Assembly (NCBI GenBank): GCA_021413865.1 | Contig: JAIOPN010000006.1 | Coordinates: 41,409 to 105,408 of the forward strand | Length of the DNA stretch: 64,000 nucleotides | DNA from: Planctomycetota bacterium | GTDB taxonomy: Bacteria > Planctomycetota > Phycisphaerae > Phycisphaerales > Phycisphaeraceae | Direction of reading: 5' to 3' | In this document: positions 1 to 64,000 of the stretch, piece by piece | How the letters are laid out: the number at the start of each line of letters is the position of its first letter | How positions within the stretch are numbered: the first letter of the stretch is position 1 | Translations under genes and position numbers: made by a program | The notes under the pieces: generated by a model | The model's input: only the letters and a program-made list of their open reading frames with translations | The model's database searches: none | What the model was told of the DNA's origin: nothing

Positions 1-2
1 GC

Positions 3-1250
3 GCCGGCGTCGTCGTCGCCCACGTCGAGGGGGGCAAGGACTACCTGCCCGACCTCACCGCGCCGCACTTCACGGGCCTGGTCACCCTCCACTCCGGCGG
101 CAGCAAGGAAGTCTCCGGCCACGCCAACGCAACGGCGGTGATCGTCTATGGCCCGCGCGGCATGGCGCCGGGCATCCGCCGGGTTTACTTCATGCCCTCC
201 AACGGCTTCATCGGCGACGACTGCCTCCACGTCGGCAAGGCCGTGCCGCCGGACATGAAGGACATCCGCCTCTCGACGCACAGTTGGATCGGCGGATTGA
301 TAGCGGGCATAGCCCCGATGCAGCACGACGACTACACGGCCGACGTGCTCCGCCGCGTCGATTACGCCGCGGACAGGCTCAACGCGCTCTTCGTCGTGGG
401 CGTGAACAACGGCTCGGCCAGCGCGGTGCCGCCGCTGCTGGCCAGCGCGTACAACGTGATCTCGGTCGGCAACTACCTGGGCCAGAGCAGCGGGGGGTAC
501 ACGAAGGTCGAGGGCGACGGGCGGTGCAAGCCGGAGATCGTCGCGCCGCACGGCCTGACGAGTTTCGCGACGCCGGTGGTGACGGCGGCGGCGGCGCGGC
601 TGATGGAGGCCGCCGACCGGATGGGCCCCGACAGCCCGGCGCGGAGGGTGGAGGTGCTCAAGGTGGTGCTCATGGCCGGTGCGGAGAAGCCCGAGGGCTG
701 GAAGTGCGCCCCGGGCAAGCCGCTGGATGAGCATTACGGCGCGGGCAGGCTGCGGATCGATTCGAGCTACGACATCCTCGCCGCCGGCCGCGTCACGCCG
801 GGCACGGCGCGGCAGCGGTACGGCTGGGCTTATGAATCGCTCGCGCCCGGGCACAGCCACGAATACGTGTTCACCACCAACCGCCCGCTGGGCGAGGCGT
901 CGATCATGCTGGTCTGGAACCGGCGGATCGACGGGCGCGTGATGCAGAACCCCGAGACGCATGAGGGGATATGGGTCCCCACGCCCCGGCTGGGCGATTT
1001 CAATCTGCAACTGATCCGCACCGATCTGGCGGGCAACGAGAGCGTTACCGCCGAGTCGGCGGGCACGGTGGACAACCTGGAGCACATCCACCTCGCCGCG
1101 CTGCAGCCGGGCAGGTACCGCATCCGCGTGGTCCGCTCCGACGACCTGGCGGAGGGGTGGGACTACGCCCTGGCGTGGCGGATCGAGACGCGGACGGCCA
1201 AGACGGAAACGATCGGGGTGGGCGTGCCGATCGGTGACGTGAAGAAATAG
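3..1250 (+). CDS. S8 family (subtilisin-like) serine peptidase, 5' partial
   Basis: The frame is open from the window edge, upstream of the listed ATG at 138. His-box-like SGHANATAV and Ser-box GLTSFATPVVTAAAARL (G-T-S-x-A-x-P) are present. Confidence 0.8.
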   Translation, partial: AGVVVAHVEGGKDYLPDLTAPHFTGLVTLHSGGSKEVSGHANATAVIVYGPRGMAPGIRRVYFMPSNGFIGDDCLHVGKAVPPDMKDIRLSTHSWIGGLIAGIAPMQHDDYTADVLRRVDYAADRLNALFVVGVNNGSASAVPPLLASAYNVISVGNYLGQSSGGYTKVEGDGRCKPEIVAPHGLTSFATPVVTAAAARLMEAADRMGPDSPARRVEVLKVVLMAGAEKPEGWKCAPGKPLDEHYGAGRLRIDSSYDILAAGRVTPGTARQRYGWAYESLAPGHSHEYVFTTNRPLGEASIMLVWNRRIDGRVMQNPETHEGIWVPTPRLGDFNLQLIRTDLAGNESVTAESAGTVDNLEHIHLAALQPGRYRIRVVRSDDLAEGWDYALAWRIETRTAKTETIGVGVPIGDVKK

Positions 1251-1433
1251 AGGCGTGGTTCAAACGGACTCCGGTGATTCGGAAGACCTCATCACCGGGC
1301 TTGGCTTTGTGCCCACGGCGCGGGTTTCAACTCAATCCGAGCCGCGTGTGAGAGGGTGCGAATCCTTGACGACGCCATGACCCGTCGATAACGTCGGCAT
1401 GGGGAAATGCATACACCCCCGAGGAGTCGTGCC

Positions 1434-2906
1434 ATGTATTCATCGATCAGGGCCGGGGTTCGTCAATTGGGGCTGGGTCTCGCGGTGGCCGCGGCCATCG
1501 CGTTCACCACGACGCGCGTCTGGGCGCAGGGCGAGGAGTCCTTCGAGGGCATCATCGCCAAGGACAAGGTCGAGGTCCGCGCCGGCGCGGGTCAGTCGGA
1601 CTACGTCGTCGGCGAGGTGACCAAGGGGACGAAGGTCACCGTGGCGTCGATGTTCCTGGGCTGGTACCAGATCACGCCGCCGCCGGGCGTGGCGAGCTAC
1701 ATCTCACGCATGTCGGTGGACGCCAAGGGCGACGGCAAGACTGGTGTCGTCAGCGACGCCAGTCCCGCGGTCTTCGCCGCCAGCGTCAACGGCCGCGGTG
1801 AGAGCGTCAAGGCCCAGCTCCGTCTCCGCAAGGGCGACACCGTCCACATCCTTGCGGAGGAGGGCAGCTACTACAAGATCAGTCCGCCGCCCGGCGCGCT
1901 GGTTTTCCTGCCCCCCGGCAGCATCGAGCGCGCGGCGCCCGTCGTCGTAGCCGCACCGGCGCCCGCCCCCGTTGAGGCAGCACCCGCGCCGGCCGCGCCC
2001 GTGACGCCCGCGGCACCAGTCGCGCCAGCACCAGCCCCCGCTGAGCTCTCGAAGGACGCCGCTCCCGCGGCGCCGGCACCCGCGGCCCCCGCGCCGTTTG
2101 AAGGTTCCACGACAGCCGGAACGCCCGCAGCGCCCACGCCCGCACCCAAAGAAGAACTCACCAAGGACGCCGCCCCTGTTGCGCCGGCCGCCGCGGCACC
2201 CGCTGCCCGCGCCGAACCGCCCGCGCCGCGCGGCCCGCAGGCGGCGCACGCCGAATCCGCCGCCGTCCAGGCCGCCGAGGCACGTCTCGCGCAGGCCGCG
2301 ACGCTCCCCTTGGAGAAACAGCCGCTCGACGAGCTCATGGCCGTTTACCAGGCCCTCAACCGCGACTCGAGCCTGCCCATCGTCGATCGCCGGATCGTCG
2401 CCATCCGCATCGCGCAAATCCGCGTCGCCCAGGACCGCGCCGCCGCGATCAAGTCCCTCAAGTCGGCCCGTGAGAGCAACACCACCGCCATCTCCGTCAC
2501 CCCCGCGCCGGCGCCGACCCCGGGCGTGTACGACCCCTCCATCTACAACGCCTTCGGCCAGCTCCTGGCCAGCCCCGTCTATGACGGCCAGACCGGCCCG
2601 CGGCTCTTCCGCCTGGTGGACCCGGCCAGCCTCCGCACCATCGGCTACGTCCAGCCCGGCCGTTACGACCCGGCCCACTACCTGGGCAAGCTCGTCGGCA
2701 TCATCGGCAAGTCCAAGTTCGACCCCGCGCTCCGTCTCCAGATCATCGAGGTTGAACGCATGGACGTGCTCAACGCCGGCCCGGGACAGGGTGGCTTGGT
2801 TGCCCCCAAGCCCGTGCCGACCCCGGAGCCCGCTCCGGCCACCACGCCCGATGACTCCAACAAAGCCCCCGCCGCGACGCAGCCCGAGGAATCGCTCGAG
2901 AAATAA
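1434..2906 (+). CDS. Secreted protein with two SH3b-like domains and a long Pro/Ala-rich linker
   Basis: GAGGAG lies 8 nt before the ATG at 1434. Signal peptide MYSSIRAG...RVWAQG. Two SH3b-like segments (GTKVTVASMFLGWYQI, GDTVHILAEEGSYYKI). The AP-rich low-complexity core spawns shadow ORFs in other frames. Confidence 0.75.
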   Translation: MYSSIRAGVRQLGLGLAVAAAIAFTTTRVWAQGEESFEGIIAKDKVEVRAGAGQSDYVVGEVTKGTKVTVASMFLGWYQITPPPGVASYISRMSVDAKGDGKTGVVSDASPAVFAASVNGRGESVKAQLRLRKGDTVHILAEEGSYYKISPPPGALVFLPPGSIERAAPVVVAAPAPAPVEAAPAPAAPVTPAAPVAPAPAPAELSKDAAPAAPAPAAPAPFEGSTTAGTPAAPTPAPKEELTKDAAPVAPAAAAPAARAEPPAPRGPQAAHAESAAVQAAEARLAQAATLPLEKQPLDELMAVYQALNRDSSLPIVDRRIVAIRIAQIRVAQDRAAAIKSLKSARESNTTAISVTPAPAPTPGVYDPSIYNAFGQLLASPVYDGQTGPRLFRLVDPASLRTIGYVQPGRYDPAHYLGKLVGIIGKSKFDPALRLQIIEVERMDVLNAGPGQGGLVAPKPVPTPEPAPATTPDDSNKAPAATQPEESLEK

Positions 2907-3020
2907 CGCCGCCGCAACGTGGCCGTGTCCATCCGCGAATTTCGCCATTTAGCCTTCCCGCCCATTGACGCCCGTGACCGGTCCGGCGATGCTGTCCGCT
3001 GCACGCTTAGGAGACCTTCC

Positions 3021-3638
3021 ATGCACGTTTCGATCCGCGTCGCGTTCGCTCTCACGCTGGCCCTCGCGCTGCTCCCCCTCGGGGCGTGCAGCCAGGGCGT
3101 CAAGGTCGCCGGCTGGCAGGTCCTCGATCCTGAGCCGCCCATCGACGTCAGCACGATCGTGGTCACCCGCACGCACGCCGCCGCGGCGGATGCGGCGTGC
3201 TGCGGCCAGCACGACAAGTGCGACATGACCGACAAATGTGACCATGCCGACAAGTGTGACAAGACCGACAAATGCGACCAGACCGCCGTCAAGCAGACGC
3301 TCAGCATCGAGCCGGGCTCGGGCCACGCCTCGCTGACCGACACCGACGGGCGCGTCTATCCGCTCCAGATCGAGAAAGACCGGCTGGAGCAGCTCGTCGA
3401 GTTTGTCTCGCACCGCACCTGGATGGGTGAGGAACGGCACCCCCCGAAAAGGGAAGCGGCGCCGATGCAATACGAGCTGACCGTCGTGGAGTCGGGCAAG
3501 CCGATGAAGGAAAAGGCGACCTGGTGCGTGCCCTCGCGAAAGCCCCTGCCCGAGGGCTTCGCCCTGCTGACCGACTCCTTCGACAAGGCCGATCGCGTGG
3601 CGCACCCGCTGAGCAAGAGCGTCGATCTGCTGAAATAA
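3021..3638 (+). CDS. Lipoprotein with a DKCD hexapeptide Cys-repeat block
   Basis: AGGAG lies upstream of the ATG at 3021. Lipobox LLPLGAC. Cys block CCGQHDKCDMTDKCDHADKCDKTDKCD has C-x5-C spacing. Confidence 0.7.
   Translation: MHVSIRVAFALTLALALLPLGACSQGVKVAGWQVLDPEPPIDVSTIVVTRTHAAAADAACCGQHDKCDMTDKCDHADKCDKTDKCDQTAVKQTLSIEPGSGHASLTDTDGRVYPLQIEKDRLEQLVEFVSHRTWMGEERHPPKREAAPMQYELTVVESGKPMKEKATWCVPSRKPLPEGFALLTDSFDKADRVAHPLSKSVDLLK
3213..3284 (+). repeat. 4 x 18-bp in-frame tandem repeat (gacaaRtgYgacNNNNNN) encoding DKCDxx
   Basis: Read directly: gacaagtgcgacatgacc / gacaaatgtgaccatgcc / gacaagtgtgacaagacc / gacaaatgcgaccagacc. Confidence 0.85.
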
Positions 3639-3770
3639 CCCGTCCAGAGACCCCGCCCAGCCGCTACAGACGCACCGACGCGCTGCGCGCGGGGTGCGAA
3701 GCGCTTAACCCCTTTGCAACTCTTGCCGATCGCACCTGTGGCGGGCAAGAGCCGCCATTGGGGTCCAACA

Positions 3771-4286
3771 GTGCAAGAAATCCAGCCCATCCGCATCGGT
3801 CAGATCCTCATCGAGCACGGCGTGCTGACCGAGCAGCAGGTGTTCGAGGTTCTCCAGGCGCAGAAGAAGCTGCAGGTGCCCTTCGGCGTGCTGGCCGAGC
3901 GCATGTTCGACGTCACGCTCGAGAGCATCGAGACGGCGTGGATCGAGCAGTACCAGCGGTTCACCGGCGTGCTCGACCTGGCGCAGGAGCCCGTGGACAC
4001 CGAGGTCCTGCAGCTGATCAACCGCCGCCAGGCGTGGCAGTTCGAGATCGTGCCGGTGCGCTACGAGCCGGGCGGGGAGCTGCTCATCGCCGCCAGCCGG
4101 CGCAGGCTCGCCCGGGCCGTAACCTTCGCCGCCTCGCGCCTCAAGCAGGTCGCCTTCTTCCGCATCGCCGAGTCCGCCTCGCTGCGCGACTTCCTCCGCA
4201 AGCACTACCCGATGCCCGAGGTGTCGGAGGAGCTGATCCGCCGCGCCCGCGACATGGCGGACGCGGACGCGCCGGCGGTGGAGTGA
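3771..4286 (+). CDS. Protein with a type II secretion GspE/MshE N-terminal-like domain
   Basis: IGQILIEHGVLTEQQVFEVLQAQ resembles the GspE_N/MshEN helix. The start is uncertain: TTG at 3714 or GTG at 3771. Confidence 0.5.
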   Translation: MQEIQPIRIGQILIEHGVLTEQQVFEVLQAQKKLQVPFGVLAERMFDVTLESIETAWIEQYQRFTGVLDLAQEPVDTEVLQLINRRQAWQFEIVPVRYEPGGELLIAASRRRLARAVTFAASRLKQVAFFRIAESASLRDFLRKHYPMPEVSEELIRRARDMADADAPAVE

Positions 4287-4293
4287 TCCCGCG

Positions 4294-4318
4294 CCCCTCT
4301 CCCACAAGTGGAGAGGGG
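4294..4318. terminator. Hairpin CCCCTCTCCCACAAGTGGAGAGGGG between convergent genes (repeat family 3)
   Basis: Inverted repeat read directly. It sits between the stop at 4286 (+) and the stop at 4325 (-). Confidence 0.5.
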
Positions 4319-4324
4319 AAGGCG

Positions 4325-4747
4325 TCACATCTTTTCGCCGCGTTTGCGTTCCAGGAAATCGCGCAAAATCGCCGCGGCGGCCAGCGCGTCACGGCGGGAT
4401 TTCTTCTGACCGCGCGTCAGGCCCGACCGGCTCATCTTCGCGTCCGCGTCGTGGCTGGTCAGGCGTTCGTCCATCAGGTGCACGGGGATGCCGAAACGCT
4501 GCTCGAGGAATCCCTTGAGGCCGCGCACGGTCTTGGCGGCGTCGCCCTCGGTGCCGTCCATGTTCATCGGCAGGCCGAGCACCAGCTCGTTGACGCCGTG
4601 CTCCGCCACGACCAGCGAGATCTGCCGGATGCGCTCGTTGAGGCTGTCGGTCTCGATGACGTGCAGCGGCGTGACGATGCCGGTCTGGTCGCCGCCGACC
4701 GCGAGCCCGGTGCGCTTTTCGCCCACGTCGATGGCCAAGTAACGCAT
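4325..4747 (-). CDS. ruvX: Holliday junction resolvase-like protein RuvX/YqgF
   Basis: MRYLAIDVGEKRTGLAV... LVLGLPMNMDGTEG... DERLTS motifs. Confidence 0.85.
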   Translation of the reverse strand: MRYLAIDVGEKRTGLAVGGDQTGIVTPLHVIETDSLNERIRQISLVVAEHGVNELVLGLPMNMDGTEGDAAKTVRGLKGFLEQRFGIPVHLMDERLTSHDADAKMSRSGLTRGQKKSRRDALAAAAILRDFLERKRGEKM

Positions 4748-4811
4748 CGGCGTAGTGTCTGTCGCGGCGGGGAGTGTTTCAACCAACCGTGACGCGCGAT
4801 CTGCAATACGC

Positions 4812-5234
4812 TTAGGCTGTGAGATGTACCTTTACGGTCTCAAGGTCGTCGGAGACGTCAATGCTGGAATAGAACGGTGTGATCTCGAGTCCGCCATCGT
4901 GCCGTGATCGAGTGATGAAATACGCTATAAAAATATTGAAACCACCGTCGATTTTACGGATTTTGTATCCGGCAAGAACGGATTTGTCAGCCACCCCCGC
5001 ATGGGACTTTGCAATCTGGATCAGTCTTCGATCCTGCGGGGTTAGCGAAGGATCGCCCTCCACCAAAAAACCCAGGCCGCTGATCTCAATTCGCCAGTTC
5101 CGGTTGTCCGTGCATACGAGGTAGGAATACCCCGACAGCATCGCAATTTCCACGGCCTGCAACACGAGCAGAGCAGCGATGAGCCGTGCAGGCGTTATTC
5201 GCTGAGTTGTGGCTTTCGTGTTCACGATTTGCAT
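4812..5234 (-). CDS. Hypothetical N-terminally anchored protein in a lower-GC patch
   Basis: 140-aa ORF on the same strand as its neighbours, 18 nt downstream of the vWA gene. TM-like LIAALLVLQAVEIAMLSGY. Hand-counted rows give about 38-52% G+C. Confidence 0.5.
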   Translation of the reverse strand: MQIVNTKATTQRITPARLIAALLVLQAVEIAMLSGYSYLVCTDNRNWRIEISGLGFLVEGDPSLTPQDRRLIQIAKSHAGVADKSVLAGYKIRKIDGGFNIFIAYFITRSRHDGGLEITPFYSSIDVSDDLETVKVHLTA

Positions 5235-5252
5235 CAGAGCGTCCCGGGTATT

Positions 5253-7874
5253 TTATCGCTCACTCCGCCTTGGCCCCACCGTCGTGTCATAGCTCACGCC
5301 GTCGGGCACGGGCACCGGCGTCTGCACCGTGGTGCCCGTCGTCCCCTCGGTGCGGCGGGCGGTGTCCACGGCGAGGAAGGCGGTGAAGTCGCTCATCAGG
5401 CTGTAGTCGAGCGCGAGCTGGCGGACGGTGTCGGTGAAGCGGTTCACGTCGCCGGCGTTGGCGGGGCCGTAGTCGGCCAGGTCGGCGATCTTGGCGCGGG
5501 CCCAGAGCGAGGGGAGCGCCAGGGGCGGGGAGATGTTGGCGGCGGCGATGAGCGTGCCGTCGGAGCGGCGGACGCGGGTGGTGAACTTTTCGCCGCCCAC
5601 GCGGCCGGTGATCCGCGCCGGGCCTTCGGGGTTGCCGTCGAGCCGGCCGACGACGACGATCGGCCTGCCGACGAAGAGATCGGGGATATGGCGGGGGAAC
5701 ACGTCGGTCACGCGGGCGCCGGGCACCTCGATCTTGATGTCGGTCAGCGCCGGGTGGCTGACGCGCTGGATGTAGGCGGTGGTGGCGACGGCGGGGTCTT
5801 CGTTCAGGCCGATGTACGCCACCGCGCCGCGGCCGGCGCGGGCGACGCCCTCGATCAGGTAGCGGTTCACCGAATTGCCCACGCCGAAGGAGAAGAAGCG
5901 GATGGAGCGGTCGGCCTTGCCGACGGCCTCGATGATCTCCTTCTCATTGCCGATGTAGCCGTCGGTCATCAGGGCGACGAGCCGGCGGCGGTCGCTGCCG
6001 TCGATGCGCTGCATCGCGGCCCTGATGCCTTTGAGCATCTCCGTGCCGCCGCCCGCCTGCGCCTGGTCCACGAAGGCCATCGCGGCGTCGATGTTCTCCG
6101 GCGTCGCGGGGATCGGCTCGGCCGTCATGCACTGCGCCTGGCCGGCGAAGGTGATGACCTGGAACGTGTCGCGCCGGTCGATGGAGGTCAGCGCCGCACG
6201 CATCGCCTGCTTCACGCGCTTGATCGGCTCGCCCATCATGCTGCCCGAGACATCGACAACGAAGACCATCTCCATCGGCTCACGGCTCAGCGAGCCCAGG
6301 TCGGCCGGGGGATAGACCATCATCGTGAAATACCCGCCGCGCGAGTCCTTGTGCGTGAGGAAGTTGGCCTTGATCTTGTCGCCCGCGACGCGCCAGCGGA
6401 AGACGAAGTCTTTGTTCGGGATGGTGTCGCCCGGCTCGATCGTCGCGGTCACGCGTGAGCCGTCGCTGTCGCGCAGGCCCGAGATTTTCGTGCGGTGGCT
6501 TGTGCAGGCCGCTTCCTCGATCTTCACGCCCGCCTCGACGGCGAGGGTGAGGTCGATGTCGTGACCGCTGCGCTCGCGGGGGCGGAGGTAGGAGACCTCG
6601 GTCGTTTGGCCCGAGGAGCCCTTCGCGTTGCGCGGCACGGCCCCGACGCCGGCGCCCCCCGAGCCCGCCGGGTTGTAGCGCGGCCCGACCACCATCGGGA
6701 AGGAGAATTCGTACCAGCCGTCTTCGTAACGCAGCGTCTGGTAGTAGCGGATGTTCACGTCGATCCGCTTGCCCGGCTCGATGTTGGCGACCTTCTGCGT
6801 GAAGATGTTGGGCCTCTCCTGCGTGAGCAGCGAGGCGACGTAGCCCTGGTGCTTCGCCTCCTCGTAAACGCGCTCGGCCTCCTTGCGCTCGCGGATCAGG
6901 CCGCGGATCTTCCGGTCGCCGATCGTCATGATGAACTCGTTCACCGCCGCGTTCTCGGGCAGCGGGAAGACATAGACCGCCTCGATCTTGGAGCTGTAGG
7001 GGTTGTGGAATTTCTGCACGACGTCCACCGCGCCGACGTAGCCGGCCACGGAGGCGTTGACGCTGGTGTGCTCGAGCGGGACGGGGACGGTGCGTTTGCG
7101 GCCTTGGTCGTCGGGGATTTCGGTGACGATCACGCCGCTGCCGGGGGTGGAGTAGTCGTCGCCGCGCGGCGCCGGCGGGGCCTGCTCGGGTTTTACCTCC
7201 GGTTTGACGATGACCCAGACTTCGTCTTCGAGGGCGGGGGGTTGGACGCCGCAGGTGGTGATTTGAGGGGCTTGATGCGGCCCGGCTACGCTGGTGACGG
7301 TGGGGATAGGGAGCGCTGCTTTCATCTGTTCGGCCGTCGCCGTATTTAGATTGATGTTGCCGCTAACACCACCTGCACCGCCCTGCTGTCCCGCCGTGTT
7401 CGTGCGGTATCGCAGATTTTTCTGCAGCCCCGTCATTCTTTTGCTGTTGGCCGGGGTCGCGGGTGAAGGGGTGGAGTCATGTCGGTGGTCACCGAACATG
7501 TCGTCTTCGTCGTCTTCGTTGAGGCCGCGCTTTTCGCTGACGATCTTGCTCCCCGGCGCGCTTGCGCCCGTGTCGTCACTGGGGCGAAGCAGGGGCTTGT
7601 TATCGGTTTTGAGCTCGAAGCCTTTGCCCGCGGCTTCGCCTTTTTCCATGCCGTCAACGCCGCTCTTGCTCCATTCTGCATCGCCGCTGCCGGGGGCGGC
7701 GGTTTGACCGCCGCGTGGCGGGGCGCTCTCAGACGGCAGCGCGTCGGAGTCATACCGATGATTCGAGGTGCGCTCGGGTGGCTTGGATTCGCAGGCGACG
7801 ATTGCCACAGCCATCACGAGGATCATGAGCGAGAGGCACCAGCGCGTGATGCGATTCCGGGTCTGATTTCTCAT
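5253..7874 (-). CDS. VIT domain + von Willebrand factor A domain lipoprotein
   Basis: Lipobox-like AIVAC. VIT-like segment (VQKFHNPYSSKIEAVYVFPLPENAAV...). vWA MIDAS VFVVDVSGSM. Confidence 0.85.
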   Translation of the reverse strand: MRNQTRNRITRWCLSLMILVMAVAIVACESKPPERTSNHRYDSDALPSESAPPRGGQTAAPGSGDAEWSKSGVDGMEKGEAAGKGFELKTDNKPLLRPSDDTGASAPGSKIVSEKRGLNEDDEDDMFGDHRHDSTPSPATPANSKRMTGLQKNLRYRTNTAGQQGGAGGVSGNINLNTATAEQMKAALPIPTVTSVAGPHQAPQITTCGVQPPALEDEVWVIVKPEVKPEQAPPAPRGDDYSTPGSGVIVTEIPDDQGRKRTVPVPLEHTSVNASVAGYVGAVDVVQKFHNPYSSKIEAVYVFPLPENAAVNEFIMTIGDRKIRGLIRERKEAERVYEEAKHQGYVASLLTQERPNIFTQKVANIEPGKRIDVNIRYYQTLRYEDGWYEFSFPMVVGPRYNPAGSGGAGVGAVPRNAKGSSGQTTEVSYLRPRERSGHDIDLTLAVEAGVKIEEAACTSHRTKISGLRDSDGSRVTATIEPGDTIPNKDFVFRWRVAGDKIKANFLTHKDSRGGYFTMMVYPPADLGSLSREPMEMVFVVDVSGSMMGEPIKRVKQAMRAALTSIDRRDTFQVITFAGQAQCMTAEPIPATPENIDAAMAFVDQAQAGGGTEMLKGIRAAMQRIDGSDRRRLVALMTDGYIGNEKEIIEAVGKADRSIRFFSFGVGNSVNRYLIEGVARAGRGAVAYIGLNEDPAVATTAYIQRVSHPALTDIKIEVPGARVTDVFPRHIPDLFVGRPIVVVGRLDGNPEGPARITGRVGGEKFTTRVRRSDGTLIAAANISPPLALPSLWARAKIADLADYGPANAGDVNRFTDTVRQLALDYSLMSDFTAFLAVDTARRTEGTTGTTVQTPVPVPDGVSYDTTVGPRRSER

Positions 7875-8767
7875 GGCGGAGTTCCTTCTTTGATGGAGAG
7901 CACGGCGTCGATGCGGTTGCCGTCGTGGTCGGCGGCGGCGATGAGTTTGGTCTCGAAGAGGGGGGCGGCGTCGCCGTAGGAGACGAGGTGGAGGCTAGCC
8001 ACGCGGACCGGGCCGCGCGGCAGGTTGGCCGCATCGGCGGTGGTGAACATGGCGATGGCAAGCTCGTCGGTGTCGCGGTTCTCGGCGGCGCGGTCGTAAT
8101 AGGGGGGCTTGGCGGCGAAGGCGCGGCCGTCGCCCGACTCGATGCCGACGACCTTCACGACGCCGCCGCGCGCCGTGATGCGGAGCTGGTAGGCGGCGAG
8201 CGGACGGCCGCCCGGGTCGAGCGTGACGTGAACGGTCACGAAGCGCGGCGAGGGGGGAGCGCTCCGGTCCGCGGGTGGTGCGGGTGTGGGACTGGCGGGG
8301 GCTATTTCTTCACGGGTGTCGTGATTGGGCGGGGCGAGGGCGACGGCCTGATAGGCGAGCGCATCGATGGCGGCGGGGTCGGCCTGCTTGTCCTCGGGGG
8401 TGGAGGCCTGCGCCGTCCGCGCCAGTGCGAAGGCGTCGAGGATGGTCACGTCCTGCTGCGCCATCGCCCCCGGCGCCCCCGGCGTCCCCGGACCGCCCGG
8501 AACCGGGCCGCGGGCTGAACGGTCGAAGCCCCGGGTGAAGAGGGCGACGGTGACGCCGATCGCGAGCACCGCAGCGACCGCGGCCCACGGGGCGAGGCGG
8601 AACCGGAAGGCGGGGCCGCGCTCCTGCCGCGTGCCGCCCGCGCGGGCGGCGGCGAGGATGCGCTCGTCGATTTCCGGCGGGACGTCGATCCGGCGGTGGT
8701 GGATGGTGGCGAGCCGTTCGGCCAGCTTCGGCAGGTCTTCGGGCAGGGGTTCGTGCGGTTTCTTCAT
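7871..8767 (-). CDS. Putative anti-sigma factor (single TM, cohesin-like C-terminal domain)
   Basis: Lies downstream of the ECF sigma gene. One TM (WAAVAAVLAIGVTVALF). Overlaps the VIT-vWA start by 4 nt (ATGA). Confidence 0.55.
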   Translation of the reverse strand: MKKPHEPLPEDLPKLAERLATIHHRRIDVPPEIDERILAAARAGGTRQERGPAFRFRLAPWAAVAAVLAIGVTVALFTRGFDRSARGPVPGGPGTPGAPGAMAQQDVTILDAFALARTAQASTPEDKQADPAAIDALAYQAVALAPPNHDTREEIAPASPTPAPPADRSAPPSPRFVTVHVTLDPGGRPLAAYQLRITARGGVVKVVGIESGDGRAFAAKPPYYDRAAENRDTDELAIAMFTTADAANLPRGPVRVASLHLVSYGDAAPLFETKLIAAADHDGNRIDAVLSIKEGTPP

Positions 8768-8910
8768 GATGGGGCTCTGGAAGTGAAGTGCGCGGGAGGG
8801 GGAAAAGGTTCACGGGAAATCGAAAATGAAACAGGGCGGCATTGTGCTTAGCGGGAGGCCCGGAGGGCCCCTCCGGGGCGCCCGCTAAACGTTCCGCCCC
8901 GCGGGCGTGG

Positions 8911-9489
8911 TTACGGCCCCAGCAGGTCCTTCGTGCGCGGGTCGTTGCGCAGCGACGCCAAGGCGTTGTGCAGGCGCGACTTCACCGTGCCCAGGGGGAC
9001 GCCCAGGGCGACGGCGATCTCGGAGAGCTGCAGGTCGTCCACGAAGCGGAGGATGAGCACCTCGCGGTGGCCGGGCGGGAGCGTGGCGAGCAGGGCGGCC
9101 AGGCCATCCTCGCGGTGCTGCTCCTCGAGGGGGGCGGCGGGGAGGGAGTCGAGCGTGTGCTCGTCGTAGGGGCGGAAGCGCTTGGCCTTGCGGAGTGCTT
9201 CGATGGCGAGGTGACGCACGCTGGGGTAGAGCAGCGTCTTCAATTGGCCGGTGAGCGTCAGGCCCGGGGCGCGGCGCATGACGTACATGAACGTCTCCTG
9301 CAGGATGTCCAGGGACATGTCGCGGTCGCCGGTGAAGCGGTACGCCAGCGCGACGACCCAGTCGCGGTAGTTGCGGTAGAGCGTCTCGAAGGCGGCGGCG
9401 GAGTCCTCGCCACCGCCGCTGACGCGGTCGATCAACGCCTGGTCGGCGCGGCGCTGTTGCAACTGCCTATCGGTCGTCACGTCGTCCAT
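8911..9489 (-). CDS. ECF-type RNA polymerase sigma-70 family factor
   Basis: Region 2 (FETLYRNYRDWVVALAYRF) and region 4 HTH (LQLSEIAVALGVPLGTVKSRLHNA). ATG confirmed at 9489. Confidence 0.85.
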   Translation of the reverse strand: MDDVTTDRQLQQRRADQALIDRVSGGGEDSAAAFETLYRNYRDWVVALAYRFTGDRDMSLDILQETFMYVMRRAPGLTLTGQLKTLLYPSVRHLAIEALRKAKRFRPYDEHTLDSLPAAPLEEQHREDGLAALLATLPPGHREVLILRFVDDLQLSEIAVALGVPLGTVKSRLHNALASLRNDPRTKDLLGP

Positions 9490-9527
9490 CGGCGGTCTGT
9501 TCTGGTGGGACGCCTGCCCCACCGGAT

Positions 9528-11144
9528 TCAAAGCGTGAGTGCCCGGTTGATGCGTGCGAGCGTCGAATTTTTTCCCAGCAGCGCGAGCGTGTCCTGGATC
9601 GGCGGGCTGACGGTCGAGCCGGAGACGGCGACGCGGAGCGGTTGGGCGATGTCGCCCATGCCCTTGCCGGCGCGCTGGGCGAAGGCCTCGAGCGCGGCGT
9701 GCAGCGCGGGGCCGTTCCAATCGCTGATCGCGGTGAGCACGGCCGCCAGTTCGCGCAGCATGGCGAGGCCGGCGCCGTTCTCTTTCTTGAGGACCTTCTC
9801 GACGGCCTTGGGGTCGTATTGCACGTCACCGTCGGCGACCACGAAGAACATGCCGTTGATCGAGGGCTCGTCGAGCGTCCGGCTGCGCGGGCGGTAGGCC
9901 TCGGCGAGGATGCGGAGCCTGGCGTCGTCGAACTTCTGCAGATAAACCGGGTGGAACGCGGCCAGGTGCTCGCGCCAGAGCTTGAAGAACTCGTCGGGCG
10001 TGAGCTTGCCGATCGCCTCGGTGTTGAAGGCGAGGAGCTTGGCGCGGTCGAAACGGGCGTTGGACTTGCCGATGCGCTCCAGATCGAAGTTCTTGGCGAG
10101 GAAGTCGAGGTCGAAGCGTTCGAGGTCGTTACCGGGCGACCAGCCGAGGAGGGCGAGGTAATTGAGGATGACCGAGGGGAGGTAGCCGGAGCGGCGGAAG
10201 TCGTGGACGTCGATCTCGGGGAGGATGACGTTGAGCACGCCGGCGACCGCGAGGGCGATCTCGACCGCGTCCGATTTTTTATCCAGGAAAGCGCGGAACG
10301 CCGCGTCGTCCACGCCCGGTGCGGCGGCGAGCTTCCGCTCCTTTGCGGCGGCGCGGGCGACCTTCGCCTTGTCGCGCTTGCTCATCTTCGAGCCGTCGGA
10401 ATTGAAGATCAGCGGCATGTGGGCGTAGCTCGGCCGCTTGATCCCCAGCGCGTCGAACATGGCGACGTGCTTGGGCGTGTTCATCAAATGTTCCTGTGCC
10501 CGCAGCACGTGCGTGACCTTCATGGTCGCGTCGTCCACCACGTTGGCGAAGTGGAACGTTGGTCCGCCGTCGCTCTTGAAGATGACGAAGTCCTCGAGCT
10601 CCGCGGCCTTGATGGTCACGTCGCCGAGCACGAGGTCGTTCACGGTCACGTCGGCATCCGGCATGCGGAACCGCCAGACGAAGGGCTTGCCCGCGGCGAT
10701 GAGCTGATCGGTCTGCGCTTTGGAAAGATTCAGCGATTCCGCGGGGTCGTACTTGTAGGCGCGGCCCTCGGTTTTGGCCTTCGCCTTCGCGGCGGTGAGC
10801 TCCTCGGCGGTCTTGAAGCAGCGGTACGCCCGGCCGATGGCGGCGAGCTGTTCGAGGTATTGCTTGTAGAGGTGGCCGCGCTGGCTCTGAAAATAGGGGC
10901 CGCTGGGCCCGCCGACCTCGGGGCCCTCGTCCCAGTTCAGGCCGAGCCAGCGGAGGTCTTCGAGGATTTTTTTGGTGGACTCGTCGGTGGATCGCGCGGC
11001 GTCGGTGTCCTCGATGCGGAGGATGAACCGTCCGCCGTGCCTGCGGGCGTAGGCCCAGTTGAAGAGCGCGGTGCGGGCGCCGCCGACGTGGAGGTAGCCG
11101 GTCGGGCTGGGGGCGAAGCGGGTGACGACGGTGGAATCAGCCAT
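9528..11144 (-). CDS. gltX: Glutamate--tRNA ligase
   Basis: RFAPSPTGYLHVGGARTALFNW (HIGH) and KMSKR motifs. Confidence 0.9.
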   Translation of the reverse strand: MADSTVVTRFAPSPTGYLHVGGARTALFNWAYARRHGGRFILRIEDTDAARSTDESTKKILEDLRWLGLNWDEGPEVGGPSGPYFQSQRGHLYKQYLEQLAAIGRAYRCFKTAEELTAAKAKAKTEGRAYKYDPAESLNLSKAQTDQLIAAGKPFVWRFRMPDADVTVNDLVLGDVTIKAAELEDFVIFKSDGGPTFHFANVVDDATMKVTHVLRAQEHLMNTPKHVAMFDALGIKRPSYAHMPLIFNSDGSKMSKRDKAKVARAAAKERKLAAAPGVDDAAFRAFLDKKSDAVEIALAVAGVLNVILPEIDVHDFRRSGYLPSVILNYLALLGWSPGNDLERFDLDFLAKNFDLERIGKSNARFDRAKLLAFNTEAIGKLTPDEFFKLWREHLAAFHPVYLQKFDDARLRILAEAYRPRSRTLDEPSINGMFFVVADGDVQYDPKAVEKVLKKENGAGLAMLRELAAVLTAISDWNGPALHAALEAFAQRAGKGMGDIAQPLRVAVSGSTVSPPIQDTLALLGKNSTLARINRALTL

Positions 11145-11168
11145 GAGAGAGATTTTCTGTGCGGGGTT

Positions 11169-11951
11169 TTAGTTCGGGCGCGGGACCTGTGAATCGATCG
11201 GGAAGGTCATGAGGTAGTTCGCGCCGGCGGGGGTGGTGAGCTGGATGTCGTCGATGTAGGCGACGAAGTGGCCGGGGATGCCCGAGCCCGAGCCGACGCC
11301 GATGGCGATGACCGGGCTGTCCGCCGAGTAGTGTTGGGATTGCTTGTGATCGACGCCGCGGGTGGCGCGGAAACCGGAGGCGTATTTGGCGAGGGTCTGG
11401 AAGCCGTCGTTCATGTTGAAATTGAGGGCGTCGGTCTGCGGCCAGTAGGTGCCGTGGGTGAGGTCGAGTGAAATCCACTGGCCGTTCGGCGGCATCTCGG
11501 ATTTCTTGTAGGGCGAGTAGCCGTTGTAGGGCGACTCCCAGAGCAGGCGTGAGGTGGAGCCGTCGGGGTGGCGGATGAGGAGGAAGAGGTAGGGGAGCGT
11601 GTAGGGGGGCACGTCCTTGGTGGTGGATGGGTCGCGATAGACATTGAAGCGGAGGGTCGCGCCGGGTTGGGTGAGTTGGCCGAGCGTGCAAAGCGGCTGG
11701 TTATCGCGGCGCGTGATGAGGGCGCGGGCGATGGGCTTGTCGTTTTGCGGGTCGTCGGGGAGCGAGTGGGTGACGATGAGCAGCGCTGGGCTGTGCAGCG
11801 CGGGCGGGCCTTCGTTGGTGACGAGCCTGCACTGCGGGCCGATGGCGTCTTCACGCCAGACGAGGTCGGCGTTGTTGTGCGCGGGGACGGTTGGTGCGGA
11901 GTGGCAGGCGGCGAGGAAGAGGGCGAGCGTGATGAGGGCGGCGTATCGCAT
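11169..11951 (-). CDS. Hypothetical lipoprotein
   Basis: ATG confirmed at 11951. Lipobox LFLAAC. No family recognised. Confidence 0.6.
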   Translation of the reverse strand: MRYAALITLALFLAACHSAPTVPAHNNADLVWREDAIGPQCRLVTNEGPPALHSPALLIVTHSLPDDPQNDKPIARALITRRDNQPLCTLGQLTQPGATLRFNVYRDPSTTKDVPPYTLPYLFLLIRHPDGSTSRLLWESPYNGYSPYKKSEMPPNGQWISLDLTHGTYWPQTDALNFNMNDGFQTLAKYASGFRATRGVDHKQSQHYSADSPVIAIGVGSGSGIPGHFVAYIDDIQLTTPAGANYLMTFPIDSQVPRPN

Positions 11952-12005
11952 GGGGCGATTGTAAGAGAAGTGGGAGGCCCGGGATTTTGGAGGACGCGCC
12001 TCCAC

Positions 12006-13157
12006 ATGGATGTTTGTATAATGTTCGGTATGCCGGACCCGTACGAATACCGCGACGCGCTGCCGCACGGGCTCTACAAGGGGCGGGGCGCGGGGCTGAA
12101 TCCGGGGAACCGGCACGAGACGGTCCGGCTGCATGTGCTCGGCGAACATTTAGATGAGGTCGCCGCCGAGCGCGGCGAGGAGGCGGTGACCATCGGCGAG
12201 GGGCAGACGCGCACGCAGGTCTTCCCCGACAAGACGCGCACGCTGATCAACAAGGTGAGTTCGCCCGACATGCCGATGGGCTGGACGGTGAACCCGTACC
12301 GCGGGTGCGAGCATGGCTGCGTCTATTGCTACGCACGGCCGGACCACGAGCGATTGGGCATGTCGCTCGGCCTGGATTTCGAGACCAAGATCATGGCGAA
12401 GTTCGACGCGCCGAAGATCCTCCGCCGCGAGCTGGCGAATCCCCGATGGAAGGGGGAGGGGATCATGATGGCTGGGGTAACGGACTGCTACCAGCCGATC
12501 GAGCGCGAGCTGCGGATCACGCGCGGCTGCCTGGAGGTGATGGCCGAGTGCCGGCAGCCTGTGACGATCGTGACCAAGAACCGGCTCGTGCTGCGCGATC
12601 TTGATTTGCTGCGCGAGATGGCGGCCTGCGGGGTGGTCACGGTGGGGGTGAGCGTGACGTCGCTCGACGCGTCGCTGGCGTTGAAGATGGAGCCGCGGGC
12701 CAGTTCGCCGAGCGATCGGCTGCACACGATCCGGGAGTTGGCGAACGCCGGCGTGCCGGTGATGGCGATGGTGGCGCCGATCGTGCCGGGGATCACGGAC
12801 CACGAGACGCCGATGATCCTGAAGGCGGTCGCGGAGGCCGGGGCGCGGTCGGCGGGGTATGTATTGCTGCGGCTGCCGTACCAACTGAAGGATTTATACC
12901 TGGATTGGTTGAAGCGTCACTTCGCCGGCCGCGCGGCACACGCGGAGAGTTTGCTGCGCCAGACGCACGACGGCGCGTTGTACGACGCCACACCGGGCAA
13001 ACGGCGGCGCGGCGAGGGGCCGATCGCCGAGCACATCGGGCGGACGTTCGAGGTGTTCAAGCGGCGGTACGGGTTGGACCGCGGATTGGGGGCGCGGGAG
13101 CGGCAGCCGTTCAGGCCCCCGCGCGTCGAGGCGGATGGGCAGATGCGTTTGTTTTAG
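12006..13157 (+). CDS. Radical SAM protein (PA0069-like)
   Basis: GCEHGCVYCYA (CxxxCxxC). Alternative in-frame ATGs at 12021 and 12030. The upstream part of the listed ORF is a shadow of the opposite-strand lipoprotein gene. Confidence 0.8.
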   Translation: MDVCIMFGMPDPYEYRDALPHGLYKGRGAGLNPGNRHETVRLHVLGEHLDEVAAERGEEAVTIGEGQTRTQVFPDKTRTLINKVSSPDMPMGWTVNPYRGCEHGCVYCYARPDHERLGMSLGLDFETKIMAKFDAPKILRRELANPRWKGEGIMMAGVTDCYQPIERELRITRGCLEVMAECRQPVTIVTKNRLVLRDLDLLREMAACGVVTVGVSVTSLDASLALKMEPRASSPSDRLHTIRELANAGVPVMAMVAPIVPGITDHETPMILKAVAEAGARSAGYVLLRLPYQLKDLYLDWLKRHFAGRAAHAESLLRQTHDGALYDATPGKRRRGEGPIAEHIGRTFEVFKRRYGLDRGLGARERQPFRPPRVEADGQMRLF

Positions 13158-13173
13158 CGGAGCCCCGCTCACT

Positions 13174-14145
13174 TCACTCCGGCGCGTCGCGCCAGTCGAA
13201 CACGATCCCGTTGAAGGTGTTGCGTTCCTTCGTGAACAGCCGGCCGTAGAACGCCTCGGATTCCTTCCACGAGACCGTGTGCGTGAGCAGCGGGGAGATG
13301 TCGAGCTTGCGTGATTCCATCAGGCGCAGCACGCCCTCGCGGACGGGAGAGTCGCCGATGAACGCGGGGAAGAAGGAGCGTGCCTGCTTGCCGTGCAGGG
13401 AGAGGAAGCGGAACGTGAGGTTGCCCGGGTAGTGGCCCTCAAACACGAACCGGCCCTTGTTGCACAAACAGGCGGCGGCGACATCGACGAGCTCCTGCAC
13501 GCCGGTCGATTCCATCACCACGTCCACGCCCCAGGGGAATTTCGGTTTGAGCAGATCGACGGGCGGGGTGGCGGAGGAGTCGAGCATCCAGTCGACACAG
13601 TGTTTCTTGCCGATCTCGATGCGGGCCGGCGCCACGTCGGCGCCGACGACGTACGCCCCGCGCAGCCGCGCCAGCATGGCCGTGCACTGGCCGATCAGCC
13701 CCATGCCGTGCACGAGCACCGCGTCGCCGGTGTTGATCTGCGCCTGGTTGATCGCGTTGGCGCCGACGCTGGGCTGGACGAACATCGCCGCTTCGTGCGC
13801 GATCGAGGGGTCGGCCAGCTTGTGCGTGAGCGACGCGGCGGCCTTCGCATACACGGCGTGCGAGCCCGAGCCGCAGAACGCCGCCACCCAGTCCCCCACG
13901 GCGAGGTTCTCCACCTTCGGCCCGACCTGGGCGATCCGGCCGCACGCCTGGTACCCCGCGATGAACGGCGGCCGCTGGTAGTAGTCGATCTTCCCCGTCG
14001 CCAGCGACATCTCCGTCCCCACGCTCACGCCGGAATAATGCACGCGGATGACGACCTCGTTCTCGCCGGCGACCGGCATCGGCTGGTCCATCAGCGAAAC
14101 GCTATTGATTTGCGGGACACAAAGTGCTTTCATGGTGGTGGACAC
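13174..14145 (-). CDS. Zinc-type alcohol dehydrogenase / MDR family oxidoreductase
   Basis: GVSVGTE... GYQACG... VLVHGMGLIGQ Rossmann pattern. Confidence 0.8.
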   Translation of the reverse strand: MSTTMKALCVPQINSVSLMDQPMPVAGENEVVIRVHYSGVSVGTEMSLATGKIDYYQRPPFIAGYQACGRIAQVGPKVENLAVGDWVAAFCGSGSHAVYAKAAASLTHKLADPSIAHEAAMFVQPSVGANAINQAQINTGDAVLVHGMGLIGQCTAMLARLRGAYVVGADVAPARIEIGKKHCVDWMLDSSATPPVDLLKPKFPWGVDVVMESTGVQELVDVAAACLCNKGRFVFEGHYPGNLTFRFLSLHGKQARSFFPAFIGDSPVREGVLRLMESRKLDISPLLTHTVSWKESEAFYGRLFTKERNTFNGIVFDWRDAPE

Positions 14146-14402
14146 GGGTCACCTCTGGTGGGTAATGGATCGGGGCGGTCAGGATAACAAGGAAGGCGGG
14201 AATAAGGCAGCCCGGGCCGGGGTTGATCCCGCGTGGCCGGTTGAAGCCCGCGCGGGGGATTCGGGAATAAGCTGGCGGCCCCGGCGGATAGTGCTGATGA
14301 GCCCGCCGCGTGAACAAGTTTTATGAACGGGCGCGTGCCCGTTGGCGTATCGGATGAACCAGGGACGCGTCGTCCCAAACCACCTTTCTCAAGGAGTGTT
14401 TT

Positions 14403-14756
14403 ATGAATCGTCAGACCAAGACCCTGCTCGCCGCCGCCGCCATGACCGGCCTGCTCACCGGCGCCGCCCAGCGCACCATGGCCGACACACCCACCTCGGG
14501 CCGCGCGTCGATCTCCAAGACGACGCTCTCCGAGATCGCCGGCCAGAAGTCGCCCAAGACCTTCGAAGAAGGCAAGAGCGGCTGCAGCGGCAAGGACGGG
14601 TGCAACAGCAAGCACGACTGCAAAGGCAAGCATGACTGCAAGGGCAAGAACGACTGCAAAGGCAAGGGCGGTTGCAAGAGCGGGGACAACGGCTGCAAGG
14701 GCAAGAACTCCTGCAAGGGCAAGGGCGGCTGTTCCACCGAAGGCAAGCACGAGTAA
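14403..14756 (+). CDS. Sec-signal Cys-repeat precursor peptide (putative MNIO substrate)
   Basis: AAGGAG lies 8 nt before the ATG. Signal peptide MNRQTKTLLAAAAMTGLLTGAAQRTMA. Core has nine Cys in K-G-K-x-x-C hexads. The gene sits directly upstream of the DUF692 and DUF2063 genes. Confidence 0.8.
   Translation: MNRQTKTLLAAAAMTGLLTGAAQRTMADTPTSGRASISKTTLSEIAGQKSPKTFEEGKSGCSGKDGCNSKHDCKGKHDCKGKNDCKGKGGCKSGDNGCKGKNSCKGKGGCSTEGKHE
14583..14732 (+). repeat. Degenerate 18-bp in-frame repeats (tgcaaRggcaagNNNNNN) encoding the C-x5-C core
   Basis: Read directly. Eight inter-Cys spacers: seven of 5 residues and one of 6. Confidence 0.8.
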
Positions 14757-14784
14757 TCCGCGACACATCCGCGTTTCGCACACG

Positions 14785-14818
14785 CCTTGGACCCGGGAAA
14801 CCGGGTCCTTGGTTTTTC
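14785..14818 (+). terminator. Intra-operon hairpin + T-run (attenuator) between the precursor and MNIO genes
   Basis: ccttGGACCCGGgaaaCCGGGTCCttgg followed by ttttt. Confidence 0.55.
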
Positions 14819-14849
14819 GATCGCAGCATCACCGCCCGCACGGAGCCCC

Positions 14850-15728
14850 ATGCCCGCCAACCGCCACAACGGATTCACCGACCTGGGCATCGGCGTCGGG
14901 CTGCGCGTCCCGCACTACAGCCACATCCTGGGCCGCAAGCCCGCCGTGGACTGGTTCGAGATCATCTCCGAAAACTTCATGATCGACGCCGGCCGACCGC
15001 TGCGCACGCTCGACCTGATCCTCGAGCAATACGCCGTCGTGCAGCACGGTGTCTCGATGTACCTGGGCTCGCCGCGGCTCAACCGCGACCACCTCAAGCG
15101 GCTCAAGCAGCTCGTCCGCCGCACGAAAACGCCGTTCGTCTCGGACCACCTCTGCTGGGGCAGCGTGGATGGCTCCTATTCGCACGACCTCCTGCCGCTG
15201 CCCTACACCTTCGCCGCGGCGCGGCACGTGGCGGCGCGGGTGCGCGAGGCACGGGATATTTTGGAAGTGCCCGTCATCGTCGAAAACGTGTCGAGCTACG
15301 CCGAGTTCCACGCCTCCGAGATGAGCGAGTGGGAGTTCCTTGCCGAAGTCGTCGAGCGCGCCGACTGCGGCATGCTGCTCGACGTGAACAACATCTACGT
15401 CTCCTCGCGCAACCATAATTTTGACCCGTTCGACTACCTCAACGGTGTGCCGCTGGAGCGCGTCGGGCAGGTGCACATCGCCGGGCACACGAAGTTCGAG
15501 CGTTACATCCTCGACACGCACGACCACCCCGTGCTGCCCACGGTCTGGAGGCTGTACGCCCACGTCGTCTCGCGGATCGGTCCCGTGAACACGCTGCTGG
15601 AGTGGGACGCCCGCATCCCGCCGTTCGAGGAGGTCCACCGCGAGGCGCTCAAGGCCCGACGGTTCCTCCGTGATCTGGAAACCCAACGAAGTGAAAACCG
15701 CAAGAGCGCACAAACCGTCACCGCCTGA
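14850..15728 (+). CDS. DUF692 / MNIO family enzyme (MbnB/HvfB/BufB-like)
   Basis: GIGVGLRVPHY, WFEIISENF, HGVSMYLGS, SDHLCW, ENVSSY, DVNNIYV, HIAGH, DTHDHPV, LEWD. GGAG lies before the ATG at 14850. Confidence 0.9.
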   Translation: MPANRHNGFTDLGIGVGLRVPHYSHILGRKPAVDWFEIISENFMIDAGRPLRTLDLILEQYAVVQHGVSMYLGSPRLNRDHLKRLKQLVRRTKTPFVSDHLCWGSVDGSYSHDLLPLPYTFAAARHVAARVREARDILEVPVIVENVSSYAEFHASEMSEWEFLAEVVERADCGMLLDVNNIYVSSRNHNFDPFDYLNGVPLERVGQVHIAGHTKFERYILDTHDHPVLPTVWRLYAHVVSRIGPVNTLLEWDARIPPFEEVHREALKARRFLRDLETQRSENRKSAQTVTA

Positions 15729-16590
15729 CGCCCGCTCGGCCGCCGCGCTGGCGGAGCTGCAGCGGCTGATGTTCTCGGCCGTGTCGCGGCCGCTCACGCC
15801 GGCGCAGCGCATGAACCCGCGCTGGGGCAACGGTCGGCGCACCGCGGACGTCGCCGCCTCCTTCATCAAGCCCAACGACCGGCTCACGTCGTTCGACCGG
15901 CTGGAAATCTACAACCGCCAGTACTGGTTCCGCCTGCTCGACTGCCTCTACGACGACTTCCCCGGCCTGCGCGCGGTGATCGGGGAGAAGAAGTTCACCG
16001 CGATGTCGGAGACGTACCTCACGCGCTACCCATCGAGTTCTTTTACGCTGCGCAACCTCGGCTCGCGGCTGGAGAAGTTCCTCCGCGAAGAGCCGCGCTG
16101 GGCGCGGCCACGCACGGCCCTGGCGCTCGACATGGTCCGCTTCGAATGGGCGAAGATCATCGCCTTCGACGGCGGCGCGAGGCCGATCGTGACGATCGAC
16201 GATCTGCTGGGGCGGGACCCGTCGAGGCTGCGCCTGAAACTCCAGCCATACGTCACGCCGCTGGAACTGGGCTATCCGCTGGATGATTTCTCGATCGCGC
16301 TGCGCCAGCGTGATGACGACGGGCCGCAGGCCGGTAACGCGGCTTCAACCGGGCGTGCGTCGAAGAGCGGCCGCACTGTCCGGCTGCCGCGGCCCGAGCG
16401 CGTTTACTTGGCGGTGCACCGGCTGGAGAACGTGGTGTACTACAAACGGCTCGACGCGAGCGCGTACGCCGTGTTGTGTGCGCTGCGCGGCGGGGCGACG
16501 CTGGCGAAGGCGTCGGAGCGCGCAAACGACGCGGAGTCGCTCCGGCGGTGGTTTGAGATGTGGATGAAACTCGGGTGGTTCTGCCGGTGA
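15670..16590 (+). CDS. DUF2063 family partner protein (MbnC/HvfC/BufC-like)
   Basis: LEIYNRQYWFRLLDCLYDDFPGL is typical of DUF2063. The GTG start (15670 or 15691) overlaps the MNIO gene end. Confidence 0.8.
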   Translation: MIWKPNEVKTARAHKPSPPDARSAAALAELQRLMFSAVSRPLTPAQRMNPRWGNGRRTADVAASFIKPNDRLTSFDRLEIYNRQYWFRLLDCLYDDFPGLRAVIGEKKFTAMSETYLTRYPSSSFTLRNLGSRLEKFLREEPRWARPRTALALDMVRFEWAKIIAFDGGARPIVTIDDLLGRDPSRLRLKLQPYVTPLELGYPLDDFSIALRQRDDDGPQAGNAASTGRASKSGRTVRLPRPERVYLAVHRLENVVYYKRLDASAYAVLCALRGGATLAKASERANDAESLRRWFEMWMKLGWFCR

Positions 16591-16591
16591 G

Positions 16592-16667
16592 TTTTGCGGC
16601 TGTTTAGCGCCGCCCCGAATGGGGCGGGCTTCCGTGTGACCGCGCTAAGCCGCAAGCGGCAAAAAAC
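16592..16667. terminator. Compound palindrome between convergent genes
   Basis: Outer stem GCGGC-tgt-TTAGCGC / GCGCTAA-GCCGC encloses the hairpin CGCCCCGAATGGGGCG. T-rich and A-rich flanks. Confidence 0.5.
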
Positions 16668-16668
16668 A

Positions 16669-17406
16669 TCAATCCCCTTTTGGAGACCAACCCAATAAAT
16701 CGAGGGCCCGGCGCTGGATGTAGTGGCGGCCTTCCGCATCGCCCGAGGCCATGATGATGTGGAAGCCCGGGTGGTCGCAGGCGAGGGCGGCGAGGAAGAG
16801 GCGACGGGTATCGTTGGGGGCGAGGAAGGGGGTTGTTTTCAGTTCGCCGGCATCGCGTGCCTTGGCGTAGTCGGCCTCGTTGCGTGGGGCGAAGAGGCGG
16901 AGTGAGACGAAGGTGCTGTGCGGGCTGTGCTGCGCGCCGGCGCGCATGGTGAGTTCGCCGGTCTGCTTGCTCACACCGTAGGCGTGGAACGCGTCGGGCG
17001 GGAGCGTTTCATCGAACGGCACGGGTCGCATCTCGGGGGACCAGACGCTGATCGTGCTCGCGTAAACGAATTTTTTCACGCCGGCGGCGAGGCCGTGCAG
17101 GATGAAGCCGAACCAGCCGGCGGTGTTTACGGCGAACGCGGGGCCGATCGCCTTGATGTCTTTCCGCGGGCCGGAGGTGCCCATCTGGGTGACGTCGGTC
17201 GCGCCCATCGCCAGGTACAGGATCGCGTCGATGCCGCGCACCGCCGACGTGATCGCCGCCTCGTCGGTCACGTCGGCGACGATCGTCTGGGCCTCGCGCC
17301 CCGGGACCGGACGGTGGTCGAAGAACTTGCAGGTGTGCTCTTTTTCAAGGCCCGGGATCACGATCGACGCCACATAACCCGCCGCGCCGACGACTAGGAC
17401 GTTCAT
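16669..17406 (-). CDS. NAD-dependent epimerase/dehydratase family protein
   Basis: MNVLVVGAAGYVAS (GxxGxxG). ATG confirmed at 17406. Confidence 0.75.
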   Translation of the reverse strand: MNVLVVGAAGYVASIVIPGLEKEHTCKFFDHRPVPGREAQTIVADVTDEAAITSAVRGIDAILYLAMGATDVTQMGTSGPRKDIKAIGPAFAVNTAGWFGFILHGLAAGVKKFVYASTISVWSPEMRPVPFDETLPPDAFHAYGVSKQTGELTMRAGAQHSPHSTFVSLRLFAPRNEADYAKARDAGELKTTPFLAPNDTRRLFLAALACDHPGFHIIMASGDAEGRHYIQRRALDLLGWSPKGD

Positions 17407-17551
17407 GCTGATCTCCTGACACTTGAATTGAACCATGGAGGCGCGGAGGGGAGATGAGAAAGCGGAGAAGAATAGAAATCGAATCAAAAATCAGTTTTCT
17501 GCTTTCTCCGTGCTCTCCGCGTCTCCGTGGTTCAATTCGGGAAACGGTGTA

Positions 17552-18403
17552 TCACGCCTTGGCGTTCTTCATCACCGTGGCGCGGATGCGGGCGACGATC
17601 TCGCGGTGGGTCGCGTCCATGGCGTCGGGGGACTGTTCCGTGGGAGGACGCTGGAGCTCAAAGTGCCCATGGTCGTCACGGCCGCGCACGAGCATCGCGA
17701 TGGGCTTGAGCGGGCTGTCCTGCACGACCTCGGGTTTCACGTAGCGGATCGCGATGCCGATGCGGGGCACGTTCGACGTGTTGGCGTTGGAGCCGTGCAC
17801 GATCCAGATGTGGTGGAGCGACATCTCGCCGGGGGCGAGGACGAGGTCCACGGCGCGGGCCTCGTCCACCTCGACGGCGATCTCCTGGCCGCGCGACAGG
17901 GCGTTGTCGGTGGCGTAGGTCTCGCGCTGCGGGAGGCGGGGCTTGGTGTGCGTACCGGGGATGACGCGCATGCAGCCGTTGCCGGGGAACGCGCGCTCAA
18001 GCGATATCCACGCCGAGACGACGCTGGGCGGGTTGAGGTTCCAGTAGGTGCCGTCCTGGTGCCAGCTCACGTAGGTTTTTTCGCCGGGCATCTTGACGAA
18101 CCAGTTGCTGTCCCACGCCAGGACGTTGGGCCCGAGGACGGACTCGACGGCGTCGAGCACGCGCGGGTGCGAGGCGATGCGGTACACCCACGGATAGGCG
18201 AAGTGCGTCTGCGAGAAGACCTGGTATTTCTCGCGCGCCGCCATCTGCGCGAGCCTCGCGTCGTGGCGCGTCTTGTGGGCCATGAACGCGGTCATGCCCG
18301 CCTTGATCTCGGCCTCGTCGAGCACGGGGACGGGGAAGAGGTAACCGTCCTGCTCGAAGCGGCGGACCTGGTCGGGGGAGAGGGAGGATGTGGCGGTGGT
18401 CAT
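17552..18403 (-). CDS. Phytanoyl-CoA dioxygenase (PhyH) family protein
   Basis: FEQDGYLF..., WHQDGTYW, typical 2OG-Fe(II) PhyH layout. ATG confirmed at 18403. Confidence 0.8.
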   Translation of the reverse strand: MTTATSSLSPDQVRRFEQDGYLFPVPVLDEAEIKAGMTAFMAHKTRHDARLAQMAAREKYQVFSQTHFAYPWVYRIASHPRVLDAVESVLGPNVLAWDSNWFVKMPGEKTYVSWHQDGTYWNLNPPSVVSAWISLERAFPGNGCMRVIPGTHTKPRLPQRETYATDNALSRGQEIAVEVDEARAVDLVLAPGEMSLHHIWIVHGSNANTSNVPRIGIAIRYVKPEVVQDSPLKPIAMLVRGRDDHGHFELQRPPTEQSPDAMDATHREIVARIRATVMKNAKA

Positions 18404-18495
18404 GATGGGGCCTCCGGGTGGCGGCACCATCGTAACCTGCGTGCGGGTTAGCACGGTAGGGCGCGTTGCGCTGTGCTCCACGCACCCTACCCTTG

Positions 18496-19305
18496 TCAGT
18501 GCTTCTTTTTGTCGGCGCCGTTCCCGCCGTTGTCGGCGGGCTTGGTGACGGAGACGATCTCGACGTGGCGTGGCGGCACGCCTGCGCGCGTGCCCTCGGC
18601 GGTGGTCTCCGCCGCCTCGGGGGTCATGCGCGGGACGGGCTTCTGGGCGATCCAACATTCCTGGGCGTAACACTTCTTCACCAGCTCGACCGCCTCGTTC
18701 ACGTCGTCGGTGACGTGGAAGAGGAAGAGGTCGGCGTTGCCGACGGCATTGAACTTTTCGAGCATCGTGCCCTTGATCCAGTCCACCAGGCCGTCCCAGT
18801 AATCGTGGCCGATGCAGACGATGGGGAAGGGCTCGACCTTGTTGGTCTGGATGAGGGTGAGCGCCTCGAAGAACTCGTCCATGGTGCCGAAGCCGCCGGG
18901 GAAGCAGATGAAGCCCTTGGCGTATTTCACGAACATGACCTTGCGGACGAAGAAGTATTTGAAGGTCAGCTCGTGGGTCTGGTAGCGGTTGGGGTCCTGC
19001 TCCATGGGGAGGGAGATATTGAGGCCGATGGACTGCCCCTTGGCCTCGAAGGCGCCCTTATTGGCGGCCTCCATGATGCCCGGCCCGCCGCCGGTGATGA
19101 CGGTGAAGCGGTTCTGGGCCAGGAGCTTGCCGCACTCGACGGCCTTGAGGTAGTAGGGGTCTTTTTCGGGTGTACGCGCCGAGCCGAAGACGGTGACGGC
19201 GGGGCCGATCTCGTTCATGGTCTCGAAGCCATCGACGAACTCGGCGAGGATGCGGAAGAGCCGCCACGTTTCGCGGCTGAGGTTGAGGTCTTTTTCCAGT
19301 GACAT
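18496..19305 (-). CDS. LOG family / TIGR00730 Rossmann-fold nucleotide-binding protein
   Basis: VFGSAR..., ITGGGPGIMEAAN, PGGFGTMDEFFE. Confidence 0.85.
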   Translation of the reverse strand: MSLEKDLNLSRETWRLFRILAEFVDGFETMNEIGPAVTVFGSARTPEKDPYYLKAVECGKLLAQNRFTVITGGGPGIMEAANKGAFEAKGQSIGLNISLPMEQDPNRYQTHELTFKYFFVRKVMFVKYAKGFICFPGGFGTMDEFFEALTLIQTNKVEPFPIVCIGHDYWDGLVDWIKGTMLEKFNAVGNADLFLFHVTDDVNEAVELVKKCYAQECWIAQKPVPRMTPEAAETTAEGTRAGVPPRHVEIVSVTKPADNGGNGADKKKH

Positions 19306-19338
19306 TGCGGTAAGCCTTTCTGGCCTTTCAGAACCCAG

Positions 19339-19370
19339 ATAAAAACGGCCCGGCCGTGGGTCGGCGGGCC
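19339..19370 (-). terminator. Rho-independent terminator after rplT
   Basis: Minus strand reads GGCCCGccgacccacggCCGGGCC followed by GTTTTTAT. Confidence 0.6.
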
Positions 19371-19479
19371 AAACCAATAGGTTGTATCGGATTAATATTA
19401 GGAGGGGAACAATGGAATATCCCGCCCCGGAGGGGGTGGGATGGGGAAGAAAAGGGGAGGCTAGCCGCGAGCGGCCGGT

Positions 19480-19845
19480 TCAGGCGGCCTTGGCGAGGGC
19501 GGCCTTGGCGGATTCGACGATCTGGTCGAAGGCCTTGGCGTCCTCGATGGCGAGCTGGCTGAGCATCTTGCGGTTGATGGTGATGTTGGCCAACCGCAGG
19601 CCGGCGATGAAGCGGCTGTAGTTCATGTCGCGCTGCTGGACGGCCGCGTTGATGCGGATGATCCAGAGGCCGCGGTAGTCGCGCTTGACGAGGTTGCGGT
19701 CGCGCGTGGCGTAAACGCCGGCGCGGATGACGGCGTTCTTGACCTTGCGCCACTGGCGGCTGTTGCCGCCGCGCTTGCCCTTGGCGGCCTTGAACCAGCG
19801 GTTTTTCTTCTGACGGGTGGCGGCGCCGTTTGTTGCGCGGGGCAT
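19480..19845 (-). CDS. rplT: 50S ribosomal protein L20
   Basis: MPRATNGAATRQKKNRWFKAAKG...YRGLWIIRINAA. Confidence 0.95.
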   Translation of the reverse strand: MPRATNGAATRQKKNRWFKAAKGKRGGNSRQWRKVKNAVIRAGVYATRDRNLVKRDYRGLWIIRINAAVQQRDMNYSRFIAGLRLANITINRKMLSQLAIEDAKAFDQIVESAKAALAKAA

Positions 19846-19983
19846 GGGAATCTCCGATCGTTGCGCGAAGGCGGGGTCCGCTCGGGGCGGAACTTGTTTC
19901 CCGGCTCGCAGGTTCGGGCCGACGGGCCACCCATCGCTGGGTCGAAAACCCTATCGGCCTCAAGCGGCTGACCTTTCAGGTGG

Positions 19984-20211
19984 TCAGGCGCGGTCTCCAC
20001 CCTCGTTGGAGTTGAGTCGACGGCCCAGGAGCCGTTCGAGGCGGGGGATGTCACCCATCTTGGCGTAGCCCTTCTTGCGGAAGTGGCGGAGCCGTTTGGC
20101 GGTCTTCCCGCTCTTGAGGTGACCGGTGTTCGACTTGCGGAAGACGATCTTCCCGCCGCCGGTGACCTTGACGCGCTTGAGAAGACCCTTGCAGGGTTTG
20201 TGCTTGGGCAT
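19984..20211 (-). CDS. rpmI: 50S ribosomal protein L35
   Basis: MPKHKPCKGLLKRVKVTGGGKIVFRKSNTGHL. ATG confirmed at 20211. Confidence 0.9.
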   Translation of the reverse strand: MPKHKPCKGLLKRVKVTGGGKIVFRKSNTGHLKSGKTAKRLRHFRKKGYAKMGDIPRLERLLGRRLNSNEGGDRA

Positions 20212-20439
20212 GGCGATATCCCTTGAGGCCGAGCCGCGCATTGTAACGAGAAAGGGTGCGGACGCAAGGGGGGCATCTCGCGGGGAGCGCCCCTTCCAGA
20301 GCCATCGCATCTTAATAACTCGCTGTATCAATGGATTCCCGGTGTGATGTCCGATGACGCATGGCCCCCTCCGGCAAAGATGCCGCCGTGAAAAGAACTC
20401 CGCCGACCTGATCCGCATCCACTTCGGCAATCTCGCGCA

Positions 20440-20760
20440 TCGACCGGCGTTACATCAGCAGCCGCGACGGGCTGGCGGCGCACGCGGCCAAGCATCTGGG
20501 GCACGCCGTGCGTCAGCACTGTGTGATCGAGAACTCGCTGCACTGGCGCTGGACATGGCATTCGACGAGGACCGCTGTCGGGTGCGGCTGGACGAGGGAG
20601 CGCGGAACCTGGCGACGCTGCGGAAGGTGGCGTTGAACCTGTTGAATCACGACCAGAAGTCGAAGGTGGGGATTGAGATGCGGCGACGGCGGGCCGGATG
20701 GGACGTGCCTACCTGCTCAAAGTGCTGGCCGGCGGGGTATTAGATGCGATGGCCCTGCCT
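20440..20760 (+). pseudogene. ISAs1-family transposase C-terminal remnant (frameshifted)
   Basis: IENSLHW / (frameshift) ALDMAFDEDRCRVR...ATLRKVALNLL...AGWD / (frameshift) AYLLKVL are spread over three frames. Confidence 0.6.
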
Positions 20761-20788
20761 GGGAGGGGAGGCGGAGGGGGGGGGTGGA

Positions 20789-20813
20789 TTGACACCCGGC
20801 CTTGTGCTATGAT
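20789..20813 (+). promoter_or_regulatory. Promoter-like TTGACA ... TGcTATGAT upstream of the RRM gene
   Basis: TTGACA at 20789-20794 and an extended -10-like tgcTATGAT at 20805-20813. The spacer is only 13 nt, so this is weak. Confidence 0.3.
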
Positions 20814-20982
20814 GGCATATGGTCAGACTGACCGATTGAGTCCGCGCTACGTGAGTAAGATCCTTGCCCATCGCGCTCCTCTCCTTCGCTCCTTCTACCT
20901 TCCAGGCCCGGAATTACGGGCTCTTTCGAATCAGCCCCGAAAGCACTAATGGGCTGAATGTTTTTGTATTGGAGCGTCTGAA

Positions 20983-21318
20983 ATGGGTAAGAAACTGTAC
21001 ATCGGGAACCTGAGCTACCAGGTTGACAAGGCCAGCCTCGAGCAACTGCTTTCGCAGTTCGGCACGGTCCAGACCGTGGACGTGATCATGGACCGCGAGA
21101 CGGGCCGCAGCAAGGGCTTCGGCTTCGTCGAGATGGGCACCGAAGAAGAGGCGCAGGCCGCGATCGCCGCGCTGTCCGGCAAGGAGCACGAGGGTCGTGC
21201 GCTGACGGTCAACGAAGCCAAGCCCCGTGAGCCCCGCGCTGGCGGCGGCGGCGGTGGTGGTGGCCGTGGGTTCGGCGGCGGTGGTGGTGGCGGCGGCGGT
21301 GGCCGCGGCCGTTATTGA
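20983..21318 (+). CDS. RRM-type RNA-binding protein with Gly/Arg-rich tail
   Basis: KLYIGNLSY (RNP2), KGFGFVEM (RNP1), C-terminal [15 protein letters not shown]. Confidence 0.9.
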
Positions 21319-21522
21319 ATCGGCAAATCCCGAGCGGGGGTCGCGGAAGCGACCCCCGCTCTTTTTCGGTGCGACAACGGCGTCGCGGCCGCGCGGAGGG
21401 CGTGGCCGGGAACCAACGCCGACCCTTCACCACGGACAGGCGACGTGGCACGACGGCCGGATCGAGCGCCGCCGTGTTGAGCGTCTCTAAAGCCCCGTGG
21501 CGACCAGAACGGAGTTTTCTCC

Positions 21523-22137
21523 ATGTCCACGCCCAAGCCTCCGCAGACCCTGATCGAGGCCATCGAGGCCCGTCGCGTGGATGCGGTCAAGACGCTGCTG
21601 GCCTCCGGCGCCAACGTCAACGCGCGCGGCGCCGACGGCTGCACGCCTCTGCGCATCGCCGCCGCGACCGACCAGGCGGACGTCGTGAAGATGCTCATCG
21701 CCCAGGGCGCGACGGTGCAGACCGCCGACCGCTACGGCAAGACGCCGCTCTACAAGGCGGCCTGGGCGGGGCACACGAAGGTGGTTGAACTGCTGCTGGC
21801 GCACGGGGCGAAGATCGCCGCCGAGGGCGCGGACGGCCGCACGCCGCTGCACTGGGCCGCGATCCGCGGCAACCTGCCGCTGACCAAGCTTCTCCTGGAC
21901 CACGGCGCGGACGCCGACGCGGTGGACCGCGGCAGCCGGCAGACGCCCCTGGCGTATGCGGTGAGCGGCGGCCACACGGCCGTGGCCGACCTGCTGATGG
22001 CACGCGGCGCCAAGAGCGACGTCGAGGGCAGCTTCGGCGCCGCCTCGACCGAGCCGCGCAGCGCCGACCGTCCCCCGGTGGAGCCGATGTTCCCCTACCG
22101 CGGCGAGGGCAAGCCGACGCGGAAGAAGAAGACCTGA
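21523..22137 (+). CDS. Ankyrin repeat protein
   Basis: Repeated G-x-TPLH/Y-x-AA...GH...VV..LL..GA units. Confidence 0.85.
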   Translation: MSTPKPPQTLIEAIEARRVDAVKTLLASGANVNARGADGCTPLRIAAATDQADVVKMLIAQGATVQTADRYGKTPLYKAAWAGHTKVVELLLAHGAKIAAEGADGRTPLHWAAIRGNLPLTKLLLDHGADADAVDRGSRQTPLAYAVSGGHTAVADLLMARGAKSDVEGSFGAASTEPRSADRPPVEPMFPYRGEGKPTRKKKT

Positions 22138-22306
22138 AAGATAGTCCAGAGTCTGAAAGTGCAGAGTCCAGAGCCGGTGGAGAACGGCTCCGCGATCTGC
22201 TTTCTAGATCGGTTTCTGCTTGGGTCTAAGCGGTCTCAAATAAGTTTGTTTCGTTCTGAGAACTGAAGAATCATGGGGTGTTGGCCAAGGATGAAAGGAG
22301 TCATCC

Positions 22307-22535
22307 ATGCCCAAGGTAGTAGTGGTGCGCGGTAAGCAACACCGAGATACGAGAACACAAGAAGTTGCCTTCGTGGAGGCAGGGGTGACCGGGCGGTTCG
22401 CCGAGCATAGATGATTCAACTGGCCCGGGAAGGCCGGAACGCCGTCGAGATCGCCCTTCTGCGGGAGATCATCGCCCAGTGCGTGCGAAAGGTCATTCAT
22501 CGCTTCAGCCAAGGGGGGGATCGATGGACTGGCCG
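22307..22535 (+). pseudogene. IS630-like transposase N-terminal HTH fragment (interrupted by a stop)
   Basis: IQLAREGRNAVEIALLREIIAQCVRKVIHRFSQGGIDGLAD resembles the IS630 wHTH. An in-frame stop lies at about 22405. Confidence 0.45.
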
Positions 22536-22539
22536 ACAA

Positions 22540-22850
22540 GTTGCGTCAGCCTCTTGAGCACGCCCGCCATGGCCAGCGAAGGCTCGATACGGTCGTTGGC
22601 GATGAACCGCCAGCAGTGTTTTGATCGCGTGCTTGGCCCCGCCCCCGAAACCGGAACCGGACACTCCGCCCAACGCCCGGCCGATCGTCGTCAGCATAAC
22701 CCGCTTGACGCCCAGCGTCGCGGCGACCAAAACACTCAAGGTCTGGGCCTGCGAGAGACGAAGGGAAACAGCACAGACCGACAGCACCCAGCCCATCGCA
22801 TCCCAGCGATCCATGGCACGCTTCCCGTTGGTTATGCCCAGAGCATGCAC
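22540..22850 (-). pseudogene. IS4/IS701-like transposase N-terminal fragment (frameshifted)
   Basis: MDRWDAMGWVLSV...TLSVLVAATLGVKRVMLTTIGRAL...AKHAIK, then after a 1-nt shift CWRFIANDRIEPSLAMAGVLKRL. Confidence 0.4.
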
Positions 22851-22992
22851 GCCCGAGCCGGTGGTACCGCACCGGCTCGTTTTTATTTCGCCCGCCATGG
22901 GGCCTTCGGACTTGAAATATCAAACTGGGATGAGTCAGCCTTCCTTCCTCGTCCGGTAGTGGGTCGATTTGAATTGTGGATGGACATTCTTT

Positions 22993-23018
22993 CCCTCTCT
23001 CCATTGTGGGAGAGGGGG
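22993..23018. repeat. Hairpin CCCTCTCTCCATTGTGGGAGAGGGGG (repeat family 3)
   Basis: Read directly. Same stem as at 4294 and 47668. Confidence 0.5.
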
Positions 23019-23123
23019 AAGAGCGGCCATCGGTTCATCAAACCGACCCACCACCTGCCTCCGTGCGTTCGCCGGATAAACGTCCACGCACTAGCATGTT
23101 GGTCATATTCTGGAGCCGAATCC

Positions 23124-24209
23124 ATGGATGATTTCACCACGGCCCGGTGGCCGACACTCGTGCGGGCCTTGATTCTCACGGCGATCGTCGGGAGCTCCAT
23201 GTTGGTTTCGGCCCCCGCACGGGCGGATGCCCCGACGCCCGAAGAGCAGCGCGCCGCGGTGCTCACGCGCATACGCGAGCTGCGCGGCCGGGTGATCGTG
23301 GACGCCGACCTGCCCGACAAGCCGGTCGTTCGCGTGACCTTCAACAAGATGCCGGTGACGAACGAGGACGTGGCGGCGATGGCCGTTTTCCCCCGCCTGC
23401 GCGTGCTGCACCTGACACACACGCTGGTGAGCAACGAGGGCATGGCCTATCTGAAAAACTTCCCGGAGCTGGAAGACCTGGACCTGACGCGCTGCCGGAT
23501 CAATGACGAGGGGGTCAAGCAACTGGCGCCCCTGACGCACCTGAAGACGCTTGTGATCGAGCGTGCGCGCATCGGCGACGAGGGGATGGCCGTCGTCGGT
23601 GCGATGAAGACCCTGCGCTCGCTCAACATGGCGGACACCGCCATCACCGAGGAGGGCCTCTCCATCATCGCGGGGATGACGCAGCTCGAGGAGTTGAACC
23701 TCTCGGGCCTGCGCCTGAGCAACGCCGGGTTGGCCAGGCTGACAACGCTGACGAAGCTGCGCACCCTGATCATCCGCAACTCGAAGATCGACGACGCCGG
23801 CCTGGAGTCGCTCCGCAAGTTTCCCGAGCTCCGGGTGCTCGACCTCAGGGGGGCCGCGGTCACCGACGCCGGGTTGAAGGCCATTGCGTCGCTGTCGAAG
23901 CTGGAGAACCTCTCGCTCTTCGGCACGGACGTAACGGTCGCGGGCATCCCGACGCTCTACGCGCTGACCCGGCTCGAATCCCTCTCGCTCGCCGACACGC
24001 GCGTCGGCGACCAGGTCATCACCGCGCTTGTCCCGATGAAGTCCCTGCGCTCGGTCTATCTCTCCAGCACCCACCTGACCGACGTGGGCGCCAAGCGCGT
24101 CCGCGCGCTGACGAACCTCAGGCTGATCGACCTGCAGAGCACGTCGATCACCGACGCGGCCGTGGCCGACCTGCAGCGGCAGATGCCCTCGCTCGAGATC
24201 ATCCACTGA
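23124..24209 (+). CDS. Secreted leucine-rich repeat (LRR) protein
   Basis: Signal peptide (ILTAIVGSSMLVSAPARA), then about 24-aa LRR units (L..L..L.L....I.D.GL..L). Confidence 0.8.
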   Translation: MDDFTTARWPTLVRALILTAIVGSSMLVSAPARADAPTPEEQRAAVLTRIRELRGRVIVDADLPDKPVVRVTFNKMPVTNEDVAAMAVFPRLRVLHLTHTLVSNEGMAYLKNFPELEDLDLTRCRINDEGVKQLAPLTHLKTLVIERARIGDEGMAVVGAMKTLRSLNMADTAITEEGLSIIAGMTQLEELNLSGLRLSNAGLARLTTLTKLRTLIIRNSKIDDAGLESLRKFPELRVLDLRGAAVTDAGLKAIASLSKLENLSLFGTDVTVAGIPTLYALTRLESLSLADTRVGDQVITALVPMKSLRSVYLSSTHLTDVGAKRVRALTNLRLIDLQSTSITDAAVADLQRQMPSLEIIH

Positions 24210-24221
24210 GACTCGAATGAT

Positions 24222-25154
24222 TCAGCCCGCGGTGATGAGGTCCACGGGTTTCCGCGCCGACCTGGGCTTGGCGAGGCCGTAGAGACGCGCCGCGTTCTCG
24301 CCCAGGAGCATGGCCTTTTCACTTTCTTTCAGACCGATGTCACGCGACCGGATGAAGTCCAGGCTCTGGCGGTAGGTGAAATCGACCATGGTGCGCGGCC
24401 AGTCGGAGCCCCACATGAGCTTCTCGATGCCGACTTCGTCGCGTGCCCGCAGGATGGCGTCCACCGCGTCGGGGAAGGGGTAGCCCTCGTGGCGGTAGAG
24501 CCAGATGATGCCGCCGGTCTCCATATAGACGTTGCGGTGGCGGCAGAGCATGAGCTGCCCGGGCCAGCCGCGGCGGTTCACCATGCCGAAGTGGCCCACC
24601 GCGACCTTGAGGTTCGGGTGGCGTGCCAAAATATTTTCCATCATGCCGACCTGGTCTTCGCCCTCGGAGAGGTCCACCGCGAGCACGTGGCCCTCGGCCT
24701 CCATCTGCGCCCAGATGGGCATGAAGCGGTCGTCGTCGAGCGCGAGCTTTCCCAGCAGGTGGCCGGCGGGGAGCTTGAGCCCGCGGAAGCCGCGTTTGAA
24801 GAGCCCGGCGGCCTCCTTGGCGACGCGTGCCGGTTTGAAATAGTCCGGCAGGCCGTGCATGAAGAACCGGCCTTTGTATTTTTTCGCAATGGCCAGGCAG
24901 TAGTCGTTCTGCTCGCCGTCCATGTTCTCCTGCACGACGACGCCGGTCTCCACGCCGGCGGCGTCGAACTCGGCGAGGACGAACTCGGCGCGGGCGTTGC
25001 AGTCCAGGAGCGAGGCGGGCATGCCGAGCATCGCCTGTTTGCCGATCTTGATGACGCCGTTCTTCACCGCGCGGAGCGGGGTCTTGCCGCGGATCGCGCC
25101 GTGCAGCCGGTTCCAGATGTGCATGTGTGCGTCGATGATCATGGGGGCCTCCAT
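24222..25154 (-). CDS. Amidohydrolase-2 family protein (lactonase-like)
   Basis: MIIDAHMHIW... and the context next to a fuconate dehydratase-like gene. Confidence 0.75.
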   Translation of the reverse strand: MEAPMIIDAHMHIWNRLHGAIRGKTPLRAVKNGVIKIGKQAMLGMPASLLDCNARAEFVLAEFDAAGVETGVVVQENMDGEQNDYCLAIAKKYKGRFFMHGLPDYFKPARVAKEAAGLFKRGFRGLKLPAGHLLGKLALDDDRFMPIWAQMEAEGHVLAVDLSEGEDQVGMMENILARHPNLKVAVGHFGMVNRRGWPGQLMLCRHRNVYMETGGIIWLYRHEGYPFPDAVDAILRARDEVGIEKLMWGSDWPRTMVDFTYRQSLDFIRSRDIGLKESEKAMLLGENAARLYGLAKPRSARKPVDLITAG

Positions 25155-25172
25155 CGAAATATCGGAGCGGGG

Positions 25173-26414
25173 TCAGGCGACGACGAAATCGGACGACGAG
25201 CCGATGTCCATGGGCGTGCGGTACACGCCCTGCTCGACAATCGCGGGGTGGACGAAGTGCTCGCGCAGGTGCGGGATGTATTCGAGGAAGACGCGGTCCA
25301 GCCCCAGCGCGATATGGTTGAAGAGCACCAGGTGCTGGTGGATTTGTCCCATGTCGCCCACGTGGGGGACGACCTTGAGGCCGTATTTCCTGGCCAGCAG
25401 GCTCACCGCGATGAACTCGCTCATGCCGGCGACGCGGGTGCAGTCCACCTGGATGAAGTGCGCCGCCTGCGCCTGTATGTAATTCTTGAAGACGACGCGG
25501 TTGGGCACGTGCTCGCCCATGGCGATGTTGGTCGGGGCGATGGCGCGGGCCAATGTCTGGTGTGCGGCCACGTCGTCCGGGTGCGTCGGCTCCTCGACCC
25601 AGTAGAGGTCCATCGGGGCCAGTTCGAGGCAGACGCGGATGGCGGTGGGGAGCGTCCACTGCTGGTTGCAGTCGATCATGACGCGGCAGTTTGGGCCCAC
25701 GGCGTCGCGGACGATCTTCACACGGCGGACGTCGCGCGACGGGTCCTTCGAGCCCACCTTGAGTTTCATGGCCGTGAACCCCTCGCCGACGGCGCGGCGG
25801 GCGTTGTCGCGGACCTGCTCGTCGGTGTAGTTGAACCAGCCGACGGAGGTGTCATAGCCGGGGTAGCCCGTCTCGAGCACGGGGAGCCGTTGGTGCGACG
25901 TGAGGGCGGATTCACGCAGCATCGCCAGCGCCTGGTCGCGCGTGAGCACGTCCTCGAGATACGACAGGTCGAGCAGGGCGACGATCTGTTCGGGCGTGAG
26001 GGAGAGCAGCAGCGACCAGAGCGGCACGCCGCGCGACTTGGCCCAGAGGTCGAAGCAGGCGTTGACGATCGACGCCAGCGCCAGGTGCACGACCCCCTTG
26101 TGCGGCCCGACCCAGCGGAGCTGCGGGTGGTCGGCGAGCTTCTGCGTGACCGCGCCGAAGTCGCTCATCAGCTCTTCGATGTCGCGCCCAATGAGCTCCC
26201 CGGCCAGCATCTCGACCGCCTGGCAGATCAACTCGTTGCCCGCGCCGACGGTGAGCACGATGCCGCAGCCGGTGCGGTCCACGCCGGGCTTGTCGGTGTG
26301 CAGGTAGGTGGTGGCGTAGCAATAGACCGGGGCGGAGTGGACGGCATCGACGCCCTCGCCGGGCTTGAGCCTGTAGCGGACGTCGCGTGCCGAGATGCGT
26401 GTGATGGTGGCCAT
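25173..26414 (-). CDS. Enolase-superfamily acid-sugar dehydratase (L-fuconate dehydratase-like)
   Basis: MR/MLE-type layout (KLKVG, MIDCNQQW, WVEEP, IAMGEH) and an N-terminus typical of FucD-like proteins. Confidence 0.8.
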   Translation of the reverse strand: MATITRISARDVRYRLKPGEGVDAVHSAPVYCYATTYLHTDKPGVDRTGCGIVLTVGAGNELICQAVEMLAGELIGRDIEELMSDFGAVTQKLADHPQLRWVGPHKGVVHLALASIVNACFDLWAKSRGVPLWSLLLSLTPEQIVALLDLSYLEDVLTRDQALAMLRESALTSHQRLPVLETGYPGYDTSVGWFNYTDEQVRDNARRAVGEGFTAMKLKVGSKDPSRDVRRVKIVRDAVGPNCRVMIDCNQQWTLPTAIRVCLELAPMDLYWVEEPTHPDDVAAHQTLARAIAPTNIAMGEHVPNRVVFKNYIQAQAAHFIQVDCTRVAGMSEFIAVSLLARKYGLKVVPHVGDMGQIHQHLVLFNHIALGLDRVFLEYIPHLREHFVHPAIVEQGVYRTPMDIGSSSDFVVA

Positions 26415-26435
26415 GCCGGAGAGGATATCCGACGG

Positions 26436-26885
26436 TCAGGGGAGATTTTCGAGGTCGTCCAGGTCCTTGTGGCGGCCGCTCGCTTTCTTGTTGGTCTTGA
26501 GGTCTTTGAGGCTGATATACGGCACCCGGACGCCATCGACAACACGCACTGCCCGGCGCGCGTAGCAGTGATCGAATGACACACCGGGGATGGAGGTGAA
26601 TATCTCAATCTTTACAGGCTCGACACCCATGTGCACGATCTGATCGTCACGTTCAAAAATCTCGGGTTTCAGGGCCGGGGTTTCAAACCCGAAGGCCCGC
26701 AGCGCGGCAATGATTTTGTCGGCGTTCCCGTGGCCCGTGCCGATCCAGATGTCCAGGTCGTTCGTGGTGCGGGAGTGGCCGTGAAAGGCCACCGCGTAGC
26801 CGCCGATCACCAGGTACTCAACGTGGTGTGCGTTGAGTAATCCTAAGAACTCGCTGAAGTCGGGCGGAACATTTACGCTCGCCAT
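26436..26885 (-). CDS. Nucleotidyltransferase-fold protein (DUF6036-like)
   Basis: DFSEFLGLLNAHHVEYLVIGGYAVAFHG...NDLDIWI. Lower-GC patch. Confidence 0.6.
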   Translation of the reverse strand: MASVNVPPDFSEFLGLLNAHHVEYLVIGGYAVAFHGHSRTTNDLDIWIGTGHGNADKIIAALRAFGFETPALKPEIFERDDQIVHMGVEPVKIEIFTSIPGVSFDHCYARRAVRVVDGVRVPYISLKDLKTNKKASGRHKDLDDLENLP

Positions 26886-27033
26886 AATTGATCCGCCGCA
26901 GGTATTCCAGATGGTTCAGGCGTTCTTCCGGTGTACGCGAATGCCAGTAGGCGGGGCCGGTCGGCGGGTCGTTGAGGGAGCCGATCGTCAGCTTGGTGCG
27001 GTCCAGTCGCGGGTGCCCATCGGTGGATTTCAT
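26818..27033 (-). CDS. Small conserved-looking partner ORF (71 aa)
   Basis: YWHSRTPEERLNHLEYLRRINYG...ARLQRVLRITQR. Overlaps the downstream NTase ORF by 68 nt in another frame (verified by hand translation). Confidence 0.45.
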   Translation of the reverse strand: MKSTDGHPRLDRTKLTIGSLNDPPTGPAYWHSRTPEERLNHLEYLRRINYGERKCSARLQRVLRITQRTPR

Positions 27034-27051
27034 GATGCATAATCCTACCCC

Positions 27052-28254
27052 TCACCGCAGCACCGGCAAGCAGGACGGCCCCAGCGGCTCGAAGGTCTTG
27101 TAGGTCAGGATGAACTCCTGGTGGCCGAGCGATTCGCTGCACGTTTTTTCGCCGGCGGCGGTGCTGAGGATTTTCTCGTACAGCTCCCGGCCGACCTCGG
27201 CCAGCGTGCCGCGGTTTTCGAGGATGCGGCCGGCATCGATGTCCATGTCGTCGCTCATGCGGCGGTAGGTCTGCGGGTTGGCGCAGACCTTGATCACCGG
27301 GCTGATCGCCGAACCGACCACGCTCCCCCGGCCGGTGCTGAAGAGGATCACGTGCGAGCCCGAGGCGATCAGCTCGACGATCTCGGCGTTGTCGGAGATG
27401 TTGGGGAATCCGAAGCGCACCTCGCCGTCGGGCACGACGTCCATGAGATAAAGCCCCGGCGCGGGGGGGATGTCGGCGGGCTTGATCAGGCCGGAGATCG
27501 GCCGTGTGCCGCTCTTGGAATAAGCGCCCAGCGATTTCTCCTCGATCGTGGTGAGCCCGCCCTCGGCGTTGCCGGCGGCGAAGGAGCTGTGGCCGAGCGT
27601 CTCGTAGTAGTTCGCCGCCTTGGCGACGCACTCGATGATGATCTGCCCGAGCTCGGGCGTCGCGGCGCGGCCTGCCATGTGGTGCTCGCAGCCGAACAGC
27701 TCGCCGGTCTCCTCGAAGATCGACGTGCCTCCCGCGTCCACGAGCAGGTCGCTCGCCTCGCCGATCACGGGGTTGGCGGTCAGCCCGCTGGTGGCGTCGG
27801 AGCCGCCGCAGATGGTGCCGATGATGAGGTCGCCGGGTATGACCTCGACGCGCGGGACGGATCGCACCTGGGGGACGATGCTCTCGATCCAGCGCACGCC
27901 CGCGTCGATGGTGCGGCGGGTGCCGCCGGTCTCCTGGATGATCTCGAGCCCCACGGGCCGGCCGGAGTCGGCGATGGCGCGCATCAGCTCCGTGCGGTTG
28001 AAGCACTCGCAGCCCAGCGAGACGAGCAGCGCCCCGCCGACGTTGGGGTGCGTGCAGAGGGCCTTCATCACCTTGGTGGCATAGACGTTCGGGTAGCAGC
28101 CGGGGAAGCCGATGAGGTGGACGTCGATGTCCGGCCTGCGGCGGAAGTGCTGGGTGATCTCGCGGGCGACGTGGTGGGCGCATTCGACGAGGTAGGCGAC
28201 GACGACGACGTTGCGGATGCCCTTTCGGCCGTCGGATCGGAGATAACCTTGCAT
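27052..28254 (-). CDS. UxaA-family dehydratase, large (C-terminal) subunit
   Basis: MQGYLRSDGRKGIRN... LGCECFN... typical of altronate/galactarate dehydratase C-terminal domains. ATG at 28254 or 28275. Confidence 0.8.
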   Translation of the reverse strand: MQGYLRSDGRKGIRNVVVVAYLVECAHHVAREITQHFRRRPDIDVHLIGFPGCYPNVYATKVMKALCTHPNVGGALLVSLGCECFNRTELMRAIADSGRPVGLEIIQETGGTRRTIDAGVRWIESIVPQVRSVPRVEVIPGDLIIGTICGGSDATSGLTANPVIGEASDLLVDAGGTSIFEETGELFGCEHHMAGRAATPELGQIIIECVAKAANYYETLGHSSFAAGNAEGGLTTIEEKSLGAYSKSGTRPISGLIKPADIPPAPGLYLMDVVPDGEVRFGFPNISDNAEIVELIASGSHVILFSTGRGSVVGSAISPVIKVCANPQTYRRMSDDMDIDAGRILENRGTLAEVGRELYEKILSTAAGEKTCSESLGHQEFILTYKTFEPLGPSCLPVLR

Positions 28255-28359
28255 GTCGGGCTCCTTGTCGTTCAATCGGGGGCGAATATAAAGAAGAGAA
28301 TGAGGAAGACCCCGGCGACTCGCGGACTCGTCATCGGGCGTGGCTGAAGAGCAAAAGAA

Positions 28360-28674
28360 TCATTTGGCGAACATCCGGTTGCTGCCGTCCTTGCCGAAGG
28401 TGGGGATGTAGTCGCTCTTGATGTTGTGGACGTGGACGTGCTCGCCGACGGCGATGTCGCGGGTGGCCGAGCCGATGGGGGCGCCGTACTTGACGATTTT
28501 TTCGCCGGAGCGGATCGGGCGGACGGCGACCTTGTGGCCGAAGGGGATGTCTTTATCGAGCCGGACGGCCGCGCCGCGCAGCGAGACGGCCGTGCCCGAG
28601 GGGACGGCCCGGATCGCGGTGCCGACGTTGTCGGAGGCGGAGAGGATGAGGATGGGGTTGTCGGTGTCGCTCAT
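28360..28674 (-). CDS. UxaA-family dehydratase, small SAF-domain subunit
   Basis: ILSASDNVGTA... IPFGHKVAV... GEKIVKYG. ATG at 28674 overlaps the upstream stop (TGATG). Confidence 0.75.
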   Translation of the reverse strand: MSDTDNPILILSASDNVGTAIRAVPSGTAVSLRGAAVRLDKDIPFGHKVAVRPIRSGEKIVKYGAPIGSATRDIAVGEHVHVHNIKSDYIPTFGKDGSNRMFAK

Positions 28675-29318
28675 CAGAACTTGCCGTATTCGAGGTAGGC
28701 CGCCTGCGGATCGACGCCGCGGAGGATCGCCTTGCGGACGAGGTTTTCGGTGCGCATGACCCGCTCGGTGCGGGCGACGACCTCTTCGAGCTCGCGGTCG
28801 GGGATGAGGACGATGCCGTCGCGGTCGGCGAAGGCCCAGTCTCCCGAGCGGACCTCGACGCCGCCGATGGTGACGGGCTCGCCGAAGCTCTCGGGCTTCC
28901 AGCCGCCGACAACGTCCACGGGGGTGAAGTACCGGCACCAGACGGGGAACCCGAGGCGGAGGATCGCCTCGGTGTCGCGGCAGCCGCCATCGACGATGTA
29001 GCCCTTGACGCCCTTGAACTGCATGGTCTCGGCGGAGAGCTCGCCCATGTGGGCCATGGTGGAGTCGTTGGGCTGGCAGACCACGACGCTGGCGGGCGGC
29101 GCTTTGGACAAGAGACCGGTCCACTGCAGGAGGCTGTCGTGGGCCGAGATGCTCGGGTCGGGCCGGCCGGAGACGGTGAAGACCTTGCCGGCGAACTTCC
29201 GCGCCGGGTCGAGCGGGCGGAGGTTGTGCGGCAGGATGCACTGCCTGCGCCCCATGTCGCGGAGCACGTCGAAGACCGCGCCGGTGTAACACTGTTCGAG
29301 TCGTGAGGGCAGGTTCAT
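28674..29318 (-). CDS. RraA-family protein (2-keto-acid aldolase-like)
   Basis: GELSAETMQFKGVKGYIVDGGCRD, GDWAFADRDGIVLIP. Confidence 0.8.
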   Translation of the reverse strand: MNLPSRLEQCYTGAVFDVLRDMGRRQCILPHNLRPLDPARKFAGKVFTVSGRPDPSISAHDSLLQWTGLLSKAPPASVVVCQPNDSTMAHMGELSAETMQFKGVKGYIVDGGCRDTEAILRLGFPVWCRYFTPVDVVGGWKPESFGEPVTIGGVEVRSGDWAFADRDGIVLIPDRELEEVVARTERVMRTENLVRKAILRGVDPQAAYLEYGKF

Positions 29319-29324
29319 GCGGGT

Positions 29325-30383
29325 TTACCGGGGGATGGGCGTGGCGCCGTGGGCGTCGGATTCGTGGCACGCCTCGACGAGGGCCATGGTGCGGTAGGCG
29401 TCCTCGACGGCCGTGTGCAACACTCTATCCTCGCCGGCGACGAAGCGTTGGAGGTTGGACATGGTTCCCTTGAACGCGTCGGGGAACCAGGACCCCTTGA
29501 GGGGGACGCGTTTCCACTTGTGGCCGCCGGTGTTGATCTCCAGCCAGTCCGGCTCGCCGCGCGGGTAGTTCATGTTCACGCCCAGCGAGCCGACGGCCGC
29601 GCCGCGCGTCCCCTCGACGCGGACGGTCGCGCACTGGTGGCGGGGGCCGAAGACGTGGGCGTGGTTGACGGACATGGCGCAGCGGATGTCGTCGCCGTAG
29701 TCGAGGATGGCGGTGGTGCGCGAACTGGCGAGCTTCGGGTGGGCCGGGTGCTTGACGGTGCGGGCGTAAACGCCGGTCGGGTCGCCCAGAACGGAGCGGA
29801 ACCAGTCCAGGTAGTGGATCGAGTGGACGAGGATTTCCACGCGGTCGAGCTTCTGGAGGAAGGGCCAGAGCTGCCAGGGGGTCTCGTAGTTGAGGTGCAT
29901 CTCGACCTCGATGACACGGCCGAGCAGGCCGCGGGCGATGGCGTCGCGGATGGCGAGCATCATGGGGCTGTAGCGGAGCTGGAAGTTGACGGCCGCGGTG
30001 ATGCGGCGGGAGCGGCAGGCGGCGCGGATTTGTTTGGCCTCGGCGAGGTTTCGCCCCATGGGCTTCTGGAGCAGCGCCGCCGACCCGCGTGGCAGTCTTT
30101 TCACGAGTGCCACAAGCTCGGCGGGGGGGACCGCCACGTCGAACACCACGCCCCGCTGCGCCAAAGCCTCGTCGAGCGAGGTGAAGACGCGCGGCAGTTT
30201 CCAGCGCTCGGCCGTCGCGCGGGCGCGGGCCTGGTCGGGGTCGTACACACCCGCGAGGGGCAGGCGTAGCTTGCGGTAGGCGGGGATATGGGCGTCGTTG
30301 ACGATGCCTCCGCCGCCCAGGAAAACGATTGGCTGCGGCCGGGTGGGGCGGGGCCATGATTGGTTCAACGCCGTGCGATTCAT
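29325..30383 (-). CDS. Gfo/Idh/MocA family oxidoreductase
   Basis: IVFLGGGGIVNDAHIPAY... ATG confirmed at 30383. Confidence 0.8.
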   Translation of the reverse strand: MNRTALNQSWPRPTRPQPIVFLGGGGIVNDAHIPAYRKLRLPLAGVYDPDQARARATAERWKLPRVFTSLDEALAQRGVVFDVAVPPAELVALVKRLPRGSAALLQKPMGRNLAEAKQIRAACRSRRITAAVNFQLRYSPMMLAIRDAIARGLLGRVIEVEMHLNYETPWQLWPFLQKLDRVEILVHSIHYLDWFRSVLGDPTGVYARTVKHPAHPKLASSRTTAILDYGDDIRCAMSVNHAHVFGPRHQCATVRVEGTRGAAVGSLGVNMNYPRGEPDWLEINTGGHKWKRVPLKGSWFPDAFKGTMSNLQRFVAGEDRVLHTAVEDAYRTMALVEACHESDAHGATPIPR

Positions 30384-30489
30384 GCGTTTCACGAGTGCGA
30401 CTGTAATGGCGGGGGTGCGTGGATTCAATGCCGCGGGAGAAACGCGGGCGTCTCGGCTATCATCCACCTACGGGAGTCTGTGAGGATCA

Positions 30490-31497
30490 ATGCCTGAACA
30501 GCTAATCGGATCAGGGACGGCCGACTACCTTCCAGGTGAGGGCGCGGTCCCTCATAGCGTTGTAACGCCTGCTCCATCGCACCCCAAACGCCTCGGCAGA
30601 CCGGCGGGCACGACCCACCAGATCGTCTGGCGTTATGTCATCCCCATCACCACGATTCACCTGCTCGCGTTCGTCGTCTTCATCCCCCGGCTCTTCAGTT
30701 GGTCGGGCCTCGCGCTGCTGGTCGTGGGCATCTCGGTCTTCGGCAGCGGCATCAACATCGGCTACCACCGCCTGCTGACGCACCGCAGCTTCAAGTGCCC
30801 CGAGTGGGTCGAGCGCTGCTTCGTCATCCTGGCGGTCTGCTGCATGCAGGACGCGCCGGCCACGTGGGTGGCCACCCACCGCCTGCACCACAAGGATTCC
30901 GACGACACCCCCGACCCCCACAGCCCTCTGGTCGGATTCTGGTGGAGCCACATCGGCTGGTCGTTCCTCGAAAACCGCGACATCAACAACGCCGCCACCT
31001 ATGAGCGCTACGCGAGGGACATCCTCCGCAAGCCGTTCTACCTCTGGCTGCAGCGCGGCATCGCGACGCTCTGGGTTTACCTCGCGCAGGTCCTGGTGTT
31101 TTTCGCCGTCGGGTTCCTTGTGGGCTGGCTGACCAACGGCGCCGCGGCGGGCGTGCGGCTGGGGCTGAGCTGGGTGGCGTGGGGCGTCATCCTCCGCACA
31201 GTCGTCGTCTGGCACCTCACGTGGTCGGTCAATTCCCTCTCGCACATGTTCGGCTACCGCACCCACGAGACCGGCGAGCAGAGCCGCAACAACTGGCTCG
31301 TCGCCCTGGGCACCAACGGCGAAGGCTGGCACAACAACCACCACGTCAGCCCCAACAGCGCCACCAACTGGCACCGCTGGTGGGAAGTGGACCTCACCTA
31401 CGTCGTGATCCGCATCCTGGAATTGCTCGGCCTGGCGAGCGACGTGATCCGTCCGACGCGGCTGCTGAGCAAGCACAAAGATAAAAACGCTGCATGA
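30490..31497 (+). CDS. Acyl-CoA/lipid delta-9-type fatty acid desaturase
   Basis: His boxes HRLLTHRS, HRLHHKDSD, WHNNHH. Confidence 0.85.
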   Translation: MPEQLIGSGTADYLPGEGAVPHSVVTPAPSHPKRLGRPAGTTHQIVWRYVIPITTIHLLAFVVFIPRLFSWSGLALLVVGISVFGSGINIGYHRLLTHRSFKCPEWVERCFVILAVCCMQDAPATWVATHRLHHKDSDDTPDPHSPLVGFWWSHIGWSFLENRDINNAATYERYARDILRKPFYLWLQRGIATLWVYLAQVLVFFAVGFLVGWLTNGAAAGVRLGLSWVAWGVILRTVVVWHLTWSVNSLSHMFGYRTHETGEQSRNNWLVALGTNGEGWHNNHHVSPNSATNWHRWWEVDLTYVVIRILELLGLASDVIRPTRLLSKHKDKNAA

Positions 31498-31511
31498 GCC
31501 GGTCGCTCCGT

Positions 31512-31598
31512 GTAGGGTGGTGCTGAGTCTTCGAAGCCCACCGTTTGCGTATTCGGTCGCCAAAGATGGTGGGCTTCGAAGACTAAGCACCACCCTAC
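31512..31598. repeat. Palindromic REP-like element, family 1 (GTAGGGTGGTGCTGAGTC...GCACCACCCTAC)
   Basis: Imperfect 87-nt hairpin between convergent genes. A second copy lies at 34644. Confidence 0.8.
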
Positions 31599-31615
31599 GG
31601 GATTAGGCCGGTACA

Positions 31616-32383
31616 TCAACTCGGCAGCCCGAGGATCAGCCGCCGCGGGGCGGTGATGGTCATCAGGTCGAGCATCTCCGCGCCGAACTCCTGCTCGAAG
31701 AGCTGCACGCCGTCGAGCCTCGCGTCGAGCGATTCGGGCCTGTGCATGTCCAGGCTCATGAGGTTGTAGCGGCGCTGCTTGCTCCACTGGCGGATGAAGA
31801 GGTCGGCGTGGAAGCCCTCCTGGCCGGTCATGCACTGGAAGTTGCCCTGGAGCCAGACGCCGATGGTCGCCATCTCGCGCATGCGCTCGTCGAGCTCCTT
31901 GGTGCACTTGAGCCGCTCGGGGTGGGCGAGGATGGGCTGGTACCCGCGCGTGCGCAGCCACTGGAAGATCGGGTTGACCCACTTGGGCCAGCGGTCGGCC
32001 CAGAAATCCACCAGCACGCAGCGGCCGCCCGCGAGCGTGGGGATTTCCCGGTCTTTGTAATAGTCGATGAACTTCTCGAACAGCCGCAGCTCGCCGCCCG
32101 GCCAGACGCGGTAGGGGATGCCCTCGTTGTCCAGCGTCTGCTGCATGGTGCGCGTCCACTCGCGCACGTTGACGGCGTTGTTGATCGCGTAGGCCTCGTG
32201 CCAGATATGCGGGGTGCAGACGGTGCCGACGTAGCCCAGCTTGATGAGCCGGTGGATGCACTCGAGGGATTCATCCACGTCCTGGCAGCCGTCGTCCACG
32301 CCGGGCAAGAGGTGGCTGTGGATGTCGATCCGCCCCGGCGGGGGAGGTGTGCCAATGTTCGGGCTGGTCGGTGCGGTGGACAT
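31616..32383 (-). CDS. PHP-domain protein-tyrosine phosphatase (CpsB/YwqE-like)
   Basis: IDIHSHLLPGVDDG... TPH... HPER. Confidence 0.75.
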   Translation of the reverse strand: MSTAPTSPNIGTPPPPGRIDIHSHLLPGVDDGCQDVDESLECIHRLIKLGYVGTVCTPHIWHEAYAINNAVNVREWTRTMQQTLDNEGIPYRVWPGGELRLFEKFIDYYKDREIPTLAGGRCVLVDFWADRWPKWVNPIFQWLRTRGYQPILAHPERLKCTKELDERMREMATIGVWLQGNFQCMTGQEGFHADLFIRQWSKQRRYNLMSLDMHRPESLDARLDGVQLFEQEFGAEMLDLMTITAPRRLILGLPS

Positions 32384-32400
32384 CGTGCGGCGTTATTCCT

Positions 32401-33696
32401 TTATTCGGCGACGCGTCGGCCCAGCGTGAGGTTGTCGATCGGCAGGCCCATCAAATGGAACCGCACCATCTGCATCGCCGACTTGGCGGCACGGTCGCGC
32501 ACGATCTCACGCACGTTGCCCAGGTCGAACCTCATCGCGTCCGTGTGCGTTTCCTTTTTCCCGTTCCGCCAGGCGACGGCGATCCAGACCAGCCCGACCG
32601 GTTTCTCGGCCGTCCCGCCGTCGGGCCCGGCGATGCCGGTGATCCCCACCGCGATGTCGGCCCCCGCGTGCGCCAGCGCCCCGGCCGCCATCGCCCGCGC
32701 CACCGGCTGGCTCACCGCCCCGTGCTTCTTGAGCAACTCCTCGGGCACGCCGAGCTGCTTCACCTTCATCTCGTTGGAATAGGTGATCCACCCGCCCAGG
32801 TACGCCGCGCTGGAGCCGGCCACGTCCGTCACCTGCTTGCCCAGCAGGCCGCCGGTGCAGCTCTCCGCCGTCGCCAGCGTGCTCTTTTTTTCCTTCAGCA
32901 GCGCGATCAGGGAGTCCTGCAGACCCGCCTCGCCCCGGCCGTAAACGTAATGGCCCAGGCAGGCCTCCGCCTGGCGCACGGTGTCGTCCATCTCCCGCTG
33001 CGCCTGCGCCGGGTCGTTGAACTCGGCGCGGACGCGCACGCTCACCACGCCGCCCGCCACCGTGGTGCCGACGATCGGGTTGCGCTTGCGGTCCATCAGC
33101 GGGCCGAGTTTTTCCGCGACGGTCGATTCCCCAAGGCCGAACGTGCTGATCTTCTGCGTCAGGATCACGCCGCGCTTGGGGCCGAGTTTCGCGATGAGCG
33201 GGGCGATGGTCAGCTCCCACATGGCGACCATCTCGCTGGGCACGCCGGGCGTGACGTAGATGGTGGCGTTGTGCAGCACGGCATGGATGCCCGGGGCGGT
33301 GCCGCAGGAGTTGGGGATGATCGCCGTACCGCGCGGGTGCATCGCCTGCACCTTGTTGCGGTCGGGCATCGTCCTGCCGCGCCGCTCGAACATGGCGCGG
33401 ATCGCCGACACGCTCGCGTCGTCGAGCACGAGGTCCACTCCCATTGCGTCTGCCAGCGCCTCGCGCGTCAGGTCGTCGTCCGTCGGCCCCAGGCCGCCGG
33501 TGACGATGATCAGCGGCGCCGACTGTGCCGCCCGGTCGATCGCCTTCGCAATGGCCGACCGGTCGTCCGCGATGGTCTGGTGGTAGAGCGTGCCGATCCC
33601 CATCCGCACCAGGTCGGCGCTGAGGTAGGCGCTGTTCGTATCGACGGTCTGGCCCAGGACCAGTTCGTCACCGATGGAGAGGATCACTGCCTGCAT
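32401..33696 (-). CDS. cinA: CinA family protein (competence/damage-inducible; NMN amidohydrolase domain)
   Basis: MQAVILSIGDELVLGQTVDTNSAYL... TGGLGPTDDDLT... ESCTGG. ATG confirmed at 33696. Confidence 0.85.
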   Translation of the reverse strand: MQAVILSIGDELVLGQTVDTNSAYLSADLVRMGIGTLYHQTIADDRSAIAKAIDRAAQSAPLIIVTGGLGPTDDDLTREALADAMGVDLVLDDASVSAIRAMFERRGRTMPDRNKVQAMHPRGTAIIPNSCGTAPGIHAVLHNATIYVTPGVPSEMVAMWELTIAPLIAKLGPKRGVILTQKISTFGLGESTVAEKLGPLMDRKRNPIVGTTVAGGVVSVRVRAEFNDPAQAQREMDDTVRQAEACLGHYVYGRGEAGLQDSLIALLKEKKSTLATAESCTGGLLGKQVTDVAGSSAAYLGGWITYSNEMKVKQLGVPEELLKKHGAVSQPVARAMAAGALAHAGADIAVGITGIAGPDGGTAEKPVGLVWIAVAWRNGKKETHTDAMRFDLGNVREIVRDRAAKSAMQMVRFHLMGLPIDNLTLGRRVAE

Positions 33697-33786
33697 GGGC
33701 CGGATTGTAGCCAAGCCCGGGCACGAGTCCGCGGGTGCCGGGGGTCTTCTCCCGAAAAAATCCCCCCGTTCCCTATAATCCCCGCC

Positions 33787-34647
33787 ATGAGTCCAACCCC
33801 GATCCTCCTCGACGGCAAGACCGTCTCGCAACAGGTGCTCGACGCCTGCGCCGCGCGCGTGCGCTCTATCATCGACCGTACAAAGGTCACGCCCTGTCTG
33901 GCGACCGTTCTCGTCGGCGAAGACCCGGCGTCGGCGACCTACGTGAAGATGAAGGGCAAGCGCTGCGAGGCCGTGGGCATGAAATCCCTCCGCATCGAGC
34001 TGCCCGCCGCCACGACCACCGACCAGCTCGTCGCGCGGCTGCGCGAGCTGGGCGCGGACCCCGGCGTGCACGGCATCCTGCTCCAGCACCCGGTCCCGCA
34101 CCATATCAACGAGCGCGCCGCCTTCGAGGCCATCCCCGCCGCCAAGGACGTCGATGGCGTGACCATCCAGAGCTTCGGGGCGATCTCGTTCGGCCTGCCG
34201 CACGCGGGCTACGGCTCCTGCACCCCCGCCGGCATCATGCGTCTGCTCGAAGCCTACAAGGTCCCTGTCACCGGCAAACACGCGGTCGTCGTCGGCCGCA
34301 GCCCGATCCTGGGCAAGCCGATGGCGATGATGCTGCTCGCCGCCGACGCCACCGTCACCATCTGCCACTCACGCACGAAAGACCTGCCCGGCATGGTGGC
34401 GCAGGCGGACATCGTCGTCGCCGCCATCGGCAAGGCGCGGTTCATCAAGGGGGCATGGATCAAGCCCGGCGCGGTGGTGGTGGACGCGGGGTACAACGCG
34501 GGGAACGTCGGAGACGTGGAATACGAGGAGGCCGCTGCGCGGGCGTCGATGATCACCCCCGTCCCCGGCGGCGTGGGGCCGATGACCATCGCCACGCTGA
34601 TCGACCAGACGGCGATCGCGGCGGCGCGGCAGTTGGGGGTCTTGTAG
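33787..34647 (+). CDS. folD: Bifunctional methylenetetrahydrofolate dehydrogenase/cyclohydrolase
   Basis: LATVLVGEDPASATYVKMK, VVVGRSPILGKPMAMMLL, TPVPGGVGPMT. Only the last 287 codons of the 766-aa listed ORF are used. Confidence 0.92.
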   Translation: MSPTPILLDGKTVSQQVLDACAARVRSIIDRTKVTPCLATVLVGEDPASATYVKMKGKRCEAVGMKSLRIELPAATTTDQLVARLRELGADPGVHGILLQHPVPHHINERAAFEAIPAAKDVDGVTIQSFGAISFGLPHAGYGSCTPAGIMRLLEAYKVPVTGKHAVVVGRSPILGKPMAMMLLAADATVTICHSRTKDLPGMVAQADIVVAAIGKARFIKGAWIKPGAVVVDAGYNAGNVGDVEYEEAAARASMITPVPGGVGPMTIATLIDQTAIAAARQLGVL

Positions 34648-34739
34648 GGTGGTGCTGAGTCCGCGAAGCCCACCATCTTGTTTTGTTGCCCGTTCGAGCA
34701 CCAAAGATGATGGGCTTCGCGGACTCAGCGCCACCCTAC
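34644..34739. repeat. Palindromic REP-like element, family 1, second copy
   Basis: GTAGGGTGGTGCTGAGTCCGCGAAGCCCACCATC...GATGGGCTTCGCGGACTCAGCGCCACCCTAC. It overlaps the folD stop codon. Confidence 0.8.
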
Positions 34740-34783
34740 CTGTTGATCTCCTTTTACCGCCCCCTCTCCGCTACACTGATCCC

Positions 34784-35365
34784 ATGAGCCAGTTCAACGC
34801 ACCCGCCTACGACATCGCCCGGCCGACCGGGGAGTGCGCCTTCACCGGACGCAAGCTCGCCCCGGGTGAGCATTACATGGCCGTGCTCGTCGAGATCGAT
34901 CCCTCCGCCGAGCCCGTGGTCCCAGCGACGGCCAAGCCCGGCGCGGCCGCCGCCGCGGCGCTGGGCTTCAAACGCATCGACGTCTCGGTCGAGGCGTGGG
35001 AGCAGGGCAGCCGGCCCGAGCGCGTGTTCAGCTTTTGGCGGTCCACCGTTCCCGAACCCAACGCCAAGAAAAAACTCTTCGTCAGCGACGAGGTGCTGGT
35101 CAACATCTTCCGCCGTCTGAGCGACGCCGAGCAGGCCGACCGCCAGGCGTTCCGGTTCGTGCTCGGCCTGATCCTCATGCGCAAGCGTCTGCTCCGCTAC
35201 GACGGCTCGGAGCGCAGCGGCGAGGGCGAGACCGCGCTGGAGCACTGGCTCGTCGTCCCGCGTGGGGAGGCGGAGCCGATCCGCCTGCTCAACCCGCACC
35301 TGGACGACGCCCGGATCCAGCAGGTGACGGAACAGTTGAGCGAGGTGCTGGAAGCCGAGCTGTGA
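34784..35365 (+). CDS. Hypothetical protein
   Basis: Coding-like composition. ATG confirmed at 34784. No family recognised. Confidence 0.6.
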   Translation: MSQFNAPAYDIARPTGECAFTGRKLAPGEHYMAVLVEIDPSAEPVVPATAKPGAAAAAALGFKRIDVSVEAWEQGSRPERVFSFWRSTVPEPNAKKKLFVSDEVLVNIFRRLSDAEQADRQAFRFVLGLILMRKRLLRYDGSERSGEGETALEHWLVVPRGEAEPIRLLNPHLDDARIQQVTEQLSEVLEAEL

Positions 35366-35379
35366 CCCCGCGCTTCTCC

Positions 35380-36261
35380 ATGCTTTGCCTGTGCGTGGTG
35401 GTGGCGGCCACCTCCGGCTGCACCGGGGCGGGCGGGCCGACCCAGACCCGAACCACGATCCCTTCCGCACCGTTGCCGACGTATGCCGAGGCGGTGCGTC
35501 GCTACAACGACAACGCCCGCAAGATCGACCGCATCTGGTCGCGCGCCGTGGCGACCATCGAGTGGACCGATCTAAAGGATAAACGCAGGGTCGAGCAGGG
35601 GGACGACTGCTTCGTGGTGTATGTCGCGCCGGACCACTTCGCGTTGTCGGTCGGGAAACTCGGGACGACGCTGATGTGGGCCGGCTGCGACGCCGAGCGA
35701 TACTGGGTGATCGACGCGCAGGAGCCGAGGCAGGCCTACGTCGGTCGCCGCGCGAACGTCGGCAGGGAATGCACCGACCCGCTGCCGATGATCGGCGGGG
35801 TGAACCCGCGCGACGTGATGCGGCTGATGGCCGTGGAGCCGATCGACCCGGGTGCGGTCCCCGTGGCTCCGACGGTGGAATGGCACGAGGGGCGATGGAT
35901 GATCGAGCCGCCGGGCGCGTCCACGCGGCTGCACATCGACCCGGCCACCGGGCTGGCCACGCGCATCGACCTGCTTGACGCGGCGGGCCGGTCGCGGTTG
36001 ATCTGTAAATTGTCGAACCCCGTCGTGATCGAGTCGCACATCGTCCCCGCCGGCGGCCCGGCGAAGCTCGCCGGACGCATGGAGATCGAGCTGCCCGACG
36101 GCTCGGGTTCGGTCCGCCTGACGATCTCCAGCCCCGGCGACGGCCGCGCCGACGACCGCATCGATGAACGCTTGTTCGATTTCGACCGCATCCGCCGCGT
36201 CTTCAAGATCGGCGACGACGCGACGACGCTGCTGGATCACGATTGCGATTCCGCCCCATAG
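35380..36261 (+). CDS. Hypothetical lipoprotein
   Basis: Lipobox VAATSGC. The start is ATG 35380 or GTG 35362, which overlaps the upstream stop. Confidence 0.6.
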   Translation: MLCLCVVVAATSGCTGAGGPTQTRTTIPSAPLPTYAEAVRRYNDNARKIDRIWSRAVATIEWTDLKDKRRVEQGDDCFVVYVAPDHFALSVGKLGTTLMWAGCDAERYWVIDAQEPRQAYVGRRANVGRECTDPLPMIGGVNPRDVMRLMAVEPIDPGAVPVAPTVEWHEGRWMIEPPGASTRLHIDPATGLATRIDLLDAAGRSRLICKLSNPVVIESHIVPAGGPAKLAGRMEIELPDGSGSVRLTISSPGDGRADDRIDERLFDFDRIRRVFKIGDDATTLLDHDCDSAP

Positions 36262-36286
36262 CCCCGGCCCGGCCGGGGGCTATGGG
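36254..36286. terminator. Hairpin CCCCATAGCCCCGG-cccgg-CCGGGGGCTATGGG between convergent genes
   Basis: Read directly. The stem uses the outer 14 nt of repeat family 2. Confidence 0.5.
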
Positions 36287-36310
36287 AAAGGCGCGTAGGG
36301 GATACCGCGC

Positions 36311-39034
36311 TCACAGGTCAAGCTCCGCGCGGGTCGTGCCCTCCGACGAGTCGAAGCGCAGGCGCATGCCGAGCTTGGTGGCGACGCGCTGCATGGCGAT
36401 GTTCTGCGGCAGGATGTCCGCCACGAGCCGCGTCATTTTTTCGTCACGGGCGAAGCGGATCAGCCGCCGGATCAATTCCGTGCCCAGGCCCTGGCGCTGG
36501 TACTCGTCGCTGATGAGCGAGGCCCACTCGCCCTCGCCGGCGTCGTGGTGCTTGGTGAGCCGGGCCACGCCGATGATCTGCTTCCCGCCCGCCGGCGCGT
36601 CACGCTCGGCGACGAGGACCATCGCGCGGTCGTAGTCGATAAAGCAGATGCGCGACAGCCGGTCGTGGGCGATGCGCTCGCTGAGCTTGAAGACGTTGAA
36701 GTAGCGGTAATAGACGGACTCGGGCGAGAGCGTCTCGTGGAAGCGGACAAGCAGTTTTTCGTCCTCGGGGCGGATCGGCCGGATGGTGATGGGCGTGCCG
36801 TCGCGCAGCCTCCAGGGCTCGGCATACCGCACCGGGTAGGGGCGGATCGCCGCGCGGGGGAGGTCTTGCTCGGGCGTCGCGGCGTCGTGGAGGACGACGC
36901 GCGCGTCCATCGCGATCATGCGGTCCCGCCCGACCCAGAGCGGGTTGATGTCGATCTCCTTGATCCAGCGCTGCTCGACCACGAGTTGGCTGAAGCGCAC
37001 GAGCAGCTCGTCGAGGCGGGCGAGGTTCACCGGCTCCTGGCCGCCGGCGCCGCTGAGGGCGTTGAAGACGCGCGTCCGCTCCATCATGCGCCGCGCCAGC
37101 GTGGTGTTCAGCGGCGGGAGGCCCAGGGCGTAGTCGCGCATCACCTCGACCATCGCGCCGCCCGCGCCGAAGAGCAGCACCGGGCCGAACTGCGGGTCGA
37201 TGCTGCTGCCCAGCACCACCTCGCAGCCGGGGTCGGCGACCATCGGCTGCACGGTGACGCCGTGGAAGTGCTCCGCGCCGGCGTGCTGGGTGATCGAGGC
37301 GCGGATCGACTCGAACGCCTCGCGCACCGCGGCTGCGTCGCGCAGGTTCAGGCGCACGCCCCCGACCCGCCGCTTGTGTGTGATCGTCGTCGAGTGGACC
37401 TTGAGCACCACCGGGTAGCCCACGGTCCCCGCCGCCCAGAGCGCCTCCATCACCGTGGCGGCGACGTGCACCGGCACGACGGGCAGGTGGTAGGCGTTGA
37501 GCACCGCCTTGGATTCGGCCTCGGTCAGCAGCGTGCGGCCCGCGGCGCGCGCGGCGGCGATGACCGTCTCGACGTGGGCACGATCGGGCGAGCCCCACTG
37601 CGCGTCGTCGGGGAGCTGCGGGGTCTCGTAGAGCAGGCGGAGGTTGTGCGTGTAGCGCCACATGTCGCAGAAGACGCTGGCGGCGCGGTCGGGGTAGGCG
37701 TAGGTCGGGACGCCGGCGCGGTTGAGCACGTCGTTGCCCTCGGCGACCGCGCCGCCGCCCATCCAGCTGGCGATGATCGGCCGGCCGTGGCCCTTGTTCA
37801 TCGCGGCGACGCGCTGCGCGGTGGCGGTGGGGGCGGTCATCGCCTGCGGGGTGAGGATGACCAGCAGGCCGTCGCAGTCCGGGTGCTGCGCGACGGCGTC
37901 GAGGGCGTTGCCGTAGCGGTCGGCGTCGGCGTCGCCGAGCAGGTCAACGGGGTTGGAGTGGCTCCAGGCGGCGGGCAGCACCTTGTCGAGCGCGGCGCGG
38001 GTGTCGGGGGTGAGCTCGGCGAGGCGTCCGCCGCCGCGGATCAGGGCGTCGGTCGCCAGCACGCCGGGGCCGCCGGCGTTGGTGAGCACCATGAGCCTGG
38101 GGCCGCGCGGGCGGGGCTGCTTGGCGAGCACCTCGGCCATGTCGAAGAGGCTCTCGATGCTCTCGACGCGCAGCACGCCGATGCGGCGGAAGGCGGCGTC
38201 GAGCACCTCGTCGCGGCCGACGAGCGAGCCGGTGTGCGACGCGGCGGCCTTGGCGCCCTCGGGCGAGCGGCCGGGCTTGATGACGATGATGGGCTTGGTC
38301 AGGGCCGCCTCGCGCGCCGCCGAGAGGAAGGAGCGCGTGTCGCCGATGGATTCCATGTAGATGAGGATCGACCCGGTGTGCGGGTCGTCGGCGAAGTAGT
38401 CGATGAGGTCGCCCCAGCCGACGTCGAGCATGGAGCCGACGGAGACAAAGGCGCTGATGCCGACCTGCTCACGGACGCTCCAGTCGAGGATGGCGGTGCC
38501 CAGGGCGCCGCTCTGGCTGAGGAAGGCGATGCGTCCGGGTGCGGGGCTGACGCCGGCGAAGGTGGCGTTGAGGCCGGCGAGCGGGCGCATGACGCCCAGG
38601 CAGTTGGGGCCGATGATGCGGAGCCTGCTCTGGCGGGCCTGTTTGACGATGTCGTGTTCGAGCTCGTCGCCGGCGACGCCTGATTCCTTGAAGCCCGCGG
38701 AGATGATGACCGCGCCGCGCACGCCCGCGGCGGCGCATTGGCCGATGACGCCCGGCACGGTGGCGGCGGGCGTGGCGATCACCGCCAGGTCCACGCGGCC
38801 GGGGATGGCGGCGACGTCGGGGTAGGCCTTGAGGCCGAGGATCTCGGTGCTGTGCGGGTTGACCGGGTAGAGGGTGAGGCCGGCGGGCGCGGAGCGGAGG
38901 TTTTCCATCAGCACGCGGCCGATGCTGCCGGGCCGCTCGGTGGCGCCGATGACGGCGACGGAGCGCGGCGCGAAGAAGGCGTCGAGCGGGCGTCGGTGCC
39001 TGGGTTCGGGTTTGGGGTCCGTGCCTGCGCTCAT
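36311..39034 (-). CDS. Pat-like protein acetyltransferase (ADP-forming acyl-CoA synthetase-like domains + C-terminal GNAT)
   Basis: N-terminal CoA-binding segment [20 protein letters not shown]-grasp-like middle, C-terminal GNAT ([14 protein letters not shown]). ATG confirmed at 39034. Confidence 0.85.
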
Positions 39035-39131
39035 GCTGGTCCCCTCGGCCGGGAGAGTGCGCCGATGGGGGATGATACACGCGGGGTTGGCGGGGAATCC
39101 GCGGCGGGCTGCTTTGACTGATCTGTCTCTT

Positions 39132-39163
39132 CCCATAGCCCCCGGCGGACAGCATTATTCATC
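39132..39163 (+). repeat. Solo copy of repeat family 2 (CCCATAGCCCCCGGCggaCAGCATTATTCATC)
   Basis: Matches both arms of the element at 43318-43503, apart from the ggcggac versus ggctcgc segment. Confidence 0.6.
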
Positions 39164-39331
39164 GGGGTGAGGGCAGAACCGCGATGGCGTGGCCCCGGAC
39201 GTACCGGCGGCCTATTGGTCATTGCAACAAAACGCGGAGGTGTCAGCCACGAGCGGAACGATGAAAAAGGTGACCGCGATGCCCTTAATGGGGGCCGTAT
39301 TTGTCCCAGTTCTTGTCCCAGTCACTGGGAC

Positions 39332-39385
39332 AAATAAAACCGCCTTCCGTAAGTCGCATAAAGATGCGGGCTTGCGGAAGGCGGT
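39332..39385 (-). terminator. Terminator hairpin after tRNA-Ser
   Basis: Minus strand reads ACCGCCTTCCG...CGGAAGGCGGT followed by TTTTATTT. Confidence 0.55.
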
Positions 39386-39395
39386 CTGGGAAATA

Positions 39396-39482
39396 CGGAG
39401 AGGGAGGGATTCGAACCCTCGGTACGGTTACCCGTACACACGATTTCCAGTCGTGTTCCTTCAGCCGCTCGGACACCTCTCC
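39396..39482 (-). tRNA. tRNA-Ser (anticodon GGA), long variable arm, CCA not encoded
   Basis: Hand-folded: GGAGAGG acceptor, anticodon loop CT-GGA-AA, variable arm TGTACGGGTAACCGTAC, T-arm GAGGGTTCGAATCCCTC. Confidence 0.9.
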
Positions 39483-39566
39483 AAGGCTGCGGGCTCGGCC
39501 GATGCCGAGTCGGAGTATCGTATTGAGATTCCCCTGGTTGTAAAGGATGCGCTTGTGACGGACGAG

Positions 39567-40268
39567 ATGGCCGGGCGCGGCGTCGCACTTGCGGGGCTGC
39601 TGGTGGTGGACAAGCCGATCGGCTGGTCGTCGATGGACGTGGTGCGGCGCGTGCGCCGCGCGGCGGGTGGGGCGAAGACCGGGCACTGCGGGACGCTCGA
39701 CCCGCTGGCGACGGGCGTGGTGGTCTGCTGCCTGGGGTCGGCGACGCGGCAGGTTGATCGGCTGATGGGGATGGCTAAGCGTTACGAGGCGGAGGTGGAC
39801 CTGTCGGCGTTCACGGCGACCGACGACCGCGAGGGGGCGCGCGAGGAGGTGGCTGTCGCGACGCCGCCCGACGAGGCGGCGGTGCGGGCGGCGCTGGCGG
39901 GGTTCATCGGGTTGGTTGAGCAGGTGCCGCCGGCGTTCAGCGCGGTGCACGTGGATGGGGAGCGGGCGTACAAGCTGGCGCGCAAGGGCAAGCCTGTGAC
40001 GATCGCGGCGCGGACGGTGCGGATCGACGGGATCGAACTGGTGTCTTACCGCTGGCCGATGGCGCAACTGCGGATCGATTGCGGGAAGGGGACGTACATC
40101 CGGAGTCTGGCGCGCGACCTGGGGAAAGTGCTGGGGACCGGCGGGCACCTGGCGGCGCTGCGGCGGACGGCGGTGGGGGTTTATGACCTGTCGATTGCGG
40201 TGACGGAGGAGCGTTTGTCGCGGCCGATCGGGCAGGGGGATTTGTTGGCGGTGCCGGGGCCGGGGTGA
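39567..40268 (+). CDS. truB: tRNA pseudouridine(55) synthase
   Basis: LLVVDKPIGWSSMDVV... GHCGTLDPLATGVV. An alternative GTG start lies at 39555. Confidence 0.9.
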   Translation: MAGRGVALAGLLVVDKPIGWSSMDVVRRVRRAAGGAKTGHCGTLDPLATGVVVCCLGSATRQVDRLMGMAKRYEAEVDLSAFTATDDREGAREEVAVATPPDEAAVRAALAGFIGLVEQVPPAFSAVHVDGERAYKLARKGKPVTIAARTVRIDGIELVSYRWPMAQLRIDCGKGTYIRSLARDLGKVLGTGGHLAALRRTAVGVYDLSIAVTEERLSRPIGQGDLLAVPGPG

Positions 40269-40328
40269 GTTATGAAGAAGGGAATGCTGGGACGCTAAGC
40301 AGCTAGCGGCGGGCGGCGAAGTACATTT

Positions 40329-41402
40329 CTAAAAGGCATCGGGGTCGGGTTCGGGGGGAGGCGTTTTGCGGCGGTAGGCGAGGCGCATGCCTAGGAGGCC
40401 GATCTCGAAGAGGAGCCAGAGTGGAACGGCCATGAGGGTGAGGTTAAACGGGTCGCCGGTGGGCGTGAGGAGCGCGGCGGCGATGACGCAGGCGAAGACG
40501 ACGAATTTTCTGGAGTAGGCGAGCCGCGCGGGATCGATGAGCTTCGTCCAGCCCAGGACGACCATGCCGACGGGGAGTTGGAATGCGATCACGATGGCCA
40601 GCATCATGAAGCCGACGAAGCCCATGTATTCGTCGATCTCGATGAGGGGGTGGATGAGTGAGGGGATGGGCATGGCGACGACGCGGAATTGACCGCCCAT
40701 GCGGATGCGCAACTCATTTTCCGGGACCTTGATCCAGGCCTGTCCCTCGGCGGCGTCGGCCGGGTCGTGCGACAGGACCGGGAGGGAGACGGGCTGGGTG
40801 GTCGCGGAGGGCTGGGTGGTGGACGGTGGCGCCTGACGCGGGGGCGTGCCGTTCATCCAATCCATCATGTCGCGAGTCCAGTTGGGCATGACGCCCATCA
40901 TGGTTTCAATCGGGAGAGGCTTTTCGGTGGAGGGCGTGGGGTAGGTGGTGGCAAAGGAGATGAGGAACATCAGCGCCAGCGGGAGCATGATGTAGTAGAG
41001 GAAGAGCACGCCGAGCGCGGCCATGATGGCGCTGAAGGGGGCGAGGAAGATGACGACGCGTTGCTCGGTGACGTAGAGGCCCGCGGCGACGAACTTCCAC
41101 GCCTGGTACATGATCCACGGGGCCGAGAGGATGAGGCCCGCGATGACGCCGATCTTCATGTAGAGGGTGAAGCCGGTCATGACGCTGACGGCGATGGTCT
41201 CGACGGGCAGGCCGGCGTTGCGCTGGGCGTGTGCGAGGGGGACGACGAGCCAGCCGACGATGTCCTGGCAGTAGTAGAAGCTCACGCAGCAGGCGACCGC
41301 CAGGCCGTAGAGCGCGTAGATGATGCGTCGGCGGAGTTCTTCGAGGTGCTCGCCGAAGCCCATGGTGGCGTCGTCGGGGTTTGTGGGTTTGGGTCGCGCC
41401 AT
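40329..41402 (-). CDS. tatC: Twin-arginine translocase subunit TatC (with a roughly 100-aa insert)
   Basis: FGEHLEELRRRIIY..., LSAPWIMYQAWKFVAAGLY. The insert is rich in P/T/Q. Confidence 0.85.
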   Translation of the reverse strand: MARPKPTNPDDATMGFGEHLEELRRRIIYALYGLAVACCVSFYYCQDIVGWLVVPLAHAQRNAGLPVETIAVSVMTGFTLYMKIGVIAGLILSAPWIMYQAWKFVAAGLYVTEQRVVIFLAPFSAIMAALGVLFLYYIMLPLALMFLISFATTYPTPSTEKPLPIETMMGVMPNWTRDMMDWMNGTPPRQAPPSTTQPSATTQPVSLPVLSHDPADAAEGQAWIKVPENELRIRMGGQFRVVAMPIPSLIHPLIEIDEYMGFVGFMMLAIVIAFQLPVGMVVLGWTKLIDPARLAYSRKFVVFACVIAAALLTPTGDPFNLTLMAVPLWLLFEIGLLGMRLAYRRKTPPPEPDPDAF

Positions 41403-41455
41403 GTGAGGGTGATTGTAGGGGGAAGAGGGGAGGGGACGCTAAGCCGCGAGCGGCG

Positions 41456-42541
41456 TCAGGGGAGCAGGAGCATCGCGTCGCCGTAGGAGTAGAAGCGGTA
41501 ATTCTCGCGCACGGCGAGGCGGTACCACTCCAAAAGCCGCGGTACGCCGACGCCCGGCAGCGCGGCGACCAGCGCCAGCAGCGTCGAGCCGGGCAGGTGG
41601 AAGTTGGTCATCAGCGTGTCGGTGAAGCGGAACGCGAAGGCGGGGTTGCCGGGCGTGATGAAGAGGCGGGTGTCGGCGGAGAAACCGGTGGGGGGAAGGT
41701 CGCGCCAATTTTCAGGGAGGCTTTCGAGGGCGCGGGCGGTGGTGGTGCCCACGACGAGCAGGGGCCGGCGCGTGTCGCGGGCTTGCCGCAGCTTATCGAG
41801 GGTCTCGTGGGGGACGTGCAGTGATTCGCTGTGGATGGGGTGGTCCTCGACGCGTTGGGTGCGGACGGGGGCGAAGGTTCCCAGGCCGACGTGGAGCGTG
41901 AGTTCGGTGCGTGTGACGCCGAAGGTGTCGAGTGCGTCGAGGAGCTCGGGGGTGAAGTGCAGGCCTGCGGTGGGAGCGGCGACGGAACCGGGGTCGCTGG
42001 CGTACACGGTGTTGTAGCGGCTGCCATCGTCGGCGGCGGATTCGGGCTCGCTACGGTTCTTGCGGGCTTTGAGGATGTAGGGCGGCAGGGGGGTGGCGCC
42101 GATGCGCTCGAGCAGCGCGAGGGTGTCGAGCGGGCCGTGCAGGCGGGCGCGCCACTCGCCGGCGTCGATGCGCGCGATCAGTTCGAGGTGTGAGTCGGCG
42201 TCGAGCGTGACCTGTTCGCCGGGCGTGAGCGTGCCGCGCGATTCGAGCATGACCAGCCATTCACACGCGGCGGGGGAGGCGAGGTAGAGCCCGCGCACAC
42301 GGCCCCGCGTGCCGCGCCGCACACCCTCGAAACGCGCGGGGAGCACGCGCGTACGGTTGAACACCATCACCGGTTTCGCGGGGAGCGCCGCGAGCACGCC
42401 GGGCAGGTCTCGGACCCGCAGGTGCTCGATGCGGTTCGCGGCACGGTGGATCACCATCAGCCGCGCGGCGTCGCGAGGCTCGGCGGGCTGCGTCGCGATC
42501 CGCTCGGGCGGCAGGTCGTAATTCAGTTCATCCAGTTGCAT
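41456..42541 (-). CDS. queA: S-adenosylmethionine:tRNA ribosyltransferase-isomerase
   Basis: LNYDLPPERIATQPAEPRDAARLMV..., TAGLHFT, VGTTT, MTNFHLP. ATG confirmed at 42541. Confidence 0.9.
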   Translation of the reverse strand: MQLDELNYDLPPERIATQPAEPRDAARLMVIHRAANRIEHLRVRDLPGVLAALPAKPVMVFNRTRVLPARFEGVRRGTRGRVRGLYLASPAACEWLVMLESRGTLTPGEQVTLDADSHLELIARIDAGEWRARLHGPLDTLALLERIGATPLPPYILKARKNRSEPESAADDGSRYNTVYASDPGSVAAPTAGLHFTPELLDALDTFGVTRTELTLHVGLGTFAPVRTQRVEDHPIHSESLHVPHETLDKLRQARDTRRPLLVVGTTTARALESLPENWRDLPPTGFSADTRLFITPGNPAFAFRFTDTLMTNFHLPGSTLLALVAALPGVGVPRLLEWYRLAVRENYRFYSYGDAMLLLP

Positions 42542-43317
42542 GCGCGCGCGTCTCGGGTGGGCATCGTAGCTCGGATGTTCGGCCCCAACCGGGGCTCGCG
42601 GGGGCATCGCCGTGTTGCCCCGCCGCAACAGCCCGCGTCCCCGGCATAACCGGTGAAACCCGACCCCCGCCGTAACACCCGTAAAACGCGGGTTCTGTGG
42701 GGGTTTGCCGTCTCGAACCACACCCGGCGCACCGCTCGCCGCCCGTGGTGTGTGCACATCCACGGCAACTGCAATCTGACCATCAAGCGGATCCACGAGC
42801 AGCAGCGGCGTGACCGGTTGGGGATCACCAATCTGGTCGAACGCCTGGTGGAAGAAAACCGTCGGCCCCTGAGCTGCCGGGAATTGGCGATCGGCCGGGT
42901 GCACCTGAGCCCGGCGTTGTATGAGGCGTATCTGCGCTGCCACCCTGCTGATCAGTTCGACCAATCACTACAACCCCCCCCGGCGCACAACCGTTGGCCC
43001 GTCATGCGGCTGCCCGCTGGTTTGTTTCCCCTGGGGCTGGCCCTCGCCGGGGATACGCCCCGGCCGCGACCGGTCGCTCATCTTGCCCCGCCCCCATCCC
43101 GACGGGGCCGGCTCATCGATGTTTTTGCCTGATTTGACGCGGCATTCCGGCTCGTCAAAAAAAACCATCGACCGCCGAACCCGTCGTGAACCAGTGCCGT
43201 ATAAATGAGTGTTGAAAGTATCCGGCCGCCACCCTCCGGATACGCATGCACTCCCTCAGACCTGCCCGCTGCCGGGTTTTCTGCCACCCACCCGCAGCGG
43301 GCGGTTCTGTTTAATTT

Positions 43318-43503
43318 CCTATAGCCCCCGGCTCGCAGCATTATTCATCATGTGCGGCGTCCTTGGGAAATACTTGCGTTTTATCGTTGATCGCGCCAAA
43401 TAGGGAGAGGCTGAGCGGTGCAGCCGTGAATTGTGCAGACGTAAGTACTTGCGCCATGCAATCGGCGGCTTGATGAATAATGCTGCGAGCCGGGGGCTAT
43501 GGG
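43318..43503. repeat. MITE-like element: 33-bp inverted repeats (32/33 identical) flanking about 120 bp (repeat family 2)
   Basis: Left arm CCTATAGCCCCCGGCTCGCAGCATTATTCATCA (43318-43350). Right arm is its reverse complement (43471-43503). Confidence 0.65.
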
Positions 43504-44301
43504 CATCGCCGCGAGCCGGCCGTCGCTGTTGGGGAGCAGGCCCTTCATGTGCTGCCAGGCGACCCAGCGGAGGTGGCGTTCCTTATAGAGCTCGGTGCCC
43601 GAGCAGAGGCCGGGGTTCTCGTTGTGGAACCGGCGGCGGGCGAGCAGGTCGCCCTTCTGCGGGTCGTGGTTCCACGTCGGGGCGGTGGGCTCCTCCGTAC
43701 GGCCGCTGTAGAGCTTGACCATGTAGCGGGTTTTCTTGCTGGTGTTGGGCGAGGCGGTGTGCCAGAGGTCGTAGTGGGTGATGGCGAGCGTGCCGGCGGG
43801 GACGGTGAGGCCGAGCTGGTGGCGGAAGTTGCCGTAGTTGGCCATGCGGTCGGTCGGCGTGTTCCAGAAGTGCGTCGCGGGGACGACGTAGGTCGGGCCC
43901 ATGTCGGGCGTGACGGTCTGGGGGTAGTACATGATGGTCAGGCGGCGGACCTGGTGGTGGCGGATGTTGACGTCGTCCTGGTGCCAGAAGACGCCGCCGC
44001 CGCCGGGCGGGGTGGCGTGGCAGAACCAGCCGAAGTTACGGAAGGCCGCGCCGATCAGGCTGGCCATCGCGCCTCTGACCTCCGGGTGGTCGAACACCTC
44101 GCGCGTGGCCGGGGCGCGGTTGAGCGTCTCCTCGGCGTAGGGGTCGTTCTCCAGGTCGATGTTCGGCGTGCCGTTCTTGTCGAACTGGGCGCAGACCTCC
44201 TCGTTCAGCCCCGGGCGGAAGGTGGGCTGGATCAGCAGGTAGCCCTGGATGATGAACGTGACGACCTGGTCGTCGGTGAGCAGGAATTTTTTGTCAATCA
44301 T
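43381..44301 (-). CDS. Phytanoyl-CoA dioxygenase family protein (C-terminus runs into the repeat element)
   Basis: VTFIIQGYLLI..., WHQDD..., ITHYDLWH. The last roughly 40 codons are encoded by the repeat element. Confidence 0.75.
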   Translation of the reverse strand: MIDKKFLLTDDQVVTFIIQGYLLIQPTFRPGLNEEVCAQFDKNGTPNIDLENDPYAEETLNRAPATREVFDHPEVRGAMASLIGAAFRNFGWFCHATPPGGGGVFWHQDDVNIRHHQVRRLTIMYYPQTVTPDMGPTYVVPATHFWNTPTDRMANYGNFRHQLGLTVPAGTLAITHYDLWHTASPNTSKKTRYMVKLYSGRTEEPTAPTWNHDPQKGDLLARRRFHNENPGLCSGTELYKERHLRWVAWQHMKGLLPNSDGRLAAMPIAPGSQHYSSSRRLHGASTYVCTIHGCTAQPLPIWRDQR

Positions 44302-44686
44302 CGAACGCCTCCAGCTTTTCGAGGATGAACTGGTAGCCCAGGATGTGCAGCTCGCGGTCGTCGAGCGGGGCGGTCTGGTTGGGGAAGGAGATGACCCGCC
44401 AGCCGTCGAGGATCGCGTCGTACACGGAACGATAGGGCAGCTCCGGGTCGGCGGACACCTGCGGGGGATCGACCTTGCGGACCGGCTCGCGCGGGGCGGC
44501 GGCGATGACCAGGGCGTAGGTGCTCATGCCGTTGGCGGTGAGGTAGAGGAGGCGTTGGCGGAGCACGCCCTTGCCGCTGACGATCTTCGCCAGCGCGTCG
44601 AGGTCGGCTTCGCCGAGCGCACCGGCGCGGGCCTTGGTGCGGGCGCTCTCGATCCAGGCCTGGAGTTTTTCCGGTGTGGCGGGCAT
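44294..44686 (-). CDS. Hypothetical protein, probably translationally coupled to the PhyH gene
   Basis: ATG confirmed at 44686. 8-nt overlap with the downstream start at 44301. Confidence 0.55.
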   Translation of the reverse strand: MPATPEKLQAWIESARTKARAGALGEADLDALAKIVSGKGVLRQRLLYLTANGMSTYALVIAAAPREPVRKVDPPQVSADPELPYRSVYDAILDGWRVISFPNQTAPLDDRELHILGYQFILEKLEAFDD

Positions 44687-44804
44687 CGTCGCTCCTGTCC
44701 GTGGCGGGAACCCCGAGGGGGCATTATGCACGGTCGGGCGGTGGGCTGCATTGAAATGGGTAGCCGGGTTCACTGCAGTGCATGAATAGGCCACGTCATC
44801 ATCA

Positions 44805-45239
44805 TCACCAAAACCTCCACCAAGGTTTCGGTGTCCGTGTTTGTGTCCGCGTCTGTGTCATGTCCGAAGCGACAGCGTCCCTCGGAATGTCCTCGCCGCT
44901 CTGCTCGTCATACAACGACCAGCCGAGGTGGTCGGCAATCAAGAAGGCGGTCGGGAAATAGTCACGCTCCGGCCTCTTGCCGAGGAATGCGTATGGAACG
45001 TGCAACCGAATGCAGTTGATGGTGTCGGAAGTCTCGCTGACCTCCTCAATCCAATTACCATCTGCATCCACAACCTCCAAAGAAATTTCCATCCGACGGT
45101 TCGGCTTTTCTTCCAACACGAACAGCGAGCGGTCAACAGCCGCAATAAATGGAAGCAGAGCGATAAATGCCTCGAGCGGCTCTCGGGGAACGCTCCGCGA
45201 GAACTTCTCGTCTGGCCGTATGGTGAGGTCATAGCTCAT
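44805..45239 (-). CDS. Hypothetical protein (islet ORF A)
   Basis: Lower-GC ORF starting MSYDLTIRPDE. A GTG alternative lies at 45260. Confidence 0.5.
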   Translation of the reverse strand: MSYDLTIRPDEKFSRSVPREPLEAFIALLPFIAAVDRSLFVLEEKPNRRMEISLEVVDADGNWIEEVSETSDTINCIRLHVPYAFLGKRPERDYFPTAFLIADHLGWSLYDEQSGEDIPRDAVASDMTQTRTQTRTPKPWWRFW

Positions 45240-45263
45240 AGTGTGTGCATGCCCTAACACTGT

Positions 45264-45590
45264 TTATTTGCCGGCCGCGAGCAGCACCCGTCTCCCGCGC
45301 GCCAGCACAAGAACGCCCGACGGAACCAGAAACAACGCCACCGCGATCTGCCAGTACCGCCACCAGGGCTGAAACGTGGACGCAAGTGAAACAGGACTAA
45401 TGACCGGTGCACGCGAGATGCACCAGCAGACCGCGAACCACGCCGACGCTAAGGCCAGTCCGAGCAAGGCAGCCAAGAGGATGTTTCGGATTGGAAAGCG
45501 CATGTCAGGCACACAGCGTGTCGGCGTTCCGCGTCGAACGCCGGAGGGAGCTTGGAAGGCGTCCGACAATTTCGTCCGCTGTAATATCAT
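45264..45590 (-). CDS. Hypothetical small membrane protein (islet ORF B)
   Basis: Two TM-like segments. An alternative ATG at 45503 gives MRFPIRN. Confidence 0.45.
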   Translation of the reverse strand: MILQRTKLSDAFQAPSGVRRGTPTRCVPDMRFPIRNILLAALLGLALASAWFAVCWCISRAPVISPVSLASTFQPWWRYWQIAVALFLVPSGVLVLARGRRVLLAAGK

Positions 45591-45631
45591 TTTAGCCGGC
45601 TAACTGCGGCTGATGGGGTGAGGGCGCGAGG

Positions 45632-45841
45632 TCATCGCTGCCGGGAGATTGTCCAAGCGGTCACCCCGAGAAGGACGATCACCAGCGTGAGAACCAGTGA
45701 GGCGATCCCGGCGGTAACGGAGCCCGCATCGATTGCGCGTGCGATAAAGCAGGCATCAACGAAAGTGAACAGGATGGCGAGGGCACGCAACGCCCGCCAG
45801 TCACGCGACGTCTCTTTGCCGGTCAGGTGGATAAGTTTCAT
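45632..45841 (-). CDS. Hypothetical small membrane protein (islet ORF C)
   Basis: 69 aa with two TM-like segments. Confidence 0.45.
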   Translation of the reverse strand: MKLIHLTGKETSRDWRALRALAILFTFVDACFIARAIDAGSVTAGIASLVLTLVIVLLGVTAWTISRQR

Positions 45842-45845
45842 AGCG

Positions 45846-45897
45846 CCCCAACATTGAAGCTCAGCGGCCCGGCACGCGGGACGTGGCTTCGTTAGAC
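45846..45897 (-). repeat. attC-like imperfect palindrome between islet ORFs D and C
   Basis: Minus strand reads GTCTAAC-GAAGC...GCTTC-AAT-GTTGGGG. It contains the 17-nt GCCGGGCCGCTGAGCTT that is also found at 46223-46239. Confidence 0.35.
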
Positions 45898-46206
45898 GAC
45901 GCGGTTACGCGGCGACCTTCCAGAACGCCGCAGGCGCTTCGACCAGCCAACGGCCGACCAGATCGCGGTCCAGAACAGAGCCGGAACCCAGCCACCAAGG
46001 ATGGCGGCTGCTACACCTAAGCCGCCATCGTGGTCGGGACGGGCCGATGAATAGAGCGCGCCGGCAAATATCGCTCCGTAGCAAATCAGAAAGCCACTGA
46101 CGACCGCCAACGCGAACGATGCTTTGTGGCGAGAACGAAGGATAGTCCACGGCGGAATCAGGCCGGCGACTGCCACGAAGCCAAGTTGGACAAGGGCTAC
46201 AACCAT
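45892..46206 (-). CDS. Hypothetical small membrane protein (islet ORF D)
   Basis: 104 aa with three or four TM-like segments. Confidence 0.5.
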   Translation of the reverse strand: MVVALVQLGFVAVAGLIPPWTILRSRHKASFALAVVSGFLICYGAIFAGALYSSARPDHDGGLGVAAAILGGWVPALFWTAIWSAVGWSKRLRRSGRSPRNRVV

Positions 46207-46210
46207 TGTT

Positions 46211-46380
46211 GCCTAACGACCCAAGCTCAGCGGCCCGGCCAGCAAGACGCGTGGATTGTAACCGGAGGGCGATGGCCGGGTTCGGTGAACCGTCTTCCAC
46301 GGGTTGCGCTGCGCCCGCGAAGACACGGGCTGCGCTCCACCCGTGGCTACAATCCGCCGCCCCATTCGGGGCGGAAGAGG
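46211..46380 (-). repeat. Composite repeat upstream of ORF D (ends in GCCGGGCCGCTGAGCTTgggtcGTTAGGC)
   Basis: Shares a roughly 45-nt tail with 45846-45897. It also contains CCGCCCCGAATGGGGCGG, which recurs at 16610. Confidence 0.45.
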
Positions 46381-46403
46381 GAAAGATCACCGCGCCGCAA
46401 AAA

Positions 46404-47585
46404 TCACCGCGCCGCGTCGATCCGCGAGCGCAGGTTGTCCATCACGTTCATGAAGTTGATGTAGCTGTCGTAGGGCGACTCGTACGGGTTGAAATACTTG
46501 TGCACGTCGCCGTCCGCGAAATACTTGGTGCACATGTAATAGAAGTGATCGCTCGTGGTCAGCTTCCGCCAGTCGTTGAGCAGCACCGCGTCGCCCGTGG
46601 CCTTAATCGGCTGCTCCAGCTTGTACAGCTCGTGCAGGGCGTTGGACTGCATCGCGTTGCCTAGCCAGGCGGAGAGGTCGCGCTCGGTGTCCGCCCAGGA
46701 GATCATGTGCGGCACGTCGTAGTCGCCGACCGGCGTGATCGTGTTGACGCACTCGGCGGGGGTCTTGAAATCATTGCCGGACTTGAGCACCTCCTCGGGC
46801 AGCTTGGCGAGGAAGTCGAAGATGCCGGTGTCCGCCCACTGGTGCTCGCCGAAGGTTTCGTAGTCCATGAAGAGGTTGCAGACGAACCCGTCGCCGTTGA
46901 TCTGGCTGACCCACTTGGCGAACTTCTCGGTGGTGAGCGGCCACTCGGACCAGCCGCGGTTGGAGAAGCGGAAGGCGATGTCGTCGCTGAGGCGGTAGTT
47001 CTTGAGCATCAGCTTGACGGCCCGGGTCGCCGGGGGCCAGTAGAGGTAGTTCGGTGAGCGGTAGCCCAGGATGTGGTCCGCCCCCTCGCAGATCACGCCC
47101 TTGTATCCGCCTAATCCCGCGACGTGGTGCGCCACCTCGTTGCTGTAGATCAGCTCCGTGTTGCGGAAGACCGTGGGCGTCTGGCCGAACAGCTCACGCA
47201 CGAGGTTCGAGTGCAGCTCGACCTGGGCGTTGAACTCGTCGCGGCTGTAGAGGAAGGAGAGGCTGTGGTGGTAGGTCTCGCTCAGGAACTCGCAGCAGCC
47301 CGAGTCCGACAGCTTCTTGAGCAGGTCGATCACCTCGGGGCAGTGCTCGCGGAGCTGCTCGATGACGCAGCCGGTGAGGGAGTAGGAGACCTTGAATTTG
47401 CCGGCGTGCTGTTTGACGAGGTCGTAGATCAGCCGGGTGGCGGGGAGGTAGCACTTGTCGGCGACCTTCCTGAGGATCTGGGCGTTGCGCTGCTCGTCGA
47501 AATAGTTGGCGTCGGTGTCGAAGACGCTGTACCGCCGCAGCCGGAACGGCTGGTGGACCTGGAAGTAGAAGCAGACCGAAGCCAT
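46404..47585 (-). CDS. Glycoside hydrolase family 57 protein
   Basis: FYFQVHQPFRLRRY... and ETYHHSL are typical of GH57. ATG confirmed at 47585. Confidence 0.85.
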   Translation of the reverse strand: MASVCFYFQVHQPFRLRRYSVFDTDANYFDEQRNAQILRKVADKCYLPATRLIYDLVKQHAGKFKVSYSLTGCVIEQLREHCPEVIDLLKKLSDSGCCEFLSETYHHSLSFLYSRDEFNAQVELHSNLVRELFGQTPTVFRNTELIYSNEVAHHVAGLGGYKGVICEGADHILGYRSPNYLYWPPATRAVKLMLKNYRLSDDIAFRFSNRGWSEWPLTTEKFAKWVSQINGDGFVCNLFMDYETFGEHQWADTGIFDFLAKLPEEVLKSGNDFKTPAECVNTITPVGDYDVPHMISWADTERDLSAWLGNAMQSNALHELYKLEQPIKATGDAVLLNDWRKLTTSDHFYYMCTKYFADGDVHKYFNPYESPYDSYINFMNVMDNLRSRIDAAR

Positions 47586-47667
47586 ACGCACCCCTGACGT
47601 TGTATCGCGCGACCCTGCGTCGAGAGGCCCCATTGTTGTCCGGCGGCGCGGGCAATGCAATCGCGTG

Positions 47668-47692
47668 TCTCTCTCCCACAAGGGGAGAGGGG
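47668..47692. repeat. Hairpin TCTCTCTCCCACAAGGGGAGAGGGG (repeat family 3)
   Basis: Read directly, in the divergent intergenic region between GH57 and alaS. Confidence 0.5.
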
Positions 47693-47783
47693 CCGCCTCC
47701 GCCCCACGCCCATTCTCCCTTATCTATACTGTGCGGCTCGCCGGACCGGCCCCACGCCGGCCCGCGCGACGCGGAGCCAGACC

Positions 47784-50700
47784 ATGCCCACCAGCCGTGA
47801 AATCCGTCAGCAATACATCGACTTCTTCACGAAGAAGCACGCCCACGCCTTCGTCGCCTCCTCCCCCGTCGTCCCGCACGACGACCCGACGCTGCTCTTC
47901 ACCAACGCGGGCATGAACCAGTTCAAGCCCTACTTCCTGGGCACCGCGCAGGCGCCGTGGAAGCGCGTCGCCAACACCCAGAAGTGCATCCGCGCCGGCG
48001 GCAAGCACAACGACCTGGACGACGTCGGCCGATCCCGCCGGCACCACACCTTCTTCGAGATGCTCGGCAACTGGTCCTTCGGCGACTACTTCAAAGAGGG
48101 CGCGATCGAGATGGCGTGGGAGCTGCTCACCAAGGTCTGGGGCATCGACCCGACGCGGCTGCACGTCTCGTGCTACGAGGGCGACCCGAAGGCGGGCATC
48201 CCGCGCGACACCGAGGCGGCCGACATCTGGAAAAAAGTTGCAGGCCTGCCCGAGGACCGCATCCACTACTTCGGCAAGGACAACTTCTGGGAGATGGGCG
48301 ACACCGGCCCGTGCGGCCCCTGCACCGAGATCTACATCGACCGCACCCCCGACAAATCCGGCGGCCCCGAGGTCAACGGCAACGACCCGCGCGTCATGGA
48401 GATATGGAACCTGGTCTTCATCCAGTTCAACCGCGACGCCGCCGGCAAGCTCACGCCCCTGCCCGCGCAGCACGTGGACACCGGCATGGGTTTCGAGCGC
48501 ATCTGCCAGGTTCTGCAGGACAAGAGCGACAACTTCGGCATCGACCTCTGGTCGCCGATCTTCGACGCCATCGCCGCCGCCACGGGGCACAAGTACACCG
48601 GGAAATTCACCGCGACCAACAGCGTGGACGCCGCCGCCGAGTCCGCCGACCCGCAGCTGCGGACGGATATTGCGTTCCGCGTGATCGCCGACCACGTGCG
48701 CTGTGTGACGTTTGCGTTGACCGACGGCGCGGTGCCGTCGAACGAGGGGCGCGGGTACGTGCTGCGGCGGATTTTGCGGCGAGCGGTGCGGTTCGGCCGG
48801 CAACAGCTCGGGGCGCAGGGGACGTTCATCCACAAGCTCGTGTCGGTGATCGTGGAAGCGATGGGCGACACGTTCCCGGAGTTGCGCAAGAACCCGCAAC
48901 GCGTGGTGGAGTTGATCAAGGAGGAAGAGGAGTCATTCGGGCGAACGCTGGATCGTGGTATTCAGTTGTTTGAACGGGCTGCAATAGAAGCCATCATCCG
49001 GTCTCCCCAAGTGCTGACGGCTGGTGGGCCAACGCGTCACATTCGCGACGACGGTATTCCGCCGGAATCTGTGGCGTATGTAGGTGTTGGGAAATTGGAC
49101 GAAAAGCGTAAGCAGGTCACCATTCCGCAAGGCGTGGAAGGACAGATCAAGGCGATGCAGGAAATCGGCGTTACCACGGCCGTCATCACTGCCGAAGACG
49201 CCTTCCGCTTGCACGACACCTACGGCTTCCCGCTCGACCTCACGCAGGTCATGGCCGCCGAGCGCGGCATGACCGTCGATGTCGAGGGCTTCGGCATCCT
49301 CATGGAAAAGGCGCGCGAGCAGGCGCGCTCCGGCGGGGCGGAGGAGGGCGGCGTCAACGTCCACGAGGCGCTGGTCAACCTCACGCAGCACGCGAAGCTC
49401 CCCGAGACGCACTTCGTCGGTTACGAGCACGTCGAGCTGCGGGAGAAGACGGCCTGCCGGCTCTTCGCGCTGCACGGGCACGAGTTCAAGGCCACGCCCC
49501 GCGCCAAGGCGGGCGACAGGCTCGCCGTTGTGGTCGGCCGCACGCCGTTCTACGCCGAGTCCGGCGGACAGGTCGGCGACGTCGGCACGATCACCAGCGA
49601 CCGCGACGGGCGTTTCCGCGTCGAGGACACGCAGAAGATCGGCGACATCTTCTTCCACATCGGCGTCGTCGAGCGCGGCGAGTTCATCGAATCCCCCGCC
49701 GGCTCCCCCGAGGGCGTACAGCTCACGCTGAGCGTGGACAAGACCCGCCGCGCCAAGGTCATGGCCAACCACACCACGACGCACGTCATGAACCGCGCCC
49801 TCCGGGCCCACGTGAGCAAGACCGCCGACCAGCGCGGCTCGCTGGTGGATGATGAGAAGCTGCGTTTCGACTTCTCGCACAACGCCGCCGTGACCGCCGC
49901 GCAGATCGAGGCGGTGGAGAAGATGGTGAACGCGGACATCGCCGCGAACCTGCCGGTTTATACCGATTACGCCCCGCAGGAGCAGGCGCTGAAGATCACC
50001 GGCCTGCGCGCGGTGTTCGGCGAAAAATACCCGCCCAAGGTGCGCGTCGTCTCCGTCGGCGTGCCGGTGAAGGACCTGCTGAGCGACCCGGGCAGCGAGA
50101 AGTGGGCGAGCGTTTCGATCGAGTTCTGCGGCGGCACGCACATGGCCAGGACCGGCGACGCGAAGGGTTTTGCGATCATCGCCGAGGAGGCGGTCGGCAA
50201 GGGCGTCCGCCGTATCACCGCCCTGACCGGCGAGTCGGCGAAGGCGTCCGTGACGCACGGCGAATCGTTTTTGAATCAGGCGCGTGGATTGAAGGGCGCA
50301 TCCGCCGATACCCTGCCCGCCGCGATCGCCAAGATCACCGCCGCCGTCGGCTCGGGGGCTCCGCTGCCCACCGCGCTGCGCGCCAGGCTCAACGCCGAGA
50401 TCGCGGAACTGCAGAAGATCGTCAAGGAATACGAAAAAGAAAAGAGTAAGGGGATGGCCGCAACGATTGTCCAAGAGGCGCGCCAAGCCGCTGAAATATT
50501 CAAAGGTGGTCCTATTTTCGTCCACAAATTCACTGGAGGCGATGCCGAATCCCTAAAGGCAGCGCTTGACGTGTTGCAAGCAAAACTGCCCGGAACAGCA
50601 GTGTTCGCAGGCACTGCTTCGCAAACCACCGTGAGCTTCATCGCGAGTGTTCCCCAGGAGTTGATCAAAAAGGGCTTGAAAGCCGGCGATTGGGTTAAGG

Positions 50701-50822
50701 AAGCCGCAAAGGTGACGGGCGGCGGCGGTCGCCCCGACATGGCCCAGGCTGGGGGCAAAGACCCGGCGAAGCTGGATGAGGCGCTCGAAGCGGCGAGGAA
50801 GTTCGCGGCTGGAAAGGTTTAG
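47784..50822 (+). CDS. alaS: Alanine--tRNA ligase (with a lineage-specific insert)
   Basis: LLFTNAGMNQFKP, RHHTFFEMLGNWSFGDYFK, HTTTHVMN, FCGGTH, GGGGRPDMAQAGG. ATG at 47784. Confidence 0.95.
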   Translation: MPTSREIRQQYIDFFTKKHAHAFVASSPVVPHDDPTLLFTNAGMNQFKPYFLGTAQAPWKRVANTQKCIRAGGKHNDLDDVGRSRRHHTFFEMLGNWSFGDYFKEGAIEMAWELLTKVWGIDPTRLHVSCYEGDPKAGIPRDTEAADIWKKVAGLPEDRIHYFGKDNFWEMGDTGPCGPCTEIYIDRTPDKSGGPEVNGNDPRVMEIWNLVFIQFNRDAAGKLTPLPAQHVDTGMGFERICQVLQDKSDNFGIDLWSPIFDAIAAATGHKYTGKFTATNSVDAAAESADPQLRTDIAFRVIADHVRCVTFALTDGAVPSNEGRGYVLRRILRRAVRFGRQQLGAQGTFIHKLVSVIVEAMGDTFPELRKNPQRVVELIKEEEESFGRTLDRGIQLFERAAIEAIIRSPQVLTAGGPTRHIRDDGIPPESVAYVGVGKLDEKRKQVTIPQGVEGQIKAMQEIGVTTAVITAEDAFRLHDTYGFPLDLTQVMAAERGMTVDVEGFGILMEKAREQARSGGAEEGGVNVHEALVNLTQHAKLPETHFVGYEHVELREKTACRLFALHGHEFKATPRAKAGDRLAVVVGRTPFYAESGGQVGDVGTITSDRDGRFRVEDTQKIGDIFFHIGVVERGEFIESPAGSPEGVQLTLSVDKTRRAKVMANHTTTHVMNRALRAHVSKTADQRGSLVDDEKLRFDFSHNAAVTAAQIEAVEKMVNADIAANLPVYTDYAPQEQALKITGLRAVFGEKYPPKVRVVSVGVPVKDLLSDPGSEKWASVSIEFCGGTHMARTGDAKGFAIIAEEAVGKGVRRITALTGESAKASVTHGESFLNQARGLKGASADTLPAAIAKITAAVGSGAPLPTALRARLNAEIAELQKIVKEYEKEKSKGMAATIVQEARQAAEIFKGGPIFVHKFTGGDAESLKAALDVLQAKLPGTAVFAGTASQTTVSFIASVPQELIKKGLKAGDWVKEAAKVTGGGGRPDMAQAGGKDPAKLDEALEAARKFAAGKV

Positions 50823-50837
50823 CTTATTGAAGCTACA

Positions 50838-51101
50838 ATGGGTGTAATGAACGAAATCCCTATCCATCTGCACATTGAACCGCTCGAAGAGGGCGGGTTT
50901 GTCGCCACGAGCCGTGACGTGCCGGGCCTGGTCGCCGAGGGGCGCAGCGTTACCGAGGCCGTCGAACTTGCGCAGGGGCTGGCACGGAAGATCGTCGAGT
51001 CGTGCCTCGAACACGGCGATCCCTTACCGCCGATCTTTGCCGAGAAACTCAAGGGCCTGCAGGGCCCGATCGACCTTCTCGTTCCCGTAGGCGTTCACTG
51101 A
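50838..51101 (+). CDS. hicB: HicB-family antitoxin
   Basis: EEGGFVATSRDVPGLVAEGRSVTEAVELAQ is typical of HicB/UPF0150. Confidence 0.75.
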   Translation: MGVMNEIPIHLHIEPLEEGGFVATSRDVPGLVAEGRSVTEAVELAQGLARKIVESCLEHGDPLPPIFAEKLKGLQGPIDLLVPVGVH

Positions 51102-51325
51102 TGGGCCGGTTTTCGGGGTTCAAATACCGAGAGGTTGTCCGTCGGCTGCGTGCCTTCGGGTATGAGTTTGATCGTCCCGGCCCCGGCAGCCACGAGGTCT
51201 GGCGCAACCCGCAGACCGGCCGAAAGGTGACCGTTCCTCATCACGCCAAGGACATGGCCGAGGGCACGCTCCGCGCAATCCTGCGTGAAGCGGCCATTGA
51301 CCCCGAGGCCTTTCTCAAGGCCTGA
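51101..51325 (+). CDS. hicA: HicA-family mRNA interferase toxin
   Basis: YREVVRRLRAFGYEFDRPGPGSHEVWRNP..GRKVTVPHH. The ATG overlaps the hicB stop (TGATG). Confidence 0.8.
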   Translation: MGRFSGFKYREVVRRLRAFGYEFDRPGPGSHEVWRNPQTGRKVTVPHHAKDMAEGTLRAILREAAIDPEAFLKA

Positions 51326-51428
51326 ACCGGCTTGCGAAACCCGGGCAATCACGCGATAACACCCAACCCAATATCCCGGGACGTGAGTTCCCGATCTATT
51401 ACGCTCTTATTCCCAAGGTCTTTTTCAC

Positions 51429-52664
51429 ATGGCCAACATCAACTCCAACTACCTCAAACTCAAGGCCGGTTATTTGTTCCCCGAGATCGGCCGACGCGTG
51501 AAGGCGTTTGCTGCGGCGAACCCGTCGGCGAAGATCATCCGCTGCGGGATCGGCGACGTGACCGAGCCGTTGCCGCCCGCCTGCATCGAGGCGATGCACA
51601 AGGCCGTCGATGAGATGGCGAAGCGCGAGACCTTCAAGGGCTACTGCGACGAGCAGGGCTACGACTTCCTGCGCGAGGCGATCGCGCGGGACGATTACAA
51701 GTCGTTCGGCTGCGACATCGTTGCCGACGAGGTGTTCGTCTCCGACGGCTCCAAGTGCGACACGGGGAACATCCTGGACATCTTCGGGCACGACAACGTG
51801 ACCGCGATGACCGACCCGGTGTATCCGGTGTACGTGGACACCAACGTGATGGCGGGCAACACCGGCGCGGCCAACGACAGGGGCGAGTACGGCGGGCTGG
51901 TTTACCTGCCCTCGACCGCCGAGAACAACTTCACCCCCGCGCTGCCCACCCGGCGCGTAGACATCGTCTACCTCTGCTCGCCCAACAACCCCACCGGTGC
52001 GGTCTTCACGCGCGACTACCTCGCCAGGTGGGTCGCCTACGCCAAGGCCAACGACACGGTAATCCTCTACGACTCGGCGTACTACGCCTACATCACCGAG
52101 GCGGCGATCCCTCGCTCGATCTACGAGGTCCCCGGCGCGCGCGACGTGGCCATCGAGTTCCGCAGCTACTCCAAGACGGCGGGCTTCACCGGCACGCGCT
52201 GTGCGTACACGGTGGTGCCCAAGAGCGTGACGGGGAAGGCGGCGGACGGCTCGCGGGTGGACCTGCACCGGCTGTGGAACCGGCGGCACACGACGAAGTT
52301 CAACGGCGTGGCGTACGTCGTCCAGCGCGCCGCCGAGGCGACACACTCGCCCGAGGGCAAGAAGCAGGTCCGCGCCACCGTCGATTTCTACATGGCCAAC
52401 GCCAAGATCATCCGCGAGACGCTCACCAAAATGGGCCTGAAGGTTTACGGCGGCGTGAACGCGCCCTACATCTGGCTCAAGACGCCCGGTGGCATGAAGA
52501 GCTGGGAGTTCTTCGACAAGCTCATCAACGAGTGCAACGTCGTCGGCACGCCCGGCTCGGGCTTCGGCGCGTCGGGCGAGGGGTACTTCCGCATCAGCGC
52601 GTTCAATAGTCGTGCGAACGTCGAAGAGGCGATGGAGCGGTTCCGGACGAAGCTGAAGATATAA
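51429..52664 (+). CDS. dapL: LL-diaminopimelate aminotransferase
   Basis: [14 protein letters not shown]..., [20 protein letters not shown]. Confidence 0.85.
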
Positions 52665-52783
52665 AACAGGTGGACCCCGACGCTTCGGAGGACCTCAGCA
52701 TCGGGCTTGGCTCAAGATGCGGGCTTGGCGGTCGTTGCCCCCCGTCCGTGCTACCATTCCGCTTCTCCACGGCCGCGCCCGCC

Positions 52784-54133
52784 ATGACCTCCATCCCTGA
52801 AAACGCAAAACCCTTCGACCCGCCGCCCGAGCCGGAGGGGGAGTCGCCCACGCTCTTTAGGCGGCTGTTCGCCTCGCTGTACTACCGCGACTACCGGTTG
52901 CTCTGGATGGGCGGCACGGTGTCGAACATCGGCTCGATGATGCAGGCCCTGGCGGTGCAGCACCTGGTCTTCTCGATGACCAAGTCGCCCGTCTGGCTGG
53001 GCTTCGACGCCTTCGCCACGTGGATCCCGATGAACCTCGTGCTGCCCTTCGGCGGGGCGCTGGCGGACCGGCTGGACCACCGCCGCGTGCTCGTCATCGG
53101 CAACCTCCTGCTGGGCCTGATCGCGGCCGTGCTGGCGGTGCTCTACTCCCTCGAGCAACTGCACGTGGTGCACCTGATCATCGCCTCGGCGCTCTCGGGC
53201 ATTATCGCGGGGGTGGTGTTCCCGGCGTTCCACTCGATGGTGCCGCAGATCATCGAGCGGCGTCACCTGCCCAACGCCGTGGCGCTCAACGCCGTGCAGT
53301 TCAACCTCTCCCGCGCCCTGGGCCCGGCGGCGGGGGGGCTGGCGCTCATCCTGGGGGCGACGTGGTGCTTCGGGCTTAACGCCGCGAGCTTCGCCGCCGT
53401 CATCATCACCACCGCGATGCTCCGCTGGAGGACGCGGCACGACCACGGCCACAAGCACGGCGTGATCGACAGCGTCGTGCACGGCCTGCGCTACATCGCC
53501 TCGCGGCGCGACATCGTGCTCATCGAGGTGACCGTGACGCTCATGGCGATCGCGGTCTCGCCCCTGCTGACCATGCTCTCGGCCTACGTGGATACGTACG
53601 GCCTGCAGGAGAAGGCGGCCGCCTCCGGCCTGGCGTGGCTCATGAGCTCGTTCGGCGTCGGGGCCCTGGCCGGCGCGAGCTTCAACGCCTCGCGCGGCCA
53701 CCGCGTCGTCTCGCCGTGGCTGGCGCTCCCGCTGCTCGTGGGCCTGGGGCTTGCCGAGATCGCTCTCTGGGTGCGTCCGCCGTTCTGGCCCGCCGTCATG
53801 CTCGTCGCCCTGAGCGGGACGCTCTTCATGATCGCCGGTAACAGCCTCTACGCGGCCGTGCTCGCCTCCGTCCCCCCCAAGCTCCAAGGCAGGGTGAGCA
53901 GCATCCACTTCATCTCCTTCGGCATCGGCCTGCCCGTCGGAAGCCTGCTGGCGGGCTTCATCGCCAGGGGCTGGGACATCCAGCGGGTTTTCCTCATCTA
54001 TGGCGCGTCGATCCTGGTCGCCGCCTGCCTCATCGCCTGGTACGTCCGCTCGTACAAAGTGAAGTACCACATTGACGGCCACCTCGACGCGGCGGACATC
54101 GCGATAGCGACCCAGCAGGAAGGCCCCGCGTGA
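52784..54133 (+). CDS. MFS transporter
   Basis: About 12 TM segments. GGALADRLDHRR loop motif. ATG confirmed at 52784. Confidence 0.8.
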   Translation: MTSIPENAKPFDPPPEPEGESPTLFRRLFASLYYRDYRLLWMGGTVSNIGSMMQALAVQHLVFSMTKSPVWLGFDAFATWIPMNLVLPFGGALADRLDHRRVLVIGNLLLGLIAAVLAVLYSLEQLHVVHLIIASALSGIIAGVVFPAFHSMVPQIIERRHLPNAVALNAVQFNLSRALGPAAGGLALILGATWCFGLNAASFAAVIITTAMLRWRTRHDHGHKHGVIDSVVHGLRYIASRRDIVLIEVTVTLMAIAVSPLLTMLSAYVDTYGLQEKAAASGLAWLMSSFGVGALAGASFNASRGHRVVSPWLALPLLVGLGLAEIALWVRPPFWPAVMLVALSGTLFMIAGNSLYAAVLASVPPKLQGRVSSIHFISFGIGLPVGSLLAGFIARGWDIQRVFLIYGASILVAACLIAWYVRSYKVKYHIDGHLDAADIAIATQQEGPA

Positions 54134-54594
54134 CCACGCCGGATTCCGACGCCCACGTCGCGGAGTTCCTCGCCGCCTGCACGACGGCGTCGCTGGCGAC
54201 GGTTGATGAAGAGGGGCACGCCCACGCGTGCAATGTCTGGTACGCGGCCGATGCACGACAACGGATTTTTTTCGTCTCCAACCCCGCCACCGCGCACGGG
54301 CAACACATTGCGCGCGACCCGCTCGTCGCGATGACGATCTACGCCCACGTCGCCGAGCCGTCGCAGATCCACGGCCTGCAGCTGCGGGGCCGGTGCGAGA
54401 TGCTCGTGAGCGAAGCGGACCGCGCCGAGGCGATGGGTATTTACGCGGCGCGCTACCCGGCGATCGCGGCGAACGAGGTGTTCCAGCGGCGCATCGAGGC
54501 GGAGCGGTTCTACCGCGTGACGCCGGCGTGGTGGCGCTGGATCGACAACCGCCGTGGGTTCGGGTTCAAGGTGGAAAAGCAGCTGCCCGGGTGA
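54130..54594 (+). CDS. Pyridoxamine 5'-phosphate oxidase family protein
   Basis: LATVDEEGHAHACNVWY... is PNPOx-like. The GTG start overlaps the MFS stop. Confidence 0.7.
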   Translation: MTTPDSDAHVAEFLAACTTASLATVDEEGHAHACNVWYAADARQRIFFVSNPATAHGQHIARDPLVAMTIYAHVAEPSQIHGLQLRGRCEMLVSEADRAEAMGIYAARYPAIAANEVFQRRIEAERFYRVTPAWWRWIDNRRGFGFKVEKQLPG

Positions 54595-54598
54595 GCAA

Positions 54599-54677
54599 TT
54601 GTTTTTGGAATGGCGCAGTGGGGCAGGCGTCCCGCCTGCCGCTGGCCTTCCGAGGCCGGATTGAATTCAAAAACAAA
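54599..54677. terminator. Compound palindrome between convergent genes
   Basis: Outer TTGTTTTTGGAAT / ATTCAAAAACAA encloses the hairpins GGCAGGCGtccCGCCTGCC and GGCCttccgaGGCC. Confidence 0.45.
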
Positions 54678-54713
54678 GAGGCGGGCGGGACGCCCACCCC
54701 ACCGGACTCGCCG

Positions 54714-55310
54714 TCACTTCGCGGCGGCGATTTTCGCCAGCGCGTCGTAGATGGCGTCGGGCTCGGACATGCGGCCCTCGCCGGTGGTGCGGCAGGCCTG
54801 CCAGCCGTCGTCGGGGCCGACGGTGTGGGCGCCCAGGATTTCGCGGAGCGTGGCGAGGTTGCCCTGCACGATGGGGTTGGCCCACATATCGCTGTTCATG
54901 GAGGGGGCGAGGAGCAGCGGCGTGATCTTCGGTGAGCGGGGGAGGGCGGAGGCGGTGAGGCTGACCAGGTCGTCGGTCAGGCCCGAGGCGATCTTGGCGA
55001 TGATGTCGGCGGTGGCGGGGGCGATGAGCATGGCGTGGCACCAGCGCGCCAGGCCGATGTGCTGCGACTCGGGGTGGTCATCCACGTCCCAGATGTTGGT
55101 GAGGACGGACCGGCCGGTGAGGGTGCGGAAGGTCAGCGGCGTGACGAAGTGCGTCGCCGCCTGCGTCATGACGACGCGGACCGACGCGCCGGACTGGACC
55201 AGCCGGCTGACGAGGGAGGCGGACTTGTAACAGGCGATGCCGCCGGTGATGGCGACCAGGACGTTGACGCCCTTGAAGGCCTGATCGTTCTGTCGATCGG
55301 CGCGGGGCAT
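54714..55310 (-). CDS. coaC: Phosphopantothenoylcysteine decarboxylase-type flavoprotein (stand-alone CoaC)
   Basis: NVLVAITGGIACYKS..., VMTQAATHFVTP, PAMN-like PSMNSDMW. Confidence 0.8.
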   Translation of the reverse strand: MPRADRQNDQAFKGVNVLVAITGGIACYKSASLVSRLVQSGASVRVVMTQAATHFVTPLTFRTLTGRSVLTNIWDVDDHPESQHIGLARWCHAMLIAPATADIIAKIASGLTDDLVSLTASALPRSPKITPLLLAPSMNSDMWANPIVQGNLATLREILGAHTVGPDDGWQACRTTGEGRMSEPDAIYDALAKIAAAK

Positions 55311-55319
55311 GGCGGGGGG

Positions 55320-55538
55320 TTAGTCCTTGGACTTTTTGTTGTTGTCCGTGAACTCGATCGTGATCTTGCCCTCGACGACCTCCTGGACGGCGACCTCGAA
55401 GTCGTTGCGGCCGGCGCGGTCGACGAGCGGGCGGGCGCCCTCCATCAGCTCACGGATGCGGTGCTGCACCAGGGCGGTGAACTTGAACCGGCCGCCAAGC
55501 TTGTTGATGACCGAGTCGTCTTTGAGGGCTTCAATCAT
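55320..55538 (-). CDS. rpoZ: DNA-directed RNA polymerase subunit omega
   Basis: NKLGGRFKFTALVQHRIRELMEG. ATG confirmed at 55538. Confidence 0.75.
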   Translation of the reverse strand: MIEALKDDSVINKLGGRFKFTALVQHRIRELMEGARPLVDRAGRNDFEVAVQEVVEGKITIEFTDNNKKSKD

Positions 55539-55703
55539 GGGAGGGGCTCCGTGTCGAGCCCAATAGTATAGCGGAATCGGGCGGGAGGACAAACGGCGTC
55601 TGGGCGAGTCTGGACGAGCCACGACCGTCAGGAAACGGTCTGCCCTGAAGCACCCAAGGAAAGAACCGCTCCCTGACGGTCGCGGCTCGTCCAGAGGTTC
55701 CCC

Positions 55704-56219
55704 TTACTTCCCGCCGCCGATGCCCTGCACCTTGAATTGCACGTCCGCCTGATAGCCAAAGAGCAGGTCGTGCAGCTCTTTCACGCCCGGGACCTTGTCG
55801 TCGGTGGTGCGGAAGTTGTGCCCCAGGCCGCCGGTGGAGATCGAGGCCTGGTAGGTGACGCGTTCGGCGGTGCCGAACATCGTGTCCTTCGCCTCGGTCA
55901 GGTTGTATTTCCGGATCACCGCCCAGACCGCGTCGAGCTGGGCATCGCTCAGGGTCGTGATCGGCTTGAAGACGCGCTGGGTCGCGTCGCGCCCGCCGGT
56001 ATAGCCCAGCACGCCCTTGTCGGTCAGCTTGATGTAGGTGTAGCGGTGGTCTTTCCACGCGGTGTAAAGCTCGACGCTCAGCCGCGCGGGGCGGGCGGCG
56101 GGGCCGGCAGTTGTTGGTTCATCCTGCATGGTCGGGGTGGAGGCGCAGCCGATCCCCACGGAGAGGAACAGCAGGGAGACAACCGCGATGCGGAGATGGA
56201 GATTGGTGTGTTGCATCAT
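55704..56219 (-). CDS. Hypothetical lipoprotein (tandem paralogue 2)
   Basis: Lipobox SVGIGC. ATGATG at 56219. Confidence 0.6.
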   Translation of the reverse strand: MMQHTNLHLRIAVVSLLFLSVGIGCASTPTMQDEPTTAGPAARPARLSVELYTAWKDHRYTYIKLTDKGVLGYTGGRDATQRVFKPITTLSDAQLDAVWAVIRKYNLTEAKDTMFGTAERVTYQASISTGGLGHNFRTTDDKVPGVKELHDLLFGYQADVQFKVQGIGGGK

Positions 56220-56785
56220 CGTGGGGCCACCGGGGCGGGGTTGACCGCGGACATGGGTGACGGCGGGGCTTGAGGATTGCGGAGCGCCACCAGGCGGGTG
56301 AGCAGTTGCACGGTGGGGGGCGATTCGCCGGGGGTGGTGCGGTAGTGGTTGGTCCGGCCGAACAGGGTGACCTCCACGTCGTACATCTCGGTCGCCTTGG
56401 TCTTGCCCTGGTCGAACGCCTCGCCGCCCGGGCTGGTCGGCTCGGCGATCAGGTGGTTGTTGCTCACCAGCTCGAACAGGGCGTCGTATTCCTTGCGGGT
56501 CAGGTAGCGGGTGAAGGGGGGGTAGCGGTTGTGGTCGGCGGCGGCCCCGCGCGCCACGCCGAGCCTGCGGTTGGGCTCGACGGTCTGGAGCGACGGCTCG
56601 CGCAGCGGGTCGCGCGACTTGGCGTCGCCGCGCACGCGGAAGACGACGCTGAAATCGGTGGGCGTAGCAACGCCCACCAGCCGGGGGTCCTGGTACGGCG
56701 CGTTGCACCCTGCCGTGAGCAGGCAGAGGGCGATCAGGCGGATGAAGAGGCGGGGCGATGGCACGGCACAAGTGTAACGTGGCAA
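56216..56785 (-). CDS. Hypothetical lipoprotein (tandem paralogue 1)
   Basis: Lipobox LLTAGC. 4-nt overlap with the downstream gene. Confidence 0.6.
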   Translation of the reverse strand: MPRYTCAVPSPRLFIRLIALCLLTAGCNAPYQDPRLVGVATPTDFSVVFRVRGDAKSRDPLREPSLQTVEPNRRLGVARGAAADHNRYPPFTRYLTRKEYDALFELVSNNHLIAEPTSPGGEAFDQGKTKATEMYDVEVTLFGRTNHYRTTPGESPPTVQLLTRLVALRNPQAPPSPMSAVNPAPVAPR

Positions 56786-56970
56786 GTGACGCTAGTTTGA
56801 AATCTGATGGGTGGCTGGGGCAGAATCTTCGATGCCCCAGTCTGCTCCGAGTGTCGAACCGGGGCTTCGCAAAGCCTCAGCCCAAGCGACCCATTTCAAA
56901 CCGGGACACTGCTCACGATGCATCCGCCCCGCAGTTGCCCCGGTGATTATGCCTGTTACTCTTTGCGGCG

Positions 56971-58992
56971 ATGAAGGTCAGTCTCTCCTGGATCAACGAG
57001 TACCTGGACCGCCCGATCACCGCCGACGAGGCGGAGACGCTGCTCACCGCGCAGGGCACGCCGATCGAGACGCGCGAGCCCGTCGCCGGCGGAGCTGACG
57101 TGATGCTCGATGTCGAGGTCACCAGCAACCGCGCGGACTGTTTCTCGCACGTCGGCGTGGCGCGGGAACTGGCGGCGGGGTCGGGACGAAAGCTCCGCGA
57201 GCCCGACGCGAAACTCCCCCCCGCGTCCGGCGATCCGGTCGAAAAACTCACCGGCGTCGCCAACGAACGGACCGACCTCTGCCCCGTTTACACCGCGCGG
57301 GTCATCCGCGGCGTGAAGGTGGGTCCGAGCCCGGCGTGGCTGGTCAAACGGCTTGAAGCGATCGGCCTCCGCTCCGTCAACAACGTCGTGGACGTGACGA
57401 ATTTTGTTCTGATGGAGTTGGGTCAGCCGCTGCACGCATTCGACATGGCGCGGCTCGGCGGGGAGAGGATCGTCGTCCGCGCCGCCCGCGAGGGGGAGCC
57501 CTTCGAGGCGATCGACGGCACGAAACACAAGCTGCGCGGCGACATGCTGGTCATCGCGGACGAGTCCAGGCCCGTCGCGCTGGCGGGCGTGATGGGCGGG
57601 ATCAACAGCGAGGTGAAGGCCACGACGGTGGACGTGCTGCTGGAGTCGGCGCGGTTCGACCCGCTCTGCATCCGCCGTGCGAGCCGGGCGCTGCGGTTGG
57701 CGAGCGATTCGAGCTACCGTTTTGAGCGCGGCGTCGATCCGGCGGGCGTGGAATTGGCGAGCCGGCGGGCCGCGAAGCTGATCGTGGAGCTGGCGGGCGG
57801 GACATTGGCCCCGGGCGTGATCCGCGTGGGTGAAATAGAGCCCAAGCCGCGCGGCGTGACCATGCGCGTCGCGCGCTGCAACGCGATCCTGGGATTGAGT
57901 CTTCCTGACGAGCGCATCGTTGAGTTGCTGGATCGGCTCGGCCTCTCGCCCAAACTCGACGGCGGCGTGGTGGCCTGTGCCGTGCCCACGTTCCGCCTCG
58001 ACCTGCACCGCGAGGTGGACCTGATCGAAGAGGTCGCCCGGCTGCACGGGCTGGACCATATCCCGGTCCGCGAGCGGATCGAGATCGTCGCCCGCGCGCC
58101 GCAGCCGGTGATCGAAGCGCGGCAGGTCCTGAACCAGTCGCTCATCGCCCACGGGTTCCACGAGACGGTCACGTTCAGCTTCGTGAACCGCCGGCACGGC
58201 GAGGCGTTCCTGCCCGCCGGCGCGGCGGCGGTGGAGGTGGACGACGAGCGCCGCAAGGCGGAGCCCACGCTGCGCCCCTCGCTCGTGTCGAGCCTGCTGG
58301 TCTGCCGCAAGGCCAACCAGGACGTGGGCAACGCGGGCGTCCGCCTCTTCGAGTCGGCGGCGGTCTGGTGCCGTCGCGGGGAGAAGATCGACGAGCGCCG
58401 CACGGTCGGCCTGCTCATGGACGTCAGCGATGCGCAGCAGGGCGTACGCGCCCTGCGCGGCGCGATCGAGGAGACCCTCGCACGGTTGGGCGGCGACGTG
58501 GCCGTGACGTTCGAGCCGGTCGATCGGCCGTGGCTTTCCGTCGGGGCGCGGGTGCTGGTGGACGGCAAGGAGGTCGGCGTGATGGGCGCGGTCGCGCCGG
58601 CGACGCAGAAGTTGTTCGACCTGCAATCGAGCGTCGCCGCCGCCGAATTGGATTTAGACAATCTGCTCTCGCTCTACCCGCCCAGGCGGGCCCTGCGGTC
58701 GCTCGCCCGTTTCCCGGGCATCGAGCGGGACCTGTCTGTCGTGGTGGACGAGTCGGTCGCGTGGGACCGGGTGCGCGGGGAGGTGGAGTCGCTCAGGCCG
58801 GCGCTGATGGAGGAACTGCGGTTCCTCGTCACCTACCGCGGCAAGCCGATCCCGCCGGGCCGCAAGAGCGTGAGCTTCCGCATGGTCTTCCGCGATCCGC
58901 AGGCGACGCTGCGCCACGAGCAGGCGGACGGGCAGGTTGCGTCGGTGATCGAGAAGCTGAAGAGTTCGCTGGGCGCCGAGCTGCGCACCTGA
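56971..58992 (+). CDS. pheT: Phenylalanine--tRNA ligase beta subunit (short form)
   Basis: MKVSLSWINEYL..., B3/4, B5 and C-terminal FDX-ACB-like segments. Confidence 0.9.
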   Translation: MKVSLSWINEYLDRPITADEAETLLTAQGTPIETREPVAGGADVMLDVEVTSNRADCFSHVGVARELAAGSGRKLREPDAKLPPASGDPVEKLTGVANERTDLCPVYTARVIRGVKVGPSPAWLVKRLEAIGLRSVNNVVDVTNFVLMELGQPLHAFDMARLGGERIVVRAAREGEPFEAIDGTKHKLRGDMLVIADESRPVALAGVMGGINSEVKATTVDVLLESARFDPLCIRRASRALRLASDSSYRFERGVDPAGVELASRRAAKLIVELAGGTLAPGVIRVGEIEPKPRGVTMRVARCNAILGLSLPDERIVELLDRLGLSPKLDGGVVACAVPTFRLDLHREVDLIEEVARLHGLDHIPVRERIEIVARAPQPVIEARQVLNQSLIAHGFHETVTFSFVNRRHGEAFLPAGAAAVEVDDERRKAEPTLRPSLVSSLLVCRKANQDVGNAGVRLFESAAVWCRRGEKIDERRTVGLLMDVSDAQQGVRALRGAIEETLARLGGDVAVTFEPVDRPWLSVGARVLVDGKEVGVMGAVAPATQKLFDLQSSVAAAELDLDNLLSLYPPRRALRSLARFPGIERDLSVVVDESVAWDRVRGEVESLRPALMEELRFLVTYRGKPIPPGRKSVSFRMVFRDPQATLRHEQADGQVASVIEKLKSSLGAELRT

Positions 58993-59032
58993 TTATTCCC
59001 TCGGTTCCATTCAGAATAGAAAGGCTCCTTTC

Positions 59033-60064
59033 ATGGCGGACAAAGAACTGCGGGCGGTGCTGGTCGGCTGCGGCGGGATGGCCAACGCGTGGATGAAGAA
59101 CGCGCTGGAGATGCCCGGCCTCAGGCTCGTGGGACTGGTGGACATCAACCCGACCGCCGCCCGCGCGATGGCGGAGAAGTACCAGCTCCCCGCCGAGGTC
59201 GTCTTCCCGACGCTCAAGGCGGCGCTGAAGAAGACCAAGGCGGAGGTGGTGTTCGACGTGACCATCCCCGCCGCGCACGACAAGGTGGTGATCGAGGCGC
59301 TCAAGGCGGGCTGCCACGTGCTGGGCGAGAAGCCCATGAGTGACACGCTGGCGAAGGCGAAGAAGATGGTCGCCACCTCGAAGCGAGCCCGGCGTACTTA
59401 TGCCGTGACGCAGAACTACCGCTACACGCCGCAGACCGCCAGCGTCTCCTCGTTCCTCCGCCGCGGCGGGGTGGGGCGGATCGAGGAGGTCCACGCCGAC
59501 TTTTTCATCGGCGCCCACTTCGGTGGCTTCCGCGACATGATGGCGCACCCCCTTCTATTGGACATGGCCATCCACACCTTCGACGCGTGCCGCTTCCTCA
59601 CCGGCGCGGACCCGGCCAACGTCTATTGCCACGCCTACAACCCCAAGCGCTCCTGGTACAAGGGGGCCGCCTCGGCGTCGGCGATCTTTGAGATGTCCAA
59701 CGGGCTGGTCTTCAACTACCGCGGTTCCTGGTGCGCCGAGGGGCTCAACACCCCCTGGGGCAGCCACTGGCGCATCGTCGGCGACAAGGGCTCGCTCACA
59801 TGGGACGGCGGCGACCAGGTCCGCTGCCAGACGATCAAGCCCGGAGGCAAGCACGCCTTCGTCAGCGAGATGCAGGACATCAACGTGCCGCAACTGCAAC
59901 TGGCGCACTCGGGCCACGCGGGGGTCATGAGCGAGTTCCTCGGCTGCATCCGCAACCGCCGCAAGCCCTCGACCATCTGCGACGACAACATCAAGAGCCT
60001 GGCGATGGTTTTCGCGGCGGTGGAGAGCGCCAGGACCAAGAAACGCGTGAAGGTGAAGTGGTGA
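59033..60064 (+). CDS. Gfo/Idh/MocA family oxidoreductase
   Basis: LRAVLVGCGGMANAW..., GEKPM. Confidence 0.8.
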   Translation: MADKELRAVLVGCGGMANAWMKNALEMPGLRLVGLVDINPTAARAMAEKYQLPAEVVFPTLKAALKKTKAEVVFDVTIPAAHDKVVIEALKAGCHVLGEKPMSDTLAKAKKMVATSKRARRTYAVTQNYRYTPQTASVSSFLRRGGVGRIEEVHADFFIGAHFGGFRDMMAHPLLLDMAIHTFDACRFLTGADPANVYCHAYNPKRSWYKGAASASAIFEMSNGLVFNYRGSWCAEGLNTPWGSHWRIVGDKGSLTWDGGDQVRCQTIKPGGKHAFVSEMQDINVPQLQLAHSGHAGVMSEFLGCIRNRRKPSTICDDNIKSLAMVFAAVESARTKKRVKVKW

Positions 60065-60127
60065 GACGCGGTAACCGACCCTGTCGAAGTAGCCGATAAT
60101 TAGGCTCGTACACCGCAGGAGCCGTCG

Positions 60128-61363
60128 ATGGATGTGGCGAGCATGCGCAAGGCTGACCGCTGGCTGGGGGTGCCGGCGTGCTGGGCATTGACGTTGTGGC
60201 GCCGGCTCACGTCGCGCGCCGCGCCGTCGCCCGCCAGGCCGACCCGCATCCTCTTCGTGAAGCTCGCCGAGCAGGGCTCGACCGTCCTGGCCGCCGCCGC
60301 CATCCGCGAGGCCGTCCGCCGTGTCGGGCGGGAGAACGTCTTCTTCCTCGTCTTCGAGAAGAACCGCTTCATCCTCGACGTGATGGACCTGATCCCGCGC
60401 GGCAACGCCGTCACGATCAACGACCGCTCGCTCTGGGGCACGCTGTGTGGAGCGCTGGGGGCTGTGCGTCGCATGCGGTCGCTGAAGATCGACGCCGTCA
60501 TCGATATGGAGTTCTTCGCCCGCTCGTCGGCGGCGATGGCATTCCTCTGCGGGGCGAGGTGGCGCGTCGGCTACCACGCGTTCCACGGCGAGGCGGCCTA
60601 CCGCGGCGACCTGATGACCCACCGCCTGAGCTTCAACGCCCACCAGCACACCAGCAGCGCCTTCCTCTCCATGGTGATGGCGTTGGACGCGAGGATCGAG
60701 CAACTGCCCGCGCTGGACTTCACCGTGCCACGCAAGCCCGACCCGCTCCCCGCGTTCGAGCCGTCGCCGGGCGAGGCCGATGCGGTCGCCGCGCTGCTGC
60801 GCAGCGCGGGGGTGAAAGAGGGCGCGGCCCTCGTGCTGTTCAACGCCAACTGCAGCGATCTTCTGCCGCTGCGCCGCTGGCCCTCGGAGCGGTACGTCGA
60901 GCTGGCGAAACAGTTGCTAGGCGCGCGGCCGGACGTCGCCATCGCATTCACCGGTGCGCCCGACGAGGCCGCCGCCGCCGTGGAACTCGTTGGGCAGATC
61001 AACAGCCCGCGCTGCGTCAGCCTCGCGGGCAAGACCACGCTGCGGCAGCTCCTGGTGCTTTACGGTCTGTCGCGTGTGCTCGTCACCAACGACAGCGGCC
61101 CGGCACACTTCGCGGCACTCACGCCCATCCACGTCGTCGTGCTCTTCGGCCCCGAGACGCCTGCGCTCTTCGCCCCCATCAGCCCGCGCACCCACGCCCT
61201 CTGGGTCGGCTTGGCGTGCAGCCCCTGCGTCAACGCCTACAACGACCGCCAGTCTTCATGCAGGAATAATCTGTGCATGCAGCGCATCACGATGGATGAG
61301 GTGCTCGCCAAGGTGACGGGCGTCCTGGATGCCCCGGATTCCCCGGCGGAGGCCCGCGTTTGA
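60128..61363 (+). CDS. Glycosyltransferase family 9 (heptosyltransferase-like)
   Basis: ILFVKLAEQGS..., LVTNDSGPAHFAA. Confidence 0.8.
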   Translation: MDVASMRKADRWLGVPACWALTLWRRLTSRAAPSPARPTRILFVKLAEQGSTVLAAAAIREAVRRVGRENVFFLVFEKNRFILDVMDLIPRGNAVTINDRSLWGTLCGALGAVRRMRSLKIDAVIDMEFFARSSAAMAFLCGARWRVGYHAFHGEAAYRGDLMTHRLSFNAHQHTSSAFLSMVMALDARIEQLPALDFTVPRKPDPLPAFEPSPGEADAVAALLRSAGVKEGAALVLFNANCSDLLPLRRWPSERYVELAKQLLGARPDVAIAFTGAPDEAAAAVELVGQINSPRCVSLAGKTTLRQLLVLYGLSRVLVTNDSGPAHFAALTPIHVVVLFGPETPALFAPISPRTHALWVGLACSPCVNAYNDRQSSCRNNLCMQRITMDEVLAKVTGVLDAPDSPAEARV

Positions 61364-63021
61364 GCGATCCCCCCCCGAGCGCGCCGGTGCGAGAGCGACC
61401 CTTCGCGGTGCTTCTGATCGCCGCGCTCGCCGCCGCCTGCGCCGCGGGGGTGTATCTCCGCTCGCTCTCGGGTGATTTTGTTTTCGATGACGTGGCCGTC
61501 ATCCGTGACGCCGCTTATCTCCACGACATGTCGAACTGGCCGGACGTCCTGACGTTCCACGTGATGTCGCAGGACGTGGTGGACTTCAACCGCCCGGTGC
61601 AGGTCGCCTCGCTCATGCTCGACGCGACGATCTGGGGGAAGAACCCGTTGGGGTATCGGCTGACAAACCTGCTCCTGCACGCGGTGTGCACGTTCCTCAC
61701 CGTGGTGTTACTGGCGCGGCTGCTGCGTGAGGGGCGGACGCCGGCGGGGCGCGACGCGGCAGTGACGCCGCTGGGCGTGGCGGAGCTGGCGGGTCTCTTA
61801 TTGGCCGGGCTGCTGTTCGCGCTGCACCCGGTGATGGTCGAGGCCGCCGCCGTGCCGAGCAACCGGAAGGATCAGTTGGCGACGCTGTTTGTCCTGTTGT
61901 CGATGCTGGCGGCGATCCGTTTCCGCGCCGTGATGACGCCGAGAAACATCGTGCTGGTCATCACCTGCCTCTTCTGCACGCTCCTGGCCGTGGGGGCGAA
62001 GGAGAACGGGGCCGCGGGCCCGCCGATCCTGCTGGCCTACTGGTGGCTGTTCCGCCGCCGTGAAAAGCCCGTGGCGTGGCTGTCGCTGATCGGGGCCTGC
62101 GCGCTGATCGTCGCGGTATTCCTGGCGGTGCGGTTCGGGTTGGAACGCGACAAGTCGGAGGTCTTTTACACCAAGCCCAGCGCCCTCTCGCCGACTTTGC
62201 TGGGACGGGCGAATTTTGAAGTCGGCTTCGTGCTGCTCTACGCCAGGAATCTCCTCTGGCCCACACGGCTCTGCGCCGATTACAACCTCTGGTCCCTCAA
62301 GCCAATCATCGGGCTGGGGGTCCTGCGTGACATCATCTTCATGGCGGTTGGCGGCGCGGCGATCCTGCTGGCGCAGCGCAGCCGACTGTTCTGCCTCGGG
62401 CTGTGCGTCGTGGTCATGGCGATGCTCCCGGCGGCCAACCTCGTACCGATCTATATCCCCGCCGCTGACAGGTACTGGTACCTGCCAATGGTTGGTTTAG
62501 GGGTGATGGTCGCATTGGGTGCATCATGGGTCGGGGCGCGCGCGCCACGTGCCCTTGCCGCGGCGGCTCTGGCGATCTCTCTGTTGCTCTGCGCCGCGCT
62601 GGGGGTGCTGACGTGGCAGCGCATCGGCGTGTGGGACAACCCCAAGGTGCTCTGGACCGACACCCACGCGAAAAACGAGGGCTCCATCCGTGCCCTGACC
62701 GGGCTGGCGACCGAGCTCGCCAACGAGGGGAATCTCGCGCAGGCCATCCCCTATTTCGAGAAGGCCGCCGGCTGGGTAACGAACCGGCCGGACTACTCGA
62801 TCAACATCGTGATCGGCTACGACAACCTGGGCCGCCGCGCCGACGTTGACGCGGCGATCCGCAAGATGCTCGCCGTTTACCCCCGGTTCCTCCACCCCGA
62901 GTCGATCCCGCGCACGGGGGAACTCAAGGGGGTGGACATGGACCGCTTCGAGAGCCTCATGCTCCGTTTCCGCGAAGCCAACCCGTACTACGACCCGGTG
63001 CGTCCGTCGGCCATTCCATGA
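61360..63021 (+). CDS. Polytopic membrane protein with C-terminal TPR (PMT/ArnT-like glycosyltransferase fold suspected)
   Basis: More than 10 TM segments, FVFDDVAVI...FNRPVQVASL motif, TPR-like tail. The TTG start overlaps the GT9 stop. Confidence 0.65.
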   Translation: MSDPPPSAPVRERPFAVLLIAALAAACAAGVYLRSLSGDFVFDDVAVIRDAAYLHDMSNWPDVLTFHVMSQDVVDFNRPVQVASLMLDATIWGKNPLGYRLTNLLLHAVCTFLTVVLLARLLREGRTPAGRDAAVTPLGVAELAGLLLAGLLFALHPVMVEAAAVPSNRKDQLATLFVLLSMLAAIRFRAVMTPRNIVLVITCLFCTLLAVGAKENGAAGPPILLAYWWLFRRREKPVAWLSLIGACALIVAVFLAVRFGLERDKSEVFYTKPSALSPTLLGRANFEVGFVLLYARNLLWPTRLCADYNLWSLKPIIGLGVLRDIIFMAVGGAAILLAQRSRLFCLGLCVVVMAMLPAANLVPIYIPAADRYWYLPMVGLGVMVALGASWVGARAPRALAAAALAISLLLCAALGVLTWQRIGVWDNPKVLWTDTHAKNEGSIRALTGLATELANEGNLAQAIPYFEKAAGWVTNRPDYSINIVIGYDNLGRRADVDAAIRKMLAVYPRFLHPESIPRTGELKGVDMDRFESLMLRFREANPYYDPVRPSAIP

Positions 63022-64000
63022 GCGAGCGCAAGACCCCATCGACGCCACCCGGTCCGCGGCGGGCCCGCCTCGCCGTGTGGCTCGCTGTGCTGTTGCCCGT
63101 GCTGGTTGCTGCCCTGCTCTATCTCCCCTCCCTGCGCGGCGAGCTGGTCATGGATGATCCGACCCAACTCCGCGACGACTCCTTCATCAGAACGACCTCG
63201 CACTGGCGCGACGTCCTGACGCTCCGCCTCCTGATGCTCGACGTGATCGACTTCAACCGTCCCGTGCAGGTGGCGTCGCTCATGATCGACACGGAGTTGT
63301 GGGGCGTCACGCCCGCCGGCTACCGCTTCACGAACCTGCTGCTGCACGCGGCCTGCACCGGGCTAGTCGCGTGGGTCGTGTTGCAACTCCTCCAACGCCC
63401 CGGTCGGTGGCGCGGCGTTGAAGGCGGGAGTGAAGAAAAGACGTCGCTTCCCGTTCTCGCGCTGGCCGCCGGACTGGCGGCGCTGCTGTTCGCGGCCCAC
63501 CCGATCATGGTCGAGGCCGTCGCCGTCCCGACCAACCGCGAGGACCTGCTGGTGGCGCTGTTCACGCTGCTGGCGCTGACGGCGGCTATGGGTTTCGACA
63601 CCGGTCGTCGCTTGCGTGCGTGGGGCTGCGGCATCGTCTGCGCCGTGTGCTGCTTCCTGGCGATCGGGGCGAAGGAGTCGGGCGTGGCCGCGCCAGCGGC
63701 ATTGGGATTGTACGGTCTAGTGCTGGGGCGGCACGAGCGGCGGCGGTCATGGGCGGTGCTCATCGGGTGCTGCGCCGCGGGCGTTGCGGCGTTCCTTGTT
63801 GCACGCTTTACGCTGGCGCCGACGCTCTCCACGGTTTTCACTGAACCTCCCACGCGGATCGCCCCCACGCACCTGGGTGTCTTCCTCGAACAGACTCGGG
63901 TCCTGACGTTCCAGGCGTGGCAGCTCGTCTGGCCGGCACGGTTGTCGATCATCTACGACCCCAACTCGCTTGTGGGCATCGATACCACGAGCGGCCTCTT
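63018..64000 (+). CDS. Paralogue of the preceding membrane protein, 3' partial
   Basis: ATGA overlap. LVMDDPTQL...FNRPVQVASLMID...NLLLHA aligns with the upstream gene. The frame is open to the window end by hand translation. Confidence 0.65.
   Translation, partial: MSERKTPSTPPGPRRARLAVWLAVLLPVLVAALLYLPSLRGELVMDDPTQLRDDSFIRTTSHWRDVLTLRLLMLDVIDFNRPVQVASLMIDTELWGVTPAGYRFTNLLLHAACTGLVAWVVLQLLQRPGRWRGVEGGSEEKTSLPVLALAAGLAALLFAAHPIMVEAVAVPTNREDLLVALFTLLALTAAMGFDTGRRLRAWGCGIVCAVCCFLAIGAKESGVAAPAALGLYGLVLGRHERRRSWAVLIGCCAAGVAAFLVARFTLAPTLSTVFTEPPTRIAPTHLGVFLEQTRVLTFQAWQLVWPARLSIIYDPNSLVGIDTTSGL

Follow-up and report, generated by a model that had tools for sequence, protein, structure and literature searches.

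A probable bufferin 2-type gene cluster with a nine-cysteine precursor in a Planctomycetota bacterium

The cluster described here comprises three consecutive genes on the forward strand of the window, i.e. of the whole stretch of 64,000 nucleotides that was analysed: a small cysteine-rich peptide gene, a DUF692 (MNIO) gene and a DUF2063 gene (Table 1). For the first of them, the preliminary description of this DNA had listed a 117-residue reading frame with a Shine-Dalgarno sequence, a signal-peptide-like N-terminus and nine cysteines, all of which were confirmed. The cysteines occupy residues 61, 67, 73, 79, 85, 91, 98, 104 and 110 with 5, 5, 5, 5, 5, 6, 5 and 5 residues between them, so that the C-x5-C spacing described before holds for all intervals but one, the x6 from C91 to C98. 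The gene contains a DNA repeat with a period of 18 nt (8.4 copies, 72% matches), and its GC3 of 0.90 is similar to that of the adjoining genes. Six of the nine cysteines are directly followed by lysine (C-K dyads). Judged by eye, the N-terminus consists of a basic n-region (MNRQTK), a hydrophobic core (TLLAAAAMTGLLTGAA) and the segment QRTMA, with small residues at -3/-1 of the putative signal peptide; in the alignments, homologues show little or no variation at A12, A13, G16 and G20. No exact match of the precursor was recorded in the public gene index, tblastn against plasmids gave no match, and the AF2 model from a 50-sequence alignment showed no confident fold (pLDDT 46.8, pTM 0.16). The gene is followed by the hairpin and T-run that had been noted before (GGACCCGG-GAAA-CCGGGTCC at 14789-14808, then TTGGTTTTTC), which is probably a partial terminator or an mRNA-stabilising hairpin. 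In a crude perfect-stem scan, 30 of 78 relatives showed a hairpin of comparable kind followed by a T-rich tail.

Table 1. Features of the cluster and its flanks (positions refer to the window).
Feature	Position	Strand	Basis or detail
Two GGAATAAG copies, candidate -35 elements	14199-14270 (copies at 14199, 14264)	+	Upstream intergenic region
Shine-Dalgarno AAGGAG	14391-14396	+	6 nt 5' of precursor ATG
bufA2-like precursor gene	14403-14756	+	ORF, 117 aa plus stop
Predicted Sec signal peptide, residues 1-27, MNRQTKTLLAAAAMTGLLTGAAQRTMA	14403-14483	+	Judged by eye
Extra N-terminal 3-Cys half-unit C61, C67, C73, GCSGKDGCNSKHDC	14583-14621	+	Without counterpart in canonical 6-Cys relatives
Canonical 6-Cys Buf2-type domain H77-C110, HDCKGKNDCKGKGGCKSGDNGCKGKNSCKGKGGC	14631-14732	+	Alignments of homologues
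Intrinsic-terminator-like hairpin and T-run between precursor and MNIO genes	14789-14818	+	8 bp, 7 G-C, GAAA loop
bufB-like MNIO (DUF692) gene, 292 aa	14850-15728	+	Pfam PF05114, 349.5 bits
bufC-like partner (DUF2063 and RRE-like C-terminal domain, PME-type 1)	15670-16590	+	PF09836, 52.8 bits (cut-off 27.2)
Palindrome between convergent genes	16599-16653	.	Arms 16599-16610 / 16642-16653, 83% complementary

The second gene had been called a textbook DUF692 gene, which its Pfam match bears out. With the NCBIfam BufB equivalog NF050167 the protein reached 339.6 bits, above the cut-off of 310, and it lay below the cut-offs for HvfB, the second-best NCBIfam model (242.5 vs 360), for MbnB (37.5 vs 325), and for ApyH and ChrH. 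It is 66-77% identical to the MNIOs of 80 genomes, the closest relatives being those of Verrucomicrobiota and Planctomycetota MAGs. Aligned with PDB 3BWW (E=1.3e-47), the blocks HG-S, SDHL, VEN, LDVNNIY, HIAGH, DTH and LLE-x-D are all conserved; these blocks we take, from published MNIO structures, to hold the Fe ligands. The Asp of LLE-x-D corresponds in the alignment to the residue reported to act as catalytic base in FonB (PMC13097082) and is followed by Ala254 (EWDA). An Asp in this place (BufB2-Asp251) is reported to be typical for Cys-Lys MNIOs (PMC13097082), and the MNIO of the cluster lacks this signature; among the 80 relatives, 72 carry EWDD and eight EWDA. A connection of EWDA to the additional cysteines was rejected, since 7 of the 8 EWDA relatives have 6-Cys peptides. 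TTG 14787 was likewise rejected as start of the MNIO gene, since the extension would include the terminator hairpin, and in homologues the alignment begins at ATG 14850.

Of the overlapping DUF2063 gene described before, the family assignment stood, while the overlap with the 3' end of the MNIO gene depends on translation starting at GTG 15670 or 15691. Such a start is supported by the conservation of residues 23-33, which lie upstream of ATG 15769; the latter, called as start on the 100%-identical Logan contig P0122, was rejected for the same reason. The sole NCBIfam match of the partner was HvfC with 29.4 bits (cut-off 142), and a sequence search against the PDB gave no match. With the AF2 model (pLDDT 87), Foldseek returned the MNIO partners TglI (8hi7, 8hci; E=3e-5) and NGO1945 (3dee; E=4.9e-5, TM (target) 0.69) as best PDB folds, all with a probability of 1.00. 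According to this model, the partner would comprise a two-domain fold like that of NGO1945. Altogether, the Pfam and NCBIfam matches and the partner fold agree with the earlier reading of an MNIO and DUF2063 RiPP-type cluster with a Cys-rich signal-peptide precursor.

Homologues of the precursor were found in more than 7,000 sequence clusters. In alignments of 21 and 50 sequences, C79, C85, C91, C98, C104, C110, N83, N102 and the GG pairs are invariant, and the C-terminal 34 residues of the precursor agree with the 6-Cys domain of the relatives at every conserved position. As read from these alignments, the precursor is composed of one canonical 6-Cys Buf2 domain (C79-C110) and an N-terminal 3-Cys half-unit (C61-C73). 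The survey of MNIO neighbourhoods showed a 6-Cys peptide upstream in 78 of the 80 closest loci and a DUF2063 gene downstream in all 80, with the order peptide-MNIO-DUF2063 in 78 loci from at least three phyla. Since thousands of peptide homologues hold the same position beside MNIO genes, the cluster has not arisen by chance. DoxX is present in 55 of 76 related loci and absent from 21. In the 64 kb of the window, tblastn with the DoxX of a relative detected none, in line with the earlier statement that no DoxX-type gene is attached. The neighbourhood of the cluster contained no copper genes, no adjacent sigma/anti-sigma pair, no MbnC gene and no transporter genes. The three-gene cluster is real, and in all likelihood it belongs to bufferin 2 (also "BUF_6/12Cys" or Cys-Lys captophorin), a family described before, and not to a new class. 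As far as the sequence can tell, it combines features of Buf2, namely the bufA-bufB-bufC order, the six-Cys framework and, by eye, a Sec-type N-terminus.

The sole specific match of the precursor was the NCBIfam model BufA2 (NF050166) with 25.4 bits (E=1.2e-5), below the cut-off of 60. Residues 83-111 align without gaps to profile positions 37-65, which include the last five cysteines only. No Pfam family matched the precursor, and DUF2282 gave no match at E<=1. The preliminary description had named a clean score to a described bufferin family as the sign of a known peptide; in substance such a match exists, but its score does not reach the cut-off. The same model matched all 21 aligned homologues, and two of ten scored singly passed the cut-off with 64-67 bits. 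Even in Chthoniobacter, Acidobacteriota and Opitutales, canonical 6-Cys peptides reach just 34-50 bits, so that the branch for the most part escapes the cut-off. Among the peptides of the Acidobacteriota/Verrucomicrobiota/Planctomycetota branch scored singly, 11 of 13 lay at 25-50 bits and one more at 58.5. Furthermore, Buf_6-12Cys peptides are tabulated for Opitutus terrae, Koribacter, Acidobacterium, Pirellula and Planctopirus, and their accession numbers place all but that of Pirellula beside MNIO genes (PMC12452194 Table S2).

The buf2 cluster of Caulobacter vibrioides consists of bufA2-bufB2-bufC2 without DoxX. Its product, in which four cysteines are each modified by -4 Da and a disulfide is present, protects against copper (PMC11626156). 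The cluster described here shares with it the gene order, the lack of DoxX, the Sec-type signal peptide and the 6-Cys domain. Compared via the NCBIfam profile and published descriptions, the precursor differs from Caulobacter BufA2 in that it scores below the BufA2 cut-off and has nine cysteines instead of six owing to the N-terminal half-unit, and the span from Cys I to Cys VI is longer than the published Cys24-Cys50. Moreover, the MNIO has Ala in place of Asp after the catalytic Asp, and its closest relatives, at most 77% identical, belong to Verrucomicrobiota and Planctomycetota, whereas Caulobacter belongs to Pseudomonadota. The Cys-Lys captophorins, which include BufA2 (Gadgil et al. 2026, PMC13097082), comprise multiple C-K dyads, as found here for six of nine cysteines, and 5-mers cited for them as common motifs, such as HNDCK and NACKG, occur in the homologues retrieved here. 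The pairing of an MNIO with PME1 is also the same; the survey in question is centred on Pseudomonadota, and where it reports Asp, at the position of FonB-Phe250, the MNIO of the cluster has Ala (PMC13097082).

The oxazolin, fontiphorin and gonophorin systems (HvfABC, FonABC, NgoABC) belong to the same MNIO clade, have a partner of the same fold (3DEE) and likewise comprise a signal peptide and repeats of a Cys motif, and their 5-thiooxazole chemistry and link to copper correspond to the function proposed for the cluster. However, their motif is K-C-G in 5-mer or 17-mer repeats, whereas C-K-G hexads are found here, and they usually include DoxX, which is missing here, where the cut-offs of HvfB and HvfC were not reached. 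Bufferin 1 (DUF2282; BufA1BCD, gig operon) has the same enzyme pair and proposed function, but comprises four cysteines, two of them modified, usually together with DoxX and SigF/NrsF, whereas the precursor here has no DUF2282 match. Methanobactin (MbnABC) is alike in that a copper ligand is made by an MNIO from cysteines of a ribosomal peptide; it differs in its oxazolone/thioamide product, the MbnC partner, the cleaved leader and the secretion of the peptide for copper uptake.

Taken as a whole, the locus is very probably best explained as a buf2ABC-type bufferin ("Cys-Lys captophorin") cluster that would work by thiooxazole formation, export and copper binding. What speaks against this reading is the low BufA2 score with its match to the last five cysteines only, the shorter Cys I-VI span of Caulobacter BufA2, the Ala after the catalytic Asp, the lack of a confident precursor fold, and the missing copper genes, DoxX and adjacent sigma/anti-sigma pair. 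The 117-residue BufA2-like precursor would be made with its Sec signal peptide, and the BufB-like MNIO, in complex with the BufC-like DUF2063/RRE partner (PME-type 1), would act on it in the cytoplasm before export. Cysteines of the C-K-G repeats would be oxidised to 5-thiooxazoles, each Cys giving up four electrons with a mass shift of about -4 Da. The oxazolone/thioamide chemistry that had been quoted for HvfA has since been revised to 5-thiooxazole (PMC13097082). If Caulobacter Buf2 is a guide, a disulfide may link the outer cysteines of the 6-Cys domain, and the inner ones may be those that are modified. After Sec export, signal peptidase would remove the first ~27 residues, and the resulting periplasmic product of ~90 residues would bind copper via its thiooxazoles and buffer an excess of copper. 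The periplasmic metal-binding product proposed before still appears to be the best reading of the sequence. The hairpin and T-run behind the precursor gene probably yield more precursor than enzyme transcript.

It is conceivable, but rather unlikely, that the cluster is a functionally distinct Buf2 sub-type, in which the half-unit and Ala254 lead to more heterocycles (up to 6-7) or to another metal stoichiometry or selectivity than in the four-thiooxazole Buf2. Among metagenomic relatives, a large sub-group also has the extra 3-Cys half-unit, as do the loci L009 and L072, and the A-B-C order is the same in relatives that are likewise extended at the N-terminus (nine or eight core cysteines). 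The layout of 3+6 recurs among the top 120 matches, a list skewed to the 9-Cys query, of which 19 have nine contiguous cysteines (some as 6+3, not 3+6) and 7 a 2+7 split. Family members with 6, 9, 12 and 15 cysteines were found, which suggests modular 3-Cys units, and C73 is followed by Lys, as at modified sites. On the other hand, C61 is followed by Ser and C67 by Asn, and EWDD is found in all extended relatives that were checked, two of them with nine and one with eight core cysteines, so that Ala254 and the extra cysteines are not linked. A general form of this idea, to which we give a similarly small chance, would be that Buf2 peptides are built from half-units of C-x5-C-x5-C (6/9/12/15 Cys), with 3+6 as a distinct conserved sub-type, mainly Verrucomicrobiota-like, that might form more than four thiooxazoles and differ in the amount of copper bound or the metal preferred; here it is paired with the active-site variant Ala254 of the MNIO.

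If the precursor represented a new class of its own, its (KGKxxC)9 core would be unrelated to the known bufferin and Hvf cores and would have recruited the MNIO/DUF2063 pair, possibly for another product. The preliminary description had leaned this way, regarding the (K-G-K-x-x-C)n core as unfamiliar, as not obviously matching known cores such as those of the 6/12-Cys bufferins, and as a possible undescribed class. The low BufA2 score, the lack of a Pfam match, the naming of relatives as "hypothetical protein", a cysteine number that is neither 6 nor 12 and EWDA in place of EWDD could be explained in this way. However, residues 77-110 are the invariant 6-Cys Buf2 domain, and the hexads represent its normal internal periodicity. 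The canonical 6-Cys peptides of the branch also score low and homologues pass the cut-off, BufA2 is the sole specific match, the MNIO exceeds the BufB cut-off, the synteny is conserved, and Buf_6-12Cys peptides are listed for the phyla in question by a published survey (PMC12452194). The new class is therefore largely refuted, and we consider it improbable. It is still less probable that the peptide is a secreted Cys/Lys/Gly-rich protein of metallothionein-like or structural kind, which stays unmodified and only happens to adjoin an MNIO operon. The hairpin with T-run between the two genes would agree with it, as would the stand-alone Buf2 genes reported in surveys (PMC12452194), but the peptide keeps its place before the enzyme genes in nearly all loci of at least three phyla, and the recurrence of the intergenic hairpin in relatives is consistent with attenuation inside a single operon. 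An Hvf/oxazolin-type (EGKCG, Lys-Cys) or methanobactin-type system, to which the shared enzyme superfamily and partner type and the HvfB and HvfC matches might point, is refuted and has hardly any probability left, as the peptide contains neither a K-C dyad nor EGKCG, the HvfB, HvfC and MbnB scores lie far below their cut-offs, the catalytic Asp is followed by Phe in Lys-Cys MNIOs (ERDF in 3BWW) but by Ala here, and neither MbnC nor transporter genes lie nearby.

As a bufferin 2-type cluster, the locus adds one example from a poorly sampled lineage. The 60-bit cut-off of NCBIfam BufA2 misses most of the Acidobacteriota/Verrucomicrobiota/Planctomycetota branch sampled; its peptides mostly score 25-50 bits, and therefore abundant precursors are annotated as hypothetical proteins, the only name found in NCBI sources for the clusters of ten homologues. 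The label "6/12-Cys" hides members with 9 and 15 cysteines, apparently built of 3-Cys half-units. Neither point alters the understanding of the bufferin system. If the 9-Cys form did bind more copper, it would offer a handy natural series for work on metal stoichiometry in thiooxazole metallophores.

Upstream of the precursor gene, a scan for sigma-70-type promoters found none. The two GGAATAAG copies are regarded, with low confidence, as candidate -35 elements of an ECF-sigma-type promoter. [quoted passage not shown] At the other end of the cluster, the palindrome reported before as strong is present, but moderate, with imperfectly complementary arms and a folding z-score of about -2 on both strands. 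It encloses an inner 7-bp GC hairpin (16610-16627) and lies in a gap of 78 nt, beyond which a minus-strand epimerase gene ends at 16669. This palindrome is likely a bidirectional terminator. In a search of the whole window against Rfam, the single match was a tRNA at 39396-39482.

The cluster is a genuine RiPP cluster and belongs to the described bufferin-2 / Cys-Lys captophorin type, with modest architectural variation. It comprises three co-directional genes for a cysteine-rich precursor, a DUF692 multinuclear iron oxidase (MNIO) and a DUF2063 partner. The ORF, ribosome binding site, signal-peptide layout, Cys repeat, hairpin with T-run and gene order put forward in the preliminary description are all found in the sequence. 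A Shine-Dalgarno sequence (AAGGAG) lies 6 nt 5' of the precursor ATG, and the N-terminus MNRQTK-TLLAAAAMTGLLTGAA-QRTMA is, judged by eye, organised like a Sec signal peptide, while the C-terminal half is rich in Lys and Gly. The nine Cys (residues 61, 67, 73, 79, 85, 91, 98, 104 and 110) show spacings of 5, 5, 5, 5, 5, 6, 5 and 5 residues; thus, the proposed C-x5-C spacing applies to most intervals, one being x6. At the DNA level, the hexad period appears as a tandem repeat of 18 nt with 8.4 copies and 72% matches, and the GC3 of 0.90 equals that of the neighbouring genes.

Features of the cluster and of other parts of the window (window positions)
Feature	Position	Strand	Remarks
GGAATAA copies	14032, 14199, 14264	+	no clean -10 element
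Precursor gene	14403-14756	+	ORF, 117 aa
Intergenic hairpin precursor/MNIO	14789-14808		8 bp, 7 G-C pairs, GAAA loop; then TTGGTTTTTC
MNIO gene	14850-15728	+	GGAG before ATG; homologue alignments begin at residue 1
DUF2063 gene	ends 16590	+	
Predicted lipoprotein	2919-3638	+	likely start ATG 3021
Cys repeat of predicted lipoprotein	3198-3275		second hexad repeat
873-aa protein	5253-7874	-	next after possible anti-sigma gene
298-aa protein	7871-8767	-	after sigma gene
ECF-type sigma factor	8911-9720	-	~5 kb upstream of cluster
tRNA gene	39396-39482	-	sole Rfam match in window

The precursor matched no Pfam family, and its sole specific NCBIfam match was NF050166 ('BufA2 family periplasmic bufferin-type metallophore') with E=1.2e-5 and 25.4 bits at a cut-off of 60; the ungapped alignment pairs residues 83-111 with profile positions 37-65. 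In a search across 5.8 billion proteins, more than 7,000 homologue clusters reached E<=0.01 among the matches listed. In the alignments, residues 77-110 form the invariant core of this family (consensus H-x-C-K-G-x-N-x-C-K-G-x-G-G-C-x4-N-G-C-x-G-x-N-x-C-K-G-K-G-G-C), and the 6-Cys domain is single in many members and doubled to 12 Cys in many others. All 21 aligned members matched the BufA2 model (best E-value 1.1e-25), and two 12-Cys members exceeded its cut-off (P0057, 66.7 bits; P0103, 64.6 bits). Since ordinary 6-Cys peptides from Chthoniobacter flavus and from Acidobacteriota, Opitutales and Planctomycetota loci likewise reached just 34-50 bits, the low score of the precursor probably stems from a model built around a narrower range of sequences and gives no evidence of a different family. 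The 60-bit cut-off misses most of the scored precursors from Acidobacteriota, Verrucomicrobiota and Planctomycetota (eleven at 25-50 bits, one at 58.5; among those scored are the precursors of the related loci L002, L005, L027, L072 and L076), which explains their NCBI name 'hypothetical protein'.

Buf2 or BUF_6/12Cys precursors are described as signal-peptide proteins with 6 or 12 conserved Cys ahead of MNIO and DUF2063 genes (PMC11626156; PMC12452194). According to Table S2 of PMC12452194, Buf_6-12Cys peptides occur in Opitutus terrae, Koribacter versatilis, Acidobacterium, Pirellula and Planctopirus; by accession number, they directly adjoin MNIO and DUF2063 genes, except in Pirellula, and their host phyla are those of the relatives found here. 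Precursors of the MNIO-PME1 type fall into three groups, DUF2282, Lys-Cys (EGKCG) and Cys-Lys, with BufA2 in the last (PMC13097082). In the window precursor, Lys follows six of the nine Cys and precedes none, and the 5-mers HNDCK and NACKG, common according to PMC13097082, occur in retrieved homologues. Based on the core alignment, the BufA2 matches, the literature definitions and the Cys-Lys pattern, the precursor is assigned to the Buf2 / Cys-Lys family. The earlier suggestion of an undescribed precursor class is therefore not borne out, and the hexad periodicity that prompted attention is the normal internal periodicity of the 6-Cys domain. Compared to the window precursor, the published Cys24-Cys50 numbering of Caulobacter BufA2 implies a tighter Cys spacing.

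The remaining C61, C67 and C73 (GCSGKDGCNSKHDC) represent an added N-terminal 3-Cys unit, spaced C-x5-C-x5-C like each half of the 6-Cys domain. Nine contiguous Cys were present in 19 of the 120 best hits, a list biased towards the 9-Cys query, and a 2+7 split in seven more; other members had 8, 10, 14 or 15 Cys, and some 9-Cys proteins were arranged 6+3, not 3+6. Six Cys are the rule among the 80 genomes selected by MNIO, with the extension in few only (L009, L072). Three extended relatives on long contigs, two with nine core Cys and one with eight, all adjoin MNIO and DUF2063 genes, and two of them also carry DoxX, an ECF sigma factor and a DUF3379 protein. In these two loci the cluster runs on with the latter three genes (L081, nine core Cys, 8713-9988; L083, eight, 8844-10143), the DUF3379 protein being a possible anti-sigma factor. 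A published survey found sigma/anti-sigma genes in Buf1 clusters, not in Buf2. The ECF-type sigma factor of the window is 30% identical to that of L081, and the 298-aa protein has one hydrophobic segment and is a possible anti-sigma factor.

The MNIO scored 349.5 bits against Pfam PF05114 (MbnB_TglH_ChrH) and 339.6 against the NCBIfam BufB (bufferin maturase) equivalog cut-off of 310, while it remained below the NCBIfam cut-offs for HvfB (242.5/360), MbnB (37.5/325), ApyH and ChrH. Aligned to the solved MNIO 3BWW (E=1.3e-47), every shared motif block is intact. The enzyme reads LLEWDA, with Asp253 aligning with the catalytic base of FonB described in PMC13097082. According to PMC13097082, the position after it is occupied by Phe in Lys-Cys enzymes and by Asp in Cys-Lys enzymes; 3BWW (ERDF) has Phe, 72 of 80 relatives have Asp, and the window MNIO and eight relatives, mostly Phycisphaerae, have Ala. 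This variant showed no co-variation with the extra three Cys.

The partner scored 52.8 against the DUF2063 signature (cut-off 27.2), and a sequence search of the PDB gave no match. An AlphaFold2 model from 41 sequences (pLDDT 87) had its best structural matches in the MNIO partners TglI (8hi7, 8hci) and NGO1945 (3dee), with E of ~3-5e-5 and a probability of 1.00; on this modelled fold, the partner is classed as 'PME-type 1' in the sense of PMC12452194. The 100%-identical protein on a public contig (P0122, 273 aa) begins at ATG 15769 and omits the block SAAALAELQRL, which lies 5' of this Met and is kept in all homologues. This speaks against ATG 15769 as the start, and the true start is therefore probably GTG 15670 or 15691, overlapping the MNIO 3' end.

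An MNIO scan of 185,579 species genomes gave 568 relatives, of which the best 80 (66-77% identical; Acidobacteriota, Verrucomicrobiota, Planctomycetota and others) were kept. Tblastn found a precursor homologue in 78/80 loci; an ORF scan placed a Cys-rich ORF no more than 1.5 kb 5' of the MNIO gene in 73/80, and all 80 have a DUF2063 homologue downstream. Of the 76 loci that extend far enough, 55 have DoxX after the cluster and 21 do not; it was not found anywhere in the 64-kb window, and the published Caulobacter buf2ABC likewise lacks bufD. The flanking genes encode a Zn-dependent dehydrogenase, an epimerase, a PhyH dioxygenase and a radical SAM protein, with no copper context seen among them.

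By analogy with Caulobacter Buf1/Buf2 and fontiphorin (PMC11626156, PMC13097082), a BufB-BufC complex would bind the precursor in the cytoplasm and convert Cys of C-K-G sites to 5-thiooxazoles (-4 Da each); the peptide would then be exported via Sec with removal of the signal peptide, and the periplasmic product may chelate copper. The first and last Cys of Buf2 are unmodified and joined by a disulfide. If this pattern holds, the modified residues would be C85, C91, C98 and C104.

In 30 of 78 relatives, a crude scan detected a GC-rich hairpin followed by a T-rich tail in the gap between the precursor and MNIO genes, and the hairpin in the window probably acts as a conserved attenuator or stabiliser rather than as an operon boundary. 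The 78-nt gap between the DUF2063 gene and the convergent epimerase gene does hold the palindrome described before, with a 7-bp GC inner hairpin. Its strength is moderate rather than strong. The 12-nt arms show 83% complementarity, and the folding z-score is ~ -2 on both strands.

A motif resembling an ECF-sigma promoter, GGAATAA(A)-N13-14-(C)GTC(T/C), precedes the precursor gene in 13 of 80 related loci, ~17-fold above background (L003, L007, L008, L011, L039, L048, L063, L067, L072, L074, L077, L078 and L079). The 64-kb window has five GGAATAA copies on the + strand, three of them no more than 370 nt 5' of the start codon of the precursor gene.

A second hexad Cys repeat, CCGQHDKCDMTDKCDHADKCDKTDKCDQT (D-K-C, i.e. 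Lys-Cys), was observed in a predicted lipoprotein (MHVSIRVAFALTLALALLPLGAC, lipobox LGAC), which has no Pfam family and no adjoining MNIO gene. This protein might bind metal or serve as a stand-alone substrate of an MNIO.
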